64,000 bases of DNA, taken from contig OY970067.1 of NCBI GenBank assembly GCA_963705305.1, positions 2,816,001-2,880,000 of the forward strand, in the 5' to 3' direction. Within the stretch, counting starts at the first letter, position 1; each line of letters starts with the position of its first letter. Below the pieces are notes generated by a model. The model saw only the letters and a program-made list of their open reading frames with translations, was not told the DNA's origin and did not search any database. The DNA is from an uncultured Methylomirabilota bacterium. GTDB taxonomy: Bacteria > Methylomirabilota > Methylomirabilia > Methylomirabilales > 2-02-FULL-66-22. Positions 1 through 64,000 of this stretch are shown piece by piece. A program made the translations under genes and the position numbers.

Positions 1-433
1 TTATCGGATGTCCGGGGTAATCGCGGACTTTGCCCTGATCCTGAACCTCTTCATGCTGGTAGGGGTCCTGGCGGCGATTCGGGCCACCCTCACCCTGCCG
101 GGCATTGCGGGTATCGCCCTGGGGATCGGAATGGCGGTGGACAGCAACGTCCTCATCCTCGAGCGGATCCGGGAGGAGTTGAAGCTCGGGAAGACGGTGC
201 GCTCATCCATCGACGGGGGGTACGAGAAAGCCTTCGTGACGATTGTGGACTCCCACGTCACCACCCTGATCACAGCCGTCGCCCTCTTCCTCTTCGGGAC
301 CGGGCCCATCAAGGGGTTCGCCGTCACCCTGAGCCTGGGCGTGGCCATCAACCTCTATTCCGCTCTGGTGGGGACGCGGGTTGTCTACGACTGGATGATC
401 TCCCGGTGGGATTTGAAGCGATTGAGCATCTGA
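1..433 (+). CDS. secD: protein translocase subunit SecD, C-terminal part (5' end outside window)
   Basis: Motifs [38 protein letters not shown]; directly upstream of secF. Confidence 0.95.
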
Positions 434-536
434 GCCGTGCAACCATGGGCCGTTGGACCCGGAAGGCTCCGTGCGGGAGGGATTGCTGGCCTCGCGGGGT
501 GAGCTGCTCCGGACCCACGAAGGGAATGGGCTGACC

Positions 537-1454
537 TTGGAGATTCTCAGGAAGACTCATATCGATTTCATTGGCAAGCGGCATGTGGCGTATATCGTGT
601 CCACCTGTTTGGTGCTCCTGGGGATCCTGGCCCTGGTCCAGATCTACCGCGGCGTGGCCAACATGGGCATCGACTTCGCTGGGGGAGCGGCGGTTCAGGT
701 CAAGTTCGATAGGCCGGTGGATCTGGGGGCGGTCCGCCAGGCATTGAGCCAAGGCGGGTTCAAGCAGAGCGAGCCGCAAGAGTTCGCGGACGGGCGCACC
801 GTGATCATCCGGCAGAAGGGGGGCGCCCAAGAGGTGACCGGAACGGCAGCGAAGGTCGAAGAGAGCCTCCGCAAGGGCTTGCCATCCAACCCCTTCATCG
901 TCGAGTCGTCCACCGAGATCGGACCGGCCATCGGAATGGAGTTGCAGAAGAAGGCGTTGCTGGCTGTCTTCATCTCCCTGGTCGGGATCGTTGTCTACAT
1001 CGCCTGGCGGTTCGAGTTCCGATTTGGCGTGGCGGCGACCATCGCCACCTTCCACGATGTGCTGGTCGTCCTGGGGGTCGTCTTCGTCCTGCAGAAGGAA
1101 ATCACCCTGCTCATCGTGACCGCCCTGCTCACCATCGCCGGGTATTCCCTCACGGACACCGTGGTGGTCTACGACCGGATTCGCGAAAACCTGCGCGCCA
1201 GGCGGCGGGAGCCGTTGGGCGACGTCATGAACAACAGCATCAACCAGGTGCTCAGCCGAACGGTCATGACATCGCTCACCACCCTCCTGGCGACGCTCGC
1301 GCTGTTTGTCCTGGGAGGGGAAGTGCTCCACGACTTCGCCTTTGCTCTCCTCATCGGCATTGTGGTGGGGACCTATTCCTCCGTGTTCGTCGCCTCGCCG
1401 CTGATCTACGAATGGCGGACGCGGAGCGAGGCGGCACGGCGGCGTCAACGCTGA
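537..1454 (+). CDS. secF: protein translocase subunit SecF
   Basis: GIDFAGG, YIAWRFE, HDV, GYSLTDTVVVYDRIREN, GTYSSVFVASP; TTG start at 537 inferred. Confidence 0.95.
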   Translation: MEILRKTHIDFIGKRHVAYIVSTCLVLLGILALVQIYRGVANMGIDFAGGAAVQVKFDRPVDLGAVRQALSQGGFKQSEPQEFADGRTVIIRQKGGAQEVTGTAAKVEESLRKGLPSNPFIVESSTEIGPAIGMELQKKALLAVFISLVGIVVYIAWRFEFRFGVAATIATFHDVLVVLGVVFVLQKEITLLIVTALLTIAGYSLTDTVVVYDRIRENLRARRREPLGDVMNNSINQVLSRTVMTSLTTLLATLALFVLGGEVLHDFAFALLIGIVVGTYSSVFVASPLIYEWRTRSEAARRRQR

Positions 1455-1471
1455 GCCCGGTCCACCGCCCC

Positions 1472-3226
1472 ATGTCGCATCCGCGGATCGGGCAGCGCTG
1501 GCAGGTGGCGGAGTCCCGCTCTGACGACGCCTGCACTCTCAGCCGCGCGCTGGGCCTTCCCGTATTCCTGGCCGACTTGCTGATCCGCCGCGGCTGCTCC
1601 ACGCCGGAAGCGGTCCGCCTTTTCCTGGAATCCCCCTTGACAGCCCTGCATGACCCCTGGCAGATGTCCGGGATGCCAGCGGCCGTGGGCCGCCTGCAGG
1701 CGGCCGTGGCGGACCGGGAGCCGATCCTCGTGTGCGGGGATTTCGATGTGGACGGGATCAGCGGCATCGTCCTCCTGGTGGAGGGGCTCCGGCATGCGGG
1801 GGCGGAGGTGGACTACGCGGTGCCGCGACGCCTGGAGCACGGCTACGGCCTGCCGGCCGACATCGTGCGGGACGCCGCGATGCGAGGATTCCGCCTCCTG
1901 GTGACGGTGGATCACGGCATCACCGCCCACGCGTCGGTGGCGCTGGCGCGGGAGCGGGGGCTGGACGTCATCGTCTGCGACCACCATCTTCCTCCCCCCG
2001 AGTTGCCCCCGGCGCTGGCAATCCTGAACCCCCGCCAAGCCGGCTGCGGCTATCCGTTCAAAGATCTGTGCGGGGTGGGGATTGCCTTCAAGCTGCTGCA
2101 GGCGTTGTTCGGACCGGGCGCCCTGGAGGAGCTCTGGCCTCTCTTGGACCTGGTTGCCCTGGGGACGATCGCCGATCTGGTTCCCCTGTTGGGGGAGAAT
2201 CGGATCTTTGCCAAGCACGGATTGGAATGGCTGGCCCGCTCGATCCGGGGCGGCCGCCCGGGGTTGGCGGCATTGGCGCAGGTCGCGGGGATCCCATCGG
2301 AAGGCCTGGGGACGGGTCACGTGGGCTTCGGCCTGGCGCCGCGCCTCAACGCCGCCGGCCGGCTGGACGATGCCTCGGCGGCGGTTCGCCTCCTGCTCGC
2401 CCAGGACGCCGGGGAGGCGCGGGAGCTGGCGGTCCGGCTCGACCGGCAGAACCGGGACCGGCAAGAACTGGAGGGGGTGATCCTGGAAGACGCCCTGGCC
2501 CGCCTCGCGGCGGATCACGATGTCCGCCAGGACAGGGCCATCGTCCTGGCCTCCTCGAATTGGCATCCCGGCGTGCTCGGAATCGTGGCGTCGCGTCTGG
2601 TAGAACGCTTCGGCCGCCCCACGGCGTTGATCAGCGTCCAGGGACAGTGGGCCCGAGGTTCGGCGCGCTCCGCCGGGGGGTGGCATGTCGCCGAGGCCCT
2701 CGGGCGCTGCCAGGACCTGCTGGTACACTACGGGGGGCACCGTGCGGCGGGCGGCTTCACCCTGGCGGCCGAGCAGATCCCGGCATTCCGCGACCGCTTC
2801 CTGTCCCTGGCCGCCGCCGAGCTTGCGGAGGAAGATCTCCTCCCCACGATGGCTGTGGATGCCGAGGTTGCCCTTCATCAAGTGGACTTGGCGATGGTCG
2901 AGGCCCTCTCCCGCCTGGCGCCCCACGGGGTGGGCAATCCCGAGCCGATACTGGTGGCTCGCCGGCTGCAGGTCATGCGTTCGGTCCGCCGAGTGGGGCG
3001 AAATCACCTCAAGATTCGCGTGCGCCAGCCGGCAACCGGAGAGCAGGTCGTCGAGGCCATCGGCTTCAACTTTGGCGGCCTCGCCGAGCGATTGGAGGCT
3101 CCTGTCAGCCCGTACGTGGACGCGGCCTTCGTTCCCGAGCGTAACGTTTGGAACGGGCGCGAGATGCTCCAACTGCGGCTGAAAGACCTTCATTTACACG
3201 GGGCGTCCGCCGGCTCGGATGCCTGA
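1472..3226 (+). CDS. recJ: ssDNA-specific exonuclease RecJ (DHH/DHHA1)
   Basis: GDFDVDG, TVDHG, CDHH, LGTIADLVPL, PRLNAAGRL, GGHRAAGG; typical secDF-recJ order. Confidence 0.95.
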   Translation: MSHPRIGQRWQVAESRSDDACTLSRALGLPVFLADLLIRRGCSTPEAVRLFLESPLTALHDPWQMSGMPAAVGRLQAAVADREPILVCGDFDVDGISGIVLLVEGLRHAGAEVDYAVPRRLEHGYGLPADIVRDAAMRGFRLLVTVDHGITAHASVALARERGLDVIVCDHHLPPPELPPALAILNPRQAGCGYPFKDLCGVGIAFKLLQALFGPGALEELWPLLDLVALGTIADLVPLLGENRIFAKHGLEWLARSIRGGRPGLAALAQVAGIPSEGLGTGHVGFGLAPRLNAAGRLDDASAAVRLLLAQDAGEARELAVRLDRQNRDRQELEGVILEDALARLAADHDVRQDRAIVLASSNWHPGVLGIVASRLVERFGRPTALISVQGQWARGSARSAGGWHVAEALGRCQDLLVHYGGHRAAGGFTLAAEQIPAFRDRFLSLAAAELAEEDLLPTMAVDAEVALHQVDLAMVEALSRLAPHGVGNPEPILVARRLQVMRSVRRVGRNHLKIRVRQPATGEQVVEAIGFNFGGLAERLEAPVSPYVDAAFVPERNVWNGREMLQLRLKDLHLHGASAGSDA

Positions 3227-3324
3227 GAACCCTCCCCGGATCTTCCTGCGCTTTCCCACCTCGAATGCCGACCGGCTTCGGATTAAGGGTGGCCGGCCCT
3301 GGAATTCCACCATGGATGAAAAAC

Positions 3325-3484
3325 TGGCACGTTAATGCCACATTCATGCTGCCACTCTGTCAGAATTCATTGTTGAATTTAAAATGGCGGCTGCGTGCGG
3401 TCGGATGACAAAGTGATTTCTACTTGACAAAAGCTGATACAATCGTGTACTTACGAAACCAATTGCATCTTAAGGCTTAAGATC
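3325..3484 (+). promoter_or_regulatory. AT-rich regulatory region upstream of gmhA, with TTGACA and two palindromes
   Basis: TGGCAC-GTTA-ATGCCA near 3325-3340; exact TTGACA at 3424-3429; ATCTTAAG-G-CTTAAGAT near 3467-3483; much lower GC than the flanks. Confidence 0.45.
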
Positions 3485-3522
3485 ACTGATTCATCGATAA
3501 GTGAACATGGTAGAAAGTCCTG

Positions 3523-4155
3523 ATGGGCATGGAGTTGGGCGAATTGACAAAACAGGCTGCGATCCAGAAAATGTTCGAGGACAGTGCCGCGGTGAAGCTG
3601 CGCTTCGCACAGGAGTATGCCCCGAGCATCGAGCACCTTGCTCATGGAATTGCGGATAGTCTGCGGGCCGGGGGGAAGGTGCTTTTCTTCGGCAACGGGG
3701 GCAGCGCCGCCGATTCACAGCATCTGGCGGCGGAGTTTGTGAACCGGTTCCTTCGGGACCGGCAGGCACTTCCCGCCATCGCGCTGAGCACGGACACCTC
3801 GGCGCTCACCAGCATCGGGAACGATCTGGGGTTCGACCAGGTCTTCTCCAGGCAGGTGGAAGCCCTGGCCAGACCGGGAGATATTGTGATCGGAATCAGC
3901 ACCAGCGGCAACTCTCCCAACGTCTTGCGGGCGATTCAGGCGGCGCGCGCGCTGGGCTGCACGACGGTTGCCTTCACCGGAGGATCCGGGGGGACCCTAG
4001 CCGCAGCCGCGGCCGTGGCCTTTATCGTTCCTAGTTCTGAGACGCCCCGGATCCAGGAGACGCACATCACCCTGGGGCATGCCCTATGCGCTTTGGTGGA
4101 GGATCTGCTCGTAGAGGGCGGCGGTGCTGGACGGCTGGCCGGGGGTGGGAGGTGA
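3523..4155 (+). CDS. gmhA: D-sedoheptulose 7-phosphate isomerase (SIS domain)
   Basis: GNGGSAADSQHLAAEFVNRF, GNDLGFDQVFSRQVEA, STSGNSPN, RIQETH. Confidence 0.93.
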   Translation: MGMELGELTKQAAIQKMFEDSAAVKLRFAQEYAPSIEHLAHGIADSLRAGGKVLFFGNGGSAADSQHLAAEFVNRFLRDRQALPAIALSTDTSALTSIGNDLGFDQVFSRQVEALARPGDIVIGISTSGNSPNVLRAIQAARALGCTTVAFTGGSGGTLAAAAAVAFIVPSSETPRIQETHITLGHALCALVEDLLVEGGGAGRLAGGGR

Positions 4156-4270
4156 TCCGGCGCGAAAAGTGCATTTCAGTGCGGCGGGGCCACGCGAGAC
4201 GGGTGCCCCGCCGGGTCTCTCAGGTGTTTATGTGCGATCGGGGCAACCGCGCAAAATGGAGGATGGGGGC

Positions 4271-5308
4271 GTGAAGCGGCACGTCGTCTCGCGGGTGTTG
4301 GTGTTGGGGTTTCTGGTCCTGGGCCTGGTTGGTTCCGTTCCGGCGGCTCCGAGTCGGCCCGGCTTCGTCCGCCACCATGTGCACCACCGGGGGGCTGCAG
4401 TGCACCGGGGACACTCGTCCGTCGTTCCGCCGGCGACGGAGTCCCTGGAGCTTCCGCAGCTGAGCCCCCACTTCGAGTCGTCTCCCCCGGTTCCCGTCAC
4501 GGTGAAAGCCGCGGCGGCCGTCCTCATGGACGGCAATACCGGAAGCTTCCTGTTCTCCCGAAACCCGGATGAGCCCCGGCCGCCGGCCAGCATCACCAAG
4601 ATCTTGACCGCGCTGGTCATCCTGGAGCGCGGCCACCTAGCAGATACGGTGGTGGTGAGCCCGGCCGCCGCGGGGGTCGGCGGATTTCGGCTGGGACTTC
4701 GCCAGGGGCAGCGGATCTCGCTGGGGGATCTCCTGGCGGCGGTCTTGATCCGGTCCGCCAACGACGCCGCCGTGGCGGCGGCCGAGCACGTGGGGGGGAA
4801 CCTGGCCGGGTTCGTCGCGATGATGAACGCCAAGGCCAGGCAGATCGGCATGTTGCAGAGTCACTTCGCCAACCCGCACGGGCTGGACGAGCCCGGGCAT
4901 TACACCACGGCCCGCGACATGGCGCTTTTGACCCGGGTCGCGTTGGAGCAACCGGCCTTCGCCCGCCTGGTGCGCACGCGCGAATTCACGGTCACGATCT
5001 GGAAGCCCACCCGCCGCGGCCGGCTGATTGCCACCGGCCGGCTGATTCGCACCCACAATCGGCTTTTGGGACAGGTGGAGGGTGCGGACGGGGTGAAGAC
5101 CGGATACACCGACGCGGCCGGACGATGCCTGGTGGCCTCTGCCAGCCGTGCCGACCAGCGAATGATCGCCGTGCTCCTCAACGACCCACGCCGCTGGACC
5201 GATGCCGCGTCGCTCCTGGAGTACGGATTCGAGGCTGTCGGAACTGCCGCTGCCAACGCCCCCAGCCGCCATGTGCGCGCGATGCAAGTTGCGGGCGGGC
5301 ACAGCTGA
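4271..5308 (+). CDS. D-alanyl-D-alanine carboxypeptidase (peptidase S11)
   Basis: SxxK (PASITK), SxN (RSANDA), NPHGLD, KTG (GVKTGYT); N-terminal signal peptide; start uncertain (4256 or 4271). Confidence 0.9.
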   Translation: MKRHVVSRVLVLGFLVLGLVGSVPAAPSRPGFVRHHVHHRGAAVHRGHSSVVPPATESLELPQLSPHFESSPPVPVTVKAAAAVLMDGNTGSFLFSRNPDEPRPPASITKILTALVILERGHLADTVVVSPAAAGVGGFRLGLRQGQRISLGDLLAAVLIRSANDAAVAAAEHVGGNLAGFVAMMNAKARQIGMLQSHFANPHGLDEPGHYTTARDMALLTRVALEQPAFARLVRTREFTVTIWKPTRRGRLIATGRLIRTHNRLLGQVEGADGVKTGYTDAAGRCLVASASRADQRMIAVLLNDPRRWTDAASLLEYGFEAVGTAAANAPSRHVRAMQVAGGHS

Positions 5309-5336
5309 GCCGACAAGGTCTTATGGAGGAACGTCG

Positions 5337-6536
5337 ATGAAGCGGACAGCGGGGATCTGGCTGGCGGGCTTCGGGCTCTCGCTCCTGTGTCTGCCGATTG
5401 CCGCCGTGGCCGCCGAGGCCGCCGAGGCCCCGACGTCAGCCGAACAGCCGGGGACGTATGTTGTCAAGGAAGGGGATACGCTCTGGGGGATCGCCAAAGA
5501 CCTCCTGAACGATCCGGTGCTGTGGCCTCGCCTCCAAGAGGAAAACCCCTTCATCACGAACCCCAACCGGATTTATCCGGGTGACCGGTTGGCCATCCCC
5601 GGCCAGCCGGCCGCGCCGGCCCCGGCGCCGGAAGCGGCCCAGACCGCCCCCCCGGCCCCCCAGGCTGCCGCCCCCGTGGCTTCCGCACCGGCGCCGGAGG
5701 AAGAGCCGGCGGCCCCACCCGAGGCGGCTCAAGCTTCCGAGCCAGAGGCTCCCGAGCCGGCCCAGACCCCGGAGCCAGCCCCCGCACCTGCCTCCCCCGA
5801 AGTGAAGGAGACGTCGATACCGCCCGTGCCCCCCGCCAGCGCCGAGGCTATCGCGTGCAGCCCTGTTCTCTTGCCGGAGCAGCTGAAATCGGCCATGGGA
5901 ATGGGGGCAATCGTCCAAGAGGCCAGAGGCCGGACGCTCATATCCGGCGAAGATACCGTTGCCGTGGGATTGGATCCCGGACGCAGCGTCAAGGTCGGCG
6001 ATCTCCTGGCGGTGACCCGAATGGGGCACCTCGTGGCCGATCCCCGGACCGGGAAGAGCCTGGGCCGGGTCTGGCAAACGCTCGGGGTCCTCAAGATTCT
6101 GGAGGTGCGGGAGCAGGTGGCGAAAGCGCGGGTCAGCCACGCCTGCCTCCCGATGGATGTCGGAGACCGAGTCCTTCCGTATACCCCGAGTGCCTTCCCC
6201 GAGGACAAGGTGGCCCAGCCGACCTCGCGGTCGGTGGAGGGCACCATTGTGGATTCGGCGCAGTCGGAACAGTTGGTGGCGCTGCAGCAGGTCGTCTTCC
6301 TGGATGTGGGAACAGGGCAGGGGATCGTGCCGGGCGACATCTTCGCCATTTATCGGCCGAGTCGGCCGGCGGCGAATCCGGTCGGTGGGACCCTCTTTCC
6401 CATCCCGCCCGTGCGGTTGGGCGAGGCCGTGGTCATCCGGGTGACACCGGGGACGTCAACGGCCGTCATCACCTCCAGCCCCGAGGTCAGCCAGGCCGGC
6501 GATCGGGTGGTTCTGAGCCGGGCCATCCAGCCCTAG
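5337..6536 (+). CDS. secreted LysM-domain protein with Pro/Ala-rich linker
   Basis: Signal peptide; LysM YVVKEGDTLWGIA...NPNRIYPGDRL; GGAGG RBS; typical location upstream of dprA. Confidence 0.88.
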   Translation: MKRTAGIWLAGFGLSLLCLPIAAVAAEAAEAPTSAEQPGTYVVKEGDTLWGIAKDLLNDPVLWPRLQEENPFITNPNRIYPGDRLAIPGQPAAPAPAPEAAQTAPPAPQAAAPVASAPAPEEEPAAPPEAAQASEPEAPEPAQTPEPAPAPASPEVKETSIPPVPPASAEAIACSPVLLPEQLKSAMGMGAIVQEARGRTLISGEDTVAVGLDPGRSVKVGDLLAVTRMGHLVADPRTGKSLGRVWQTLGVLKILEVREQVAKARVSHACLPMDVGDRVLPYTPSAFPEDKVAQPTSRSVEGTIVDSAQSEQLVALQQVVFLDVGTGQGIVPGDIFAIYRPSRPAANPVGGTLFPIPPVRLGEAVVIRVTPGTSTAVITSSPEVSQAGDRVVLSRAIQP

Positions 6537-6624
6537 CAGGCTGCCGAAAAGGGCCCATCTGCCGGGTACCCATCCCGATGGATGGGTGACGCCGCCTTGC
6601 ATCTAGACCTTTTTGAACCGCCTG
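6537..6624. repeat. 88-bp MITE/REP-like element with imperfect terminal inverted repeats and an internal hairpin
   Basis: Left end CAGGCTGCCGAAAAGGGCCCATCTGC; right end reverse complement CAGGCGGTTCAAAAAGGTCTAGATGC; internal ACCCATCC-CGAT-GGATGGGT; left end recurs at 19345. Confidence 0.7.
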
Positions 6625-6747
6625 GACGAAACGGGCATTTCAACATCGTTAAGAACTCTCGGGTTGTCCGGGGAGGGGAGCGAGGCCATCGTCGCGACAG
6701 GCCGCCCGTTACGCCCGCGGGACCGCACGGGCCGCACCGACAGCCGA

Positions 6748-7836
6748 GTGTCCGAGCGCGAGGCGCGCTGGGCGCTGGGATTGCTGCCGCAGCTGGGAGG
6801 GGTAGCCGTTCGAGGCCTGCTCTCGACGTTCGGCTCGGCGCTGGGGGCATGGCAGGCGTCCCGGGAGGAGCTGCTGCGGGTCCCCGGCGTCGGCCCGGGG
6901 GCGGCCGCCGCCCTGTCGCGGTCTCCCTGGGTCCGCATGCTCCGCGAGGATCAGGCCCGGGTCGAGCAAAGCGGCCTGCGCGTGCTCGTCTGGGGGGATC
7001 CGGATTACCCGGCCCGTCTCAGCCAAATCGCCTCGGCGCCCCCGGTCCTGTACCTCCGCGGGACACTGCTTCCCGAGGATGCGGCGGCCGTTGCCATCGT
7101 GGGCTCGCGCCATGCGACCGCCTATGGGTTGGCGGTGGCCGGGGAGCTGGCGCGGCGCGGGCTCACTATCGTGAGCGGCCTGGCCCGGGGCATTGACGGG
7201 GCTGCGCATGCGGGGTGCCTGGATGCCGGCGGGCGGACCATCGCCGTGCTGGGAAGCGGGCTGGATGATATCTACCCGCCGGAGCACCGGGGCCTGGCCA
7301 GCCGAGTGGCGGAGTCGGGCGGCCTCCTGAGCGAGTTCCCCCTGGGTACACCCCCGCTTCGGCCGCACTTCCCGCGCCGCAACCGGATCATCAGCGGGCT
7401 GTGCCTGGGTGTCATCGTGGTGGAGGCGGGCGTGGGGAGCGGGGCGCTCATCACGGCGAATCACGCGTTGGAGCAGGGGCGGGAGGTCTTCGCCGTCCCC
7501 GGCCGGGTGCACGCCCGCTACAGCGAAGGGTGCAACCGGCTGATCAAGGCCGGGGCCAAGCTGGTCGAGAGTTGGGAGGATGTCCTCAGCGAGCTGGTTC
7601 CGCAGCTCCGACCCCGCCGGGCGGCGCCCCGGCCGGCCGTCCCGCCGCCCCTCCTCGCGCCGGCGGAGCACCGAGTGCTCGAGCTCTTGGCCGCCCAGCC
7701 GCTGCATATCGACGTGCTCATCGCGGAGGCGGAACTCCCCGCTGGACGGGTCGCCTCTGCCCTGGTAGGGTTAGAAATGAAAGGACTCGTCCGGCAGCTG
7801 CCGGGAAAGGTCTTCGAGCGGAAGGACGGGAGTTAG
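6748..7836 (+). CDS. dprA: DNA-processing protein DprA
   Basis: AIVGSR, IVSGLARGIDGAAH, FPRRNRIISGL, SGALITA, GREVFAVPG, C-terminal winged helix; GTG start inferred. Confidence 0.95.
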   Translation: MSEREARWALGLLPQLGGVAVRGLLSTFGSALGAWQASREELLRVPGVGPGAAAALSRSPWVRMLREDQARVEQSGLRVLVWGDPDYPARLSQIASAPPVLYLRGTLLPEDAAAVAIVGSRHATAYGLAVAGELARRGLTIVSGLARGIDGAAHAGCLDAGGRTIAVLGSGLDDIYPPEHRGLASRVAESGGLLSEFPLGTPPLRPHFPRRNRIISGLCLGVIVVEAGVGSGALITANHALEQGREVFAVPGRVHARYSEGCNRLIKAGAKLVESWEDVLSELVPQLRPRRAAPRPAVPPPLLAPAEHRVLELLAAQPLHIDVLIAEAELPAGRVASALVGLEMKGLVRQLPGKVFERKDGS

Positions 7837-7994
7837 CTTTGGGGGAGGCACGCGTGTCCGGGCACAAGACCCAAGGCGGATCCGGCCTTGGGTTTTCGCA
7901 TCTGGAGAAGAGAGTGGACGGCAGCAGATCCCGTCGGCCTGCGTCGAGCACCCGGGGGGCCGGGCACAGACCCGAGGGAGGAAAGTTGGCAGGA

Positions 7995-10517
7995 GTGGCA
8001 AAATCGCTGGTCATCGTCGAATCGCCGGCCAAGGCCAAGACGATCAACAAGTTCCTGGGCAGGAATTATCTGGTCAAGGCCTCCATGGGGCATGTGCGCG
8101 ATCTGCCCAAGAAGTCCCTGGCCGTCGATGTGCAGCACGACTTCAAGCCGGAGTTCAAGGTCGTTCCCGGACGCGAAAAGGTCCTGACCGAGCTCAAGAC
8201 GGCCGCCAAGGCCTCGGCGGCCGTCTACCTGGCGGCCGACCCCGATCGGGAGGGGGAGGCCATCTGCTGGCACCTGGCCCAGGAGCTCAAGGGGGCGCAC
8301 AAGCCGGTGCACCGGGTGATGTTCAACGAGATCACCCAACGGGCCGTGCAGGACGCCTTCACCCGCCCCGGCCGGATCGACCAGCGGAAGGTGGATGCGC
8401 AGCAGGCCCGGCGGATCCTGGACCGGCTGGTGGGCTATCAGATCAGCCCGCTCTTGTGGGAGAAGGTTCGCCGCGGCATCTCCGCCGGCCGGGTGCAGTC
8501 GGTGGCGCTGCGCCTGGTGGCGGACCGGGAGAAGGAGATCCGGGCCTTCGTCCCGACCGAGTACTGGACCATCACCGCTCAGCTGGCCCGACCTGACGGC
8601 AGCGGGCCCGAGTTCCCGGCGCGCCTCTTCCGGGTGGACGGCGAAAAGGCGGCCGTCCCGTCCCGGGCCGAGGCGGATCGGATCCTGGCCGAGATCGAGT
8701 CCGTCCGCGGCGGGTTCCGGGTGGCCAGCCTGACGCAGAAGCAGAAGCGCCGGAATCCCGTCCCGCCGTTCACCACCAGCAAGCTCCAGCAGGAGGCGGC
8801 GCGCAAGCTCCGGTTCACCGCCCGGCGGACGATGCAGGTGGCCCAGCAGCTCTACGAGGGCATCGAGGTGAGCGACGGCGAGGCCGTGGGGCTCATCACC
8901 TACATGCGCACCGACTCTACCCGGTTGGCGCCCGAGGCCCAGGCGGAGGCGCGGGACTTCATCGCCCGCCGCTACGGCAAGGAGTTCCTGCCGGATCGCC
9001 CGCCCACGTACCGCAGCGGGAAGGGGGCCCAGGAGGCCCACGAGGCCGTCCGACCGACCTCGATCCTGCGCGAGCCGGCGGCGCTGGCGCCCTATCTCTC
9101 GCGAGAGCAGTTGGCGCTCTACACGCTCATCTGGAACCGCTTCGTGGCCTCGCAGATGCGTCCCGCCCTCTTCGACACCGCCACCGCCGACATCGCGGCC
9201 GGGTGCCTGACCTTCCGCGCCAGCGGCCAGCACCTGCGGTTTGCCGGCTTCATGCAGGTCTACGTGGAGGGGCGGGACGAGGCCGCCCAGGGGGAGGCCC
9301 CGGAGGGGGAAGGGGACGAGGAGCGGGCCCTGCCGGCCCTGGCCGAGGGGGATGTCCTGGACTGTCGGGGCGTTCTGCCCGCGCAGCACTTCACGCAACC
9401 GCCGCCGCGGTACACCGAGGCCTCGCTGGTCAAGGAGCTGGAGGAGCGGGGGATCGGCCGTCCCAGCACCTACGCGGCCATCCTGTCGGTGATCCAGAAC
9501 CGGGACTACGCGGTGAAGGAGGAGGGGAAGTTCCGCCCGACGGAGTTGGGCGAGATCGTGGTGGATCTCCTGGTGGAGAGCTTCCCGCGCATCCTGGATC
9601 CGGGGTTCACGGCCCAGATGGAGACCAAGCTGGACGAGATCGAGGAGGGGAGCGTGGATTGGCTGGAGGCCATGCGGACCTTCTACGGGGCCTTCACCCG
9701 GTGGCTGGAGCAGGCCAAGCACAAGATGAAGAACATCAAGGCCATGGAGGAGCCCACGGAGGAGGCCTGCGAGAAGTGCGGCCGTCCGATGGTCGTCAAG
9801 TGGGGGCGGTTCGGCAAGTTCCTGGCCTGCTCGGGGTACCCCGAGTGCAAGAACACCAAGGAGCTGCCCGCCAACGGCGGCGCCCCGGCCGCCGGCGCGG
9901 ATGGCAGCGGCGGCATCCAGGGAGAAGGAGAGCCCTGCGAGAACTGCGGAAAGCCCATGGTGCTGAAGCGCGGCCGGTTCGGTCCCTTCCTGGCCTGCTC
10001 CGGGTACCCCGAGTGCAAGACGGTGATCCGGGTCGCCAAGTCGGCGGCGCGGCCGCCCGAGCCGACCGACCTGATCTGCGACGCCTGCGGGGCCCCCATG
10101 GTCATCCGGGAGGGCCGCTTCGGCAGGTTCTACTCATGCAGCACGTATCCGAAGTGCAAGAACGTGAAGCCCATTCCCATCGGCGTGGACTGCCCCAAAT
10201 GCGGCGCGCCCCTGACGGCCCGGCGCACCAAGCGCGGGCGGACGTTCTACGGGTGCAGCGCCTACCCGAAGTGCGACTTCACGCTGTGGGAGCGGCCGGT
10301 GGCCGAGCCCTGTCCGGCTTGCGGCGCCAAGTTCTTGGTGGAGAAGCGGCTGAAGCGCGGTGTGACCATCCGCTGCATCGCCGAGGGCTGCGACTACGAG
10401 CGGCCGGCGGATGCGACGGGGACGGGGCCGGCCGCCGTGGACGCGGGCGCGCCTGGGGAGGCGTCCGACCCGCTTGTCTCCGGTGGCGATCCCGCCAAGC
10501 GCCGCGCCAAGGGCTGA
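7995..10517 (+). CDS. topA: DNA topoisomerase I with multiple C-terminal C4 zinc ribbons
   Basis: LVIVESPAKAKTI, DPDREGEAI, SAGRVQS, LITYMRTDS, GIGRPSTYA; repeated CxxCG...C modules; start 7986 or 7995. Confidence 0.96.
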   Translation: MAKSLVIVESPAKAKTINKFLGRNYLVKASMGHVRDLPKKSLAVDVQHDFKPEFKVVPGREKVLTELKTAAKASAAVYLAADPDREGEAICWHLAQELKGAHKPVHRVMFNEITQRAVQDAFTRPGRIDQRKVDAQQARRILDRLVGYQISPLLWEKVRRGISAGRVQSVALRLVADREKEIRAFVPTEYWTITAQLARPDGSGPEFPARLFRVDGEKAAVPSRAEADRILAEIESVRGGFRVASLTQKQKRRNPVPPFTTSKLQQEAARKLRFTARRTMQVAQQLYEGIEVSDGEAVGLITYMRTDSTRLAPEAQAEARDFIARRYGKEFLPDRPPTYRSGKGAQEAHEAVRPTSILREPAALAPYLSREQLALYTLIWNRFVASQMRPALFDTATADIAAGCLTFRASGQHLRFAGFMQVYVEGRDEAAQGEAPEGEGDEERALPALAEGDVLDCRGVLPAQHFTQPPPRYTEASLVKELEERGIGRPSTYAAILSVIQNRDYAVKEEGKFRPTELGEIVVDLLVESFPRILDPGFTAQMETKLDEIEEGSVDWLEAMRTFYGAFTRWLEQAKHKMKNIKAMEEPTEEACEKCGRPMVVKWGRFGKFLACSGYPECKNTKELPANGGAPAAGADGSGGIQGEGEPCENCGKPMVLKRGRFGPFLACSGYPECKTVIRVAKSAARPPEPTDLICDACGAPMVIREGRFGRFYSCSTYPKCKNVKPIPIGVDCPKCGAPLTARRTKRGRTFYGCSAYPKCDFTLWERPVAEPCPACGAKFLVEKRLKRGVTIRCIAEGCDYERPADATGTGPAAVDAGAPGEASDPLVSGGDPAKRRAKG

Positions 10518-10536
10518 CGGCCCGCCCCCTGCGGAT

Positions 10537-11925
10537 ATGCCCGAGCAGGCGATCACGGTGATCGGCGGCGGCCTGGCCGGCTGCGAGGCGGCCTGGCAGG
10601 CCGCACAGCAGGGGCTCCCGGTCCGCCTCTTCGAGATGCGGCCGCGGGCAACGACCGGGGCCCATCAGACCGACCGGCTGGCCGAATTGGTCTGCAGCAA
10701 CTCCCTCAAGTCGGAGTCCCCGGAAGACGCCAGCGGCCTGCTCAAGGCCGAGATGCGGGCGCTGGGCTCGATCATCCTGGCCTGCGCCGAGGCCCATCGC
10801 GTCCCGGCCGGCTCGGCCCTGGCCGTGGACCGGGACGCCTTCGCCGCCGCGGTGACCCGCACCATCACGGAGCACCCCCGGATCGCCGTGGTCCGGGACG
10901 AGGTGCCGGCGCTGCCGGCCGCGCGGCCCCTCATCGTGGCCAGCGGCCCCCTTACCTCCGACCGCCTGGCCGCCGACCTGGCGGCCCGCTTTGCATCGCT
11001 CCTCGGCGGGGACCCGGCCGCGCCGCAGCACGGCCGCACCGGTCAGCTGCTGCACTTCTATGACGCCATCTCGCCCATCATCTCGGCCGAATCCATCGAC
11101 CGGGAGATCGTCTTCGCGGCGGCGCGCTACGGCAAGGGGGGCGCCGACTATCTCAACTGCCCGCTGACCCGGGAAGAGTACCTGGCCTTTCGCGAGGCGC
11201 TGCTCCAGGGCGAGCGATATCCGCTCCACGACTTCGAGCGCCCGAACTACTTCGAGGGCTGTCTCCCCATCGAGGAGCTGGCGGAGCGGGGGGAGGACAC
11301 CCTGCGCTACGGCCCCCTGCGGCCCGTCGGCCTCACGGATCCCCGCACGGGCCGGGGGGCGTACGCCGTGGTCCAGCTCCGGCAGGAGAACCGGGGCCCC
11401 GACGGGCGACCCACCATGTACAATCTGGTGGGCCTCCAGACCCGGTTGCGGCGGGGGGACCAGGCCAGGGCCCTGCGGCTCATTCCCGGCCTGGGGCAGG
11501 CGGAGATCCTTCGCTACGGGAGCGCCCATCGCAACACGTTCATCGCCGCACCGCTGCTCCTCGAGGCCACGCTGCAATTTCGGGGGGACCCGGCGCTGTT
11601 CTTCGCGGGTCAGCTCACCGGCGTGGAGGGCTACCTGGAGTCGGCGGCCACCGGCCTCCTGGCCGGCCTGAACGCGGCGCGCCTGTCGCGAGGCGAGCCG
11701 CCGATGGTGCCGCCGCCCACCAGCATGCTGGGGGGGCTCCTCCGCTACCTCACGCAGGCCGATGTGCGATCGTTCCAACCCATCAACGCCAACTTCGGCC
11801 TCCTGCCCCCCCTGGATCGGGTCGTCCGCGACCGCCGCCAGCGAAACCGCCTGCTGGTAGAGCGGGGGCGGGCCGATTTCCATGGCTGGCTGCTTCCGCT
11901 GGAGGCGGCTTTGCGCCACCTGTGA
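10537..11925 (+). CDS. trmFO: tRNA (uracil-5)-methyltransferase TrmFO (Gid)
   Basis: IGGGLAGCEAAWQ, AELVCSNSL, FYDAISPI, YLNCPL, FAGQLTGVEGY, FQPINANFGL. Confidence 0.95.
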   Translation: MPEQAITVIGGGLAGCEAAWQAAQQGLPVRLFEMRPRATTGAHQTDRLAELVCSNSLKSESPEDASGLLKAEMRALGSIILACAEAHRVPAGSALAVDRDAFAAAVTRTITEHPRIAVVRDEVPALPAARPLIVASGPLTSDRLAADLAARFASLLGGDPAAPQHGRTGQLLHFYDAISPIISAESIDREIVFAAARYGKGGADYLNCPLTREEYLAFREALLQGERYPLHDFERPNYFEGCLPIEELAERGEDTLRYGPLRPVGLTDPRTGRGAYAVVQLRQENRGPDGRPTMYNLVGLQTRLRRGDQARALRLIPGLGQAEILRYGSAHRNTFIAAPLLLEATLQFRGDPALFFAGQLTGVEGYLESAATGLLAGLNAARLSRGEPPMVPPPTSMLGGLLRYLTQADVRSFQPINANFGLLPPLDRVVRDRRQRNRLLVERGRADFHGWLLPLEAALRHL

Positions 11926-12068
11926 CGGCCGCGGAGGAGTCCCGGGAGAGGCAAATCGCGCCTTTTCGCTTGATCTTTTCACCCGTCCAGCGTAGATTTC
12001 GCGCCAGGTGGCCGGTCGCCAGCTCCGTGCCGGGATGGCGGCTGGCCGTCTCGACTTTTGGGGGGAGC

Positions 12069-13052
12069 GTGCAGGCGGCCATCGCGGAGTACCTGACCTA
12101 CCTCAAGGCAGAGCGCGACGCCTCGGCCCACACCCTGCGGAACTACCGGGTGGATCTCACACAATTCCTGGAGTTCCTGCGGGACCGCGAGCCGGGCCGG
12201 GCGGTCCCCGGTCCGTCCGCGGTGGATCACCTGGCCATCCGCGGGTTTCTGGCCCGGCTGCACGCGGCCGGGTTGGCGCGGACCAGCCTGGCCAGAAAGC
12301 TGGCCACGCTGCGATCGTTCTTCGCCTTCCTCTGCCGCCGCGGCGCACTGGAGGCGAACCCGGCGGCCCTGCTCCAGGGGCCGCGTCTCCCCGCTCGGGC
12401 CACGCCGCACCTGAGCGTGGATGAGGTGTTTCAACTGCTGGCGGCGACGGGGGGCGGGAACCCGGCCGCCGGAACGACGACCCGCGGCGCGCCGGCGGCG
12501 CCGGCCCTGCGCGACCGGGCCATCCTGGAGCTGTTCTACGCCTCCGGCCTGCGCATCGGCGAGCTGGTGGGGCTGAACCTGTCGGCCGTGGATCTGCAGG
12601 CGGGCCTGGTGCGCGTGCAGGGCAAGGGCCGGAAAGAGCGGATCGTTCCGGTGGGACGCACGGCGCGGGAGGCCCTGCGGGCCTATGTCGAGGGCGGCCG
12701 GGCCGGGCGGTTGCCGGACGGCCGGACGGCCGCGGGGGCGGAGCCGCTCTTCCTGAACCGGCGCGGGGGCCGCCTCACGGCGCGAAGCGTCTCCCGCATC
12801 GTGCTGCGCCACCTCCTGGCCAGCGGGCTGGGGAAGAAGATCACCCCCCACGGATTGCGCCACAGTTTTGCCACGCACCTCTTGAGCGCGGGGGCGGACC
12901 TGCGGAGCATCCAGGAGCTTTTGGGACACGCCCGCCTGAGCACGACGCAGCGCTACACGCATGTGGGGCTGGATCGCGTGCTGCAGGTGTACGACCAGGC
13001 GCATCCCCGGGCGCGGCTGACGGCCCTGGGGGCCGGGGCGGGGAAGCGATGA
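12069..13052 (+). CDS. xerC: tyrosine recombinase XerC
   Basis: [45 protein letters not shown]; topA-trmFO-xerC-hslVU context. Confidence 0.9.
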
Positions 13053-13639
13053 GCGCAATCCACGCCGGGCCGGGCGGGGAGATCGGCGGCGCCGGGGCAT
13101 CCTCCGGCCCGCGGCTGCGCGGCACCACCATCGTCTCGGTCCGGCACCAGGGAAAAGTGGCCCTAGCCGGGGACGGCCAGGTCTCCTTCGGCGACGTGGT
13201 GATGAAGCATACCGCCAAGAAGGTCCGGCGGATGTACAACGACCAGGTCATCGCGGGATTCGCCGGGGCGGCGGCGGATGCCTTCGCGCTGTTCGGCCGG
13301 TTCGAGGCCAAGCTGGAAGAGTACTCGGGGAATCTCGCCCGCGCCGCCGTGGAGCTGGCCAAGGACTGGCGGACGGATCGGGCCCTGCGGCGCCTGGAGG
13401 CCCTGCTGGCGGTGGTGGACAAGACGTCGTCCCTGATCATCTCGGGCACGGGGGACGTGATCGAGCCCGACGACGGAATCATCGGCCTGGGCTCCGGCGG
13501 CGCCTACGCGACCGCCGCCGCCCGCGCCCTGGTGCGCCACTCCGACCTCACGGCTCGGCAGATCACGGAGGAGGCCCTGCGCATCGCCGCCGGCCTGTGC
13601 GTGTACACCAACGAGCAGATCACGATCGAGGAGTTATAG
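13049..13639 (+). CDS. hslV: ATP-dependent protease subunit HslV
   Basis: Propeptide then [33 protein letters not shown]. Confidence 0.96.
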
Positions 13640-13644
13640 GCACC

Positions 13645-15057
13645 ATGGAGCTGGCACGCATCGCGCTCGCCAAGGCGCCGGCCCGGCGGACCGAGGTTCC
13701 GGGGCCCGGTTTGGAGGAGCGACTGACCCCCCGCCAGATCGTGGCGGAGCTGGATAAGTACATCATCGGCCAGCAGGAGGCCAAGCGCGCGGTGGCCGTG
13801 GCGCTCCGCAACCGCTGGCGCCGGCACAAGCTGCCTCCCGAGCTGCGGGACGAGGTGGCCCCCAAGAATATCATCATGATCGGCCCCACCGGCGTGGGGA
13901 AGACCGAGATCGCCCGCCGCCTGGCCCGTCTGGCCGAGGCCCCCTTCATCAAGGTGGAGGCGTCCAAGTACACCGAGGTGGGGTACGTGGGCCGGGACGT
14001 GGAGTCCATGGTCCGCGATCTGGTGGAGCTGGCGGTCAACATGGTCCGCCAGGAGAAGACCCACATGGTGAAGGCGCGGGCGCAGGAGCTGGCCGAGGAG
14101 CGTCTGCTCGACCTCCTCCTGCCGGCCTCGCGCCCCGCGGCCTACGGGCCGGCCGCGGCCCCGGACGCCGGGACGGCCCAGGACACGCGGGAGAAGCTGC
14201 GCCAGCGGCTGCGGGAAGGGGCGCTGGACGACCGCACCGTCGAGGTGGAGGTGACCAGCAAGAGCTTTCCCCTGGTGGATGCGCTGGGCGGTCAGGGCAT
14301 GGAGGAGGTGCAGGAGAACCTCAAGGAGATGCTGGGCAACTTCCTCCCTCCGCGGAGCAAGCGGCGGAAGGTCAAGGTGCACGAGGCCCGCCGGCTCCTG
14401 GTGCAGGAGGAGGCGGACAAGCTGGTGGAGAAGGAGGACGTGGTCAGCGAGGCCATCTCCCGCGTGGAAAACTCCGGCATCGTGTTCTTGGACGAGCTGG
14501 ACAAGATCGCCGGCCGCGAGGCGACCCACGGACCGGACGTGTCGCGGGAAGGGGTCCAGCGGGACCTCCTGCCTCTGGTGGAGGGCAGCAGCGTCAGCAC
14601 CAAGTACGGGCTGGTGCGGACGGACCACGTCCTGTTCATCGCGGCCGGGGCCTTCCACGTCTCCAAGCCGTCGGACCTGATCCCCGAGCTGCAGGGCCGC
14701 TTTCCGCTCCGCGTCGAGCTGCAGAGTCTGACCCAGCAGGACTTCGTCCGCATCCTGACCGAGCCGGAGACCGCCCTCACCAAGCAGTACCTGGCCCTGC
14801 TGGCCACGGAGAGCGTGGAGCTCCACTTCACCCCGGAGGCCGTCGAGGAGATCGCCCGGATCGCCACCGAGGTGAACCGGGCCGCGGAGAACATCGGGGC
14901 GCGCCGGCTCTACACCATTATGGAGCGGCTGCTGGAGGAGATCTCGTTCGAGGCACCCCACATGGCGGGCGTGCGGGTGGAGATCACGGCCGAGATGGTG
15001 CGGCAGCGGCTGGCCGCCATTGTGAAGGACCAGGATCTGAGCCGGTACATTCTGTAA
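13645..15057 (+). CDS. hslU: ATP-dependent protease ATPase subunit HslU
   Basis: [51 protein letters not shown]-terminus. Confidence 0.97.
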
Positions 15058-15138
15058 CGTCGGGACCGGGCTCCGGACCGTGCGGGTCCGGGGGGCGCCC
15101 GGACCCCGTGGGTTTCCACTTCAGACGAGCGGTGCGGC

Positions 15139-16170
15139 ATGGATACGATCCTGGTAGTGGACGACGATCGGTTGTTCCTGGCCCTGGCCCGGGACGAGCT
15201 GGAAAAGGCGGGATTCGGCGTACTGTCGGCGGAGGGGGCCAGGGAGGCGCTGGAGATCCTGGGGAAGCAGCCGGTCCAGGCGATCATCATGGACGTGGTG
15301 ATGCCCGAGATGGACGGACTGGAGCTCTTGCCCCGCCTGCGCAAGGAGCACCCCAAAACTCCCGTGATCGTGGTGAGCGGCCGCGCCTCCTTCCTCACCG
15401 GGGTGCAGGCCATGCGGCTGGGCGCGGCGGACTTCCTGCGCAAGCCCCTGAACTTCGACGAGATGGTGCGAACCGTGACGGGGGCCATCCAGCAGAGCCA
15501 GGGGGCCCTGCCCGTCCCCGAGCGGATGGCCCAGCTGGCCCGCCTCCAGAAGAGCGCCCTGGAACTGGCCAACATGATCCGGTTCGATACGCTGGGCGAG
15601 TTCCTGAAGGATAGCGGGGCGCTCTACCAGAAGGTCATTGACCTGATGGCCGTGGTGCTGGACGTGGAGATCGTCTCCCTCATGCTCCTGGACGAGTCGG
15701 AGGGGATCCTGCGCATCGTGCAGGCCCGGGGACTGGATCCGGAGGTGCAGCGGAACGCATCGAACGCGGTCGGCGAGGGGATCTCGGGCTGGGTGGCCAA
15801 GACGGGCGAGCCGCTCTTGATCCGGGACCTGTCCACCGATCCCACCTTCAACGCGCGCGAGCGGAATCCGAAGTACCGGACCAGCTCCCTGATGTGCGTG
15901 CCCCTGAAGGTGAACGGCAAGACCATCGGGGTCATGAACGCCAACAACAAGGAGACGGGCGAGCCGTTCGACGAGCACGACCTGGCGATGTTCACCACCT
16001 TCTCCTGCGTGGTCTCCCTCAGCCTGGCGACGGCCCAGCTGTACGAGCAGCTGACGTCTTCGGTGGACGAGCTGGCCGTCACCAACGCGCGCCTGGCGCG
16101 CGCCAACGTGGAGCTGGAAGCCCGGGTCAAGGAGCTGCAGAGCCTGAAGAGCAGGACCGGCCGGTTCTGA
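15139..16170 (+). CDS. receiver + GAF domain protein with C-terminal coiled coil
   Basis: ILVVDDD/DVVMPEMDG/FLRKP receiver; GAF (GEGISGWVA, SLMCVPL, NNK, FDEHDL); heptad-like tail. Confidence 0.85.
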   Translation: MDTILVVDDDRLFLALARDELEKAGFGVLSAEGAREALEILGKQPVQAIIMDVVMPEMDGLELLPRLRKEHPKTPVIVVSGRASFLTGVQAMRLGAADFLRKPLNFDEMVRTVTGAIQQSQGALPVPERMAQLARLQKSALELANMIRFDTLGEFLKDSGALYQKVIDLMAVVLDVEIVSLMLLDESEGILRIVQARGLDPEVQRNASNAVGEGISGWVAKTGEPLLIRDLSTDPTFNARERNPKYRTSSLMCVPLKVNGKTIGVMNANNKETGEPFDEHDLAMFTTFSCVVSLSLATAQLYEQLTSSVDELAVTNARLARANVELEARVKELQSLKSRTGRF

Positions 16171-16179
16171 GGACGCGAG

Positions 16180-17049
16180 ATGGACATCCACTCCAGTCGG
16201 GCCGAGATCATCATCGAGGCGCTGCCGTTCATCCGCGCCTTCCACGGGAAGACTGTGGTGGTCAAATACGGCGGCAACGCCATGGTGGACGGGCGGTTGA
16301 CCACGGCCATCATCCAGGACGTGGTCCTGATGGGGCTGGTGGGGATGCAGCCCGTGATCGTGCACGGCGGCGGGCCGCAGATCGACCAGGCCATGCAGGC
16401 GTCCGGGTTGAAGCCCACGTTCGTCCAGGGGCTTCGGGTGACGGACGCCGAGACCATGCGGATCGTCGAGCGCGTCCTGGTGGGGGAGATCAATCAGGAG
16501 ATCGTAGCCCTCATCGGCCGCCTGGGAGGGGCGGCCATCGGCCTCTCCGGGAAGGATGGGGGCCTGATCCGGGCCCGCAAGGCCCCGCCGGTGGCGGGCC
16601 CCGGCGGGGAGAAGCTGGATCTGGGCCTGGTCGGCGAGGTGGCCCGCGTGGACCCCAAGGCCATCCGAACCGTGCAGGGGGCCGGCTATATCCCCGTGGT
16701 GGCGCCCACCGCCGGCGACGAGACGGGCAACACCTACAACATCAACGCGGATATCGTGGCCGGCGAGGTGGCCGCCGCCCTGGGGGCGGAGAAGCTGGTC
16801 CTCTTGACCGACACGGACGGGATCCTGGATCGGCAGGGACAGCGCCTGTCCACCCTGACCCGCCTGGAGGTAGAGCGTCTGGCGGGGGACGGGACCATCA
16901 CCAGGGGGATGCTGCCCAAGGTCCAAGCCTGCCTGATCGCCCTGCAGGGCGGCGTGCGCAAGACCCACATCATCAACGGAACCAGGCTGCACGCCCTCAT
17001 CGAGGAGCTGCTCACACCCGAGGGCGTGGGCACGGAGATCGTGGCCTGA
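16180..17049 (+). CDS. argB: acetylglutamate kinase
   Basis: EALPFI, VVKYGGNAM, VHGGGPQI, GLRVTD, YNINAD, GMLPKV. Confidence 0.96.
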   Translation: MDIHSSRAEIIIEALPFIRAFHGKTVVVKYGGNAMVDGRLTTAIIQDVVLMGLVGMQPVIVHGGGPQIDQAMQASGLKPTFVQGLRVTDAETMRIVERVLVGEINQEIVALIGRLGGAAIGLSGKDGGLIRARKAPPVAGPGGEKLDLGLVGEVARVDPKAIRTVQGAGYIPVVAPTAGDETGNTYNINADIVAGEVAAALGAEKLVLLTDTDGILDRQGQRLSTLTRLEVERLAGDGTITRGMLPKVQACLIALQGGVRKTHIINGTRLHALIEELLTPEGVGTEIVA

Positions 17050-17087
17050 GCGGAACCGAGCCGCGGCCGCGTCGAGGGAGCCGGAGC

Positions 17088-18284
17088 ATGACCACGCAGG
17101 AGCTGCTGGCGGCGTCGTCGAAATACCTGGCCAACACCTATGCGCGCTTTCCCATTGTGCTGATGCGGGGGCAAGGCGTCCGCGTGTGGGATTCGGAGGG
17201 CCGGGAATACCTGGATTTCGTAGGGGGGATCGCCGTGGACGCCCTGGGGCACTGCCACCCGCGCATGGTGGCGGCCATCCGGGAGCAGGCGGAGCGGTTG
17301 ATCCACGTGAGCAACCTCTACCACATCGAGCCCCAGATCCGGCTGGCCCGGCTGCTCTGTGAGAACTCCTTCGCCGACCGGGCCTTTTTTTGCAACAGCG
17401 GCGCCGAGGCCAACGAGGCCGCCATCAAGCTGGCCCGCAAGTACGCCAAAGACCGCTGGAGCAGCGATCGCACCGAGATCATCGTCATGCATCACTCCTT
17501 CCACGGCCGGACACTGGCCACCGTGACGGCCACCGGCAACGAGAAGTACTGGCACGGCTTCGAGCCCCTGATGCCGGGCTTCAAGCACGTGCCGTACAAC
17601 GATCTGACGGCAGTGGAGCGCGCCCTGGACTCCCACACCTGTGCCGTGCTGGTCGAGCCGGTGCAAGGGGAGGGCGGGGTGAACGTGCCGGGGGACGAGT
17701 ACCTGCCGGGGCTCCGCCGGCTCTGCGACCAGGCCGGCGCGCTGCTCATCCTCGACGAGGTCCAGTCCGGGATGGGGCGGACGGGGAAGCTCTTCGCCTG
17801 CCAGCACTGGGGAGTCGAGCCGGACATCATGACCCTGGCCAAGGCGCTGGCTGGCGGCATCCCGATGGGGGCCATGCTGGCGCGCGAGGCGGTGGCGGCG
17901 AGCTTCGTGCCCGGGACGCACGCCTCCACGTTCGGAGGGACGCCGTTCGTCTCGGCCGTGGCCGTGGCCGTCGTCGAGACCATGCTTCAGGAGGATCTGC
18001 CGGGGAACGCGGCGCGGGTTGGGAAGTACTTCCTGGATCGGCTGAGCGCCCTCCGGACCCGCTTCCCGCTGATCGTCGCGGTGCGGGGGAAAGGGCTGCT
18101 CTTGGGGATGCAGGTGTCGATTCCGGCCCGCAACATCGTGGCCGCCTGCATGGAGCGCGGGCTCCTCACCCTCACGGCCGGCGATCAGGTCGTCCGGTTC
18201 GCGCCGCCCCTGATCGTCAGCGAGGCGGACGTGGATCGGGCGGTCGCGATCCTCACCGAAGCGCTCGAACGGGTGAGCAAGTAA
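17088..18284 (+). CDS. argD: acetylornithine aminotransferase
   Basis: FCNSGAEANEAAIKLARK, SFHGRT, EPVQGEGG, DEVQSGMGRTG, AKAL, HASTFGG. Confidence 0.95.
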   Translation: MTTQELLAASSKYLANTYARFPIVLMRGQGVRVWDSEGREYLDFVGGIAVDALGHCHPRMVAAIREQAERLIHVSNLYHIEPQIRLARLLCENSFADRAFFCNSGAEANEAAIKLARKYAKDRWSSDRTEIIVMHHSFHGRTLATVTATGNEKYWHGFEPLMPGFKHVPYNDLTAVERALDSHTCAVLVEPVQGEGGVNVPGDEYLPGLRRLCDQAGALLILDEVQSGMGRTGKLFACQHWGVEPDIMTLAKALAGGIPMGAMLAREAVAASFVPGTHASTFGGTPFVSAVAVAVVETMLQEDLPGNAARVGKYFLDRLSALRTRFPLIVAVRGKGLLLGMQVSIPARNIVAACMERGLLTLTAGDQVVRFAPPLIVSEADVDRAVAILTEALERVSK

Positions 18285-18285
18285 G

Positions 18286-18400
18286 CAATGCAAAACCGAC
18301 AATGAAAAATGGAAAACCGGCCGAATGGATGCAAGGGCCGGTGCCTGGCTTGCCATTGTCGGTTGTCGGTTTTCCATTGTCCGTTTTCAATTTTCGATTG
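18286..18400. repeat. inverted pair of degenerate 7-bp tandem arrays
   Basis: Five heptamers (CAATGCA AAACCGA CAATGAA AAATGGA AAACCGG) at 18286-18320 and seven complementary heptamers at 18352-18400. Confidence 0.8.
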
Positions 18401-18414
18401 ACTCGAGGTCTCCC

Positions 18415-19344
18415 ATGAATCGCCACCTGATCACCCTGGACGATCTCACGGCTGACGACGTCCAGGGGCTGTTCGATCTGGCCGCCGCGCTGAAGATGAA
18501 GCGGCGGCAGGGGTTGCCGCACGCGCTGCTCACCGGCAAAACCCTGGCCCTGATCTTCGAGAAGCCGTCGCTCCGCACCCGGGTGACGTTCGAGGCGGGG
18601 ATGACCCAACTGGGCGGACACGCCGTCTATCTGGCGCCCGCGGACATCCGTTTGGGAGAGCGGGAAACGGTGCAGGACGCCGCCCGGAACCTGGAGCGCT
18701 GGGTGGACGGAATCGTGGCCCGCACCTTCAGCCACCAGATGGTGGAGCGGCTGGCCTCGTACTCCAGCGTCCCGGTCATCAACGGCCTGACCGACGGCCA
18801 CCATCCGGTGCAGATCCTCTGCGATATGTTCACGCTGTGGGAAAAGCGGGGCGCCCTCCAGGGCCTGCACATCGTATTCGTCGGGGACGGCAACAACGTC
18901 TGCCATTCCTGGCTGCAGGGGGCGGCCAAGATGGGGATGCGCTTCACGCTGGCCTGCCCCGCCGGATACGAGCCGGATTCGATTGTAATGGAGCGCGCGC
19001 TCCACGACGCGGCGGCAACCGGCGCCCGCCTGCGGGTGACCCACGACGCCGGGGACGCCGCGCGGGAGGCCGATGTCCTGTACACCGACGTCTGGGCCAG
19101 CATGGGCCAGGAGGACGAGCGCGCCAAGCGCCTGCGCGACTTCCAGCTGTTCCAGGTGGATGCGCGGCTGGTGGGACTGGCCCGGCCCGAGGTGCTCGTC
19201 ATGCACTGTCTCCCCGCCCACCGCGGGGAAGAGATCACCGGCGAGGTCTTGGACGGGCCGCGGAGCATCGTCTTCGATCAGGCGGAGAACCGCCTGCACG
19301 TGCAGAAGGCGATCTTGGTCACGCTGATGGGCGGCACAGCCTAG
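18415..19344 (+). CDS. argF: ornithine carbamoyltransferase
   Basis: FEKPSLRTR, NGLTDGHHPVQ, YTDVWASMGQE, MHCLPAHRGEE, QAENRLH. Confidence 0.96.
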   Translation: MNRHLITLDDLTADDVQGLFDLAAALKMKRRQGLPHALLTGKTLALIFEKPSLRTRVTFEAGMTQLGGHAVYLAPADIRLGERETVQDAARNLERWVDGIVARTFSHQMVERLASYSSVPVINGLTDGHHPVQILCDMFTLWEKRGALQGLHIVFVGDGNNVCHSWLQGAAKMGMRFTLACPAGYEPDSIVMERALHDAAATGARLRVTHDAGDAAREADVLYTDVWASMGQEDERAKRLRDFQLFQVDARLVGLARPEVLVMHCLPAHRGEEITGEVLDGPRSIVFDQAENRLHVQKAILVTLMGGTA

Positions 19345-19373
19345 CAGGCTGCTGAAAAAGGCCCACCTGCGGC
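19345..19373. repeat. truncated copy (left end) of the 6537-6624 element
   Basis: CAGGCTGCTGAAAAAGGCCCACCTGC follows a CCTAG stop context, as at 6537. Confidence 0.65.
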
Positions 19374-19420
19374 TCCGCCGACCGGCCGTACCGGTGATCG
19401 GATGTCCGGGGGATCGAACC

Positions 19421-20215
19421 ATGCGGGTTGAGGGGAAGGTTGCCGTCGTCACCGGCGGGGGGGCCGGCATCGGTCGGGCCATCGTCCTGGCGCTGGCGCG
19501 GGAAGGGGCAGATCTCCTCGTTGCCGACATCAGCGCGCCTGCAGCCGAGTCGGTGGCCGGGGAGGTGCGCGCGGCGGGTCGCCAGGCGTGGACCCTTCCG
19601 GTGGACGTGCGGAGCGAGGCGGCCGTCCGGTCGGCCCTGGCCGAGGGGATGCGCCTGGCGGGCCGGATCGATATCCTGGTGAACAACGCCGGGGTGACTC
19701 CCAACGTCGGCCTCCCCTTCACGCGGCAGGTGGAGGCGGACTGGGACAAGGTCTTCGGCGTGAACCTTAAGCCGGTCTTCTTTACCTGCAAGGCCCTGGC
19801 GCCCCACTTCATGGAGCGGAGGGCGGGCAAGATCGTGAACATCGCGTCGGTGGCGGGGCCCCTCTCCAGCTCGTCTATGCCGTCCTACAGCGTCGTGAAG
19901 ATGGGCGTGATCACCTTCACCAAGATCGTGGCCAGAGATCTGGCGCCGTACGGCGTCAACGTGAACGCCGTCTGCCCGGGACTCCTGTGGACGGACATGT
20001 GGAAGCAGCTCGGGGACGTGATGCGGGCCACTGACCCGACCTACGCCGACCTCACCCCCCGGCAGATGTTCGAGCGGCGGGTGCAGGAGTGGATCCCCAT
20101 GCGGCGGGAGCAGACGCCGGAAGACATCGGCCACGCGGTGGTGTTCCTGGCCTCGGAGGAGGCCCGCAACATCACCGGCCAGGCCTTGATGGTGGACGGC
20201 GGCATCGTTATGTAG
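19421..20215 (+). CDS. short-chain dehydrogenase/reductase
   Basis: TGGGAGIG, LVNNAG, NIAS, YxxxK (YSVVK), ITGQALMVDGG. Confidence 0.92.
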   Translation: MRVEGKVAVVTGGGAGIGRAIVLALAREGADLLVADISAPAAESVAGEVRAAGRQAWTLPVDVRSEAAVRSALAEGMRLAGRIDILVNNAGVTPNVGLPFTRQVEADWDKVFGVNLKPVFFTCKALAPHFMERRAGKIVNIASVAGPLSSSSMPSYSVVKMGVITFTKIVARDLAPYGVNVNAVCPGLLWTDMWKQLGDVMRATDPTYADLTPRQMFERRVQEWIPMRREQTPEDIGHAVVFLASEEARNITGQALMVDGGIVM

Positions 20216-20275
20216 AGGCAAGGGTTCCGCGGCGCCGCGGTCGCGCGGTGCCGTGCAGGGGGGACTGGAGGCGGC

Positions 20276-21498
<1,223 letters not shown>

Positions 21499-21502
<4 letters not shown>

Positions 21503-22887
21503 ACCGGAAAAAGAAGTTGTGGGGCGGTCGCTTCCAGGCAGGCACGCATCAGCAGGTGGAGGCCTTCACGGCCTCCATCCACTTCGATCAGCAGCTGGCG
21601 CCCCAGGACATCGCGGGGAGCATCGCCCACGCCCGCATGCTGGGCAAATGCGGGATCATCGGCAAGGCGGAGGCGGAGCAGATCGAGACCGGCCTGACCG
21701 AGATCCAGGCGGAGATCGCCCAGGGTCAGTTCCGTTTCGATCCGGGCCTGGAAGACATCCACATGCACATCGAGCGACGCCTGATCGAAAAGATCGGCGA
21801 CGTGGGGGGCAAGCTCCACACCGGCCGCAGCCGGAACGACCAGGTGGCCCTGGACCTGCGCCTGTACCTGCGGGAGGCCATCCGGCAGATCCGCGAGCAG
21901 CTACGCGCCCTCCAGCGGGCCCTGGTGGGCAAGGCCGAGCTGCACCTGGACACCATCCTGCCCGGGTACACCCACCTCCAGCGGGCGCAGCCGATCCTGC
22001 TGGCCCACCATCTGATGGCCTACTTCGAGATGTTCCAGCGGGACCGGGATCGGCTGGACGAGTGCCTGCGCCGGGTGAACGTGCTGCCACTGGGGGCGGC
22101 CGCGCTGGCGGGAACCAGCCTTCCCATCGACCGGGCATACGTGGCCAAGCTGTTGGAGTTTCCCGCCGTGGCCGCAAACAGTGTGGACGCCGTGTCCGAC
22201 CGGGACTTCGCCGTGGAGTTCCTCGCCTGCGCGGCCCTGATTGCCATGCACCTGTCGCGACTGGCGGAGGAGCTGGTGCTCTGGGCCAGCGCCGAGTTCG
22301 GGTTCATCGAGCTGCCCGACGCCTTCGCCACCGGCTCCAGCATCATGCCGCAGAAGAAGAACCCGGATGTGGCCGAGCTGACGCGCGGGAAGACCGGCCG
22401 CGTCTACGGCTCGCTGATGGCCCTGCTGACGACCATGAAGGGGCTTCCGCTGAGCTACAATCGTGACCTGCAGGAGGACAAGGAGCCGGTCTTCGACGCG
22501 GTGAAGACGCTCCGCCAAACGCTGGATGTGTTCCCGCCCTTGCTCAGCACCATCACCGTGCGGGCCGACCGGATGCGGGCGGCGGCCGCCGACGGTTTCC
22601 TGAACGCGACCGACCTGGCCGATTACCTGGTCACCAAGGGGGTCCCTTTCCGCGAGGCCCACGAGGCGGTGGGGCGTCTGGTGCGGGAGTGCCTGGAAAC
22701 GAACCAGCGGCTGGAGGCGCTTCCCCTCACGCGCCTGCGCCATTTCTCGCCGGCCATCGGGCCCGATGTGTTCAAATACATCGGCCTGGAGGCCTGTGTC
22801 GAGCGTCGGCGCTCGATAGGCGGCACCAGCTCCCGCCTGGTGGGCGAGGCCATCGCCCAGGCCAAGCGGACGCTCCGCCGACCATGA
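21499..22887 (+). CDS. argH: argininosuccinate lyase
   Basis: [38 protein letters not shown]. Confidence 0.97.
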
Positions 22888-23951
22888 GCCGATCGCCCGG
22901 CCGCGGCTCCCGAGGTCTCGCGCTGGCGGGTCTGATCCTGGTGCTGTGCCTGCTGCCGGCCTGCGGGCGCAGGGCGGCACCCCTGCCCCCCTTGCCAACG
23001 GTCCCCCAGGCAGCAGGCTCCCTCGCCGCCGTGGTGGAGGAGAACGCCATTCTTGTCACCTGGGCGCGTCCCACCCGCAACCAGGACGGCACGCCGCTGC
23101 AAAATCTGGCAGCCTTCCGGCTCTTCCGCGCCATGGAAGGCCCTCCGGCGGCGCCGGCGCCGGCCAGTCCGACGTTTTCCCTGCTGGCCACCATCCGTGC
23201 CGAGCATCCGGACAATGCTGCGGTGCTGGGCGACCAGTACGCCTTTCGCGACGACACTGCCCAAGCCGGCCTGCGCTACGCGTACAAGATCCAGGCCGTA
23301 AATACCAAGGACGGGGTCGGCGCCATGTCGGCGGAGGCCGTGGTCGATTTCGCGCCCCCGCCCCCCCCGCCGGTCGACCTGAAGGCCACGGCGGGCGATG
23401 GGATGGTCGATCTCACCTGGCAGCCCCCGGCCGAGGGGGCCGGCGGCGTGGTCGGCTACAACATTTACCGCGGGACCCGGCCGGACGTCTTTGACCCGCT
23501 CCCCATCAACGGTCCTCCCGTGACCACCACCCGTTTCCGGGATGGCGCCGTGACCAACGAGACCACCTACTACTACGTGGTGCGGAGCGTAGCGTCAGAG
23601 CGGCCGCCCTGGCGCGAAAGCGTGGACTCCGCCCAGGCCTCGGCCGCGCCCCAGGACTTCACCCCCCCGGAGCCGCCGCGCGGGCTGATCGCCATCCCTG
23701 GTCCGGGGAGCGTGGCGCTGACCTGGCATGCCAACCCCGAGCCGGATCTCCTGGGGTACCAGGTCTACCGCCAAGAGCCGCCCAGCGCCAAGCTGGTGCA
23801 GCTCACCACCCAGCCGATCCCTGCAACGACATACACCGACCGCAGCGTGAAATCTGGCGGCACCTACGTCTACTCCATCACCGCCGTGGACCGCTCTCCC
23901 CATCGGAACGAGAGCGCCCCGTCCGCAGAGGTCCAGGTCCGCGTCCCATAA
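22884..23951 (+). CDS. lipoprotein with three fibronectin type III-like domains
   Basis: Lipobox LPAC followed by GRRAAPLPP; repeated W...GYxxYR...Y.Y.V.AV FN3 pattern. Confidence 0.85.
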   Translation: MSRSPGRGSRGLALAGLILVLCLLPACGRRAAPLPPLPTVPQAAGSLAAVVEENAILVTWARPTRNQDGTPLQNLAAFRLFRAMEGPPAAPAPASPTFSLLATIRAEHPDNAAVLGDQYAFRDDTAQAGLRYAYKIQAVNTKDGVGAMSAEAVVDFAPPPPPPVDLKATAGDGMVDLTWQPPAEGAGGVVGYNIYRGTRPDVFDPLPINGPPVTTTRFRDGAVTNETTYYYVVRSVASERPPWRESVDSAQASAAPQDFTPPEPPRGLIAIPGPGSVALTWHANPEPDLLGYQVYRQEPPSAKLVQLTTQPIPATTYTDRSVKSGGTYVYSITAVDRSPHRNESAPSAEVQVRVP

Positions 23952-24134
23952 GGCCGGCCGGGACCCCCGATCGCCGCGTTCTTTGCCAGACAAGTCGCAT
24001 GCCGGTGGGTATCCCGCGTCCGGTGCGCACGGTGCGCTGTCCCAAGGTGATGGGCCGCGCACGCATCGCCCGCTCGACCTCGCGGGTACGGCCGGCATCA
24101 GAGCGCAGCGGACATTTCGGTCGGTCAGGGAGCC

Positions 24135-24163
24135 TTGACAGGCGAGGACTACCGGGGAAGAAT
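24135..24163 (+). promoter_or_regulatory. candidate sigma70 promoter
   Basis: TTGACA-N17-AAGAAT, about 120 bp upstream of the oxidoreductase start. Confidence 0.4.
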
Positions 24164-24281
24164 GCGCCTGGCAAGGCCGGGCACAACGCGATCCCGGAAC
24201 GGGCGGCGAGATGAGGTCTCAGCCGGTCCTCCGGTAGGCGTGGGGACGGGCGGAGGCCCTTGCAGAGCTGAGGAGGCTGTT

Positions 24282-25001
24282 ATGACGAAGCGTGCGTTCC
24301 TGTTCATCCTGGTGCTTGCACTCGCGGCACTGCCGCACGTCGCGGAGGCGCAGGCGACTGGTTCCCCGTTGAAGATCGGTCTGGTCGGTGCCGGACGAGA
24401 GGGCGGCGCACTCGGCACGCTCTTCGTGAAGGCCGGTCACCCGGTGATGTTCTCGTCGCGCCATCCCGAGGATTTGAAGGGTCTCGTCGCCGGGCTCGGG
24501 CCGCTCGCACGGGCCGGCACGGTCGACGAGGCCGTCACCTTCGGCGACGTCGTGCTGATTGTCGTCCCCTACACGGCGATGGAGCAGATCGGCCAGGCGC
24601 ATGCGACCGCCCTCGCCAAGAAGGTGCTGGTGATCGATGTGAGTAACCCGATCGCACGGCGCGATGGCGAAGACTTCGTCACGTCGGTCAACGGAGAGGG
24701 TGGACCGGGACTGATGACCGCGAAGCTCCTGCCGGGGGTGCCCCTCGTCCGCGCGTTCAATGCGATCGGCTCCGGCAGGCTGGCCGCGCTCGCCCATCGT
24801 GCAGGCGGGCCGGTCGGAGTGCCGATCGCGGGCGACGATCCGCAAGCGATCGCGGTGGCGGAGAGCCTCATTCGTGAGATCGGGTTCGAGCCCGTGCTTG
24901 TCGGCGGGCTGGCCATGGGCAAATATCTGGTGCCGGGGACGCCGCTCGCGGGCGAGCACACGCCGGCGGAGATTCACCAGATCGCCGGCGGTCTGCACTG
25001 A
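24282..25001 (+). CDS. secreted NAD(P)-binding oxidoreductase (F420-dependent NADP oxidoreductase-like)
   Basis: Signal peptide, KIGLVGAGREG Rossmann variant, IDVSNP, VRAFN, IAGDD, IGFEPV; AGGAGG RBS. Confidence 0.82.
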   Translation: MTKRAFLFILVLALAALPHVAEAQATGSPLKIGLVGAGREGGALGTLFVKAGHPVMFSSRHPEDLKGLVAGLGPLARAGTVDEAVTFGDVVLIVVPYTAMEQIGQAHATALAKKVLVIDVSNPIARRDGEDFVTSVNGEGGPGLMTAKLLPGVPLVRAFNAIGSGRLAALAHRAGGPVGVPIAGDDPQAIAVAESLIREIGFEPVLVGGLAMGKYLVPGTPLAGEHTPAEIHQIAGGLH

Positions 25002-25200
25002 GGCAGTTGCGACCACGCTCGGCCCCGCCCGCCGCCTGCGCTCCTTGCCGCGCAGCAGATCCAACGCCGGACTCCAGTCGGGCGAGGTCGAGCAGGTGCG
25101 CGCCCGCGGCCTGTCGCGGTCGGGGCGGCTGGCCCCCTCTGAGTTTCTCTCGGCAAGGCCGCCGTGGCTCGTCGACCCTCCGTCCCCGTGTCGTCCCCCG

Positions 25201-25434
25201 GTTGCGCGGGGACTGCGCCGCCGTTCATAAGGGTGCTAACCCCACTCCGGAAAAATCTCACCGCCACGTCGCCAAGAATGGCATACGTGGAATGGGCGGA
25301 GCGCACGGGGGCCAGAACGGCCTCGAATCCCCAGAAAGCGCCCCGGGGCCAAGACTCACTGCCTCCGATCCCTGGCGATTGTGGATAGTGGCGCCATGGC
25401 GGCCAAGAGTTTCTTCTGTCCAGAGCTCATTTTC
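25201..25434. repeat. left copy of ~235-bp direct repeat bracketing the island
   Basis: 25201-25280 matches 39878-39957 at 79/80; a second similar block starts at the same +188 offset in both copies. Confidence 0.9.
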
Positions 25435-25584
25435 AGCTTCGCCTGGATGTAGTCGGGCATGCGCTCCCTCCCGCAAGAGCCCCGAGGGGCGCCTACGGCA
25501 ACTGCTCGGGAAGCGGCTTGTCGGCTGGCGGGCCTAGCCCTGCACAGCGGCCCGGGACTTGTCCGACCACGGGCTATACCCAGG

Positions 25585-26004
25585 TCAGCCTCCATTCCCC
25601 CGGGCTTTCACCTTGCGCATTCGCTGGTGCCCCGCGCTCGCGACGGATGCCTCGACAACGGCCAAAAGGGCCTCGGCACGAAACGGCTTCGTGAGGCACG
25701 CCGCGGCGCCGGCCTCGAAGGCCCGGTGGTTAAGGGCGCTATCCTCCACCGCCGTCAGGAAGACCACCGGGATCGGCGCGGTGAGGGGGTTCGCCTTCAG
25801 TTGCCGGCACACCTCGTAGCCGTCGAGGTCCGGCATCCGGACATCCAAGAGGATGAGGGCCGGCCGCAGACTCGCCGCCTTGGCGAGGCCCCCCGTCCCG
25901 TCGGCGGCCTCCATGGGCTCATACCCTGCGCTTTGAAGGATCTCCCGGACTGCACTGCGAAGGCCAGGCTCGTCGTCCACGATGAGCACGCACTGTCTCG
26001 CCAT
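25585..26004 (-). CDS. single-domain response regulator
   Basis: VLIVDDE, ILLDVRMPDLDGYEVC, VVFLT, LTKPF. Confidence 0.9.
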   Translation of the reverse strand: MARQCVLIVDDEPGLRSAVREILQSAGYEPMEAADGTGGLAKAASLRPALILLDVRMPDLDGYEVCRQLKANPLTAPIPVVFLTAVEDSALNHRAFEAGAAACLTKPFRAEALLAVVEASVASAGHQRMRKVKARGNGG

Positions 26005-26021
26005 GGTCTCTCCCCGGGGGT

Positions 26022-26405
26022 TCAAGATGGGGACTGCTGTACGTCCCATGCGTTCACGGCGGCTACCACCAAGAGGGCGGCCTTGAGGCCCCGCGCCTGC
26101 TCGGGAGTCATCTCGGTGAAGACGACGCCGCTCTCGTGGGCCTTGGGCCCGAGCCTTTCGGCCATGAACTTCCTGGTGTAAGGCCGCGTCCAGGCGACCC
26201 GGCCGGGGAAGCGCACCAGCCCCAGGGCCCGGGGGAAGTCCACCACGCACCCCGCCCCCACCTCGAGGGGGTCCTCGTGCAGGATGCGCGCCCCCTTGGC
26301 GCTCAGGTCCAGGAGGGTCGCTGCCCAGAACCCCAGCTCGGGGCGGCCGAGGCGGTGCGGCACGAACAGCCGCACGACCTGGCGACGTTCGGGTATCGCG
26401 TCCAT
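26022..26405 (-). CDS. PilZ-domain protein
   Basis: ERRQVVR (RxxxR), DLSAKG (DxSxxG), GRVAW, SGVVF. Confidence 0.8.
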   Translation of the reverse strand: MDAIPERRQVVRLFVPHRLGRPELGFWAATLLDLSAKGARILHEDPLEVGAGCVVDFPRALGLVRFPGRVAWTRPYTRKFMAERLGPKAHESGVVFTEMTPEQARGLKAALLVVAAVNAWDVQQSPS

Positions 26406-26436
26406 GGTCCCCTCCCCGTCCTTGCCGTATTCGGGG

Positions 26437-26739
26437 CTACGGGCCCCGCCGCCGCGTGAGGAGCCGGTACGCCGCGGTCCCCGCCCACGCCAGTACGCCC
26501 AGCCCGAACAGGGAAACGTAGAGGGCCTGGAGGGGGTGCCACACCCACTCGGCCGCGGGGACGCTCAGGAAGATCGCCAGGCTCCAGAGGCAGAGGAACC
26601 GCAGGCTGACCCCCTCCCAGCCGGCCCGCCGGCGGGTGATGGAGCCCCAGAGCAGCTCCACACCCACCCAGGCCAGGAGGGCGAGCGGGAGTGTCCCTAG
26701 GATGGTGGCACGGAGCGCCGCAAGGTAGGCGGAAAGCAT
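26437..26739 (-). CDS. small membrane protein
   Basis: Three hydrophobic segments; packed between receiver and PilZ genes. Confidence 0.6.
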   Translation of the reverse strand: MLSAYLAALRATILGTLPLALLAWVGVELLWGSITRRRAGWEGVSLRFLCLWSLAIFLSVPAAEWVWHPLQALYVSLFGLGVLAWAGTAAYRLLTRRRGP

Positions 26740-26743
26740 GGCC

Positions 26744-27172
26744 TCAGTTCCTTTCCTCGGGGACCTCGGGACTCGCCTTCCGCCCCAGGACCTGCTCGAC
26801 GGCTCGAACGACCTGCTCCGGGTCGAAGGGCTTCCGGAGGCTCAGGGTAGCGCCGGCTTCGGCCCCCTTCGCCTCCAGCTCCGGATCGTTCACCGCCGTC
26901 AGGAGGATGATGGGGATATGCTGGAGGACTCGATTAGCCCGCAGGCGCCGACAGACCTCGTACCCGTCCATCCTCGGCATCAGGATGTCCAAGAGGATCA
27001 GCGCCGGGCGCTCCTTGCTGGCGATGGCGATGCCGGCGAGCCCGTGCGTGGCCAGGACGACCCGGTAGCCGTGGGCTTCCAGGGCATCCGTGCACACGCC
27101 GAGCACGAGTCGATCATCATCGATACAGAGGATCGTCGGGCGGGCGCTTGCCGCCGGGGATTCATCCTGCAT
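26744..27172 (-). CDS. single-domain response regulator
   Basis: ILCIDDD, ILLDILMPRMDGYEVC, IILLT, LRKPF; paralog of 25585-26004. Confidence 0.9.
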   Translation of the reverse strand: MQDESPAASARPTILCIDDDRLVLGVCTDALEAHGYRVVLATHGLAGIAIASKERPALILLDILMPRMDGYEVCRRLRANRVLQHIPIILLTAVNDPELEAKGAEAGATLSLRKPFDPEQVVRAVEQVLGRKASPEVPEERN

Positions 27173-27515
27173 GTGGTCGTCTCCTCTCCGTCTCCCCTCT
27201 CCCGTGGCGCAGGGCGGATTCCTCGCCCTCGCCAGGGTCGATCACGGCCCGCGGCGGCCCCCGGTTGAGCTTCGGGGAGACGGGATCACGCGAAGTCCTC
27301 CGCCCGGAGTCCCGTCTCCAGGTCCCGCGCCGGGCCCGCCCCCCCCGGGCCATGGTTTGCCCGCGATGGGCACTATGTGTGTCAATTTCACACCGTTGCA
27401 GTGTGCCACGAAGTCCGTTCCCTTTTTTCCCGGCGCCCGCGGGATTGCCTTCGGCAACTCGCCCGCTGCGCGGCCCGGAGCTGCGTCGTCGGCCAATTGA
27501 CCGGGGCCAGCGGCT

Positions 27516-28061
27516 TCAGGGTCGCCTCCAGATCGTCTTGCCCTCCTCGTCGAACAGGTAGAACGCCGGTCCCTCCTTGGTGACGTTCAGCCAGGCGCGG
27601 TCTTTGCCGTTCGCGTCGGCCAGTCGCAGGTTCGGCCCGTCCTTGGCCACGGCTAGCCGGGTCCGGGGCTTGCCGTTCTCGTCGTACAGGGCCAGCACCG
27701 GCCACCCTTTGTCCAGGGCCACCATCGCGCGGAATTTGCCGTCCTCGTCGGCCAGGGCGAGCGACGGCCCGCTCTCGGTCACGGTCAGCTGGACGCGATT
27801 CTTGCCATGCTCATCGAACAGCAGAAGCCCCGTCGCGTCCTTGACCACGCCCAGCGCGGCCCGCAGCGTCCCCTTTCCGTCTTTCAGGACGAACCCCTCC
27901 GCCTCCACGATCCGCGGCCTCGGCATTGCCTGGCCCATGACCAGCCCGGCCACGGCCAACACCACCACCGCAATGCCTGCTCCCCGCAACCTCCGGTTCT
28001 GCCGTTCCACCTTCGCCAGCCGGTGCGCGAGAGCTTGAATGTCATCTGACTGTGCTGGCAT
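27516..28061 (-). CDS. hypothetical membrane-anchored protein with tandem beta repeats
   Basis: Coiled coil + TM, then about six ~22-aa repeats of the L.D..GK.R..L type; GGAGG RBS. Confidence 0.75.
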   Translation of the reverse strand: MPAQSDDIQALAHRLAKVERQNRRLRGAGIAVVVLAVAGLVMGQAMPRPRIVEAEGFVLKDGKGTLRAALGVVKDATGLLLFDEHGKNRVQLTVTESGPSLALADEDGKFRAMVALDKGWPVLALYDENGKPRTRLAVAKDGPNLRLADANGKDRAWLNVTKEGPAFYLFDEEGKTIWRRP

Positions 28062-28149
28062 GGCCGCCTCCTCTTCTGGTCTGCCCTCTGCCCACGGCGG
28101 CCGGGAGCCGCCCTGTCCCCCGTCGGGTGCGGGGGCGGGACAAGGACCG

Positions 28150-28610
28150 TTACTGTGTGGTGTCCCGTGGGCGAAGCCCCCGCCCGCTGCCGTTCTGGAG
28201 TTCCCGGAGCCGGGCCCCCGCGATCAGGCCAATGACCTTCGCCTCGTCGCTGGCGTCAGCCGCCTGGGAGGCGCGCACGAGGCCCGCTTCATCTGTTGGT
28301 GCAGTGCAGCCCTTTTCGACCGCTCAGCCGCTGAGCGCCCAGTTGACCGACCCCTCGGGCTCCGCCGTGTAGCCCATGTACGTCGCGAGCTCTGGGGGGT
28401 GCCCGGCTCGGTGCAGCGGGCGAACACTGTCACGGCGACCATGGCCCCCTGGGCCCAGGCGAACCTCTCCACGCTGCCCGCCGCGAAACCCTGACGCCAC
28501 TCCGCGATCGTTTGTTCAGCTGTGGGCTTCGGCTCGGCCACCGAGGCCGCGGACCCGGCGAGGACCACCGCGCTGACGACGACCAGGACGGCCACCGTGC
28601 TGTTCCTCAT
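28150..28610 (-). pseudogene. probable degraded secreted protein gene
   Basis: Signal peptide from ATG 28610; protein-like reading continues in a shifted frame after a C6 run near 28394-28399 (ELATYMGYTAEPEG...), with an internal TGA; 3' end approximate. Confidence 0.4.
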
Positions 28611-28828
28611 CCCGCTCCCCCTCACGCCAGCACAATACAAGGGCCCTTGACCACACCGGGCCAAGGGCCTACGCTTGGAGTTGCGCCGCACCTGGTCCGA
28701 GCAGGTCGCGGTCAATTGGGGGGCCTCGTCGGTCGCACGGCGGCGCCCTTCGTATTGCTCGGGATGCTGTGACGCTACGCCTGAAGGACTGGGCCTGTCA
28801 AGCCTCCTGGTCGCGCCCTAATCTCCGG

Positions 28829-30412
28829 CTAAGCGGTGGCCAGCCGGGCGATCTTGCGCCGCGCCCGGACGAGCAAGGCGTGCTGCAGGGCGCCCGAGAG
28901 CCGCAAGAGCGTCCGTCGGGCATGCGCGACGACCTTCCCGACGGTGTTGAACAGCAGGAACCGGAGACGCTTCGGCCGGGCGGTCCGGAGATCTCCGGGT
29001 AAGGTCAACCGCTTGAGCGCGGTGAGCAGGTTGTAGGTGAGCACGTTCAGCCGGAACCAGGCGGCGTTCGCCCCGAACTTCCCACTGGGCAGCGCGGCGG
29101 CCGCCAGCTCGGTCTTGAGGACGTGATGGGTGTGCTCGATGGTCCCTGCTTTCTCCCGGTGCCACCGGAGGATCGTGAGCCCATCCTCCGGCCGATTGGT
29201 GACCACGGCGAAGTACTGCACGCTACTCCCGTCGGCGAAGAGGCTCCCCTGGCGTCGCTGGATACGCACCGCGAGGTAGCGGCGAACGCACGGCCGCGCC
29301 TTCCGGTGATCGCCATCCTCGGGGACGTAGGGGACTTCGGCCCAGGCCCGGATCGCCTCGGGCTCCTCCCGCTCGAGCTGCCAGGCGGCCGCGGGGAGGC
29401 GCCGGATCTCGGCCTGGAGCTGCGCGGACATATCGGCGCTAATCGCGTAGGCGATTTTCTTCTCCTCGCACCAGCGGAGGACCTCCGTCTCGTAGAGGGC
29501 GCTGTCGGCCCGCAGGGAGATGCGGTCCACGCCCTGGGGCAAGTTGGCCACCGCCTGTTCGAGGACGCGCACGTTGCCGCACCCGGCGGGCACCTGGCCA
29601 TCGCGGAACTGGTCGTGCACGATGACATCGTGCTCGGCCCAGAGGACCACGACGGGCTGGTAGCCCCGGGTCCCGTCGTAGGCCACGGTCGCCGCGTCCT
29701 TGTGGCTCTCGACGAGCGTCGCGTCCACATCCAGGGTGGCCGTCGCCGCCCGGGCCCCGCGCTGGACGCCCGCGACCAGCGTCCGGTTCGCCTGTCCGAG
29801 GCCCGCCAAGGGGGCGGACTCCAGGGGGACCGTGGCCGCGGGCCCGGCCACCCAGAGCGGCCCGTCCTCCACGTGGAAGGCCTCGAGGAAGTCCCGGACC
29901 GTGGTCGCGGCCTACCCGCTACACAAAGGTGTTGAAGATTCGTTTGTCAATAGGCGCGATTCCCCCGTGGTTACAGCGCATTCCGTCCTTTTCGGATTGG
30001 GCTGGCATCGAGGAAGATTTCCTCCCCGACAAGGCGTTCCGATTCGGTCAACCAATTCATGCTGTTACTAGCGAAACGCCGACCGTTATCAACACCTTTG
30101 TGTAACGGCTAGAGTCGCGGCCGGCAGGGGGTAGCCGAGCAGCGTGGCCAGGGCCTGATCCTCCCGGAGCGTCGTGAGGTCCTGGCAGCGGTCCCCGCCG
30201 CTCGTCCACAACGCGACGAGACTCTCCACGAGCTGCGAGGGGGGTAATCCGCGCTGCCGCTGCTTGACCGCAACGTGGGTGTCGACGGCCTGGGCCACCC
30301 CGAGCTGGCGGAACAGCTCGATCACGAGCGGGACCCCGGCCCGGCCCGTGACCAGCGTGGGGTCGATCGCGTCATCGATCTCGAACGGCAACCGGGGCGA
30401 GGTGTCGGGCAT
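28829..30412 (-). pseudogene. IS1380-family DDE transposase, split
   Basis: TLDVDAT, GYQP, RADSALY, GTIEHTHHVLK, LPSGKFGANAAW, RLRFLLF; one frame (...YPLPAATTVRDFLEAF...) once the 210-bp insert plus duplication is removed. Confidence 0.9.
29912..30112. mobile_element. 201-bp non-autonomous MITE, probably IS4 family (IS50/Tn5-like)
   Basis: 24-bp TIR with 22/24 match; flanks GGTCGCGGC / AGTCGCGGC (9-bp duplication with one mismatch); no transposase. Confidence 0.88.
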
Positions 30413-31073
30413 CGCTCTCCTCCTTGTGGTGTTTGCACCCACTGGGTGAAACCAAGCAAGGCCGATGCCAACCCCGCGGGCCGCGCGCACTGCGGGCCGC
30501 TGCGTGATTCGCGATCCCCCTCAACTTCTTAGCCGGAGATTAGGGTCGCGTCCGTGCCCGACTCAGGATGCCCTGTTTCCCCGGCGTGGGACGGCATCCG
30601 GGCCGGGAAGGCTCCACGATCTCTCTCGGGTGGCTAGGTGGGGTAGCCGTCCAGACGGCTTCACCGTCGTCCAGCCCCTCGTTACCATGAGCCGCTCCTT
30701 TCGGTCTTCAGTTGCGCGGGGGCTGCCTCTCTGTGCGTCGATGTGCGATGATTTGATTTCAAACCCCGTCAGTTCGTGCTCCGGGAGCTCCCCGACTTAG
30801 CGCGAGGATGGGTCGGGCTCCTGGTTCCGTGGCCCCCCGGAGGGCGGCCTCCAGGAGCGCGCTGGAGTGCCCGCCACGAGTGAAATATACTCCCGCCTGC
30901 CCGGAGGGGCCTTTCGTCGGGAATCGCATTCGCGCCCGAGGGCCTCGGCCGAGCAGGGGCGTCAGGCCAGCAGACCTGGGCGCCCAGCGTGACGCAGTGT
31001 GCCCCTCCGGCTCGCATGGGGGGGGAGTCCCCGCAGGCGAGCGGCAAGACCGGAAAGACATGGAGGTGTGGCG

Positions 31074-31838
31074 ATGAGCAAACGTCTCGGGTGGGGAGTC
31101 GCGGTGGCCGTGCTCCTCCTCGTGGCCAGTCCCGTCCCCAGCCAGGCGCATGGACACGTCTTCATCGGCGTCACCGTTCCCCTCGGGGTGGGGCCGTGGG
31201 GATGGGGGGTGCCATACCCCTACTATGGCTATCCGTATTACCCCGCTCCCGCCGCGGTCGTCGCCCAGACCCCGCCCGTGTACGTGCAGCAGCCCCCGGC
31301 CCAGCAACCCGCCTACTGGTACTACTGCCCGAACCCCCCGGGCTACTACCCCTACGTCAAGGAGTGCCCGCCAGGCTGGATGACCGTGGCCCCGTCCCCG
31401 GCCGGCCAGCCCGGAACCCCGGCAGCGCCGTCCGGCGCTTTCGCCTACCAGGTGCCGTTCCTCACCCTCGTCCTGTCCCACGGGCAGGAATTGGGGCTCA
31501 CCCCGGACCAGCTCCAGAAGCTCCAGGAGCTGCGCACGGCCTTCGACAAGGAGGCGGTCGCCCGGGGCGCGCTCATCCGGGCGGCGCAGGGCGCCCTGAA
31601 CGCCCTCCTCGAGCAGGACCAGTGGGATCTGCCGGCCATCGACGCCAAAGTGCATGAGGTCGCCACCCTGCAGGCGGACCAGCAGTTCGCGGCGATCAAG
31701 ACGGTCGCGGCGGGGGAGGCGCTCCTCACGCCGGCGCAGCTGCAGAAACTGGACGCGATCGGGCAGTGGAGCCCGTCCCCGGGCGGCCCGAGACCCGGGC
31801 TTCCGGGGCCGGGTAGCCCGCCGCCCCTGCCGCAGTAG
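31074..31838 (+). CDS. secreted Pro/Tyr-rich protein fused to a Spy/CpxP-like (LTxxQ) domain
   Basis: Signal peptide; YWYYCPNPPGYYPYVKECPPGW; LGLTPDQ and LLTPAQ motifs. Confidence 0.75.
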   Translation: MSKRLGWGVAVAVLLLVASPVPSQAHGHVFIGVTVPLGVGPWGWGVPYPYYGYPYYPAPAAVVAQTPPVYVQQPPAQQPAYWYYCPNPPGYYPYVKECPPGWMTVAPSPAGQPGTPAAPSGAFAYQVPFLTLVLSHGQELGLTPDQLQKLQELRTAFDKEAVARGALIRAAQGALNALLEQDQWDLPAIDAKVHEVATLQADQQFAAIKTVAAGEALLTPAQLQKLDAIGQWSPSPGGPRPGLPGPGSPPPLPQ

Positions 31839-32268
31839 GCCGTGCTGCTCCCCGTGAACAGGCGGGTCCCAGCGTATGAAGGGGAACCGTGCGTCCCCTC
31901 TGGCCCTTCGTCCTCCCCCGTGGCCCGCGCCGACAAAATGAGACCCACCGATCCGACGCGGGGAGCAGTCCGCTCAGAGGAGGGTGCGCCGAGCGGACTG
32001 GCGTGAGGCCGTCGGCCAAGAAGACAACCAGCCCGGCGCGCGAGAGCCCGCCACGCCCCATTAGCGAACGCACATCCCCCGGGGCGTCGTGGCCGCCGGT
32101 CACGGGGCATCCCCAGCGCCGAGAATACAGCGAGGCCCCGGGCGCCCGGCAAACAGCCGCACCCAGAGCCTCGCAGACCGGAAAGCCGGAGCCTCCCGGA
32201 TCTGTATTCCCTTTCCTCCGTCGTACATCGCCGATGCTATCAGAGAGCCAGCTCCGGCTCACATGGTC

Positions 32269-32463
32269 TCAAGCACCGGTGCTCCAGTTCCCTGACTGGA
32301 GCACCGCTCGCGTCCCCTCGTCGTAGGCCGGCTCGTCCGCATCGAAGAGCCCGGGAGTCCCCAGCCGAACGAGGAAGAGGCCCCCCGCCACTAGGAGCAG
32401 CGCGAACAGGGTGGCGGCCCCTATCCGGGCGGCGGCAGTCGGACTGCCGGCTGGCCCGGTCAC
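32269..32463 (-). pseudogene. N-terminal remnant of an ArnT/PMT-type glycosyltransferase
   Basis: TM followed by LFDADEPAY...VLQSGNW, then an early stop. Confidence 0.6.
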
Positions 32464-32472
32464 GAGCCTTCG

Positions 32473-33036
32473 TCACTGTGCCCGGTGCATCGTCCCTGCG
32501 CAGGCATCCCGGACCAGGAACGGATTCGTCGCCTGGGCCAGGAGGAACGGGGGGGTGGCCGCCAGCAGGACGCGCGGGGTCCCGTCCTGCAGGCTGCCGC
32601 TCTCACCCCCGCCCTGGTTGGGCGCCTGGTACTCGAAGAGCAGATCGAAGCGGACCTCCTGTCCCGTCGTCGGCAGCTCCATCTTGAAGGGGGCGGACTG
32701 CATCGGGCTCAGCACCACGTTGGTCAGGACGTCGCGGGCTTCCGCGACGGTCCTGCCCCGGGCGTTGACGCCGATCACGGTGAACGCGAGCGAGCGGACC
32801 TCCGGCTGCATGAGGTTGAAGGCCAGCCCCTGCAGCACGAGCGCCTGGGGCGTGGGCCGTGTACAGTTCCAGAAGACTTCTATGTCCGTGGTGGTTCGCT
32901 GATGGGTGAACCCGGGCGGCGGGTAGGGGGCCTGCTCCGCGCCCGGCTGGGCGGGGCCGGGGACCCCGGCGCAGGCGGCCAGGCCGCCCGCCAGGAGGAC
33001 CAACAGCCCGAGGGGAATCCAGCGTCTCCGTCGCAT
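32473..33036 (-). CDS. hypothetical lipoprotein
   Basis: Basic N-terminus, hydrophobic core, lipobox LAAC; GGAGG RBS 8 nt before the ATG. Confidence 0.75.
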   Translation of the reverse strand: MRRRRWIPLGLLVLLAGGLAACAGVPGPAQPGAEQAPYPPPGFTHQRTTTDIEVFWNCTRPTPQALVLQGLAFNLMQPEVRSLAFTVIGVNARGRTVAEARDVLTNVVLSPMQSAPFKMELPTTGQEVRFDLLFEYQAPNQGGGESGSLQDGTPRVLLAATPPFLLAQATNPFLVRDACAGTMHRAQ

Positions 33037-33569
33037 CTTCGTCACCTCCTCTGGGGCCGTCGGCCCCTTCAGCCGGGCGTCTCTGGGGGGGGTGTCCCGG
33101 CCTCCCGGACAGCCGGGACATATCGGCAGGCCGCCCCCGCGATTCCACTGCTCAGCAGGGCTCCCGCCAAGATGTCAGAGGGAAAACGTGCCCCGGGAGA
33201 ATCCGCGACACCCCCCCCAGGACGGCCACGCCGAGAAAAACGGCCGCTTGCCGCGGGTCCCAGGCGGCCTTGGCGGCCTCTCGCCCCCCGCCGCTCCCCC
33301 TTCCCAGTACGCAGGGCGATTCACCGCCGTTTCGCAGGGGGGGCCGGGGCTCCCCCCGGGAGATAGAGAACGCGTATAATCGTGGACGCCGAAGGGGCCC
33401 GCCTGAAACAGGCCGGGGGAAGCGGGCGTACTGTGAGGGTACATGGGCTCTGGGAGGGCGGGGGAGCCCGGACGGACACGCCGCAGTGACGGCAAGCCAT
33501 GGACGGGCCCCGGACGTGGAAGGCGTGGTGGGCCAGAGCTGGGGAACGTCCGGTACCGGGAGGCAGGAC

Positions 33570-34733
33570 ATGTTCCGCAGCCAGCGGGAAGCCCGCAGGT
33601 CACATGGCACCTTCCCCCTGAGTCATCTCCTCCTGGTGGGTGCCCTGCTGGCCTGCGCCGGCGTGGCCCATGCCGAGGCTCCGAGCCGGGCCGCGGCAGG
33701 CGAGTGCACGGTCTCGCTCCCCGAGATCTACAACCGGGTGTCCCCCGCGGTGGTCCGGATTACCTCCTCGGCAATCAACCCGTACAACGTCGCCAATCGG
33801 GTGAGCCGGGCCATCGGGTCGGGGGTGATCATCGATCCCGGTGGCCTCGTCCTCACGAACGCCCACGTCGTCTTCGGCCGCCAGGCGATCACGGCGACCC
33901 TGGATGACGGCACCACCATCCCGGCCGAGGTGATCGGGAGCGACCCCCTCTTCGACATCGCCGTCCTCCGAATCCCGCAACCGGCCGCCGGCACCCTGCC
34001 GGTGGCGGTGGCCGGGAGCTCCGGCCGCCTGCGCGTGGGGGAGGAGGTGGTGGCGATCGGGAATCCGCTGGGCTTGGACCAGACCATGACGCACGGGGTG
34101 GTCTCGGCCATCAACCGGGTGCTGCCCGAGATGTCCCTTGTCGGGATGGAGCCGCTGATTCAAACGGACGCGCCGATCAACCCCGGGAACTCCGGCGGCC
34201 CCCTGGTGAACCGTTGCGGGGAGGTCGTGGGGCTCACGGCCGCCTTCCTCTCCGATGCCCAGAACATCGGCTTCGCCATTCCCATCGACCTCGTGAAGGG
34301 TGTCCTCCCGGCGCTGCTCACAACGGGGCGGATCATCCGCCCGTGGCTCGGGATCCAGGGACAACTGGTGGCGCCGGCCCTGAAAGCCCTCCTGCGCGTG
34401 CCCCTGGCGCCGGGATTCCTGGTCGAGGTTGTGGAGCCGGGGAGCCCCGCCGAGCAGGCCGGGATCCGGGGCGGGCAGCTGGATGTCATCATCGGCACTC
34501 AGGAGTTCCTCCTGGGCGGCGACATCATCACCCGGGTCAACGGGCAGCCGGTGGATACGCCCGAACGGCTCACGCACGTGCTGCACGGCTGGCAGGTGGG
34601 GGACACGCTTCACCTAGAGCTGGCGCGAGACGGCCAGCCCCTGGAGCTGACGCTGCTGCTCGTCGAGCGGCCGATTCTCCCCCAAGACATTCACCCCGAC
34701 GGCTCCATGGCGCGGACGTCACGCCGGCCGTGA
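33570..34733 (+). CDS. HtrA/Deg-family serine protease with one PDZ domain
   Basis: GSGVII, LTNAHVV, DIAVL, IQTDAPINPGNSGGPL, PDZ (GSPAEQAGI...GDII). Confidence 0.92.
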   Translation: MFRSQREARRSHGTFPLSHLLLVGALLACAGVAHAEAPSRAAAGECTVSLPEIYNRVSPAVVRITSSAINPYNVANRVSRAIGSGVIIDPGGLVLTNAHVVFGRQAITATLDDGTTIPAEVIGSDPLFDIAVLRIPQPAAGTLPVAVAGSSGRLRVGEEVVAIGNPLGLDQTMTHGVVSAINRVLPEMSLVGMEPLIQTDAPINPGNSGGPLVNRCGEVVGLTAAFLSDAQNIGFAIPIDLVKGVLPALLTTGRIIRPWLGIQGQLVAPALKALLRVPLAPGFLVEVVEPGSPAEQAGIRGGQLDVIIGTQEFLLGGDIITRVNGQPVDTPERLTHVLHGWQVGDTLHLELARDGQPLELTLLLVERPILPQDIHPDGSMARTSRRP

Positions 34734-34860
34734 GGAGGACGCGGCGGGGAGCGGCCTGGTGAACCGCTCACGCGGGAGCGCGGCGACGATTGATGGCGGC
34801 GCGCCGCGGGCTCGGGCAATCCGAGCTGGCGGGCGGGAGCGCCTTCGAGGAGGGTTGTGC

Positions 34861-35355
34861 ATGGCGGATCGAAGATCCTTGCGGGGGATTCTTCTGGCAG
34901 TGGGCCTGGTGGTCGGCGCCGGAGGGCTCGGCGCACCCGGGGCCGCCGCGGCTCAACCGGCGCCCGAAAAGCCGGTGATCTATAATTGGAGCCTGGAGCC
35001 GGGGGCCGTCTTGGATGAGATCATGCACCAGACCTATGACGCCGCCTTCCAGGTGGTGGACTTCACGGATCGCGATCACATCTACGTCCCGCCCCACCTG
35101 ACCGCAGAGACCGCACCCATCGCCCCCGTGGATGCCAGCGGCCGGCTGATCGAGGGGAAGGTGGTCGTGTTCTTCATTATCACGGCGGCCGGGCGGGTCG
35201 CGCACCCCGTCATTCTCAGGTCCAGCGACCCGCGCCTGAGCGCGGCGGTGCTGAAGGCGCTGGCGCACCGGGTGTATGAGCCTGCCTGGATCGATGGCCG
35301 AAATGTGGCCATGGCCACCGGGGAGGAGGTTGGCCTCCCTCCGTCGGAGTTATGA
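34861..35355 (+). CDS. secreted TonB C-terminal-like domain protein
   Basis: Signal peptide; EGKVVVFFIITAAGRV...ILRSSDPRL...YEPAWIDG. Confidence 0.65.
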   Translation: MADRRSLRGILLAVGLVVGAGGLGAPGAAAAQPAPEKPVIYNWSLEPGAVLDEIMHQTYDAAFQVVDFTDRDHIYVPPHLTAETAPIAPVDASGRLIEGKVVVFFIITAAGRVAHPVILRSSDPRLSAAVLKALAHRVYEPAWIDGRNVAMATGEEVGLPPSEL

Positions 35356-35546
35356 AACGGGCCGGTCCGGACGCCTCGCGGCAAGGAGGCCCGCCGGGGA
35401 AGCGGGGCTGAACTGAACGCTGGCCTACTGGCTATGGGGATTGTGTCGGACCCGCGGGGCCGTGGGAGGGGGTTTCTGAGTACAAACTACAGGGACAGCT
35501 GCTGGGAGGGACCGAGCGGGACACCCAGGCATCCAGCGCACATTCA

Positions 35547-35608
35547 GGGTGCCGGGGGAGGGACTCGCACCCTCGTGGGTCTCTCGGGCGGGCACTTCGA
35601 GCCACGCT
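35547..35608 (-). pseudogene. degenerate tRNA 3' fragment (tRNA-Leu-like), probable att remnant
   Basis: Minus strand GAGGG-TGCGAGT-CCCTC (T-arm with one loop change) then CCCCGGC-A-CC(C); about 80 bp downstream of the recombinase 3' end; no 5' half. Confidence 0.6.
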
Positions 35609-36458
35609 CATGCAGATCGGTCCGAGGTCACGGACGCCATTGTACGGGTCAAGCAGCGCCAGGAACTCAGCGGTCAAGAGAGAGTGGCTCACGAGCTTGC
35701 ACCAGTGCTGGACAGCCCTCCGGGACTTCCGGGGCGTCGGAGGGGCCAACTCGCACCAGTTCTCTTCTGTTGCGAGTTGTGGAGGAGCTGGGTGAGGGCA
35801 TTGGCCGCCCGCAGCTTGTCCTCCTTGGTGACCCTGGCGTCGATCGTGGTCGCCTTGATGCTCGCGTGCACCACTTACTCCTGGACGACCGCCAGGTCGT
35901 TCCCGCTGGCCCGGTCCAGGTGGGTGGCGTAGGTGTGCCGACAACTGTGAGTGGCGTACCGGGGATCCAGCCCCACGGCCGCCATGAGGCCTTTCACCAC
36001 CCGCCAGACCCCCTTCCGGGTGAGGGGCCCCCGCTGGCCGAGGAAGACCGGGGCCTCCTCGGACACATTCTCCCCAAGGTCCCGCTTCCAGGTCAGGAAG
36101 GCTTTCAGGTGCGTCTTGAGGTCCGGGGGGATGAAGACCTCCCGCTGCTTGTTCCCCTTGCCCTGGCGGACCGCCAGTGAGGCCTGGCCGTAGCCCAGGA
36201 GGCAGTCCCGGACTTGGGGGCCGGCCACCTCGGAGGCCCGGAGGCCGGAAGAGAGAAGGGGGTCGAGTGGCCGCAACACCATAGACGTCGTCACCTTTCA
36301 CCACGACGGCAGTCGTCACCGTCAGTGATCGTTCATCCGGTGGTTCCCTTTCTCGAGAGGCCCGCCTAGGTTCGGTCCAACTTACCTCCCGGTATCCATC
36401 CTGAGCGGAAGCCCGGCCCATCGGGTACGGTGTCGCCTTCCATCTGGGAGGTGAATCG

Positions 36459-36785
36459 ATGCCCCGAGCTCCGCGGCGCCGACGGTGCCCCTTCTGTCAG
36501 ACTCTCTTCCGTCCGCATCCCCGCCTGGGGCCGCGGCAATGGACCTGCGGGGCGCCCGCCTGTCAGCAGCAGCGGCATGCCGCCAGCTGTCGGGCTTGGC
36601 GCCGCCGGAACCGTGCCGTGACCCGCACGCACTACCGGGACTACGTGCACCCGGCCCGGGCGCGGGCCGCGCCCACGCCGGTCTCCCCGCGCCAGGTGGC
36701 GAGCTTCCTGCGCGGCGTGCTCCCTGCGATGCGAGACGCGATTATGGCGCAAGGGCAACCCCCATGCGGGGTTCGGGCCCCCTAG
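36459..36785 (+). CDS. small basic Cys-rich putative zinc-finger protein inside IS21
   Basis: Strong GGGAGGTG RBS; CPFC...CGAPAC...C; Arg-rich. Confidence 0.75.
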   Translation: MPRAPRRRRCPFCQTLFRPHPRLGPRQWTCGAPACQQQRHAASCRAWRRRNRAVTRTHYRDYVHPARARAAPTPVSPRQVASFLRGVLPAMRDAIMAQGQPPCGVRAP

Positions 36786-36956
36786 AATGCACCCCGGACG
36801 GCGCGAGACGCGATCTGGTCGGTTCGGGCTGGGTTCCCGCGGGGTTACACCCTCCTAACTGCATGAGGGCGCGAGACGCGATCTGGCGTCAAGCCCTGAT
36901 CCCACGGGCCCTTCGCCCCCGTTAGTGCGCCGCGGGAAGGTGATACGAGACGCGAT
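36732..36956 (+). repeat. array of four 11-bp direct repeats at ~70-bp period
   Basis: CGAGACGCGAT at 36732, 36804, 36872 and 36946 (spacing 72, 68, 74). Confidence 0.9.
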
Positions 36957-37009
36957 AGGCGGATCGGGAGTTCGGTGGTACACCCGGGGCATCCGGAAGG
37001 AGGTGCCCC

Positions 37010-38509
37010 ATGCTGGCCGCCGCGATTCAAGCCGAGATCCTCCGGCTCCGCTATGCCGAGCGCTGGGGCTACAGCCAGATCGCTCGCCACCTCGGCATCC
37101 ACCGGGAGAGCGCCCGGAAGGTGGCGCTGCGCCGGAGCGTGGCCTTGGTGCCCGCGCCGCCGGCGCCGCGGACCACGGTGGTCACGCCGTTCCGGGCCCG
37201 CATCCAGGCGCTGCTCACCGAGGACCCGGCGCGCTCGGCGGTGACGATCTTCCAGGTGCTCCGGCAGGAGGGCTACCGGGGCGGCAGCAGCGCGCTGCGG
37301 GGCGCCGTGCGCCGGCTGCGGCCGAGTGCCGCGCCAGCTGCCATGGCCACGCTCAGCTTCGGCCGCGGGGAGGCCGCCCAGGTGGACTGGGGCGAGTTCG
37401 GCGACGTCTTCGGGATCGGCCGGGCCGTCCATGCCTTCGTGCTCGTCCTGTGCTACTCCCGGCTCTTGACCGTCACCTTCACCTTCAGCCAGACCCTCGA
37501 GGCGTTCCTGCGGTGCCACGAGGCTGCCTTCGCCTTCGTGGGCGGCTGCCCAAAGGAGTGCTGGTACGACAACCTGGCGACGGCGGTGGCCGAGCGGCAC
37601 GGGAAGCTCGTCCGCTTCCACCCGCGCTTCCTGGCGTACGCCGGCCACCACCGCTTCCGGCCGGTGGCCTGCAACGTGGGCAAAGGGAACGAGAAGGGGC
37701 GGGTCGAGGACGCCATCAAGTACCTCCGGACGAACTTCTGGCCGGGGCGGACCTTCCGCGATCTCGCCGATCTGAACACGCAGGCCCAGGCGTGGCGGGA
37801 CACGATCGCGAACCAGCGCGAGCACCGCGTGACCCGGAAGATCCCCGCGCTCCTCGTCGCCGAGGAGCGGCCGGCCTTGCTCCCACTGGGGGAGCCGTAC
37901 GACACGGACGAGGTGCGGAGCGTGGTGGTGCCGCCGAGCTTCCGCGTGGCCTTCGACGGGAACCGGTACTCGGTCCCCTGGCGCTTGGTGGGGAAGCCGC
38001 TCACGCTGCGAGCGGATGCGGACACGGTGACCCTCTGGTATGGCACCCATCGCGTGGCGCGGCATGGCCGCTGCTGGCGGCGCGGGGTGGAGGTGGTGCT
38101 CCCGGCCCACGCCGACGGGCTCCTGGCCACCAAGCCCGGTGCGCAGGCCCACTGGCAGGTCGAGGCCGTGCAGGCGCTGGGGCCCGCGGCCCGGCAGTAC
38201 CTGGAACTCATCCGGGCGGGGACGCGCTCGCTCCGGACGGAGTTGGACCACCTGCTGCTCCTCACGACCCTCTATGGCCCGGCCGCGGTGGAAGCCGCGC
38301 TCGCCGCGTGCCTCGCCCAGGCCATCGTCGGGAGCCACCAGGTCGAGCAGTGGCTCCGGCTCCAGGACACGCCGCCCGTGGCGCCGCCCCCACTCACGCT
38401 CGGGGATCCCCGATTGAGCGTGCCGCCGGTGCGCCCCAACCTGCAGCGGTACGATGCCCTGCTCCTCGACGCCGATCCGGAGGACCATGATGGCAACCCC
38501 GACGCTTGA
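37010..38509 (+). CDS. istA: IS21 transposase IstA
   Basis: N-terminal HTH; DDE motifs AQVDWG, WYDN, KGRVE; FDGNRYSVP. Confidence 0.93.
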   Translation: MLAAAIQAEILRLRYAERWGYSQIARHLGIHRESARKVALRRSVALVPAPPAPRTTVVTPFRARIQALLTEDPARSAVTIFQVLRQEGYRGGSSALRGAVRRLRPSAAPAAMATLSFGRGEAAQVDWGEFGDVFGIGRAVHAFVLVLCYSRLLTVTFTFSQTLEAFLRCHEAAFAFVGGCPKECWYDNLATAVAERHGKLVRFHPRFLAYAGHHRFRPVACNVGKGNEKGRVEDAIKYLRTNFWPGRTFRDLADLNTQAQAWRDTIANQREHRVTRKIPALLVAEERPALLPLGEPYDTDEVRSVVVPPSFRVAFDGNRYSVPWRLVGKPLTLRADADTVTLWYGTHRVARHGRCWRRGVEVVLPAHADGLLATKPGAQAHWQVEAVQALGPAARQYLELIRAGTRSLRTELDHLLLLTTLYGPAAVEAALAACLAQAIVGSHQVEQWLRLQDTPPVAPPPLTLGDPRLSVPPVRPNLQRYDALLLDADPEDHDGNPDA

Positions 38510-39257
38510 GGAGAAGCTGACCCAGCTCCAGCTCATGAGTGCCCCCGCGTTCCTCGCCGCGTGGGGCGAGCGGCATCCCGCCGAACGCGCGGCAGTCCGC
38601 GCGGTGCTCGAGGGGCTCGTCGATCGGGAGCTCACGCGGCGGAGCGAGCAGAAGGTGGCGGCGCGGATCAGGGCCGCGCGCTTCGTCCAGCTGCAGACGG
38701 CAGACACGTTCAACTTCGAGTACAGCGTCGCCACCCGGAAGCTCCGGAGTCGCTACCTGAACCTCTTGGCCACCGACCTCGTGGTCGAGGGGATCGGGGC
38801 GCTGTTCGTCGGGGGGAGTGGCTTGGGGAAGACGCATCTCGCCCGGGCCTTGGGCTATGCCCAGTGCCAACGCGGGCAGAGCGTCCTGTTCACGTCGCTC
38901 GCCGCCATGGTGAACCACCTGAGCGCGGCGGAGGCGACGAAGACCTTGCACCGGGCGCTCAAGACGTACCAGAGCCCCGGGTTGCTGGAGATCGACGAGG
39001 TCGGGTACGTCAGCCTGCGCCAGCCGGAGAGCCACCTCGTGTTCCAGGTGATCTCCGTCCGGCATGACCGGCGGAAGCCAACGGTGGTCACCACGAATCG
39101 CACGTTTGGCGAGTGGAATCAGATCTTCGCCGACGACGCCGTGGCGCACGCCATCCTGGACCGGCTCGCGGAGCGGGCCGAGGTCTTCCACCTGGAAGGG
39201 ACGAGCTATCGCGAGACCCACCGCCGCCCCGCGCCGAAGGTCGCGACACCTTCGTAG
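38490..39257 (+). CDS. istB: IS21 helper AAA+ ATPase IstB
   Basis: Walker A GGSGLGKT, Walker B IDEVGY, TTN, AILDRL, GTSYR; overlaps the istA end. Confidence 0.93.
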   Translation: MATPTLEEKLTQLQLMSAPAFLAAWGERHPAERAAVRAVLEGLVDRELTRRSEQKVAARIRAARFVQLQTADTFNFEYSVATRKLRSRYLNLLATDLVVEGIGALFVGGSGLGKTHLARALGYAQCQRGQSVLFTSLAAMVNHLSAAEATKTLHRALKTYQSPGLLEIDEVGYVSLRQPESHLVFQVISVRHDRRKPTVVTTNRTFGEWNQIFADDAVAHAILDRLAERAEVFHLEGTSYRETHRRPAPKVATPS

Positions 39258-39877
39258 TCGGGGTCCGCTGCCCGCGTCTCCCTGCGACGGGCGTGTTGGC
39301 GCCTCAAATCTCCCGCGCCTGCGCACCCGTCTGCCTCGCGCCTCACAGTGCCGGGATCCATCGTGGCGCTGCCGGTGCCCTTCCCGCCGAAAAGCGACGA
39401 TCTCGATGGTGGCGCCTCCAGTCGAGCAGGCCCCAGGACCGGATCGGCCCTGTAGTGCCCTGCTGGCGGGCCTGGGTTGCCCGAGATTCGGCGAACCGGC
39501 GGAGGCGGGTCAGGTTCCTCCGCGGTCAGAGAACGGATCTCGTGCTGGACGGTAGGCATGAGCGCATCTCCTTGCATCGCAGCTGACCCGACCGCCGCCG
39601 GCCGCGCGCCAGGGTGAAGCTCATTCCCCGGGACCCCCGGAGCGGCTACATGCGCCACCCCGAGGCGATCGGGCGTCAGGCCAGAGTGTTCGCTGGGCGG
39701 CCTCGGGCAGAGCGGGCGGTCCGGAGGCGGTCTGCCGCCGCGCGCCGTTGCTCCACGGTCCCCGCCCGACCGGGCCCTGGCCGGCGCACTCGGATCGCGG
39801 GGAGGGGAACCACCCAGAAGGCCGAGGTCGCCTTCCCGTCGCGGCCCAGCGGCTCTCCTCTCCCGTTTTGCCTTCCA

Positions 39878-40112
39878 GTTGCGCGGGGACTGCGCCGCCG
39901 TTCATCAGGGTGCTAACCCCACTCCGGAAAAATCTCACCGCCACGTCGCCAAGAATGCCATGGTTGAAATGGACGGATCACCCAGGGACCGGACGGCGGC
40001 GAGTTCCCTGGGGGCGTCTCGGAGCACGGAGGAAAGCCAGCTGAACGACTTGCATCGAGGAGCCTTGGCGCCATGGTGGTTCAAGCGTTTCTATGGTGCA
40101 GGGCTCATTTTT
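39878..40112. repeat. right copy of ~235-bp direct repeat
   Basis: 79/80 core identity with 25201-25280; ends just before TTGACA (40117) upstream of lysA. Confidence 0.9.
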
Positions 40113-40212
40113 GATTTTGACAGGCCGGGTCACGTGTGATACCCATTCCCCGAATTGGCCGGCATTCACGCCGCCGTTCCCCTCTCCCCATCGGGAAGAA
40201 AGGCGTTGCGGG

Positions 40213-41472
40213 ATGCACGAGTTTCGTTTTCGCGGTGACGCATTGCATTGCGAGGGGGTCCCCGTCGCGAAGATCGCGGCGGAGGTCGGCACCCCGGCCT
40301 ACGTGTACAGCCATGCGACCCTGACCCGCCATTTCCGGGTGTTCGACGAGGCCTTCGCGTCGGTCCCCCACCTGGTCTGCTTTGCCTTGAAGGCCAACGC
40401 CAACCTGGCCGTCCTGCGGCTGTTCGCCGGATTGGGCGGTGGCCTGGACGTGGTGTCAGCCGGCGAGCTGTTCCGGGGGCTCCGGGCGGGGGTTCCGCCC
40501 CAGCGCATCGTCTATGCCGGCGTCGGCAAATCGCGGGACGAGATCGCCTACGCCCTGAAGTCCGACATCCTCATGTTCAACGTGGAGTCGGAGCAGGAAC
40601 TGCGCCTGATCCACGAGGTGGCCTCCGGCATGGGGAGCACGGCCCGGGTAGCGCTGCGGGTGAACCCCGACGTGGATCCCAAGACCCACCCCTACATCTC
40701 CACGGGCCTGCGCCAGAGCAAGTTCGGGATCGCCATCGACCAGGCGGCGGACCTGTACGAGGCGGCCCGCCGCCTCCGGTCCCTGGAGGTGGTGGGGATC
40801 CATCAGCACATCGGATCGCAGATCACCAGCGTGCGCCCCTTCGTGGATGCCCTGGAGAAGACGGCCTCGCTGGTGCGGAGGCTGCGCGATCGGGGGACGC
40901 ACATCCGCTACGTCGACGTGGGCGGCGGGCTGGGGATCACTTACAAGGACGAAGAGCCGCCGCTTCCCGGCGACCTTGCGCGAGGCCTGCTGGAGATCGT
41001 GCGGGATCTGGGCGCCACGCTCCTCCTCGAGCCGGGGCGGGTGCTGGTCGGCAACGCCGGGATCCTGGTCACGCGGGTCCTGTACACCAAGGAGACGCCG
41101 GCCAAGAACTTCCTGGTGGTGGACGCCGGGATGAACGACCTGGCCCGGCCGAGCCTCTACGGCTCGTACCACGCCATCCAGCCGGTGCAGCGGACGGCCG
41201 GCCGGCCCGAGGTGACGGTGGACGTCGTGGGACCCATCTGCGAGTCTGGGGATTTCCTGGCCAAGGAGCGCCGGCTGCCGGCCTGCGAGCCCGGGGAGCT
41301 CCTGGCGGTGATGTCGGCCGGGGCCTACGGCCACACCATGTCCTCCAACTACAACGCACGGCCGCGGGCACCGGAGATTCTGGTGCGCGGGGACCGGTAC
41401 TACGTCGTGCGCGAGCGGGAGACGCTCGATGATCTGATCCACGGGGAGCACACTCTGGACGAGCTGGCGTGA
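40213..41472 (+). CDS. lysA: diaminopimelate decarboxylase
   Basis: GTPAYVYS, FALKAN, HPYISTG...SKFG, HIGSQI, EPGR, GPICESGD, MSSNYN. Confidence 0.96.
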   Translation: MHEFRFRGDALHCEGVPVAKIAAEVGTPAYVYSHATLTRHFRVFDEAFASVPHLVCFALKANANLAVLRLFAGLGGGLDVVSAGELFRGLRAGVPPQRIVYAGVGKSRDEIAYALKSDILMFNVESEQELRLIHEVASGMGSTARVALRVNPDVDPKTHPYISTGLRQSKFGIAIDQAADLYEAARRLRSLEVVGIHQHIGSQITSVRPFVDALEKTASLVRRLRDRGTHIRYVDVGGGLGITYKDEEPPLPGDLARGLLEIVRDLGATLLLEPGRVLVGNAGILVTRVLYTKETPAKNFLVVDAGMNDLARPSLYGSYHAIQPVQRTAGRPEVTVDVVGPICESGDFLAKERRLPACEPGELLAVMSAGAYGHTMSSNYNARPRAPEILVRGDRYYVVRERETLDDLIHGEHTLDELA

Positions 41473-41516
41473 GAGGCCGGCGGGCAGCCCACGTAAAGGC
41501 GGGGGGAGGTAGGGCC

Positions 41517-42404
41517 ATGGCACAGCGGGTATTCCAGGGGTCGATCGTCGCGCTGGTGACGCCGTTCCGGGACGGGAAGGTGGACGAGGTTGCGCTGAAG
41601 GCTCTGGTGGAATTCCAGATCCGCGGGGGGACCGACGCCATCGTCCCGTGCGGAACGACGGGGGAGTCCCCTACCCTGGACCACGAAGAGCATCGCCGGG
41701 TGATCGACCTGGTCATCCAGACGGCGAACAGGCGCGTCCCGGTCATCGCCGGGACCGGCTCCAACAGCACGGCCGAGGCCGTCAGCCTCACCCGGCACGC
41801 CAAGGCGTCGGGGGCGGACGCTGCCCTGATCGTCCTTCCCTACTACAACAAGCCGACCCAGAAGGGGCTGCTGGAGCACTGCCGCGCCATCGCGGATGCG
41901 GCGGACCTGCCCCTGATCCTGTACAACATCCCCGGCCGGACCGGGGTGAACATGCTGCCCGAGACGCTGGCGCAGCTGGCCGACCATCCCAATATCGTGG
42001 GGGTGAAGGAGGCCACGGGGAACCTGGAGCAGATGACGCAGGACATCGTCCTGTGCGGTAACAAGCTGAACTACCTGTCCGGCGACGACACGCTGACCCT
42101 GCCCCTCATGGCCGTGGGGGGGGGCGGGGTCATCTCCGTGGTCGCCAACATCGTCCCCCGGGATGTGGCGGACATGACCCACGCGTTCCTGGGCGGCGAC
42201 TGGAAGCGCGCGTGCGAGCTGCACCTCAAGCTGTTCCCGCTCTGCCAGGCCATGTTCTACGAGACGAATCCCATCCCTGTGAAGACCTCCCTGGCCATGA
42301 TGGGGCAGATCCGCGAGGAGTTCCGCCTGCCGCTCTGCGCCATGAGCGATGTTAACCGCAAGCGGCTGGAGGCGGCGCTCAGGAGCTACGGCCTTCTGGC
42401 GTGA
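41517..42404 (+). CDS. dapA: 4-hydroxy-tetrahydrodipicolinate synthase
   Basis: ALVTPF, GTTGESPTL, PYYNKP, YNIPGRT, GVKEA, SGDD, ETNPIPVK. Confidence 0.96.
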   Translation: MAQRVFQGSIVALVTPFRDGKVDEVALKALVEFQIRGGTDAIVPCGTTGESPTLDHEEHRRVIDLVIQTANRRVPVIAGTGSNSTAEAVSLTRHAKASGADAALIVLPYYNKPTQKGLLEHCRAIADAADLPLILYNIPGRTGVNMLPETLAQLADHPNIVGVKEATGNLEQMTQDIVLCGNKLNYLSGDDTLTLPLMAVGGGGVISVVANIVPRDVADMTHAFLGGDWKRACELHLKLFPLCQAMFYETNPIPVKTSLAMMGQIREEFRLPLCAMSDVNRKRLEAALRSYGLLA

Positions 42405-42447
42405 TGGCAGGCGGACAGGGCCTGGTGTGCAGGACGAGGAGGGCAAC

Positions 42448-43255
42448 ATGGCAATCAAGGCCGTGGTCGCGGGGGCGGCGGGGCGAATGGGCAGGCGCCT
42501 GATCGCCCTGCTGCGTGAGAGCGCGGACTTTCAGATCGTCGGGGCCGTGGAGCGGGCGGACCACGTGGACCTGGGGCGGGACGCGGGAGAGGTGGCCGGG
42601 GTGGGGCCGGTGGGTGTTCCGATTGTCGGGGGCGCCGAGGCGGCCCTCCACGGTGCCCAGGTTCTCCTGGACTTCACCGCCTCCGCCGCGGCCATGCGCC
42701 ACCTGGAGGCCGCCAGCCGGGCCGGAGTCGCCATGGTGCTGGGGACCACGGGTCTCGGCCAGCCGGACCTGGATCGGGCCCGCGACCTGTGCGCCCGGGT
42801 CGCCTGCGTGCAGTCGCCCAATATGAGCGTGGGGGTGAACGTCCTGTACGGCGTCCTGGCGCAGGTGGCCCGAACGCTGGGGGACGGCTACGACGTGGAG
42901 ATCATCGAGGCCCACCACCATTTCAAGAAGGATGCCCCCAGCGGCACCGCCGAGCGGATGGCCCAGGTCATCGCCAAGGCGCTGGGACGGGACCTCGGGG
43001 CGGTCGGGGTGTACGGGAGACACGGTCTGGTGGGGGAGCGGCCCCCGCGGGAGATCGCCGTCCACGCCGTCCGGGCCGGGGACATCGTGGGAGAGCACAC
43101 TATCATGTTCGGCGGGATGGGGGAGCGGATCGAGATCGTTCACCGCGCGCAGAGCCGGGACAACTTTGCGTGGGGGGCGCTGCGCGCGGCGCAGTGGGTG
43201 GTGGGGAAATCACCGGGCCTCTACGACATGCTGGACGTTCCTGGGGCTGAAATAG
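42448..43255 (+). CDS. dapB: 4-hydroxy-tetrahydrodipicolinate reductase (apparent +1 indel near 43239)
   Basis: GAAGRMG, DFT, GTTG, EAHHHFKKDAPSGTA, GDIVGEH; the canonical end LYDMLDVLGLK* needs one base removed. Confidence 0.9.
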
Positions 43256-43291
43256 GCGCCCCGGGCCGCGACACCTTCACAGGGAGCAGGC

Positions 43292-44470
43292 ATGGCTGGC
43301 TATCCGCAGGCCGCGAGATTGCAGGCACTCCCCCCGTACGTCTTCGCCGAGCTGGACCGGATGAAGCAAGAGCAGGTGAAGAAGGGGGTGGACGTCATCA
43401 GCCTGGGGATCGGGGACCCGGATCTTCCGACCCCGGCCCATATCATCCAGGCCCTGGCGGGGGCCGCCCAGGATCCCAAGAATCATCAGTATCCCTCCTA
43501 CGAGGGCATGGCGAGCTTCCGCCAGGCGGCGGCGGATTGGTATGGGGGCCGCTTCGGCGTGGCGCTGGATCCGGCCCACGAAGTGCTCGCGCTGATCGGG
43601 TCCAAGGAAGGCATCGGCCACTTCCCCCTGGCCTTCATCAATCCCGGGGACGTCGTGCTGGTCCCGGACCCCGCCTACCCCGTCTACCAGGCCGGCACGC
43701 TGTTCGCGGGGGGCGTTCCATACGCTATGCCCCTGACCCCGGCGCGCGACTTCCTTCCCGACCTGAAGGCGATCCCGCCGGAGGTCCTCAGCCGGGCGAA
43801 GATCCTCTGGCTGAATTACCCCAACAATCCCACCGGCGCAGTGGCTCCGCGGGCATTCCTGGCCGAGGCGGTGGCTTTTGCCCGGCAGCACGGGTTGATC
43901 CTAGCTCATGACGCCCCCTACTCCGAGGTCGCCTTCGACGGCTACCGGCCCGAGAGCGTTCTCAACATCCCGGGCGCCAAAGAGGTGGCCGTCGAGTTTC
44001 ACTCCCTCTCCAAGACCTACAACATGACCGGATGGCGGATCGGCTTTGCCGTCGGCGGGGCGGACCTCGTGGCGGCCCTCGGCCGGGTCAAGACCAATCT
44101 GGACTCCGGGGTCTTCCAGGCGGTGCAGCACGCCGGCATCGCGGCGCTGACCGGCCCCCAGCAGTGCGTGGCGGATAACTGCCGCATCTACGAGGAGCGG
44201 CGGGATGCCCTGGTGGCGGGGCTGCGGGAGATGGGGTTCGACGTCCGGCCGCCCAAGGCGACATTCTACCTGTGGTTCCCGGTGCCGACCGGCTTCACCT
44301 CCGGCAGCTTCTGCGCCGAGCTCTTGTTGAAGGCAGGGGTGGTGGTCACCCCGGGGAGCGGATTCGGCGCAGCCGGAGAGGGATTCGTGCGGGCGACCTT
44401 CACTGTCAGCGTGGCCCGCATCCGGGAGGCGGTGGAGCGAATACGGAAGCTGGGCGTCCGGGGGAATTGA
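43292..44470 (+). CDS. dapL: LL-diaminopimelate aminotransferase (class I/II PLP)
   Basis: LPPYVFA, LGIGDPD, GSKEG, NYPNNPTG, HSLSKTYNMTGWRIG; dap operon context. Confidence 0.85.
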   Translation: MAGYPQAARLQALPPYVFAELDRMKQEQVKKGVDVISLGIGDPDLPTPAHIIQALAGAAQDPKNHQYPSYEGMASFRQAAADWYGGRFGVALDPAHEVLALIGSKEGIGHFPLAFINPGDVVLVPDPAYPVYQAGTLFAGGVPYAMPLTPARDFLPDLKAIPPEVLSRAKILWLNYPNNPTGAVAPRAFLAEAVAFARQHGLILAHDAPYSEVAFDGYRPESVLNIPGAKEVAVEFHSLSKTYNMTGWRIGFAVGGADLVAALGRVKTNLDSGVFQAVQHAGIAALTGPQQCVADNCRIYEERRDALVAGLREMGFDVRPPKATFYLWFPVPTGFTSGSFCAELLLKAGVVVTPGSGFGAAGEGFVRATFTVSVARIREAVERIRKLGVRGN

Positions 44471-44542
44471 GGGCAGGCGTGGGGCCGCTCCGCGGTTCGG
44501 CAGTCTGGCCGGGCCGCCGGGCTGCCGAACAGGCGAGCCGCC

Positions 44543-44902
44543 ATGGTCGATCGCATTCAGCTGCACGGAATCCAGTTCTACGGGTACCACGGCGTCCACG
44601 ATGAGGAGCGCAAGCTCGGCCAGCGGTTCCTGGTGGATGTGGAGCTCCAGGTGAACCTCCAGCCCTTCGAGACAAGCGACGACCTGGCGGCCGGCGTGGA
44701 CTACAGCCAGGTCCACGCCGCGGTGCTGGAGATCGGGACGGGGGACCGGTTCCGGCTGATCGAGACCCTGGCGAACCGGATCGCCTCGACCCTCCTTCGG
44801 CGATTTCCTCCCATCCGGCAGGCCACGGTTCGGGTGACCAAGCCCGCCCCGCCCCTCCCCGGCATCCTGGCCGGCGTCTCGGTGGAGGTCACCCGGCCGT
44901 GA
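44543..44902 (+). CDS. folB: dihydroneopterin aldolase
   Basis: FYGYHGV..EERKLGQRF, VDYS, LIETLA, VTKP. Confidence 0.93.
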   Translation: MVDRIQLHGIQFYGYHGVHDEERKLGQRFLVDVELQVNLQPFETSDDLAAGVDYSQVHAAVLEIGTGDRFRLIETLANRIASTLLRRFPPIRQATVRVTKPAPPLPGILAGVSVEVTRP

Positions 44903-45399
44903 CGGGGCAGGCGTACATCGGGATCGGCTCGAACCTGGGCGACCGGCAGGCCAATTGCCGCGCGGCGGTGGAGGGGCTCGGCCGCCTGCCGGGCACCGTG
45001 GTGCCCCGTGTCTCGCCGCTGTACGAGACGGCGCCGCAAGAGGGGGCCGCGGGCGGCCCCTTTCTGAATGCGGTGGCGGCCATCGCGACCACGCTGACGC
45101 CCTACGGCCTGCTGGAGGGACTCCAGGGGCTGGAGGAGTCCCTGGGGCGATCCCGTCCGCATGCGCCCGGCGAGGCGCGGATCATCGATCTGGATCTCTT
45201 GCTGTACGATAACGTGGTGATTCACCAGCCGGATCTGGTGGTTCCGCATCCCCGGATGGCAAGGCGGAAGTTCGTCCTGGCTCCCCTGGCGGCCATCGCG
45301 CCGGAGGTTCGTCATCCCGTGCTCGAGCTGACGGCGGCCGAGCTATTGAACCGCCTCGATTCGGAGATCCTCCGGCCCGTGTCGGAGGTCCTGCGATGA
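44899..45399 (+). CDS. folK: HPPK (dihydropteridine pyrophosphokinase)
   Basis: IGIGSNLGD, SPLYET, FLNAV, RIIDLDLL, VPHPRM..RKFVL.PL. Confidence 0.94.
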   Translation: MTGQAYIGIGSNLGDRQANCRAAVEGLGRLPGTVVPRVSPLYETAPQEGAAGGPFLNAVAAIATTLTPYGLLEGLQGLEESLGRSRPHAPGEARIIDLDLLLYDNVVIHQPDLVVPHPRMARRKFVLAPLAAIAPEVRHPVLELTAAELLNRLDSEILRPVSEVLR

Positions 45400-46052
45400 T
45401 CGTGCAGAACTGCCCGCCTCGGTACATCGTGGTGGAGGGCCCCATCGGGGTCGGGAAGACCAGCCTGGCAGAGCGGGTGGCTGATCGGCTGGATGCCCGC
45501 ACGCTGCTGGAGGTCGCCGACGACAACCCGTTTCTCCCCCATTTCTACCGGGACCGGCGGCACTACGCATTCCAGGCGCAGCTCTGGTTCCTGCTCAACC
45601 GCTTCCGCCAGCAGCAAGAGCTGGCCCAGGCCGATCTGTTCCGCCAGACCCTCGTCAGTGACTACCTCTTCGCCAAGGACCGCATCTTCGCGTATCTCGC
45701 CCTGGAGGACCATGAGCTGGCGCTCTACGAGCGCGTCCACGCCCTGCTCCAGGTTCAGGTGCCGAAGCCGGACCTGGTGATCTTCCTGCAGGCCAGCAGC
45801 GAGGCGTTGCTGCAGCGGATCGCCCTGCGCGGAAAGCCGTACGAGAAGGAGATGGACCGCCGCTACCTGGAAGAGCTGAACGCCGCCTACGCGCACTTCT
45901 TCTTCCACTACACGGCGTCGCCCCTGCTGGTGGTGAACACCAGCGAGATCGACTTCGTGAACCGCACCGAGGACCTCGAGGATCTGGTCAAGGAGATCCG
46001 CGAGGTCCGGGCGGGCACGCACTACTACGTTCCGCTGGGGTCCCGCCGGTAG
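45396..46052 (+). CDS. deoxynucleoside kinase
   Basis: VEGPIGVGKT, NPFL..FY, QLWFL..R, KDRIFA, PDLVIFL. Confidence 0.9.
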   Translation: MIVQNCPPRYIVVEGPIGVGKTSLAERVADRLDARTLLEVADDNPFLPHFYRDRRHYAFQAQLWFLLNRFRQQQELAQADLFRQTLVSDYLFAKDRIFAYLALEDHELALYERVHALLQVQVPKPDLVIFLQASSEALLQRIALRGKPYEKEMDRRYLEELNAAYAHFFFHYTASPLLVVNTSEIDFVNRTEDLEDLVKEIREVRAGTHYYVPLGSRR

Positions 46053-46138
46053 GCGCCGGGGAATCGATCAGACCGCCGAAGACTGGCACACCCTTCGCCC
46101 CCGCGCGGGCCCGCGCCGGGGGAGCGGAAGGAGCACGC

Positions 46139-47008
46139 ATGGACATCATCCAGAGCGCGGCGCGGATGCAGCAGGTCGCCGAGGAGGCGCGCACCGCCGG
46201 GCGGTCGGTCGGCCTGGTCCCGACGATGGGGGCGCTGCACGCGGGCCATCTCAGCCTGCTGCACCGCTGCCGGGCTCAGAACGATGTGGTGGTGATGAGC
46301 CTGTTCGTGAACCCGACGCAGTTCGACCGGCCGGACGATCTGGTGCGCTACCCGCGAGACCCCGAGCGGGATGCGGAGCTGGCCCGCGAGGCCGGGGCCG
46401 ACATCATCTTCGCCCCCGCGGCGGACGGGATGTACCCGTGCGGGTATGCGACGTATATCGGGGTGGAGGGGCTCACGGCGCGCTGGGAAGGCGCGGCGCG
46501 GCCGGGCCACTTCCGCGGGGTCGCCACGGTCTGCACGAAGCTCTTCGCGATCTGCCGGCCTCATCGAGCCTACTTCGGGCAAAAGGACTACCAGCAGTCG
46601 CTGGTCGTCCGGCGCCTGGCCGCCGATCTGAACCTCGGCCTGGAGATCCTGGTCCTGCCGACGGTCCGCGAGCCGGACGGCCTGGCCCTCAGCTCTCGCA
46701 ACGTGCTGCTGAATCCGGAGGAGCGCCGGCAGGCGCGGGCCCTCTCGCAGGGCCTCTTCGCTGCCCGGGCGGCGGCGGAGCGCGGCGAGCGGGACGGCGG
46801 GGCCCTGACGCGAGCCATCGAGATTGAGATCGGGAAGGCGCCGCTGGCGGTCGTGGAGTACGTCGGGATCTGCGACGCGGACACGCTCGAGCCGCTGGAG
46901 CGGCTCGCCGACAAGGCCGTGGCCCTGGTGGCCGCCCGCTTCGGCTCGACCCGGCTCATCGACAACATCCTCCTGGAGGTGGGGCCGGGTGCGCGGAGTA
47001 GTGCGTAG
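46139..47008 (+). CDS. panC: pantoate-beta-alanine ligase
   Basis: VPTMGALHAGH, FVNPTQF, RPGHFRGV, FGQKDYQQ, GLALSSRN, RLIDN. Confidence 0.96.
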   Translation: MDIIQSAARMQQVAEEARTAGRSVGLVPTMGALHAGHLSLLHRCRAQNDVVVMSLFVNPTQFDRPDDLVRYPRDPERDAELAREAGADIIFAPAADGMYPCGYATYIGVEGLTARWEGAARPGHFRGVATVCTKLFAICRPHRAYFGQKDYQQSLVVRRLAADLNLGLEILVLPTVREPDGLALSSRNVLLNPEERRQARALSQGLFAARAAAERGERDGGALTRAIEIEIGKAPLAVVEYVGICDADTLEPLERLADKAVALVAARFGSTRLIDNILLEVGPGARSSA

Positions 47009-47361
47009 GGAATCTCTCGGCCTTCCGTTATCCTGCATCCCGGCTCTCGTGATGATACGCTCCAACGGAGTCAAGATGATCTTCCTTTACGCCGGCGAAC
47101 GCCGAGTTCCTAATCAGGGGGCAGTTCAAAGTCCGGCTCCTTGGCTCGGGGCATGAGCCGTTCCACTTCGCTCATCACCCTAAGCCGATCGAAGGACCAG
47201 TCTGGGGCCTTGCGTCGGACGCAGGAGTTCGCAAGAGTAGAGGTGCGCTGGGCGCATATATATATTGGAACCTCAACCATACCCGGGTGAGTAATCATCA
47301 CGGGATTTCTCCCCTCCCACAACTTTTTCCCCGCCTCCGTGTGTCGCCATGAACTGCGGCT

Positions 47362-47413
47362 TGCCAAAAGTATCCACTCGTATGGACCCCCTGGTTTGAC
47401 AGGCGGTTAGCCC
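47362..47413. repeat. 52-bp motif, copy 1
   Basis: Ungapped 39/52 match to 58587-58638, including exact TGCCAAAAGTATCCAC and GGTTAGCCC. Confidence 0.8.
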
Positions 47414-47592
47414 GACAAACGACGCCCCTGCGTGCCGGCCCCGGCCTTTCCTCGGCCGACCGAGCTTCCCTGCCGACCATCTCCGTTGTCCCCATAAATG
47501 CCTGTGTTTTCAAAAGATAGCGATGAAGGGTGCAGGTGCAGCCTGCGTCGGCACGATGCATGCCTATATTCCGGCTGAACATGGAGGGCAAG

Positions 47593-48048
47593 ATGCAATC
47601 ACCGGATGACAAGGCGGAGGCTCATCGACCCGGGCGGGTCCGCGTTTTGGTCGTCGATGACGATCCCGGACTCCGGGAGGCGATTCTGCGGGCCTTCCGG
47701 GAGCACGGGTACCAGGCGGCTGGAGCCGTGGACGGCATTCAGGCGATCCACCATCTCCAGCACGATCCGTTTGACGTGGTGGTCACGGACCTTCAGATGC
47801 CGCGCCTGGACGGCCTCGGCCTTATCCGGGAAGCCCGCCGGCTGGGATTCGGCCAGCCGATCGTGGTTCAGACGACCGTCCTGGACAACTCGCTGGAGGT
47901 TGTCCTCCGGTGGGCAGGGGCCTTCCGGGTGCTGGTGAAGGGTGGGCCATTCGGAGCGCTGCTCCGCGTGGTGGAGGAGGCGCGCCAGCTCACGCCGGCC
48001 GCCGCGGCCACGCTGCCGGGCGGATCGCCGCACTCGGGGCAGGCATGA
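47593..48048 (+). CDS. single-domain response regulator
   Basis: VLVVDDD, VVTDLQMPRLDG, VVQT, LVK. Confidence 0.8.
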   Translation: MQSPDDKAEAHRPGRVRVLVVDDDPGLREAILRAFREHGYQAAGAVDGIQAIHHLQHDPFDVVVTDLQMPRLDGLGLIREARRLGFGQPIVVQTTVLDNSLEVVLRWAGAFRVLVKGGPFGALLRVVEEARQLTPAAAATLPGGSPHSGQA

Positions 48049-48277
48049 GGGTGGAGGGGAATCACCGTGCTAGGATCGATGCCCCGCTGCCCTTCGGTCG
48101 GTCATCGGCTCGTGAGTGAGGCGGTTCAGGTAGAAAACACGATCCGGATCGGGGCGGCATACAAGACATCGCGCGGGTGACGGGAGTTCGGACGAGTGGT
48201 GTACGTGGGCAAGGCAGGCCGCATCAGGAGCGAAGCCGGGCGGTGAATTGCCGACCCGGCATCAAAGGAGGAAGGCA

Positions 48278-48844
48278 ATGCACGCTGGAAAGATGACTCT
48301 AATGATTCTGGCAGCCGGCGCGCTGGCGCTCGGGCTGGGAAGCGGGGCGGTCTTGGCGGCCACGGATGGCGCGATGACGCCGGGAACCGCCACGACCTCC
48401 GCCGTCAAGGCTTCGACGGATGCGAAGCCCGCAGTGACGAACGGGCAGCACTCGACCGAGGCAAGGGAATCAAAGGGCATGCAAACCACGGAGCGCGCCG
48501 CCGCCCGGCGGACCGCCGATCGGGAGGTGCGCGGGGTGGTCACGCACGTGGACCTCGGCTCGCATCCAAAGACCCTGGTGATGAACGCCACGCGTTTTGC
48601 GCTCGCCACGAACCCGAAAGCCGTGACCGATTACCCGGCACACGGGTCGAATGCGCTGGTCATCGGTGTGGATATCCTGCCGAGTAGCCGGATTGTACAA
48701 GGGAAGCGAGCGGTGGCGCTGTCCGCCGTCCGGGGAGGGGATGAGATCTGGATGAAGTACGACCGGACATCGGACCACCTGCGGGCGGATCAGATCCGGA
48801 TCGTCAAGCCGGCGACCAGCATGGCACGGGTAGAGAGCAAGTAG
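48278..48844 (+). CDS. hypothetical secreted protein
   Basis: AGGAGG RBS, signal peptide, low-complexity linker, beta-rich C-terminal domain. Confidence 0.7.
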   Translation: MHAGKMTLMILAAGALALGLGSGAVLAATDGAMTPGTATTSAVKASTDAKPAVTNGQHSTEARESKGMQTTERAAARRTADREVRGVVTHVDLGSHPKTLVMNATRFALATNPKAVTDYPAHGSNALVIGVDILPSSRIVQGKRAVALSAVRGGDEIWMKYDRTSDHLRADQIRIVKPATSMARVESK

Positions 48845-48904
48845 CCTTTCTGGCCTGTGGGCCGCGTACCTGGCGTGTGGCCCACAGGCCCCCTTCAGGG
48901 CGAG

Positions 48905-49498
48905 ATGGATGCGAGGAGACAGGGTTCCGACACGCGAAGCCGCCTGCGGTGGTGGGCCCTTTGGGGTCTCCTGACCGCCGCAGTGCTGGGGGCAGGGATC
49001 CTTCTCGCCGAGACGTTCGTGGTGCAGATCCTGACCGTGTCCTCCGGATCGATGCTGCCGACGCTCCGGCCCGGGGACTCGGTCCTCATCAATCGCTTGG
49101 CCTACGCGCTCTCGTCCCCGCAGCGGGGGGATATCATTGCCTTCCGCTTTCCGCGGGCGGCAGGGAGAGAATTTCTCAAGCGCGTCGTCGGGCTGCCGGG
49201 GGATGTCGTTGCGGAACTCGATGGACGGTTCTGGATCAACGGGGTTCCGCTGGGCGTCCTGCTGATGCGCGTCCCTCCCGTCCAGGACGACACGCCGCCG
49301 CTGAACTTGGCCCCCCGGCGGGTCCCGGCGAACCATCTGTATGTGCTGGGGGACAACCGGAATGCCAGCCTGGACAGCCGGTACTGGGGAATGGTGACCG
49401 AGCGCGATGTGATCGGAAAGGCCGTGGCGATCCCCTGGTCGGAGGGCAGGCACTGGTGGGACGTTCGGTGGGTCCGGGTAGGGCACCGGCTGCGCTGA
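48905..49498 (+). CDS. lepB: signal peptidase I
   Basis: SGSMLPTL, FLKRVVGLPGD, GDNRNASLDSRYWG. Confidence 0.88.
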   Translation: MDARRQGSDTRSRLRWWALWGLLTAAVLGAGILLAETFVVQILTVSSGSMLPTLRPGDSVLINRLAYALSSPQRGDIIAFRFPRAAGREFLKRVVGLPGDVVAELDGRFWINGVPLGVLLMRVPPVQDDTPPLNLAPRRVPANHLYVLGDNRNASLDSRYWGMVTERDVIGKAVAIPWSEGRHWWDVRWVRVGHRLR

Positions 49499-49647
49499 CC
49501 CGGTCAGGGGAGATGCGAGAGGCGGCAGGCAGCCCCGCCGGCCGGACGATGGGGCCGGCAACGTGAGAAGCGGCACGGAGCGATCTGTGGATTTTCCGGG
49601 CGTCCCGACCCGGGGCGCCAGGCCAACAACACGAAGGAGAGTGCGAG

Positions 49648-51102
49648 ATGCGAACAATACTGCTCAAGAAGCGATGGCTCTGGGTGGCAGCATTCCTGGT
49701 GCTCGGCGCCGGAGCCCTGTTCTGGTCGGTCAACAGCGTCACCGCCACGACGACCGCCCCGACCGACCTCTGGACCAACGGCACGGCCGTGGTTCCCAGC
49801 GTGTCCTCGGTGTGGGAAAAGGTGGCCAAGCAGGACCTGCCGGCGGTGGTCAACGTCAGCACGACTGCCGTGGTGAAGAACCCCATGGCCTCCGAGCTGG
49901 AGCAGTCCCCCTTCTTCCAACAGTTCTTCGGAAACGTTCCGCAGAACTACACGGAACACAGCCTCGGATCGGGCTTCATCATCCGCTCGGACGGCTACAT
50001 CGTGACGAATAACCACGTTGTGGACCATGCGACGAAGATCGTGGTGAAGCTCCCCGACGGGCGGTCGTTCCCGGCGAAGGTCGTCGGCCGGGACGCCCAG
50101 ACCGACATCGCCCTGCTGAAGATCGACGCCACAGGCCTCTCGATCGTCCCGCTGGGGGACTCCACCTCGCTCCAGATCGGCCAGCCGGTCATGGCCATCG
50201 GCAATCCTTTCGGCCTGAACGGGACGGTGACCACCGGGATCATCTCGGCCGAGGGCCGGGTCATCGGTGATTCGCCCTACGACAACTTCCTCCAGACCGA
50301 TGCGCCCATCAACCCGGGGAACTCCGGCGGTCCCCTGGTGAATGCCGCTGGCGAGGTGGTGGGGATCAATACCGCCATCATCTCCCAGTCCGGCGGCTCG
50401 GTAGGCATTGGCTTCGCCATTCCCATCCGCGAGGCCAAGGCGATCCTTCCCCAGCTGGCGGCCACCGGCCATGTGACCCGCGGGTGGCTGGGTGTCGGCA
50501 TCCAGCGGCTGACCCCGGAGCTGGCCAAGGCCATGCACCTCAGCTCGGACCAGGGCGTGCTCGTCTCGCAGGTGATGCCGGACTCCCCTGCGGCGAAGGC
50601 TGGCCTCCAGGCGGGCGATGTGATCGTGGAGTTTAACGGCCACAAGGTCAATCGAATGAGCGAGCTGCCGATGCTGGTGGCCGAGACTCCCATCGGCCAG
50701 CAGGCCAAGATCCAGGTGATCCGGAACGACAAGACCGTCGATCTCACAGCGCGGATCGCAGAGAAGGCGACGACCGAGCAGGTCGCCGAGAAGACGCCCC
50801 AGCGGGAGAAGCTGGGGCTCAGCGTCCAGCCGTTGACCCCAGCCCTGGCGAGCCAGCTCGGCCTGTCGGACCAGCATGGGCTGGTGGTGATGGCGGTCAA
50901 GGACGGCAGCCCGGCGGCGGACGCCGGCATTCAGACCGGCAACGTCATCGTCCAGGTGAACCGAAAGCCGGTGCAGGATATCCCCGAGCTGCGGGCGGCC
51001 CTGAAGGCCCAGGCCAAGGATAGCCCGACGCTGTTCCAGATCCACCGGAAAGACATAAACCTGTTCGTGGCCGTCCAGGCGTCGGGAACGGCCCGCGGGT
51101 GA
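49648..51102 (+). CDS. DegP/DegQ serine protease with two PDZ domains
   Basis: SLGSGFI, TNNHVV, DIALLK, QTDAPINPGNSGGPL, two PDZ domains. Confidence 0.94.
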   Translation: MRTILLKKRWLWVAAFLVLGAGALFWSVNSVTATTTAPTDLWTNGTAVVPSVSSVWEKVAKQDLPAVVNVSTTAVVKNPMASELEQSPFFQQFFGNVPQNYTEHSLGSGFIIRSDGYIVTNNHVVDHATKIVVKLPDGRSFPAKVVGRDAQTDIALLKIDATGLSIVPLGDSTSLQIGQPVMAIGNPFGLNGTVTTGIISAEGRVIGDSPYDNFLQTDAPINPGNSGGPLVNAAGEVVGINTAIISQSGGSVGIGFAIPIREAKAILPQLAATGHVTRGWLGVGIQRLTPELAKAMHLSSDQGVLVSQVMPDSPAAKAGLQAGDVIVEFNGHKVNRMSELPMLVAETPIGQQAKIQVIRNDKTVDLTARIAEKATTEQVAEKTPQREKLGLSVQPLTPALASQLGLSDQHGLVVMAVKDGSPAADAGIQTGNVIVQVNRKPVQDIPELRAALKAQAKDSPTLFQIHRKDINLFVAVQASGTARG

Positions 51103-51136
51103 GCCGGATGTGTTGCGTGAGGAGGCGACCGATCTC

Positions 51137-51613
51137 ATGAAGGAGCGCGATCTCATCGAAGGGCTGAATCGGGACTTGGCCCAGGAACTCGGGGCGATCT
51201 GCCGGGCGATCCAGCAGATCGCCCTGGCCCGGGGGACCGCGGGCCATGAGCTCCGGGTCCTGCTGAACGTCGAGATCATCGACGATGTATTCCACGCGCT
51301 GTTTCTGGCCGAGAAGATTGCAGCCTTGGGTGGGGTCCCCGCGGTCATGCCGGCGCCGTATCCGGAGAGCCTGGCGGATACCCGTGCCATGGTGGAGTAC
51401 GATCTGGCGGCGGAGCATCAGGCCATCCTGCAGTACACGGAGCGCCTCGAAGAGGCGGCGGCCTCGTGGGCCATCGGACTCAAAACCCGCCTCGAGCGGA
51501 TCCTGGCCGAGGAGGCCGCACACGAAAGCGGGCTCCGCCGCCTGCTGGAGAAGAGCCGGGCGGAGCGCGGGAAACCACCCAGGCAAAGGGACCTCGTGGA
51601 TCCCGCTGCATGA
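51137..51613 (+). CDS. ferritin/bacterioferritin-like protein
   Basis: LNRDLAQELGAI, DDVFHA, LGGVP, DLAAE..AI..Y, EEAAH. Confidence 0.75.
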   Translation: MKERDLIEGLNRDLAQELGAICRAIQQIALARGTAGHELRVLLNVEIIDDVFHALFLAEKIAALGGVPAVMPAPYPESLADTRAMVEYDLAAEHQAILQYTERLEEAAASWAIGLKTRLERILAEEAAHESGLRRLLEKSRAERGKPPRQRDLVDPAA

Positions 51614-52078
51614 AATACGCGGAGAGCGGAGATAGCTGTCGGCGCCGGGCTTCGGGAGTCGCCGGCGCGGCGGCCGCCGGGGCAGGGGAAGACGAGTCGG
51701 GATATGGGGGGGGCTTCGGTCCGTGGGGAACGAGCCGGGGCTCTTCACCGTTCTTCCCGAGGGCGCCCGGGTTCGGCTCTTCGTGCGCTCCCGCCACCCC
51801 GGCCCCTCGCTTCCGTGGGACGACGCCGACATGGTCTCTCCAGGCTTCTCTGCTCCTGCGACAGCCGCGGCGGCATCCGCTGCCGTACGGCTGCTCTCCC
51901 CGAGTGATCTGCGATTCCGCGAAGGATCCCCTGCTCCACGCCTCTGGATGTGGCATGTTGTGACAATGGAGGGGTGCTGCCTCGACTCTTGGATGAGGCA
52001 GGAACCAACCGCAACGCCTGTGGACGGAACCGGCGAGGCCGTCGGCCAAGAGAAGGGCCTGATGGTTTGAGAGGTCCC

Positions 52079-53452
52079 ATGGCTCTCCGTATCTTCGGTC
52101 GTCGAGGCCGCTGGGGCGGGGCCTGTCGAAGACGCATCTTGATGGCTTCCTTGACGGGGCTCCTGTCGGCCGCGACTGCGCTGGCAGGCCCCTTCACCGA
52201 GCCGGCAGGGACCGCCCGGGCTCCCCTGCGCCTCCGGGCACCGGCCATTCCCGTGACCGCCGGTCTCGTCGCGCAGAAGGCGATCCCGCTCGAAATCCAG
52301 GCGATCGGCACGGTGCAGGCCTACTCCTCGGTGACGGTCGAGAGCCAGGTGGACGGACGGATCGGTCAGGTGCACTTCACCCAGGGGCAGGAGGTGAAGC
52401 AGGGGGACCTCCTGTTCACGCTGGACCAGCAGCCCTTCCAGGCCGCCCTGGCTCAGGCCCAGGCCAACCTGGGGCGGGACACCGCCCAGCTCCAGCAGGC
52501 CGAGGCGGCGGTCGGGCAGACGCTTGCGGCGCACACCCAGGCCGAGGCCGACCTGGCACGCGATCAGGCGCAGCTGGAGTATGCCAGGGCGGAGGATCGC
52601 CGCTACCAGGAGCTGATCGTCGAAGGGGCCATCTCGAAGGAGCAGTACGGCCAGGTCCACGCCGCGGCCCTGGCGGCGGAGGCGACGATCCGGGCGGATC
52701 AGGCCGCCATCGACAATGCCGCGGCCTCCATCCGGGCGGCCCGGGCCACCGTGGAAAGCGCCCGGGCGGCCGTGAAAGCCGACCAGGCGGCGGTGGAGAC
52801 GGCCCGCATCCAGCTGGGATACACGCTCATCCGGGCCCCCATGGACGGCCGGACGGGGAGTCTGCTGGTCTTTCCGGGGAGCGTGGTCAAGGGGAGCACG
52901 ACCAACCTGGTGGTGATCAACCAGGTCCATCCGATCTACGTCTCCTTCTCCGTCCCGGAGCAGGACCTGGCGGAGGTGCGGAAGTTCCGAGCCGCGGGGG
53001 ATCCGGCGGTGGCGACCTATCTCGCCGGGGAGGCCCGGCCCGCTGCATACGGGACCCTGACGTTCATCGACAACACGGTGAACGCGACCACCGGGACGAT
53101 CCAGCTCATGGCGACCTTCCCGAACCGGAATGATTCGCTCTGGCCGGGACAGTTCGTCAGCGTGGTCCTCACCCTCGCCATCCAACCCCACCGCACCGTG
53201 GTGCCATCCCAGGCAGTCCAGATCGGGCAGCAAGGATCTTACGTGTTCGTCATCAAGCCGAACCGCACCGTGGAGGTCCGCCCGGTCGTGGTCGGACAGA
53301 CACTGGAGTCGGAGACGGTCGTGGAGCAGGGTCTCCACCCCGGCGAGCAGGTGGTGACCGACGGTCAGTCGCGCCTCTATCCCGGTGCGCACGTTGAGAT
53401 CAAGGCGTCGCTCGGCGGCGGGGCGCCCGCCGGTGCCGGAGGGATCCCATGA
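52079..53452 (+). CDS. RND periplasmic adaptor (MdtA-like)
   Basis: GQEVKQGDLLF, long alpha-hairpin, IRAPMDG, FIDNTVNATTGT, LWPGQFV. Confidence 0.92.
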   Translation: MALRIFGRRGRWGGACRRRILMASLTGLLSAATALAGPFTEPAGTARAPLRLRAPAIPVTAGLVAQKAIPLEIQAIGTVQAYSSVTVESQVDGRIGQVHFTQGQEVKQGDLLFTLDQQPFQAALAQAQANLGRDTAQLQQAEAAVGQTLAAHTQAEADLARDQAQLEYARAEDRRYQELIVEGAISKEQYGQVHAAALAAEATIRADQAAIDNAAASIRAARATVESARAAVKADQAAVETARIQLGYTLIRAPMDGRTGSLLVFPGSVVKGSTTNLVVINQVHPIYVSFSVPEQDLAEVRKFRAAGDPAVATYLAGEARPAAYGTLTFIDNTVNATTGTIQLMATFPNRNDSLWPGQFVSVVLTLAIQPHRTVVPSQAVQIGQQGSYVFVIKPNRTVEVRPVVVGQTLESETVVEQGLHPGEQVVTDGQSRLYPGAHVEIKASLGGGAPAGAGGIP

Positions 53453-56400
53453 GCATTCCCTCCCTGTTCATCCGCCGTCCCGTCATGACCACCCTGGTGA
53501 TGCTGGGAATCCTGTTCTTCGGCATCGTGGCGTTCCGGATGCTGCCGGTGAGCGACCTGCCCAGCGTGGATTTTCCCACCATCCTGGTTTCCGCCAGCCT
53601 GCCGGGGGCCAGCCCGGAGACCATGGCCTCCGCGGTGGCAACCCCCCTGGAGCGGCAGTTCTCGACCATCGCCGGCCTGAACAACATGAGTTCCACCAGC
53701 GCCCTGGGGACCACGCAGATCACGCTCCAGTTCGATCTGAGCCGGAACATCGACGCGGCCGCCCAGGACGTCCAGGCGGCCATCTCCGCGGCGGGGAACC
53801 AGCTGCCCCCGGGCATGCCCATGCCCCCGACCTACAGCAAGGTGAACCCGGCCGAGGCCCCCATCCTGTACATCGCCGTGCAGTCGCCGACCCTTCCCAT
53901 CTCCACCGTGGACGAGTACAGCGAGACCCTCCTGGCCGAGCGGATCTCCACGGTCAGCGGTGTCTCCCAGGTTGCCGTCTTCGGCTCGCAGAAGTACGCC
54001 GTTAGGGTCCAGGTGGACCCCCGGCTGTTGGCCTCGCAGGGGATCGGCATCGACCAGGTCGCCGCGGCCCTCGCCCACGGGAACGTTAACCTGCCCACGG
54101 GGAGCCTGTCGGGGACCAGCCAGGCCTTCACCCTGCAGGCGACGGGACAGCTCACCGACGCGGCGGCGTACCGCCCTCTCATCGTGGCGTACCGGAACGG
54201 GGCGCCGGTACGGCTGCAGCAGCTGGGGCGGGTGCTCGACAGCGTGCAGGATGACCAGGTGGCGGCCTGGCACGATAACGTCCGGGCGGTGGTCCTGGCC
54301 ATCGAGCGACAGCCGGGTACCAATACCGTCGGGGTCGTGGACGCCATCCGGCAGATCCTGCCCAGCCTGCGCCAAGAGATCCCGGCATCGGTCCAGATGC
54401 AGGTCCTCTACGACCGGTCGCAGACCATTCGCGCCTCGGTCGCCGACGTGGAGTTCACCCTCCTCCTCACCGTCTGCCTGGTCGTCCTCGTGATCTTCCT
54501 GTTCCTGCGAAACGCCTCGGCGACGATCATCCCCAGCCTGGCCCTCCCCATGTCCATCGTGACCACGTTTGCCATCATGTACCTCCTGGGCTACAGCCTG
54601 GACAACCTCTCCCTCATGGCGCTGACCCTGTCGGTCGGCTTCGTCGTGGACGACGCCATCGTCATGCTGGAGAACATCGTGCGCCACCTGGAGATGGGAA
54701 AGGGGGTCATGCAGGCGGCCTTGGATGGATCCCGCGAGATCGGGTTCACCATCGTCTCCATGACCCTCTCGCTGACCGCCGTCTTCATCCCGGTCCTGTT
54801 TCTGGGGGGGATCGTGGGCCGCCTGTTTCGCGAATTTGCCGTAACCGTGGCGGCCGCCATCCTGGTTTCCGGCTTCGTCTCCCTGAGCCTCACGCCCATG
54901 CTGGCCAGCCGGTTCCTGCGACAGGCCGGCGCCCAGCGGCACGGCCGGCTATATCTGTTGGGGGAGCGGGGATTCGACGCGATGCTGGCGGCGTATCGCC
55001 GCACGCTGGAATGGGCGCTGGAGCAGCGCCGGACTATCGTGGCCGTTTTCGCTCTCCTTCTGGTGGGCACGGTCTATCTCTTCGCCGTGGTGCCGAAGGG
55101 CTTTCTCCCCAGCGAGGACAACGGCCAGATCTTCGCCTTCACCCAGGCAAGCGAGGGGATCTCCTTTGACGACATGGTCCGGCACCAACAGGCGGTCACG
55201 GACATCATCGCCAAGGATCCGAACGTGGGCTCCTTCTTCTCGGCCGTGGGGGTGAGCGGGTCCTCCGCCACCCTCAACATTGGCCGGGCCTTCATCCGCC
55301 TGAAACCCCGCTCGGAGCGGCTGCCGGTGGACGAGGTGATCCAGGAGCTCAGGCCCAAGCTGGCGCGCGTGCCAGGGATGCAGGTCTTTCTCCAGAACCC
55401 TCCCACCATCCAGCTCGGCGGCCGTCTGACCGAGAGCCAATACCAGTACACCCTGCAGGGCCCCGACACGGCGCAGCTTTTCCGGCTGGCTCCCGTACTC
55501 GAATCCAAGATCGCAACCCTGCCGGGCGTGCAGGATGTGACCAGCGACCTCCAGATCCGCGATCCGCAGGTGCTCGTCCAGATCAACCGGGACAAGGCCT
55601 CGGCCCTGGGGGTGACGGCGGATCAGATCGAGACCGCCCTGGCGGACGCCTACGGGTCGCAGCAAGTCTCGACGATCTACACTCCGACCAACGAGTACTG
55701 GGTCATCCTGGAGGTCTTGCCCCGCTACCAGCTGGATCCGGCCGCCCTCTCCGATCTCTACATCCAGTCGTCGACGGGCCAGCTGGTTCCGCTGGGCGCC
55801 GTGGCCACTCTCACCCGGGGTGTCGGGCCCCTGACGATCAATCACCAGGGCCAGCTCCCCGCCGTGACCATCTCCTTCAACCTGAAGCCCGGCGTCGCCC
55901 TGGGGACGATCGTCGACGAGATCCAGACGCAGGCGCGATCCATGCTGCCGGCCACGATCATCGGGAGCTTCCAGGGGAGCGCCCAGGCTTTCCAGTCCTC
56001 GCTCCGGGATCTCGGCCTCCTCCTGATCATGGCGATCATGGTCATCTTCATCGTCCTGGGGATCCTCTACGAGAGCTTCGTTCATCCGTTGACGATCCTG
56101 TCGGGCCTGCCCGCCGCGGGGGTGGGGGCCCTGGCGACGCTCCTGCTCTTTCACGTGGATCTGAATATCTATTCCTTCATCGGGGTGATCATGTTGGTGG
56201 GCCTCGTCAAGAAGAACGCCATCATGATGATCGACTTCGCCCTGGAGGCCGAACGTCAGGGCAAGAGCCCGCACGACGCCATCTACGAAGGGTGCCTCCT
56301 GCGCTTCCGCCCCATCATGATGACGACCATGGCCGCCCTGATGGCCACCCTTCCGATCGCTTTCGGAACCGGGCAGGGGGCGGAATCGCGTCGGCCGCTC

Positions 56401-56577
56401 GGGCTTGCGGTAGTGGGAGGATTGCTGGTCTCGCAGCTGTTGACGTTGTATATTACCCCCGTCATCTACACCTACCTGGACGCCTTCCGCGAGTGGGGCA
56501 AGGGACATCTCCTGTGGCTGCGACCCGCACCGGCGGGCACGCCCGTGCCGGACCTGGACTCGCGCGAGGGAAAGTGA
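53449..56577 (+). CDS. RND efflux permease (MdtB/MdtC-like)
   Basis: FIRRPVMT, LPGASPETMA, GFVVDDAIVMLEN, VKKNAIMMIDFA, RFRPIMMTT. Confidence 0.95.
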   Translation: MSIPSLFIRRPVMTTLVMLGILFFGIVAFRMLPVSDLPSVDFPTILVSASLPGASPETMASAVATPLERQFSTIAGLNNMSSTSALGTTQITLQFDLSRNIDAAAQDVQAAISAAGNQLPPGMPMPPTYSKVNPAEAPILYIAVQSPTLPISTVDEYSETLLAERISTVSGVSQVAVFGSQKYAVRVQVDPRLLASQGIGIDQVAAALAHGNVNLPTGSLSGTSQAFTLQATGQLTDAAAYRPLIVAYRNGAPVRLQQLGRVLDSVQDDQVAAWHDNVRAVVLAIERQPGTNTVGVVDAIRQILPSLRQEIPASVQMQVLYDRSQTIRASVADVEFTLLLTVCLVVLVIFLFLRNASATIIPSLALPMSIVTTFAIMYLLGYSLDNLSLMALTLSVGFVVDDAIVMLENIVRHLEMGKGVMQAALDGSREIGFTIVSMTLSLTAVFIPVLFLGGIVGRLFREFAVTVAAAILVSGFVSLSLTPMLASRFLRQAGAQRHGRLYLLGERGFDAMLAAYRRTLEWALEQRRTIVAVFALLLVGTVYLFAVVPKGFLPSEDNGQIFAFTQASEGISFDDMVRHQQAVTDIIAKDPNVGSFFSAVGVSGSSATLNIGRAFIRLKPRSERLPVDEVIQELRPKLARVPGMQVFLQNPPTIQLGGRLTESQYQYTLQGPDTAQLFRLAPVLESKIATLPGVQDVTSDLQIRDPQVLVQINRDKASALGVTADQIETALADAYGSQQVSTIYTPTNEYWVILEVLPRYQLDPAALSDLYIQSSTGQLVPLGAVATLTRGVGPLTINHQGQLPAVTISFNLKPGVALGTIVDEIQTQARSMLPATIIGSFQGSAQAFQSSLRDLGLLLIMAIMVIFIVLGILYESFVHPLTILSGLPAAGVGALATLLLFHVDLNIYSFIGVIMLVGLVKKNAIMMIDFALEAERQGKSPHDAIYEGCLLRFRPIMMTTMAALMATLPIAFGTGQGAESRRPLGLAVVGGLLVSQLLTLYITPVIYTYLDAFREWGKGHLLWLRPAPAGTPVPDLDSREGK

Positions 56578-56773
56578 GGGATAGGGGAATCGGGAAGGGC
56601 GCGCAGGCGCGAATCAGGCAGCCTCCTGCCCGTGCGGACTCCTGCGTCTGGGGCGTGCCAACCTGGTCGGGGCGATCCGCTCTCCGATGGGACCGTGCTC
56701 GGTCAGGTGCAGCCGGTCTCTGGGTGTGTGCCCGCTGGGCCGGGTCGCGCGAATCCCGAGGAAGACGCGAGAC

Positions 56774-58339
56774 ATGCCACAGGAATCCAACGCCTCTATT
56801 CCCGCGATCAACCCATGGGTCATCGCGTCCGCGGTGATGCTGGCCACCTTCATGGAGGTGCTGGACACCACCGTTGTCAACGTGTCGCTGCCCCACATCG
56901 CCGGGAGCCTCTCGGTCAGCGTGGATGAGGCCACCTGGGCGCTCACATCCTACCTGGTGGCCAACGCCATCGTCCTGCCCATCACCGGCTGGCTGTCCAA
57001 CTATTTCGGCCGCAAGCGGCTACTCATCGCCGCGGTTACCGGATTCACTGCCGCGTCCTTTCTCTGCGGCCTGGCGCCCAGCCTGGCGTTTCTGGTCATC
57101 TTCCGGGTCGTCCAGGGTGCCTTCGGGGGTGCGCTCCAGCCCATCTCGCAGGCGGTCATGCTGGAAGCGTTCCCGCCCCGGGATCGCGGGAAAGCCATGG
57201 GATTCTGGGGATTGGGCATCGTGGTGGCGCCCATGCTGGGGCCGGTCCTGGGCGGCTACCTCACCGACGTCTATAGCTGGCGCTGGGTGTTCTACATCAA
57301 CATTCCCGTCGGCATCTTGTCCTTCTTCATGACTCAGCTGTTCGTCTTCGATCCTCCCTACATTCGCCGGCGATCGGCGGGGATCGATTACTGGGGCATC
57401 GGCATGCTGGCGGTGGGGATCGGCTCCCTTCAGGTCGTTCTGGACAGGGGACAGGAGGCGGACTGGTTCGGATCACGCTGGATCACCAATCTTGCGGTTC
57501 TGTCGGCGGCGGCATTGATTCTGTTCCTGGCACACGAGATGATCACTCGGCATCCGGTCGTGAACCTCCGGGTGTTCAAGCTCCGTACGTACAGTGTCGG
57601 CATCGGGCTGATGACGGTCCTGGGATTCGTTCTGTACGGGACGCTGGTGCTCGTGCCCATCATGTTGCAGACCCTCATGGGCTACACGGCGCTGGAGGCT
57701 GGATATGCGATGTTTCCCCGCGGCCTGGGGTCGTTCATCGCCATGCCCATCGTCGGTATCATCACGGCCCGGTTCGATCCGCGGAAGCTCCTGACACTGG
57801 GATTTGCAGGAGGCGCCCTGTCGCTCTTCCAGCTCTCCTGGCTGAACCTGAATGCCGGATACTGGGATATTTTCTGGCCGCAATTCATCCAGGGTGTCGC
57901 CTTGGCACTCCTGTTCGTTCCCCTCACCACGGTGACCATGGACCCCGTGCCGAAGGAGGAGATGGGCAACGGCACCAGCATCTTCAACCTGGTGCGCAAC
58001 ATCGGGGGCAGCATGGGAATCGCGGGCGCCACGACCATCCTTGCCCGGGCCACTCAGGTCTACATCAACATCCTGGGCGTCCACGTCACCCCCTATAGCT
58101 TGCGCACGCAACGGGCCTTGGGGGGCCTGCGCACATATTTCCAGGGTCATGGATCGGATCCGGTCACGGCGTCGCAGCAGGCTTATTCTGCGCTGTTCGG
58201 CATGGTCCAAAGCCAGGCCTCCATTCTGTCCTTTCTGCAGTCCTACCGGGTGCTCGGGATTCTCTTCCTCGTCGCCATGCCCCTCATTTTCTTCCTGGGG
58301 AAGCCGGCCCATCAAGAGAAGCGGGCCGCTCTTCACTAG
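56774..58339 (+). CDS. DHA2 (EmrB/QacA) MFS efflux permease
   Basis: FMEVLDTTVVNV, WALTSYL, WRWVFYINIPVG, RNIGGSMG. Confidence 0.93.
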   Translation: MPQESNASIPAINPWVIASAVMLATFMEVLDTTVVNVSLPHIAGSLSVSVDEATWALTSYLVANAIVLPITGWLSNYFGRKRLLIAAVTGFTAASFLCGLAPSLAFLVIFRVVQGAFGGALQPISQAVMLEAFPPRDRGKAMGFWGLGIVVAPMLGPVLGGYLTDVYSWRWVFYINIPVGILSFFMTQLFVFDPPYIRRRSAGIDYWGIGMLAVGIGSLQVVLDRGQEADWFGSRWITNLAVLSAAALILFLAHEMITRHPVVNLRVFKLRTYSVGIGLMTVLGFVLYGTLVLVPIMLQTLMGYTALEAGYAMFPRGLGSFIAMPIVGIITARFDPRKLLTLGFAGGALSLFQLSWLNLNAGYWDIFWPQFIQGVALALLFVPLTTVTMDPVPKEEMGNGTSIFNLVRNIGGSMGIAGATTILARATQVYINILGVHVTPYSLRTQRALGGLRTYFQGHGSDPVTASQQAYSALFGMVQSQASILSFLQSYRVLGILFLVAMPLIFFLGKPAHQEKRAALH

Positions 58340-58586
58340 TCTCCCGCCCGTAAAGATCGTGCGATACGTTGGTTGCCTCCGGGGCTCGGATGTGCGATGC
58401 GAACCATCGGGACGGCATGCGAGCCCGCGTTCTTCACGAGCAGTGCTCGTGACTATTGGGGGAGTGACCAAAATCATTGGATCCTCGGGACTGACCCGTC
58501 CTTTGTGAATAATACCGGCTGGCCTCTTGCCCCCCGTCCGGACGGCGGCCGCGCTGCGCCGCACATGTATCCTCCTGAAACAACAC

Positions 58587-58638
58587 TGCCAAAAGTATCC
58601 ACGGCCCTGGCCCTCTTGAAATGACGGGAGGTTAGCCC
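58587..58638. repeat. 52-bp motif, copy 2
   Basis: Same-orientation match to 47362-47413. Confidence 0.8.
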
Positions 58639-59028
58639 TGCCGCGGAGCCATCCATGTCTCTCGCGGATCGGGCGGTCCCGCCATGGCCGACCGGGCACA
58701 TCCGCCCTCCTGCGACTGGACCCTCGTCTTTTCAGCCAGTTGGCGCGGGGGGAGGCGGCCGGGAGGTGTCGGCACGCCGAATGCCTATATGCCCATCCAG
58801 CCGGAGGCGAGGGCGGAGGAGGCAGGATAGCGGCAGGGGAAGGCGCTGAAGGGTCCCGGGGCGGGCGACCCCTGCGCGCGGACGGTATAGGCCTCCGACC
58901 CTTGCCCCCGGAGAGGTGGAGCGACGAATGCCTTCGGCCCCAGGAGGTGGGCCGGGTCCGCGGCCGGGCGCTGCGGCTGAACAGAACTTCTCCCGAAAGC
59001 GGGGGATAGGGGAAAGGAGCGAGGGGCG

Positions 59029-59229
59029 ATGCGGTATGGTTATTGGTGGATCGAGGCTCTGGCGGGCGTCTATCTGATCATCGCGCCCTACCTGGAGCAT
59101 TTTGCCTCCCAGGAGGCGGCCCTGTACACGGATGTGCTCCTGGGGATCGCCTTGGTGATCTGGGCCCTGGTGGGATTCTACTGGCATACGAGCGAGGAGG
59201 GGCCGAAGAGCCATCCGTCTCGGGCCTGA
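59029..59229 (+). CDS. small two-TM protein (SPW-repeat-like)
   Basis: WIEALAGVYLIIAPY...TDVLLG pattern; purine-rich RBS. Confidence 0.65.
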   Translation: MRYGYWWIEALAGVYLIIAPYLEHFASQEAALYTDVLLGIALVIWALVGFYWHTSEEGPKSHPSRA

Positions 59230-59581
59230 TTTGCCGGAATGGGGCGGCGACTCGTGTCTGGGACTGGAGGTCGCAAATCCATGAGGGCTCAGCAGGGACA
59301 AGGAACAACCAAGATTGAAGCGACGCTCCACACGACCGTCTCGGCCGTGAAGCAGGAGCTGTAAGTCGAGGGGTCGCGCGCGGCCCCTCCCTCTTGCCGG
59401 ATATGGCCGGCAGGGACGCTCTCGGGGTGTCCGTGATGCCCTGCGCGGCGGGGACTCGTGGCGGACAGGGTTCTTCGGGCCCGTGGAGCCCCGAAGGCTT
59501 CCTCACAGGTCGCCTTCCGCCCGCCGACAGGCTCACGGCATCCCGGGACGACTCTTCACGAGAGGCGAGGAAGGACGGGAG

Positions 59582-60706
59582 ATGAGCCGGCAGACCATAC
59601 GCCTGGGACGCATCCTGGGCATCCGCATCGACCTGGACTACACCTGGTTTCTGGTATTCGCCCTGATCACCTGGACGCTCGCGGCCGGCACCTTCCCGGC
59701 GGAATTCCCACGATGGTCCCCGGCCGAATACTGGGGGGTGGCGGCGGTCACGGCTTGTCTGCTCTTCGGCAGCGTCCTGCTGCATGAGTTGGGGCACTCG
59801 GTGGTGGCAATGCGGTATGGCGTCCCGGTCAAGCGCATCACCCTCTTCCTCTTCGGCGGGGTGGCCCAGATCGCCACCGAGCCGCCCAGTGCCGCGGCGG
59901 AATTCTGGATCGCCGTGGCCGGTCCCGCCGTCAGTGCCTGCCTGCTGCTCGTGTTCGGCGGGCTGGAGGCGTTGATGGCGGGAGTGGGGCCGCTGCTGGC
60001 CCTCACCGAGTATCTCGCCTATATCAACGGCGCCCTCGTCCTTTTCAACCTGATTCCGGGGTTCCCGCTGGACGGCGGCCGCGTGCTCCGAGCGGTCATC
60101 TGGGGGAGCACGCGGAGCCTCCACAAGGCCACGCTCGTGGCCGGCAACATCGGGCGGTTCATCGGCTTCCTGTTCATCCTGCTGGGCGTGTGGCAGGCCT
60201 TGGCGGGCAATCTCATCAACGGAATGTGGATTGCGTTCATCGGCTGGTTCTTGGAGAGAGCAGCGGTGGGGCAGATCCAGCAGCAGAGGCTCCAGGACGT
60301 CTTAAGCGACCACAGGGTGGCGGATGCCATGAACCCACATTACGCCGAGATCTTCGCCGCCGACACGCTCCAGGAGCTGGTGGACCGGCACGTCCTGCTG
60401 AACGGCCGGCGGACCTTCATCGTCAAGCGGGGGGATCGGGTCAGCGGCCTCCTCACCCTGCACCGCGTCAAGGCGCTTCCTCCGGACACCTGGTCCCACA
60501 CGACGGTGGCGGAGGCCATGATTCCCATGGATCAGATGAAGCGCGTGGGGCCCGAGACACAGCTGTGGGCCGCCTTCCAGGAGATGGACCGGGACGGCGT
60601 GAATCAGCTCCCGGTCATGACCGACGGGCAGGTTCTCGGCATGCTCAGCCGCGATGACATCATCTCGGCGCTACGAAGCTGGCGCGTCTTCTCCACGAAC
60701 TCCTGA
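59582..60706 (+). CDS. site-2 protease (M50) with CBS domain pair
   Basis: HELGH, IAVAGP, FNLIPGFPLDGGR; C-terminal CBS motifs. Confidence 0.92.
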   Translation: MSRQTIRLGRILGIRIDLDYTWFLVFALITWTLAAGTFPAEFPRWSPAEYWGVAAVTACLLFGSVLLHELGHSVVAMRYGVPVKRITLFLFGGVAQIATEPPSAAAEFWIAVAGPAVSACLLLVFGGLEALMAGVGPLLALTEYLAYINGALVLFNLIPGFPLDGGRVLRAVIWGSTRSLHKATLVAGNIGRFIGFLFILLGVWQALAGNLINGMWIAFIGWFLERAAVGQIQQQRLQDVLSDHRVADAMNPHYAEIFAADTLQELVDRHVLLNGRRTFIVKRGDRVSGLLTLHRVKALPPDTWSHTTVAEAMIPMDQMKRVGPETQLWAAFQEMDRDGVNQLPVMTDGQVLGMLSRDDIISALRSWRVFSTNS

Positions 60707-61008
60707 CACATCTCCCACCGACGACTCTTTCCCGTCCCGCGGCCGGCCGGAGCGGCTCGCCGCCTCGATCCGCATCCGGAGCGACCTTTCCGGAGGCGTC
60801 CGGCGGCTGGAGGTGGGCTGGCGCAGGATTCCGTGCGGCATCCCGCCCGTGGGATGGTAGAATCGAACACAGGCCGCGGGGCGCCCGGGTGGGGACCGCC
60901 GGGGTCCGGCGGCAGGGGGGGCATCCGATCGCCCGGCGGAGACAGAGGCCGGAAGCACCGGGATGAGGGGCGAGGGAGGGCGAGATCCCTCGCGGAGAGG
61001 AGGAGGCC

Positions 61009-61590
61009 ATGGCTGCCAAGAAGATCCTGATGCTGGTCGGCGACTTCGTCGAGGACTACGAGGTGATGGTTCCCTTCCAGGCCCTGCTGATGGTCGGGCA
61101 CATGGTGCACGCAGTCTGTCCGGGCAAGAAGGCCGGTGAGAGAGTTCGGACGGCCGTTCACGATTTCGAGGGGGATCAGACCTACAGCGAAAAGCCCGGC
61201 CACCAGTTCGCGCTGAATGCCACCTTCGAAGAGGTGAAGGCGGAAGGGTATGACGCACTGGTCATTCCGGGCGGGCGTGCGCCCGAGTACATCCGCCTGA
61301 ACCCGAAGGTCCTGGAGTTCGTCCGGCATTTCGCAAAGGCCAACAAGCCCATCGCCGCGATTTGTCACGGCGCCCAGGTCCTGGCGGCCGCCGGGGTGCT
61401 GGCGGGGAAGCACTGCTCTGCCTATCCGGCCGTGGGGCCGGACGTGACGCGCGCCGGGGGCACGTACATGGACATTCCCGTGGATCAGGCCCACGTGGAC
61501 GGGACGCTGGTGACGGCGCCGGCCTGGCCGGCGCATCCCGTCTGGCTGGCCAGGTTTCTGGAGGTGCTGGGGACCAAGATTCAGCCGTAA
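61009..61590 (+). CDS. DJ-1/PfpI family protein
   Basis: [29 protein letters not shown]. Confidence 0.93.
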
Positions 61591-61626
61591 CCGCACGACG
61601 CCCGGCCCGGGGTGCGCGGGGCGGCC

Positions 61627-61688
61627 AACACCCGGCAGACGGCCTGCCGACAAAGGGGCTTGCGGTCAGCCGGGTGTTCTTCTATAAC
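61627..61688 (+). promoter_or_regulatory. 17-bp inverted repeat overlapping a candidate ppc promoter
   Basis: AACACCCGGCAGACGGC...GCGGTCAGCCGGGTGTT; TTGCGG-N17-TATAAC at 61660-61688. Confidence 0.4.
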
Positions 61689-61728
61689 AGCATCGCTGCG
61701 TTGGCGTCTGCCGATCGGTGGAGGGGGT

Positions 61729-64000
61729 GTGTACGAACTCAAGCTCTCTGATCCGGCCGCCCGCGACCTCCCGCTCCGGCGGGACATCCGGCTCCTCGGC
61801 AATTTGCTGGGGACGGTCCTGGTCGAGCAGGCGGGGCGCGCGCTGTTCGAGAAGGAGGAGGAGATCCGGAATCTCACTAAGGATCTGCGCCGGGAGTTCA
61901 CGCTCCAGGGCGAGGCGGCCATCGCCCGCCTCACGGAAGATCTGGACCTGCGCGCAGCCACCCAGATCATCCGGGCCTTCACCACCTTCCTCCAGCTGGT
62001 GAATGTCGCCGAGCAGATCCATGACATCCGGAAGTCCCGCTTCCAGGAGCTGCTGGCCCCGGCGGCGCCGCGGCCGGGGTCGCTGGCGGAGGCAGTTGCC
62101 CGCTGCCGCGCCGCCGGCCTCACGGCCGCAGCGCTGCAAGACATCCTCGGCCGGCTGGAACGTCACGCTGGTGCTCACGGCCCACCCGACGGAGGCCAAG
62201 CGGCGAACCATTCTGGGGAAGACCCGCCGCATCTCCGCCCATCTGGCCGCCGTGGATCATCCCCTCGTCACCGCGCAGGAGCGACAGGAGCTGGAGGAGG
62301 CCGTTCTGCGCGAGATCGCGGCCATCTGGCAGAGCGACGAGGTGCGCGCGCGGCGTCCGACGGTCCAGGACGAGGTGCGGAACGGTCTCTTCTACTTCGA
62401 CCAGGTCCTCTGGGAGGTGCTGCCATCCCTCTATCGGGACCTGCGGCGGGCCTTGGCCGCACACTATCCCGAGGCCCGCTTCGCCATTCCTCCCTTTCTC
62501 CGGTTCGGATCGTGGATCGGAGGGGATCGGGACGGAAACCCCCATGTCACGGTGGAGGCGACCTGGGAGACGCTTCGCCTGCACAAGGAGCTGGCCCTGC
62601 GCAAGCACCTGGAGGGACTGTCGCGGCTGTGGGGCGCGCTGAGCCAGTCGGTGGCACAGATGGGAGCCAGCGCCGAGCTGCGGGCCTCCGTGGAAGCGGA
62701 GGAGGCCACCCTCGGCGAGGCGGGACTGTCGCTCCAGGATCGGGACGAGCGAGAGTTCTACCGGCGCAAGCTGGTTTGCATGCACCTCCGTCTGGAGGCG
62801 ACCCTGCGGGCCACCAGCCGGGAGGTCGCCACGGCCCCTTCTTGGGCCTATCGGCGCGCCGCGGAGCTGGCGGCCGATCTCGCCCTGATCCAGCAGAGCC
62901 TCGCAGACAACCGGGGTGGTCGCTGGGCGGATGGGCCGGTCCAGACGGCCATGGATCAGGTGCGGATCTTCGGCTTCCACCTGGCCCCGCTGGATCTCCG
63001 GCAGGATGCCGCGGTCATCCGCGCCGCACTGGCCGAGGTGGCGCGAGCCGTCCGCCTGACGGAGGGCGATCTGCGGGACCTTCCCGAGGCAGAGCGGGCA
63101 GCCCTCCTCACTCGGGAAATCCAGTCGCCGCGCCCCCTCATCCCGCCCGCGCACCTGGCACGATTCAGCCCGGAAACGACCGAGGCGATCGCGCTGTTCC
63201 ACCTCATCCAGCGGGTCTGGACGGAGGAGGCTCCGGAGGCGATCGGCGCCGTCATCCTCAGCATGACCCGGCAGCCCAGCGACCTGCTGGCCACGCTGCT
63301 GTTGGCGAAGGAGGCCGGGCTCCTGGTGCGGGACGGGGAGGAGACGCGGAGCGGCATCGATCTGGCTCCGCTCTTCGAGAAGATTCAGGCGCTGGGGGAT
63401 GCCCCGGCCATCATGAACGCCGTGTACGCCAATTCCGCCTATCGCAGCCACCTGGAGGCGCGCGGGGGCGTTCAGGAGGTGATGCTGGGCTATTCAGACA
63501 GCAGCAAAGACGGCGGCTACCTCACCTCCAACTGGGAGCTGTACGTGGCCCAAGAGGGCCTGGCGGCCGGGGCCGCCGCGGCGGGGGTCCGGCTGCGGCT
63601 CTTCCACGGCCGCGGCGGTACCGTGGGCCGCGGCGGCGGGCCGATGCACGAGGCCATCCATGCGCAGCCGCCGGGGACCGTGCGGGGACGGATCAAGATC
63701 ACCGAGCAGGGGGAGATGATTCATTACAAGTACGGGGATGCGGCCGTGGCCGCGCGCAACCTAGAGTTGGTGGCCTCGGCGGTCCTAGAGACATCAGCCG
63801 GGATCCAGGGGACCACCGCGCTGGATCCGGCTTGGCCCGCCATGATGGCGGCCCTCTCCGAGCGTGCATGCCGGGCCTACCGGGGGCTGGTCGTGGAAGA
63901 TCCCGGCCTCTTCCGGTATTTCCAGGAGGCGACCCCGGTGCAGGAGATCAGCCGGCTGAACATCGCCTCGCGCCCCGCCTGGCGGCGGGCTGCCGGAACC
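61729..64000 (+). CDS. ppc: phosphoenolpyruvate carboxylase, frameshifted near 62160, runs off window end
   Basis: LRRDIRLLGNLLG in frame 1; VLTAHPTE, SWIGGDRDGNP, MLGYSDSSKDGG, FHGRGGTVGRGGGP and TEQGE in frame 2. Confidence 0.92.
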   Translation, partial: MYELKLSDPAARDLPLRRDIRLLGNLLGTVLVEQAGRALFEKEEEIRNLTKDLRREFTLQGEAAIARLTEDLDLRAATQIIRAFTTFLQLVNVAEQIHDIRKSRFQELLAPAAPRPGSLAEAVARCRAAGLTAAALQDILGRLERHAGAHGPPDGGQAANHSGEDPPHLRPSGRRGSSPRHRAGATGAGGGRSARDRGHLAERRGARAASDGPGRGAERSLLLRPGPLGGAAIPLSGPAAGLGRTLSRGPLRHSSLSPVRIVDRRGSGRKPPCHGGGDLGDASPAQGAGPAQAPGGTVAAVGRAEPVGGTDGSQRRAAGLRGSGGGHPRRGGTVAPGSGRARVLPAQAGLHAPPSGGDPAGHQPGGRHGPFLGLSARRGAGGRSRPDPAEPRRQPGWSLGGWAGPDGHGSGADLRLPPGPAGSPAGCRGHPRRTGRGGASRPPDGGRSAGPSRGRAGSPPHSGNPVAAPPHPARAPGTIQPGNDRGDRAVPPHPAGLDGGGSGGDRRRHPQHDPAAQRPAGHAAVGEGGRAPGAGRGGDAERHRSGSALREDSGAGGCPGHHERRVRQFRLSQPPGGARGRSGGDAGLFRQQQRRRLPHLQLGAVRGPRGPGGRGRRGGGPAAALPRPRRYRGPRRRADARGHPCAAAGDRAGTDQDHRAGGDDSLQVRGCGRGRAQPRVGGLGGPRDISRDPGDHRAGSGLARHDGGPLRACMPGLPGAGRGRSRPLPVFPGGDPGAGDQPAEHRLAPRLAAGCRN

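What the first reader, a model, noticed from the sequence alone, without database searches (positions are those of the whole stretch)
36268..39420. IS21-family element carrying a Zn-finger gene and a regularly spaced repeat array upstream of istA
Seen: the element has defined ends (TG...CA, 21/30 inverted match, 6-bp TSD GTCGAG). About 740 bp before istA hold a 108-aa Cys/Arg-rich ORF with a strong RBS and a 4-copy repeat array. Established: canonical IS21 elements encode only IstA and IstB, with repeats clustered at the ends. Inference: this is a three-gene IS21 subtype in which the small protein and the array form an accessory module, such as a regulator with iterated operators, a targeting factor, or a protein that binds a processed RNA. 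This is the best candidate here for an undescribed system.
Basis: partly seen in the sequence, partly recalled or inferred. Interest (0 to 1): 0.85.

Follow-up and report, generated by a model that had tools for sequence, protein, structure and literature searches.

The report
IS21 transposon with zinc-ribbon gene and site array
This is a real, recently mobile IS21-type insertion sequence that carries, besides its two transposition genes, a conserved small zinc-ribbon gene and a regularly spaced array of short sequence boxes, a combination that is widespread in environmental bacteria and that I did not find described.

Summary
Window 36268-39420 is a 3153-bp IS21-family element with a 6-bp target duplication (GTCGAG). 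The genome holds a second full copy, a third broken copy and two empty target sites.

The 108-aa ORF is a real gene. It has 116 homologues of 79-152 aa (nearly all 104-116 aa) and its profile finds 1169 clusters. It has no Pfam or NCBIfam family and no fold match.

The box CGAGACGCGAT occurs four times, 72, 68 and 74 bp apart. It starts inside the 3' end of the ORF and ends 64 bp before the istA start. All four copies are present in 73 of 84 related loci.

Distant IS21 elements (IstA about 28% identical) carry the same zinc-ribbon N-domain and a 3-copy, 69-bp-spaced array of a related box, plus a ParB-like gene. None of 14 IS21 loci without the zinc-ribbon gene has such an array.

The box differs from the terminal IstA repeats and is absent from the right end. 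The region shows no stable RNA fold.

Zn-bearing IstAs form at least two separate clades; one clade is rejected (AU p 0.0055).

My best reading, which is inferred and not shown, is that the zinc-ribbon protein binds the iterated boxes to control istAB expression or transpososome assembly. This is a new variant of a known kind.

The parts
36262..36267 (.). Left copy of the 6-bp target-site duplication, GTCGAG
   Evidence: At the empty sites in the same genome the two flanks overlap by 6 bp. Sequence read.
36268..36320 (+). Left terminal inverted repeat, starting TGG. It holds two direct sub-repeats 25 bp apart (L1 at 36274-36295, L2 at 36299-36320).
   Evidence: Family D10. Conserved in 21 relatives. 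The spacing is like the 23-bp L1-L2 spacing described for IS21 (passages of PMC10122671).
36459..36785 (+). 108-aa C4 zinc-ribbon, arginine-rich protein gene, the third gene of the element
   Evidence: ORF. 116 homologues. 1169 clusters found by profile. No Pfam or NCBIfam family. AF2 pLDDT 81.
36728..36960 (+). Array of four direct box A copies (CGAGACGCGAT at 36732, 36804, 36872 and 36946). The first three units also carry a conserved GTT about 41 nt after the box start and a conserved TA about 51 nt after it.
37010..38509 (+). istA, the IS21-family DDE transposase (499 aa)
   Evidence: NF033546 at 265 bits against a cut-off of 160. Pfam rve and Mu-transpos_C_2.
38454..39257 (+). istB, the AAA+ helper ATPase (267 aa). 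It overlaps the end of istA.
   Evidence: PF01695 at 178 bits. NF038214 at 187 bits, below its cut-off of 200.
39359..39420 (-). Right terminal inverted repeat, ending CCA
   Evidence: Conserved in 16 relatives.
39421..39426 (.). Right copy of the target-site duplication, GTCGAG
35875..36267 (-). Interrupted host target: an open frame with a Phage_integrase domain, possibly already degraded
   Evidence: PF00589 at 54.6 bits. In an uninterrupted copy the frame is only 163 aa from stop to stop.

Best explanation
Window 36268-39420 is an intact, recently active IS21-family insertion sequence of a three-gene subtype. In addition to canonical terminal repeats, istA and istB, it carries a cassette placed between the left end and istA. 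The cassette has two parts. The first is a gene for a small C4 zinc-ribbon, arginine-rich protein. The second is a same-strand array of four 11-15-nt boxes spaced about 70 bp apart. The array begins inside the last codons of the zinc-ribbon gene and ends 64 nt before the istA start codon.

Shown here: the element's mobility, the reality and conservation of the gene, and the conservation of the number, position and spacing of the boxes. Also shown: gene and array co-occur across deeply diverged IS21 lineages, the array is absent from IS21 elements that lack the gene, and the box is distinct from the IstA terminal sites.

Inferred: the zinc-ribbon protein is the sequence-specific reader of the boxes, most likely on double-stranded DNA. 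The resulting multi-site nucleoprotein complex sits directly upstream of the transposition genes. It would set the level of istAB expression (an operator array) and/or help or gate transpososome assembly, in the way the phage Mu operator/enhancer region does.

In related elements the slot between the array and istA holds a further DNA-binding-type gene (ParB-like, or an unassigned 120-130-aa ORF). This suggests the array is a platform used by exchangeable partners.
For: Mobility. There are three copies, independent 6-bp duplications and empty sites.

Gene reality. The ORF has 116 homologues at 58-94% identity, 79-152 aa long and nearly all 104-116 aa. C30 of the four-Cys pattern is invariant and C10, C13 and C35 are at least 90% conserved. 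The AF2 pLDDT is 81. A profile finds 1169 clusters at E<=1e-3.

Array conservation. 73 of 84 close-family loci have 4 copies, at fixed offsets from the ORF end. Box columns are invariant or nearly so across 65 distinct sequences, while mean column identity is 70%. Unit lengths vary by only +/-1 nt: 71-73, 67-69 and 73-75.

Deep co-conservation. In loci whose IstA is about 28% identical, the zinc-ribbon N-domain (residues 1-51, 42-51% identical) is followed 220-400 bp later by three related boxes, GCG[AC]AAGAC[CG]AG[AT]T, spaced 69 and 69 bp. This holds in 21 of 29 loci.

Controls. None of 14 IS21 loci without the zinc-ribbon gene has a true array with 60-80-bp spacing, and none of 100 shuffled segments gives a 3-chain.

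Not IstA end sites. The terminal consensus CACCwTCGACGTCGTCAC differs from the box. The box never occurs in inverted orientation at the right end. A canonical relative (L160) shows the contrast: 8 left-end and 3 inverted right-end repeats at 21-23-bp spacing.

Not a folded RNA. RNAalifold gives -3.4 kcal/mol with no covarying pairs. The mean MFE z-score is -0.21 on the + strand for 17 sequences. Rfam gives no hit.

Concerted variant. One sublineage has CGAGACTCGAT in copies 2-4, while copy 1 keeps GCG because it encodes Ala.

Position. The last box lies 64 nt (this element) or 50 nt (L038) before the start codon of the next gene.
Against: No binding was measured or modelled. The protein has no detectable relative of known function and no fold match: Foldseek gave E>=3.7 and VIA-align gave Z<=3.3. 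DNA binding therefore rests only on composition and context.

No sigma-70-like promoter was found in 36200-37100, so an operator role has no identified promoter to act on.

Same-strand orientation and an arginine-rich helix fit RNA recognition equally well. One homologue gives a weak match (E 0.006) to the lambda N arginine-rich RNA-binding peptide.

The spacings of 72, 68 and 74 bp do not put the boxes on one helical face.

The residue-to-box correlation I looked for is nested in phylogeny and inconclusive. All 15 T-variant arrays have Asn43, but so do 8 G-type arrays.

Zinc-ribbon N-domain homologues also occur in 4 of 37 loci outside IS21 and without an array.
Confidence: 0.45

Rival explanations
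1. RNA-level control. The zinc-ribbon gene, the array and istAB are one transcript. The arginine-rich zinc-ribbon protein binds the repeated single-stranded box in the leader RNA and regulates translation of the next gene or the stability of the message.
For: All boxes lie on the coding strand in every lineage. The last box lies 50-64 nt before the next start codon. By eye, a strong SD (AAGGAGGTG) before istA is flanked by complementary GGGGC(C)ACC and GGTGCCCC segments in the alignment. There is an arginine-rich helix, and one homologue gives a weak N36 match. No promoter consensus lies between the zinc-ribbon gene and istA.
Against: There is no conserved RNA structure, no thermodynamic signal and no Rfam hit. 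The spacing between boxes is held to +/-1 nt in non-coding units. That is expected for a DNA architecture and is not required for independent single-stranded RNA sites. No transcript data exist.
Confidence: 0.2
2. The array is an internal enhancer or architectural site used by IstA or a host factor during synapsis. The zinc-ribbon protein has a different job, such as target choice or control of IstB.
For: IstA shares domain order with MuA (passages of PMC10122671; Mu-transpos_C_2 hit). From recall, Mu uses an internal enhancer about 1 kb from its left end. The array lies 465-690 bp from the left end.
Against: Arrays were found only where the zinc-ribbon gene is present, and in none of 14 loci without it. 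The first box always overlaps the 3' end of that gene. IstA here begins with the usual HTH and shows no extra N-terminal domain.
Confidence: 0.15
3. The gene is a passenger, and the array is a leftover of tandem duplication of the gene's 3' end with no function.
For: Units 1-3 share the same internal layout: box, then GTT, then TA. In unit 1 this layout ends at the stop codon. This is consistent with an origin by duplication.
Against: The boxes stay invariant while the spacers diverge. Number and spacing are kept in 73 of 84 loci. A related array persists in a clade whose IstA is only about 28% identical. Three box copies changed in concert in one sublineage.
Confidence: 0.05

Closest known systems
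Canonical IS21-family elements (IS21, IS5376)
   Same: They share an IstA DDE transposase, an IstB AAA+ helper, TG...CA ends with L1-L2 and R1-R2 direct sub-repeats about 23-25 bp apart, and a short target duplication (passages of PMC10122671).
   Different: This element has an extra 742-bp left region with a third gene and an internal array of a different motif. The array is in one orientation only, is spaced about 70 bp and is absent from the right end. The canonical contrast was seen in L160.
Phage Mu operator/enhancer (IAS) with repressor c and Ner (recalled, not tested here)
   Same: In both, a MuA-type transposase system has multiple internal sites some hundred bp inside the left end, upstream of the transposase gene and next to a small regulator gene.
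   Different: There is no sequence or fold relation of the zinc-ribbon protein to the Mu repressor. No enhancer-binding domain was detected in IstA. The function is untested.
IS1 InsA (recalled: a small zinc-finger/HTH protein that binds the IS1 ends and represses transposase expression)
   Same: Both are small element-encoded zinc-binding proteins encoded upstream of the transposase.
   Different: InsA acts at the terminal repeats and shares reading frames with the transposase. Here the sites form a separate internal array and the gene is independent. No homology was detected.
ParB with centromere-like site arrays, such as F sopC with 12 x 43 bp (recalled)
   Same: Both have iterated same-orientation sites. 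Distant relatives of this element encode a ParB-like protein directly after the array: HTH_ParB scores 23.4-25.3 bits against a cut-off of 22.6 in 5 of the 6 proteins scanned.
   Different: The window element has no ParB-like gene. The element is an IS, not a replicon. The box is not palindromic.
TniQ/TnsD target selectors of Tn7-like transposons (PMC10293859, seen in a search listing only)
   Same: Both are accessory zinc-finger proteins working beside a DDE transposase and an AAA+ regulator.
   Different: The protein has no TniQ or TnsD family hit and is much smaller. A target selector would not explain an internal site array.

Membership tests
IS21 family insertion sequence | IstA DDE transposase of the IS21 type | tested here: met
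   NF033546 scores 265.1 bits against a cut-off of 160. Pfam rve and Mu-transpos_C_2 also hit.
IS21 family insertion sequence | IstB AAA+ helper gene directly downstream of istA | tested here: met
   PF01695 scores 178 bits against a cut-off of 24. The stricter NF038214 scores 187 bits, below its cut-off of 200.
IS21 family insertion sequence | Terminal inverted repeats ending TG/CA, with two or more direct sub-repeats about 23 bp apart | tested here: met
   The L1 and L2 sub-repeats lie 25 bp apart. The ends are conserved in 21 left ends and 16 right ends of relatives. The feature definition is taken from passages of PMC10122671.
IS21 family insertion sequence | Short target duplication and evidence of transposition | tested here: met
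   Two independent insertions each have a 6-bp duplication, and empty sites exist.
IS21 family insertion sequence | Only two genes (istA and istB) | tested here: not met
   A conserved third gene at 36459-36785 lies inside the element.
ParB/parS-type module | A ParB-family protein encoded in the element | tested here: not met
   A ParB-like gene is present in 16 distant relatives but not in the window element or its close family.
Known structured RNA family (Rfam) | A covariance-model match or a conserved fold | tested here: not met
   There were no Rfam matches at E<=1, no consensus structure and a mean z-score of -0.21.
CRISPR-like array | Longer repeats with variable, acquired spacers | tested here: not met
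   The repeat core is 11-15 nt. The spacers can be aligned and are partly conserved across 65 relatives.
Known zinc-ribbon or DNA-binding protein family for the 108-aa protein | A profile or fold match | tested here: inconclusive
   There is no Pfam or NCBIfam hit. Foldseek against the PDB gave a best E of 3.7. VIA-align wide gave a best Z of 3.3. The ESM Atlas returned only unnamed clusters.

The most novel reading that the evidence does not exclude
The zinc-ribbon gene and its about 70-bp-phased box array form an undescribed, portable control cassette of IS21-type transposons. It would be an internal operator/enhancer-like nucleoprotein platform that has been exchanged between IstA lineages or repeatedly lost. 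It would recruit interchangeable partners: a ParB-like protein in one clade, an unassigned 120-130-aa protein in another, and none in this element. This would give these simple IS elements a Mu-like layer of regulation.
Probability: 0.3. Interest if true: 0.75.

Novelty: new variant of a known kind. Interest (0 to 1): 0.6.

Why it matters
IS21 is now a structural model for transposases that are regulated by an AAA+ partner, and that model has two proteins and terminal sites only. A widespread subgroup seen here adds a third conserved protein and a phased internal site array, and its zinc-ribbon family numbers more than a thousand clusters. This points to an extra regulatory or architectural layer that can be tested directly with existing IS21 in vitro systems. 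It also gives a first context-based functional lead for a large protein family with no annotation.

Tried and rejected
- **Complex prediction.** A job with IstA, IstB and the zinc-ribbon protein (with alignments) returned no verdict: the score was 0.00 and the controls were not run.
- **Sequencing runs.** No RNA holder was listed for the element.
- **Three-frame stops.** The conserved TA triplets of units 1-3 fall in frames 0, 1 and 2 in the window, but in only 16 of 65 relatives. I rejected the idea.
- **Residue-to-box covariation.** Asn43 versus the T-variant box is nested in phylogeny and inconclusive. The comparison across box classes in distant loci rests on too few independent events.
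- **Fused forms.** The 'longer' homologue search gave 2 hits and no informative fusion.
- **Plasmid collection.** There was no tblastn hit for the zinc-ribbon protein.
- **Fold searches.** Foldseek against the PDB and VIA-align wide gave nothing above noise.
- **Promoter and terminator scan.** Nothing was found.
- **Apparent array in a Zn-less locus.** The 3-chain in L160 turned out to be every third copy of canonical terminal repeats spaced 22 bp apart.
- **Earlier findings.** A word look-up in this scan's earlier findings returned nothing.
- **ISfinder.** It cannot be reached with these tools, so prior listing of such elements there is not excluded.
Full report
**1.

The region 36268-39420 contains three open reading frames. 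They are a 108-aa frame (36459-36785), a 499-aa frame (37010-38509) and a 267-aa frame (38454-39257). The 499-aa protein scores 265 bits on the IS21 transposase model NF033546, whose cut-off is 160, and also hits rve and Mu-transpos_C_2. The 267-aa protein scores 178 bits on IstB_IS21.

A search of the window's own 5.6-Mb genome with 36200-39500 returned several matches:
- a second full copy;
- a third copy split in two;
- two places where the 68 bp left of the element and the 80 bp right of it lie adjacent and overlap by 6 bp.

This fixes the element at 36268-39420 (3153 bp) with GTCGAG duplicated on both sides. Copy 2 differs at one base in 3153 and has its own duplication, CCGCAG. Copy 3 is interrupted by another IS21-family element and lacks the last 17 bp.

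The motif CGAGACGCGAT occurs exactly four times, all on the + strand, at 36732, 36804, 36872 and 36946. In the whole genome the 12-mer GCGAGACGCGAT occurs ten times, nine of them in the three IS copies.

**2. The small ORF is a real gene of an unannotated family**

It has no Pfam or NCBIfam match. It does have 116 homologues at 58-94% identity, 79-152 aa long and nearly all 104-116 aa. C30 of the C-x2-C...C-x4-C pattern is invariant and the other three cysteines are at least 90% conserved.

A profile of 83 members finds 1169 clusters at E<=1e-3, and 230 at E<=1e-10, among 1.84 billion representatives. Nearly all are small proteins matched through the N-terminal 50-70 residues. Eighteen of them were scanned against Pfam, and none showed a shared known domain.

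AlphaFold2 gives a confident model (pLDDT 81): a zinc knuckle followed by a long helical hairpin and two short helices. Foldseek (best E 3.7) and VIA-align (best Z 3.3) both find no related solved fold. The ESM Atlas returns only unnamed clusters.

**3. The array is conserved as an array**

I examined 84 close-family loci: 4 from genomes and 80 from metagenomes, with IstA mostly 60-96% identical.
- 73 loci have all four boxes.
- 6 loci have fewer boxes although sequence is available (L050, L086, L102, L116, L117, L126).
- 2 loci are cut by the contig end.
- 3 loci have none. Two of these end at or near the end of the ORF, and one has a truncated ORF match.

The boxes sit at fixed offsets from the ORF stop: -50, +21 or +22, +88 to +90, and +162 to +164. 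In an alignment of 65 distinct array regions the box columns are invariant or nearly so, while mean column identity is 70%. Unit lengths are 71-73, 67-69 and 73-75 nt. Units 1-3 also keep a GTT about 41 nt and a TA about 51 nt after the box start.

The first box lies inside the ORF and encodes its invariant R-D-A-I. In one sublineage boxes 2-4 all read CGAGACTCGAT, while box 1 keeps GCG, where the change would replace Ala. The signal is therefore at the nucleic-acid level and constrains the protein sequence, not the reverse.

Full-length relatives of about 3.15 kb with the same ends exist on many contigs.

**4. The cassette is much older than this family**

Thirty-seven loci in species-representative genomes encode a relative of the protein.
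- 27 have istA and/or istB downstream on the same strand.
- 3 more (L033, L043, L046) have a ParB-like gene downstream; in L033 and L046 it is followed by an HTH-starting ORF cut by the contig end.
- 3 (L018, L019, L042) hold too little downstream DNA to tell.
- 4 (L032, L034, L040, L047) are in other contexts: next to a terminase, a kinase or a Fic protein, or fused to an HTH_3 domain.

In the distant group IstA is about 28% identical to the window's, and only residues 1-51 of the small protein are conserved (42-51% identical). A ParB-like gene lies between the small gene and istA. HTH_ParB reaches its cut-off in 5 of the 6 such proteins scanned; L024's falls just below it.

An unbiased search for 12-mers recurring at 60-80-bp intervals gave these results:
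- In 21 of 29 such loci it found a three-copy array spaced 69 and 69 bp (sometimes 68). The array starts 220-400 bp after the gene's start and has the motif GCG[AC]AAGAC[CG]AG[AT]T or GCGCAATCCGAG. Two further loci had two copies.
- In L038 boxes 1 and 2 lie in the last codons of the small gene. Box 3 lies 50 nt before the start of the ParB-like gene. A GGAGTTA sits about 39 nt after box 1, as in the window.
- The same search on 14 IS21 loci without the small gene gave one 3-chain. It proved to be every third copy of canonical 22-bp-spaced terminal repeats, which are also present inverted at the right end.
- 100 shuffled segments gave none.

In the window's own genome the small gene occurs only in the three copies and in one relic. 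The other IS21 types of that genome lack it.

**5. What the array is not**

- It is not the IstA end site. The termini carry TGGCCGCAACACCwTCGACGTCGTCAC, with a second sub-repeat 25 bp inside. This matches the L1-L2 arrangement described for IS21 in passages of PMC10122671. The box is different and never occurs at the right end.
- It is not a recognisable structured RNA. Rfam gives no match at E<=1. RNAalifold on 65 sequences gives -3.4 kcal/mol with no compensatory pair. MFE z-scores of 17 array regions against dinucleotide shuffles average -0.21 on the + strand and -0.65 on the - strand.
- It is not CRISPR-like, because the spacers are homologous between relatives.

**6. Phylogeny**

On a quick maximum-likelihood IstA tree of 59 rows, the 15 ParB-less zinc-ribbon/array elements form one clade and the 16 ParB-type elements form another. 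Each has SH-aLRT support of 100. Lineages without the small gene lie between them, and L036 stands apart.

I left out rows under 330 aa, loci with no IstA ORF detected, and L155 and L156, which come from the unpublished genomes G101 and G058.

On a 29-row subset the best tree that holds all 14 zinc-ribbon-bearing rows together is worse by 18.5 log-likelihood units (AU p 0.0055). Long branches are present and the deep nodes are weak, so this is moderate evidence. It indicates that the cassette was either lost several times or moved between IS21 lineages.

Within the close family a sublineage (L089, L094, L096, L124, L127) has a further 120-131-aa ORF between the array and istA. That ORF has no Pfam family. 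The nearest relative without the small gene (L165) has no array.

**7. Most likely mechanism**

Shown:
- A conserved small zinc-ribbon protein gene and a phased array of boxes always occur together.
- The array starts in the gene's 3' end and ends just upstream of the next gene.
- The pair lies inside an otherwise canonical IS21.

Inferred (confidence about 0.45): the protein reads the boxes, probably on DNA. The multi-site complex would control istAB expression and/or transpososome assembly, in the manner of the Mu operator/enhancer region (recalled knowledge).

Three points favour DNA over RNA: the tight control of spacing in non-coding units, the absence of any RNA fold signal, and the presence of DNA-binding-type partner genes in the same slot in relatives.

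Four points count against this reading. There are no binding data. No promoter was detected. The boxes are not on one helical face. An arginine-rich helix on a same-strand array would also suit RNA binding.

**8. Comparison with what is known, and novelty**

The element passes the IS21 membership tests except for 'two genes only'. Four full-text searches returned no paper describing IS21 elements with a zinc-ribbon or ParB-like gene or with an internal array. For PMC10122671 I read matched passages. The other papers I saw only as listings. ISfinder could not be queried, so an existing catalogue entry is possible.

I rate the finding a new variant of a known kind. The transposon family is known. 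The cassette, the protein family and their deep linkage appear to be undescribed.

Noticed in passing
L003/L004 (G000:C1:4197908-4203737): The third copy of the element is split by a roughly 2.7-kb insertion of a different IS21-family element (IstA 517 aa, without the zinc-ribbon gene). It has also lost the last 17 bp of its right end.
   Followed up: partly
window 35875-36267 and 39421 onward (- strand); L006 1117-1605: The insertion target is an open frame with a Phage_integrase domain, and it belongs to a repeat present at least three times in the genome. Even in the uninterrupted copy the frame is only 163 aa from stop to stop, so it may be a degraded gene.
   Followed up: partly
L089 1200-1595; L124 794-1153: A sublineage of the close family has a fourth ORF of about 120-131 aa, with the motif FGWLP...LYAFLALVAD and no Pfam family. 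It lies between the array and istA and uses the position of the istA ribosome-binding site.
   Followed up: partly
L032, L034, L040, L047: Weak homologues of the zinc-ribbon N-domain occur outside IS21 and without an array. They lie near a terminase gene, a Ser/Thr kinase or a Fic protein, and in L047 the domain is fused to an Xre-type HTH_3 domain.
   Followed up: partly
L015 5001-6705: Here the zinc-ribbon gene and a 3-box array are followed by a 488-aa ORF whose C-terminal half is an IstB domain. No IstA was detected downstream.
   Followed up: no
window 36975-37012: The istA ribosome-binding site (AAGGAGGTG) is flanked by complementary segments, GGGGC(C)ACC and GGTGCCCC, in most relatives. 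This may be an SD-occluding hairpin. It was seen by eye in the alignment and was not tested statistically.
   Followed up: no
L160 1182-1346 and 3791-3847: A canonical IS21 relative has eight direct copies of CATCGTGAACAC at 21-23-bp spacing at the left end and three inverted copies at the right end. This is an unusually long run of terminal sites.
   Followed up: partly
G000:C1:1709113-1709749 (L007, L151): This is a relic of a related element. It has 74% DNA identity to the left region and a zinc-ribbon N-domain frame containing a TGA stop.
   Followed up: no
L165 1097-1471: The nearest IS21 lineage without the zinc-ribbon gene has a different 124-aa ORF directly upstream of istA and overlapping its start. 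Its conservation was not examined.
   Followed up: no
window 40093-41472 (+): A 459-aa ORF just right of the insertion looks by eye like a diaminopimelate decarboxylase (LysA-type). It was not scanned.
   Followed up: no

Follow-up and report, generated by a model that had tools for sequence, protein, structure and literature searches.

The 64,000-nt stretch of DNA analysed here, which we refer to as the window, was found to hold an IS21-family insertion sequence with only three genes, namely orfZ, encoding a small zinc-ribbon protein, followed by istA and istB, together with an array of four identical 11-nt boxes, CGAGACGCGAT, located between the last codons of orfZ and the start of istA (Table 1). 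Comparison of the genome with itself revealed three copies of this element, one of them split by another IS21-type element, and uninterrupted copies of the target element overlapped by 6 bp, matching the 6-bp duplication. The element begins with TGGCCGCAAC... and finishes with ...GGCGCCTCCA, thereby having the 5'-TG...CA-3' ends of IS21, and together with IstA, the downstream IstB, the terminal sub-repeats and the short target duplication these ends identify it as a member of that family. The rve match of IstA scored 37.6 bits against a cutoff of 32.6, with about 137 C-terminal residues of the protein giving no Pfam match, and the frame of istB, open from its first listed position, has an in-frame ATG at 38487 that comes after GGAGGA.

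According to PMC10122671, canonical IS21 and IS5376 consist of an operon of istA (DDE transposase) and istB (AAA+ ATPase) between TG...CA ends, with a short target duplication and with terminal sub-repeats, L1/L2 and R1/R2, placed about 23 bp apart at both ends. The element studied here shares all of these traits and adds a zinc-ribbon gene and a 225-nt four-box array 5' of istA, with its right-end repeat pair 113 nt apart, which is wider than the canonical spacing, while the left sub-repeats are 25 nt apart. No such gene or array is described in the literature on IS21 and zinc that we consulted, consisting mainly of abstracts. Neither a sigma-70-like promoter nor an intrinsic terminator was detected in a scan of 36200-39500, and Pfam gave no match for the minus-strand ORF to the left of the element. 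A candidate antisense partner located 3' of istB, CGCGTCTC, was discarded, since of the 44 relatives compared none but the window copy has it.

Table 1. Features of the three-gene IS21-family element and its box array, in window coordinates.
Feature	Position	Strand	Remarks
Target-site duplication GTCGAG, left	36262..36267	.	same hexamer flanks both ends
IS21-family insertion sequence, 3,153 bp	36268..39420	+	ends 5'-TGG...CCA-3'; bounds from comparison of three genome copies
Left terminal inverted repeat	36268..36320	+	direct sub-repeats L1 36274-36295 and L2 36299-36320, 25 nt apart
orfZ, 108-aa zinc-ribbon protein	36459..36785	+	C10, C13, C30, C35; helical C-terminal part; no Pfam family
Box A1 CGAGACGCGAT	36732..36742	+	within orfZ, codons R92-D93-A94-I95
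Secondary box CAAG, unit 1	36750..36753	+	offset +19 from box start; position profile
Secondary box GTT, unit 1	36771..36773	+	within GGGGTTCGG; near-invariant columns (alignment A3)
orfZ stop TAG	36783..36785	+	unit 1 version of conserved TA(A/G)
Box A2	36804..36814	+	non-coding; exact in 61/77 four-copy relatives
GTT counterpart, unit 2	36844-36846		
Conserved TA(A/G), unit 2	36856-36858		matching offset
Box A3	36872..36882	+	non-coding; exact in 58/77 four-copy relatives
Secondary box CAAG, unit 3	36890-36893	+	same box as unit 1
GTT counterpart, unit 3	36911-36913		CTT
Conserved TA(A/G), unit 3	36923-36925		matching offset
Box A4	36946..36956	+	non-coding; within conserved TGATACGAGACGCGATAGGC; exact in 57/77 four-copy relatives
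Conserved GGTGGTACAC box, istA leader	36974..36983	+	near-invariant columns (alignment A3); profile
Shine-Dalgarno AAGGAGG of istA	36997..37003	+	flanks GGGGCA / TGCCCC able to pair
istA, DDE transposase, 499 aa	37010..38509	+	Pfam rve 2.9e-09, Mu-transpos_C_2 3.9e-23
istB, AAA+ ATPase	38454..39257	+	Pfam PF01695 IstB_IS21 2.3e-52
Right end	39294..39420	+	terminal repeat TGGTGGCGCCTCCA (39407-39420), internal copy TGTTGGCGCCTCAA (39294-39307)
Target-site duplication GTCGAG, right	39421..39426	.	same hexamer at both flanks

A first-pass annotation of this DNA had described the four exact 11-mers, with spacers of 57-63 nt, the first copy lying within a zinc-finger ORF where it encodes RDAI and the last copy about 50 bp before istA, and our measurements agreed with that description at each point. 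All four positions were confirmed, the ORF does encode R-D-A-I there, the start-to-start distances are 72, 68 and 74 nt with spacers of 61, 57 and 63 nt, and 53 nt separate the end of the fourth box from the istA ATG. The longer match that had been noted for copies 2 and 3 was also evident, both sharing the 19-nt core GGCGCGAGACGCGATCTGG. No further exact copy of the box is found on either strand of the 64-kb window, and in 100 dinucleotide shuffles the mean count was 0.05 and the maximum 1, with none of the 100 reaching four; allowing one mismatch added a single site, at 10796. The whole genome holds 18 copies, of which 12 are within the three copies of the element and six are scattered singles, whereas a control using the pattern read backwards gave one occurrence. 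The array as a whole covers about 215-225 bp, at 465-690 bp from the left end of the element; its place inside an insertion sequence had escaped the first-pass annotation, as had its descent from protein repeats, described below. The box itself has only an imperfect dyad, CGAG-A-CGCG, and since the distances of 72, 68 and 74 bp amount to 6.9, 6.5 and 7.0 helical turns, the boxes are not all on one face of B-DNA.

The protein encoded by orfZ could not be named. Searches gave no Pfam match, no Foldseek match in the PDB at E<=0.001, a best VIA-align Z of 3.3 with no named relative, and unnamed clusters only in the ESM Atlas, and thus no kinship in sequence or fold with a known DNA- or RNA-binding protein was detected with these four resources. 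A confident AlphaFold (AF2) model with a pLDDT of 86.5 builds the protein from a zinc knuckle, one helical hairpin and a pair of short helices, with the RDAI residues located in the last short helix, and the protein is very Arg-rich. Prediction of a homodimer returned a score of 0.01 against a mark of 0.42, which carries no weight either way. Homologues were numerous: a word-indexed search gave 116 homologous clusters (58-94% identity, about 107-115 aa), and when 1.84 billion representatives were searched with a profile, 748 clusters (formed at 50% identity) came up at E<=0.001, most of them 130-180 aa long and matching through their N-terminal 60-70 residues. The N-terminal zinc ribbon is the sole part of the protein conserved across these 748 clusters, and in the homologue alignments its four cysteines are invariant or nearly so. 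orfZ is a real gene of an unnamed protein family. Cluster annotation of eight distant homologues read 'hypothetical protein' only, on short contigs, and no match was found in plasmid and phage collections by tblastn with P0258, P0001, P0184 and P0198, or in a viral collection by protein scans with P0258, P0212 and P0184. A degenerate two-box pattern did find 15 loci in the viral collection, which we regard as chance or unrelated repeats because the zinc-ribbon profile was absent from all 15.

Relatives of orfZ are encoded on at least 358 metagenome stretches, and for the comparison of arrays we examined 87 loci having such a relative, comprising the best 80 of the 358 confirmed metagenome stretches, three loci from species genomes and four that belong to the genus of the window. 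Four boxes in a chain, with two mismatches or fewer, were present in 77 of the 87; among the other ten, five were cut by the contig end, two lacked unit 2 (by a loss of exactly 68 nt), two lacked box 4, and one, a weak partial homologue, had no box at all. The distances between boxes were 71-72, 67-69 and 73-75 nt in 75 of the 77 chains, the remaining two having 78 or 73 nt at one position, and the commonest triplets were (72,68,74) in 22 chains, (72,68,73) in 16, (71,67,74) in 11 and (71,69,74) in 11, besides a few neighbouring values. The box was letter-perfect at copy 1 in 76 of the 77 chains, and in somewhat fewer at copies 2-4 (Table 1), with departures mostly at position 7. One subfamily has T in place of G7 in all three non-coding copies, thus reading CGAGACTCGAT, while its coding copy 1 retains G. 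The spacers held little information outside a few islands, these being CAAG at +19, G-T-T near +40 and TA(A/G) near +52, and when arrays of homologous elements were aligned, as the first-pass annotation had proposed, the spacers proved to be orthologous, diverging by point substitution and not through the addition of new spacers. That annotation would have been undermined by a repeat lacking conservation in relatives, and the 77 four-box loci show the opposite.

The distance from box 4 to the istA ATG varied between 54 and 67 nt (37 loci), and the constancy between the boxes can therefore not be a mere matter of short divergence time. We also examined five IstA relatives of the same phylum at 37-41% identity, leaving out two further matches from unpublished genomes, and in all five both orfZ and the array were absent, which shows that the two travel together. 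The array is thus conserved in number, order, orientation and spacing, and within IS21 it is confined to the subgroup carrying orfZ. The ends of the element, in contrast, differ strongly between subfamilies, the left end being conserved but subfamily-variable, and because the ends change while the box does not, whatever reads the box is distinct from the end-binding specificity of IstA.

Synonymous codon usage within box 1 gave independent information on what is being conserved. In 61 unique orfZ sequences, R92, D93 and A94 were written as CGA, GAC and GCG in every case (entropy 0), while other conserved Arg and Ala columns used 3-5 synonymous codons with entropies of 1.1-1.8 bits, and CGA made up 8.3% of the Arg codons in orfZ genes. 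The twelfth base, being the Ile wobble position directly after the box, was free (A 36, T 21, C 7). Downstream within unit 1, the weaker islands inside the ORF bore the same mark of selection: A97 was GCG in 59 of 60 ORFs, Q98 was CAA in 46 of 54 as compared with 84-90% CAG at Q27 and Q36, and V105 was GTT in 53 of 56, other conserved Val codons being mostly GTG or GTC. With its codons frozen while other conserved Arg and Ala codons vary synonymously, box 1 is selected as nucleotides, and the array is hence under purifying selection at the nucleotide level even inside the ORF.

More distant relatives of OrfZ provided a history of the array. Among 149 distant representatives, 35 had at least one [RQ]D[AE][ILM] motif after residue 60 and 16 had two to four, with a spacing that was nearly always 23 residues (69 nt), and reversed sequences gave none in 149. 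The tails between the motifs were mostly polar, of low complexity and dissimilar even inside one protein, and one distant cluster includes a member shorter by exactly 23 residues. As these homologues carry two to four motifs at 23 residues, the window array is the same four-unit structure. For translated boxes, the codon comparison draws on L115, a single locus and the sole distant relative used for it (same class, 69% G+C), in which three in-frame boxes CAAGACG(A/C)GATC are spaced 69 nt apart, and in which Gln is CAA in six of seven cases in the repeat region, whereas CAG is the codon at all three Gln positions of the N-terminal part and at 15 of 16 of those in the two ORFs that follow. This codon bias points to the same nucleotide constraint acting where the boxes are translated. 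Taken together, the array descends from protein repeats of the zinc-ribbon family that were in frame and 23 codons long, and in the lineage of the window the frame stops in unit 1, units 2-4 having lost the frame and kept their boxes. It is a more doubtful proposition that the box array, and not the encoded peptide, would be the ancestral functional unit of this family of zinc-ribbon genes of mobile elements with its 748 clusters. If that were true, the protein motifs, placed 23 residues apart, would be the translated shadow of a signal read by the zinc ribbon itself, and the IS21 lineage would display that signal out of the reading frame yet letter-perfect, indifferent to translation.

With regards to function, the pattern of conservation calls for a reader that is specific for the 11-nt box, that is found wherever orfZ is, that is more conserved than the end specificity of IstA and that is sensitive to spacing. 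The simplest candidate for such a reader would be the zinc-ribbon domain of OrfZ, and the simplest role would be control of the downstream genes. We favour, tentatively and at somewhat less than even confidence, the reading that the boxes are phased sites at which a sequence-specific factor, probably OrfZ, would bind and thereby gate the expression of istAB. The four boxes would then be cis-acting recognition sites for a sequence-specific nucleic-acid-binding factor, most probably OrfZ, whose gene lies directly 5' and is in every case inherited together with the array. Transcription entering from the left end or from outside would lead to OrfZ being made first, whereupon OrfZ would occupy the phased boxes, on DNA in the preferred version, and this occupancy would limit read-through expression of istA and istB. 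The outcome would be negative feedback on transposition, with a logic like that of IS1 InsA or of the Mu repressor on its operators. We infer that OrfZ would be the binder, that DNA rather than RNA would be its substrate and that istAB expression would be what is affected; double-stranded DNA is favoured as the substrate because the linker length is held to 1-2 nt without an RNA fold. Against this reading weigh the spacings that put the boxes on different faces of B-DNA, the imperfect dyad of the box, the failure of the searches to link OrfZ with a known nucleic-acid-binding protein, and the promoter and terminator scan that gave no hit. The first-pass annotation had left a choice between phased protein-binding sites and a repeat-spacer non-coding RNA, and it is the former that is best supported, if indirectly, by the invariant boxes, their fixed number and spacing, the selection on nucleotides and the co-inheritance with orfZ.

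Known systems offer partial parallels to such an arrangement. InsA of IS1 is a zinc-finger protein that binds the DNA of the element and represses transposase expression; its binding sites are the terminal repeats, and frameshifting joins its frame to that of the transposase. OrfZ has in common with InsA and with OrfA of the IS3 family that it is a small protein encoded 5' of the transposase frame, but unlike with InsA the candidate sites are arranged in a phased array in the interior of the element, and a conserved frame for a fusion is absent. Phage Mu has repeated boxes of about 11 bp between its regulator and transposase genes, serving regulation and/or transpososome assembly, with the internal activation sequence overlapping the repressor operators, and it also encodes Com, a small zinc-finger protein that acts on the mRNA of the gene after it, mom. 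The repeated boxes of about 11 bp between a regulator gene and a transposase gene are like those seen here, although the spacing of about 70 bp in our array is much wider, and OrfZ had no relation in sequence or fold to Mu c, MuA domain I-alpha or Com as judged by Pfam, Foldseek and VIA-align.

An operator acting at the RNA level, in which single-stranded boxes of an orfZ-istAB transcript would be read by OrfZ or a host protein so as to alter istA translation or stability, much as Com of Mu acts on mom mRNA, is to our minds rather unlikely, and yet of the alternatives it fares best. In each of the 77 four-box chains every box lies on the coding strand, but such an orientation is uninformative because synteny fixes it anyway. 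The Arg-rich composition of OrfZ could suit RNA binding, the Shine-Dalgarno sequence of istA is within a possible hairpin, and the leader 3' of box 4 folds somewhat better than its shuffles on the forward strand (mean z -1.2, compared with -0.6 on the reverse). In addition, a 794-nt metatranscriptome contig of a relative, about 84% identical, runs unbroken from the 3' end of orfZ through the array into istA, so that the array region can exist as RNA; this one RNA-library contig is also a weak hint of orfZ-istA co-transcription, although it shows no ends and carry-over of DNA into the library is possible. Against the RNA-level operator stands the tight linker length in the absence of a fold, which would not be required of single-stranded spacers.

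We consider it clearly less probable that the array is a DNA element working at the level of transposition, as an internal accessory site or enhancer that helps to assemble or restrain the IstA/IstB transpososome, in the manner of the internal activation sequence of Mu. In favour of it, IstA is a Mu-type DDE transposase (Mu-transpos_C_2) with its C-terminal stretch lacking a Pfam match, the array has an internal position not far from the left end, and the four boxes could be set beside the tetramer that IstA forms on supercoiled ends according to PMC10122671. The boxes also share with the terminal repeats bound by IstA that they are short direct repeats inside the element and candidates for protein binding. 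However, they lie well inside the element at intervals of about 70 bp, occur towards a single end and have a sequence unrelated to the terminal repeats, which change between subfamilies, and so they are neither terminal, nor inverted at both ends, nor end-like in sequence. No reverse-strand copy of the box with one mismatch or fewer was found within the element, the right end included. Moreover, the array of L115 is located beside DUF669-like and ParB-HTH genes and not beside istAB, which argues that the box array is not tied to IstA.

A structured or processed non-coding RNA, either as a repeat-spacer array cut into units of about 70 nt or as a tandem riboswitch-like leader, is very improbable. 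The unit length and the invariant repeat do resemble processed arrays, and short hairpins can be drawn by eye in single sequences, but these hairpins had registers that differed between sequences and were no more stable than in shuffles. RNAalifold on 63 arrays aligned with MAFFT gave -2.24 kcal/mol with 11 pairs and no compensatory changes, and spacer folding against dinucleotide shuffles gave a mean z between -0.25 and -0.5 whichever strand was folded, with values between 0 and -0.5 in sub-windows. RNAalifold of whole arrays or single units, averaged pair probabilities and a covariation scan returned trivial CGCG:CGCG pairing between boxes and signals driven by subfamilies only, and these were set aside. 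Rfam had no match at E<=1 over 35500-40500 on either strand. The spacers matched nothing in the genome besides the element's own copies, which was also the outcome of the suggested comparison with insertion targets and mobile elements, the array shared no word of 10 nt or more, on either strand, with the ends or flanks of the three element copies, and the box matched the complement of 16S rRNA or of the 53 tRNAs no better than shuffled boxes did. Having no conserved fold, no target match and orthologous spacers fixed in number, the array is not a repeat-spacer guide array, and the RNA reading of the first-pass annotation is not supported.

CRISPR arrays, the bridge RNA of IS110 and the omega RNA of IS200/605 have the repeat-spacer look and the position beside a mobile-element gene in common with our array. 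CRISPR repeats are, however, about 23-55 nt long with acquired spacers and cas genes, while here the repeat is 11 nt (19 at most) in four fixed units with alignable spacers and no cas near the array, which bears out the earlier judgement that this is not a CRISPR; nor were there complementarity to ends or targets, a fold, or IS110 or TnpB genes as would belong to a guide-RNA transposon. Plasmid iterons are repeats of 17-22 bp that recur about every two helical turns next to an origin and a rep gene, and with boxes of 11 bp, a period of about 70 bp and no rep gene the array differs from these as well.

Least credible of all is that boxes 2-4 are translated, by read-through, frameshifting or hopping, or are decaying relics of ancestral protein repeats. 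Distant homologues do translate two to four motifs at 23-residue spacing, and in 35 of 63 arrays unit 3 resembles unit 1 in that its RDAI frame has 17 codons and then a stop. However, measured from box 1, the frames of boxes 2-4 occur in nine combinations (63 arrays), and measured from box 4, istA is in frame 0, 1 and 2 in 19, 20 and 20 of 59, so that these boxes are not translated in any conserved way, no single recoding route is conserved and such a product is excluded as a family trait, while decaying relics would not keep 11 letters invariant amid diverging surroundings with the synonymous sites of box 1 frozen. A 521-aa alternative frame over istA (36925-38490) was open in the window copy only.

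The four-box array is a real cis element under strong conservation, and it belongs to an IS21 subgroup with three genes that had not been described before. The IS21 family is a main model for Mu-type, ATPase-assisted transposition and has been described as having two genes, with cis sites at the termini only, and a widespread environmental subgroup is here seen to have one gene more and, in its interior, an array that is strictly conserved, which suggests an element-encoded layer of control that would be new to descriptions of the family. The array is also a clean natural example of a sequence on which selection acts as nucleic acid within a reading frame as well as beyond it, and this matters for the interpretation of repeat motifs in the small proteins of mobile elements. 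If OrfZ does bind the boxes, the subgroup would possess a compact system of a 108-aa protein and an 11-nt site, with a new specificity.

The target into which this IS21-type element had been inserted is itself a different repeated element, some 1.1 kb long, and its remnants border the window copy on both sides. Elsewhere in the same genome we found two uninterrupted copies of this target, one of them partial, together with further, more diverged copies. The minus strand of the target element codes for a stretch that, by eye, resembles a tyrosine recombinase (...HSCRHTYATHL...). The host genes on either side, encoding an HtrA-like serine protease with a PDZ domain, a TonB C-terminal domain protein and an Orn/DAP/Arg decarboxylase, look ordinary and without relation to the element.

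Features in and around the element and elsewhere in the same genome (G000:C1)
Feature	Window position	Genome position (G000:C1)	Loci
Flanking host genes	33270-35355; 40093-41472		
Remnants of the ~1.1-kb target element	35552-36267; 39421-39843		
Target element, uninterrupted copy		4765956-4767088	
Target element, partial copy		3833663-3834550	
521-codon open frame	36925-38490		
Stem after istB	39262-39295		
Third copy of the element, interrupted		4197908-4203737	L003/L004, L136
Degenerate relic of a related element		1709113-1709749	L008, L121

In the third genome copy of the element, istA is broken after codon 255, where a different IS21-family element about 2.7 kb in length has been inserted; the IstA of the latter is 32% identical, and additional genomic copies of this inserted element are present. 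A related element also survives in the genome as a degenerate relic, having about 74% identity over the left part, end-like 39-mers and a remnant of orfZ (the zinc-ribbon frame 5' of istA) with a TGA, and no box array could be detected in this relic.

The istB stop is followed immediately by a stem, GCCCGCG...CGACGGGC, and many of the 44 relatives checked carry a stem of the same form (CCCGCG...CGACGGG), with a variable loop sequence, at the equivalent position. A partial antisense match of this region to the box (CGCGTCTC) was seen in the window copy only.

An open frame of 521 codons overlaps istA in another frame and in phase with box 4. Only in the window copy does it run to this length; it is much shorter in the relatives sharing the same phase, and is therefore most likely an artefact of high G+C content. 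In three relatives box 4 is not followed by the usual istA start; in two of these (L098 and L100) the N-terminus differs and there is a frame of about 680 codons, and the third (L105) has neither a Shine-Dalgarno sequence nor an ATG at the expected position.

The number of units, each a box with its spacer, was also found to differ by exactly one, at loci L032 and L088 as well as in the distant OrfZ homologues P0212 and P0268. Unit 2 (68 nt) has been lost from two relatives, leaving spacings of 72 and 74, and one protein cluster of a distant homologue has members of 190 and 167 aa, the difference being one 23-residue repeat. The boxes evidently recombine with one another.
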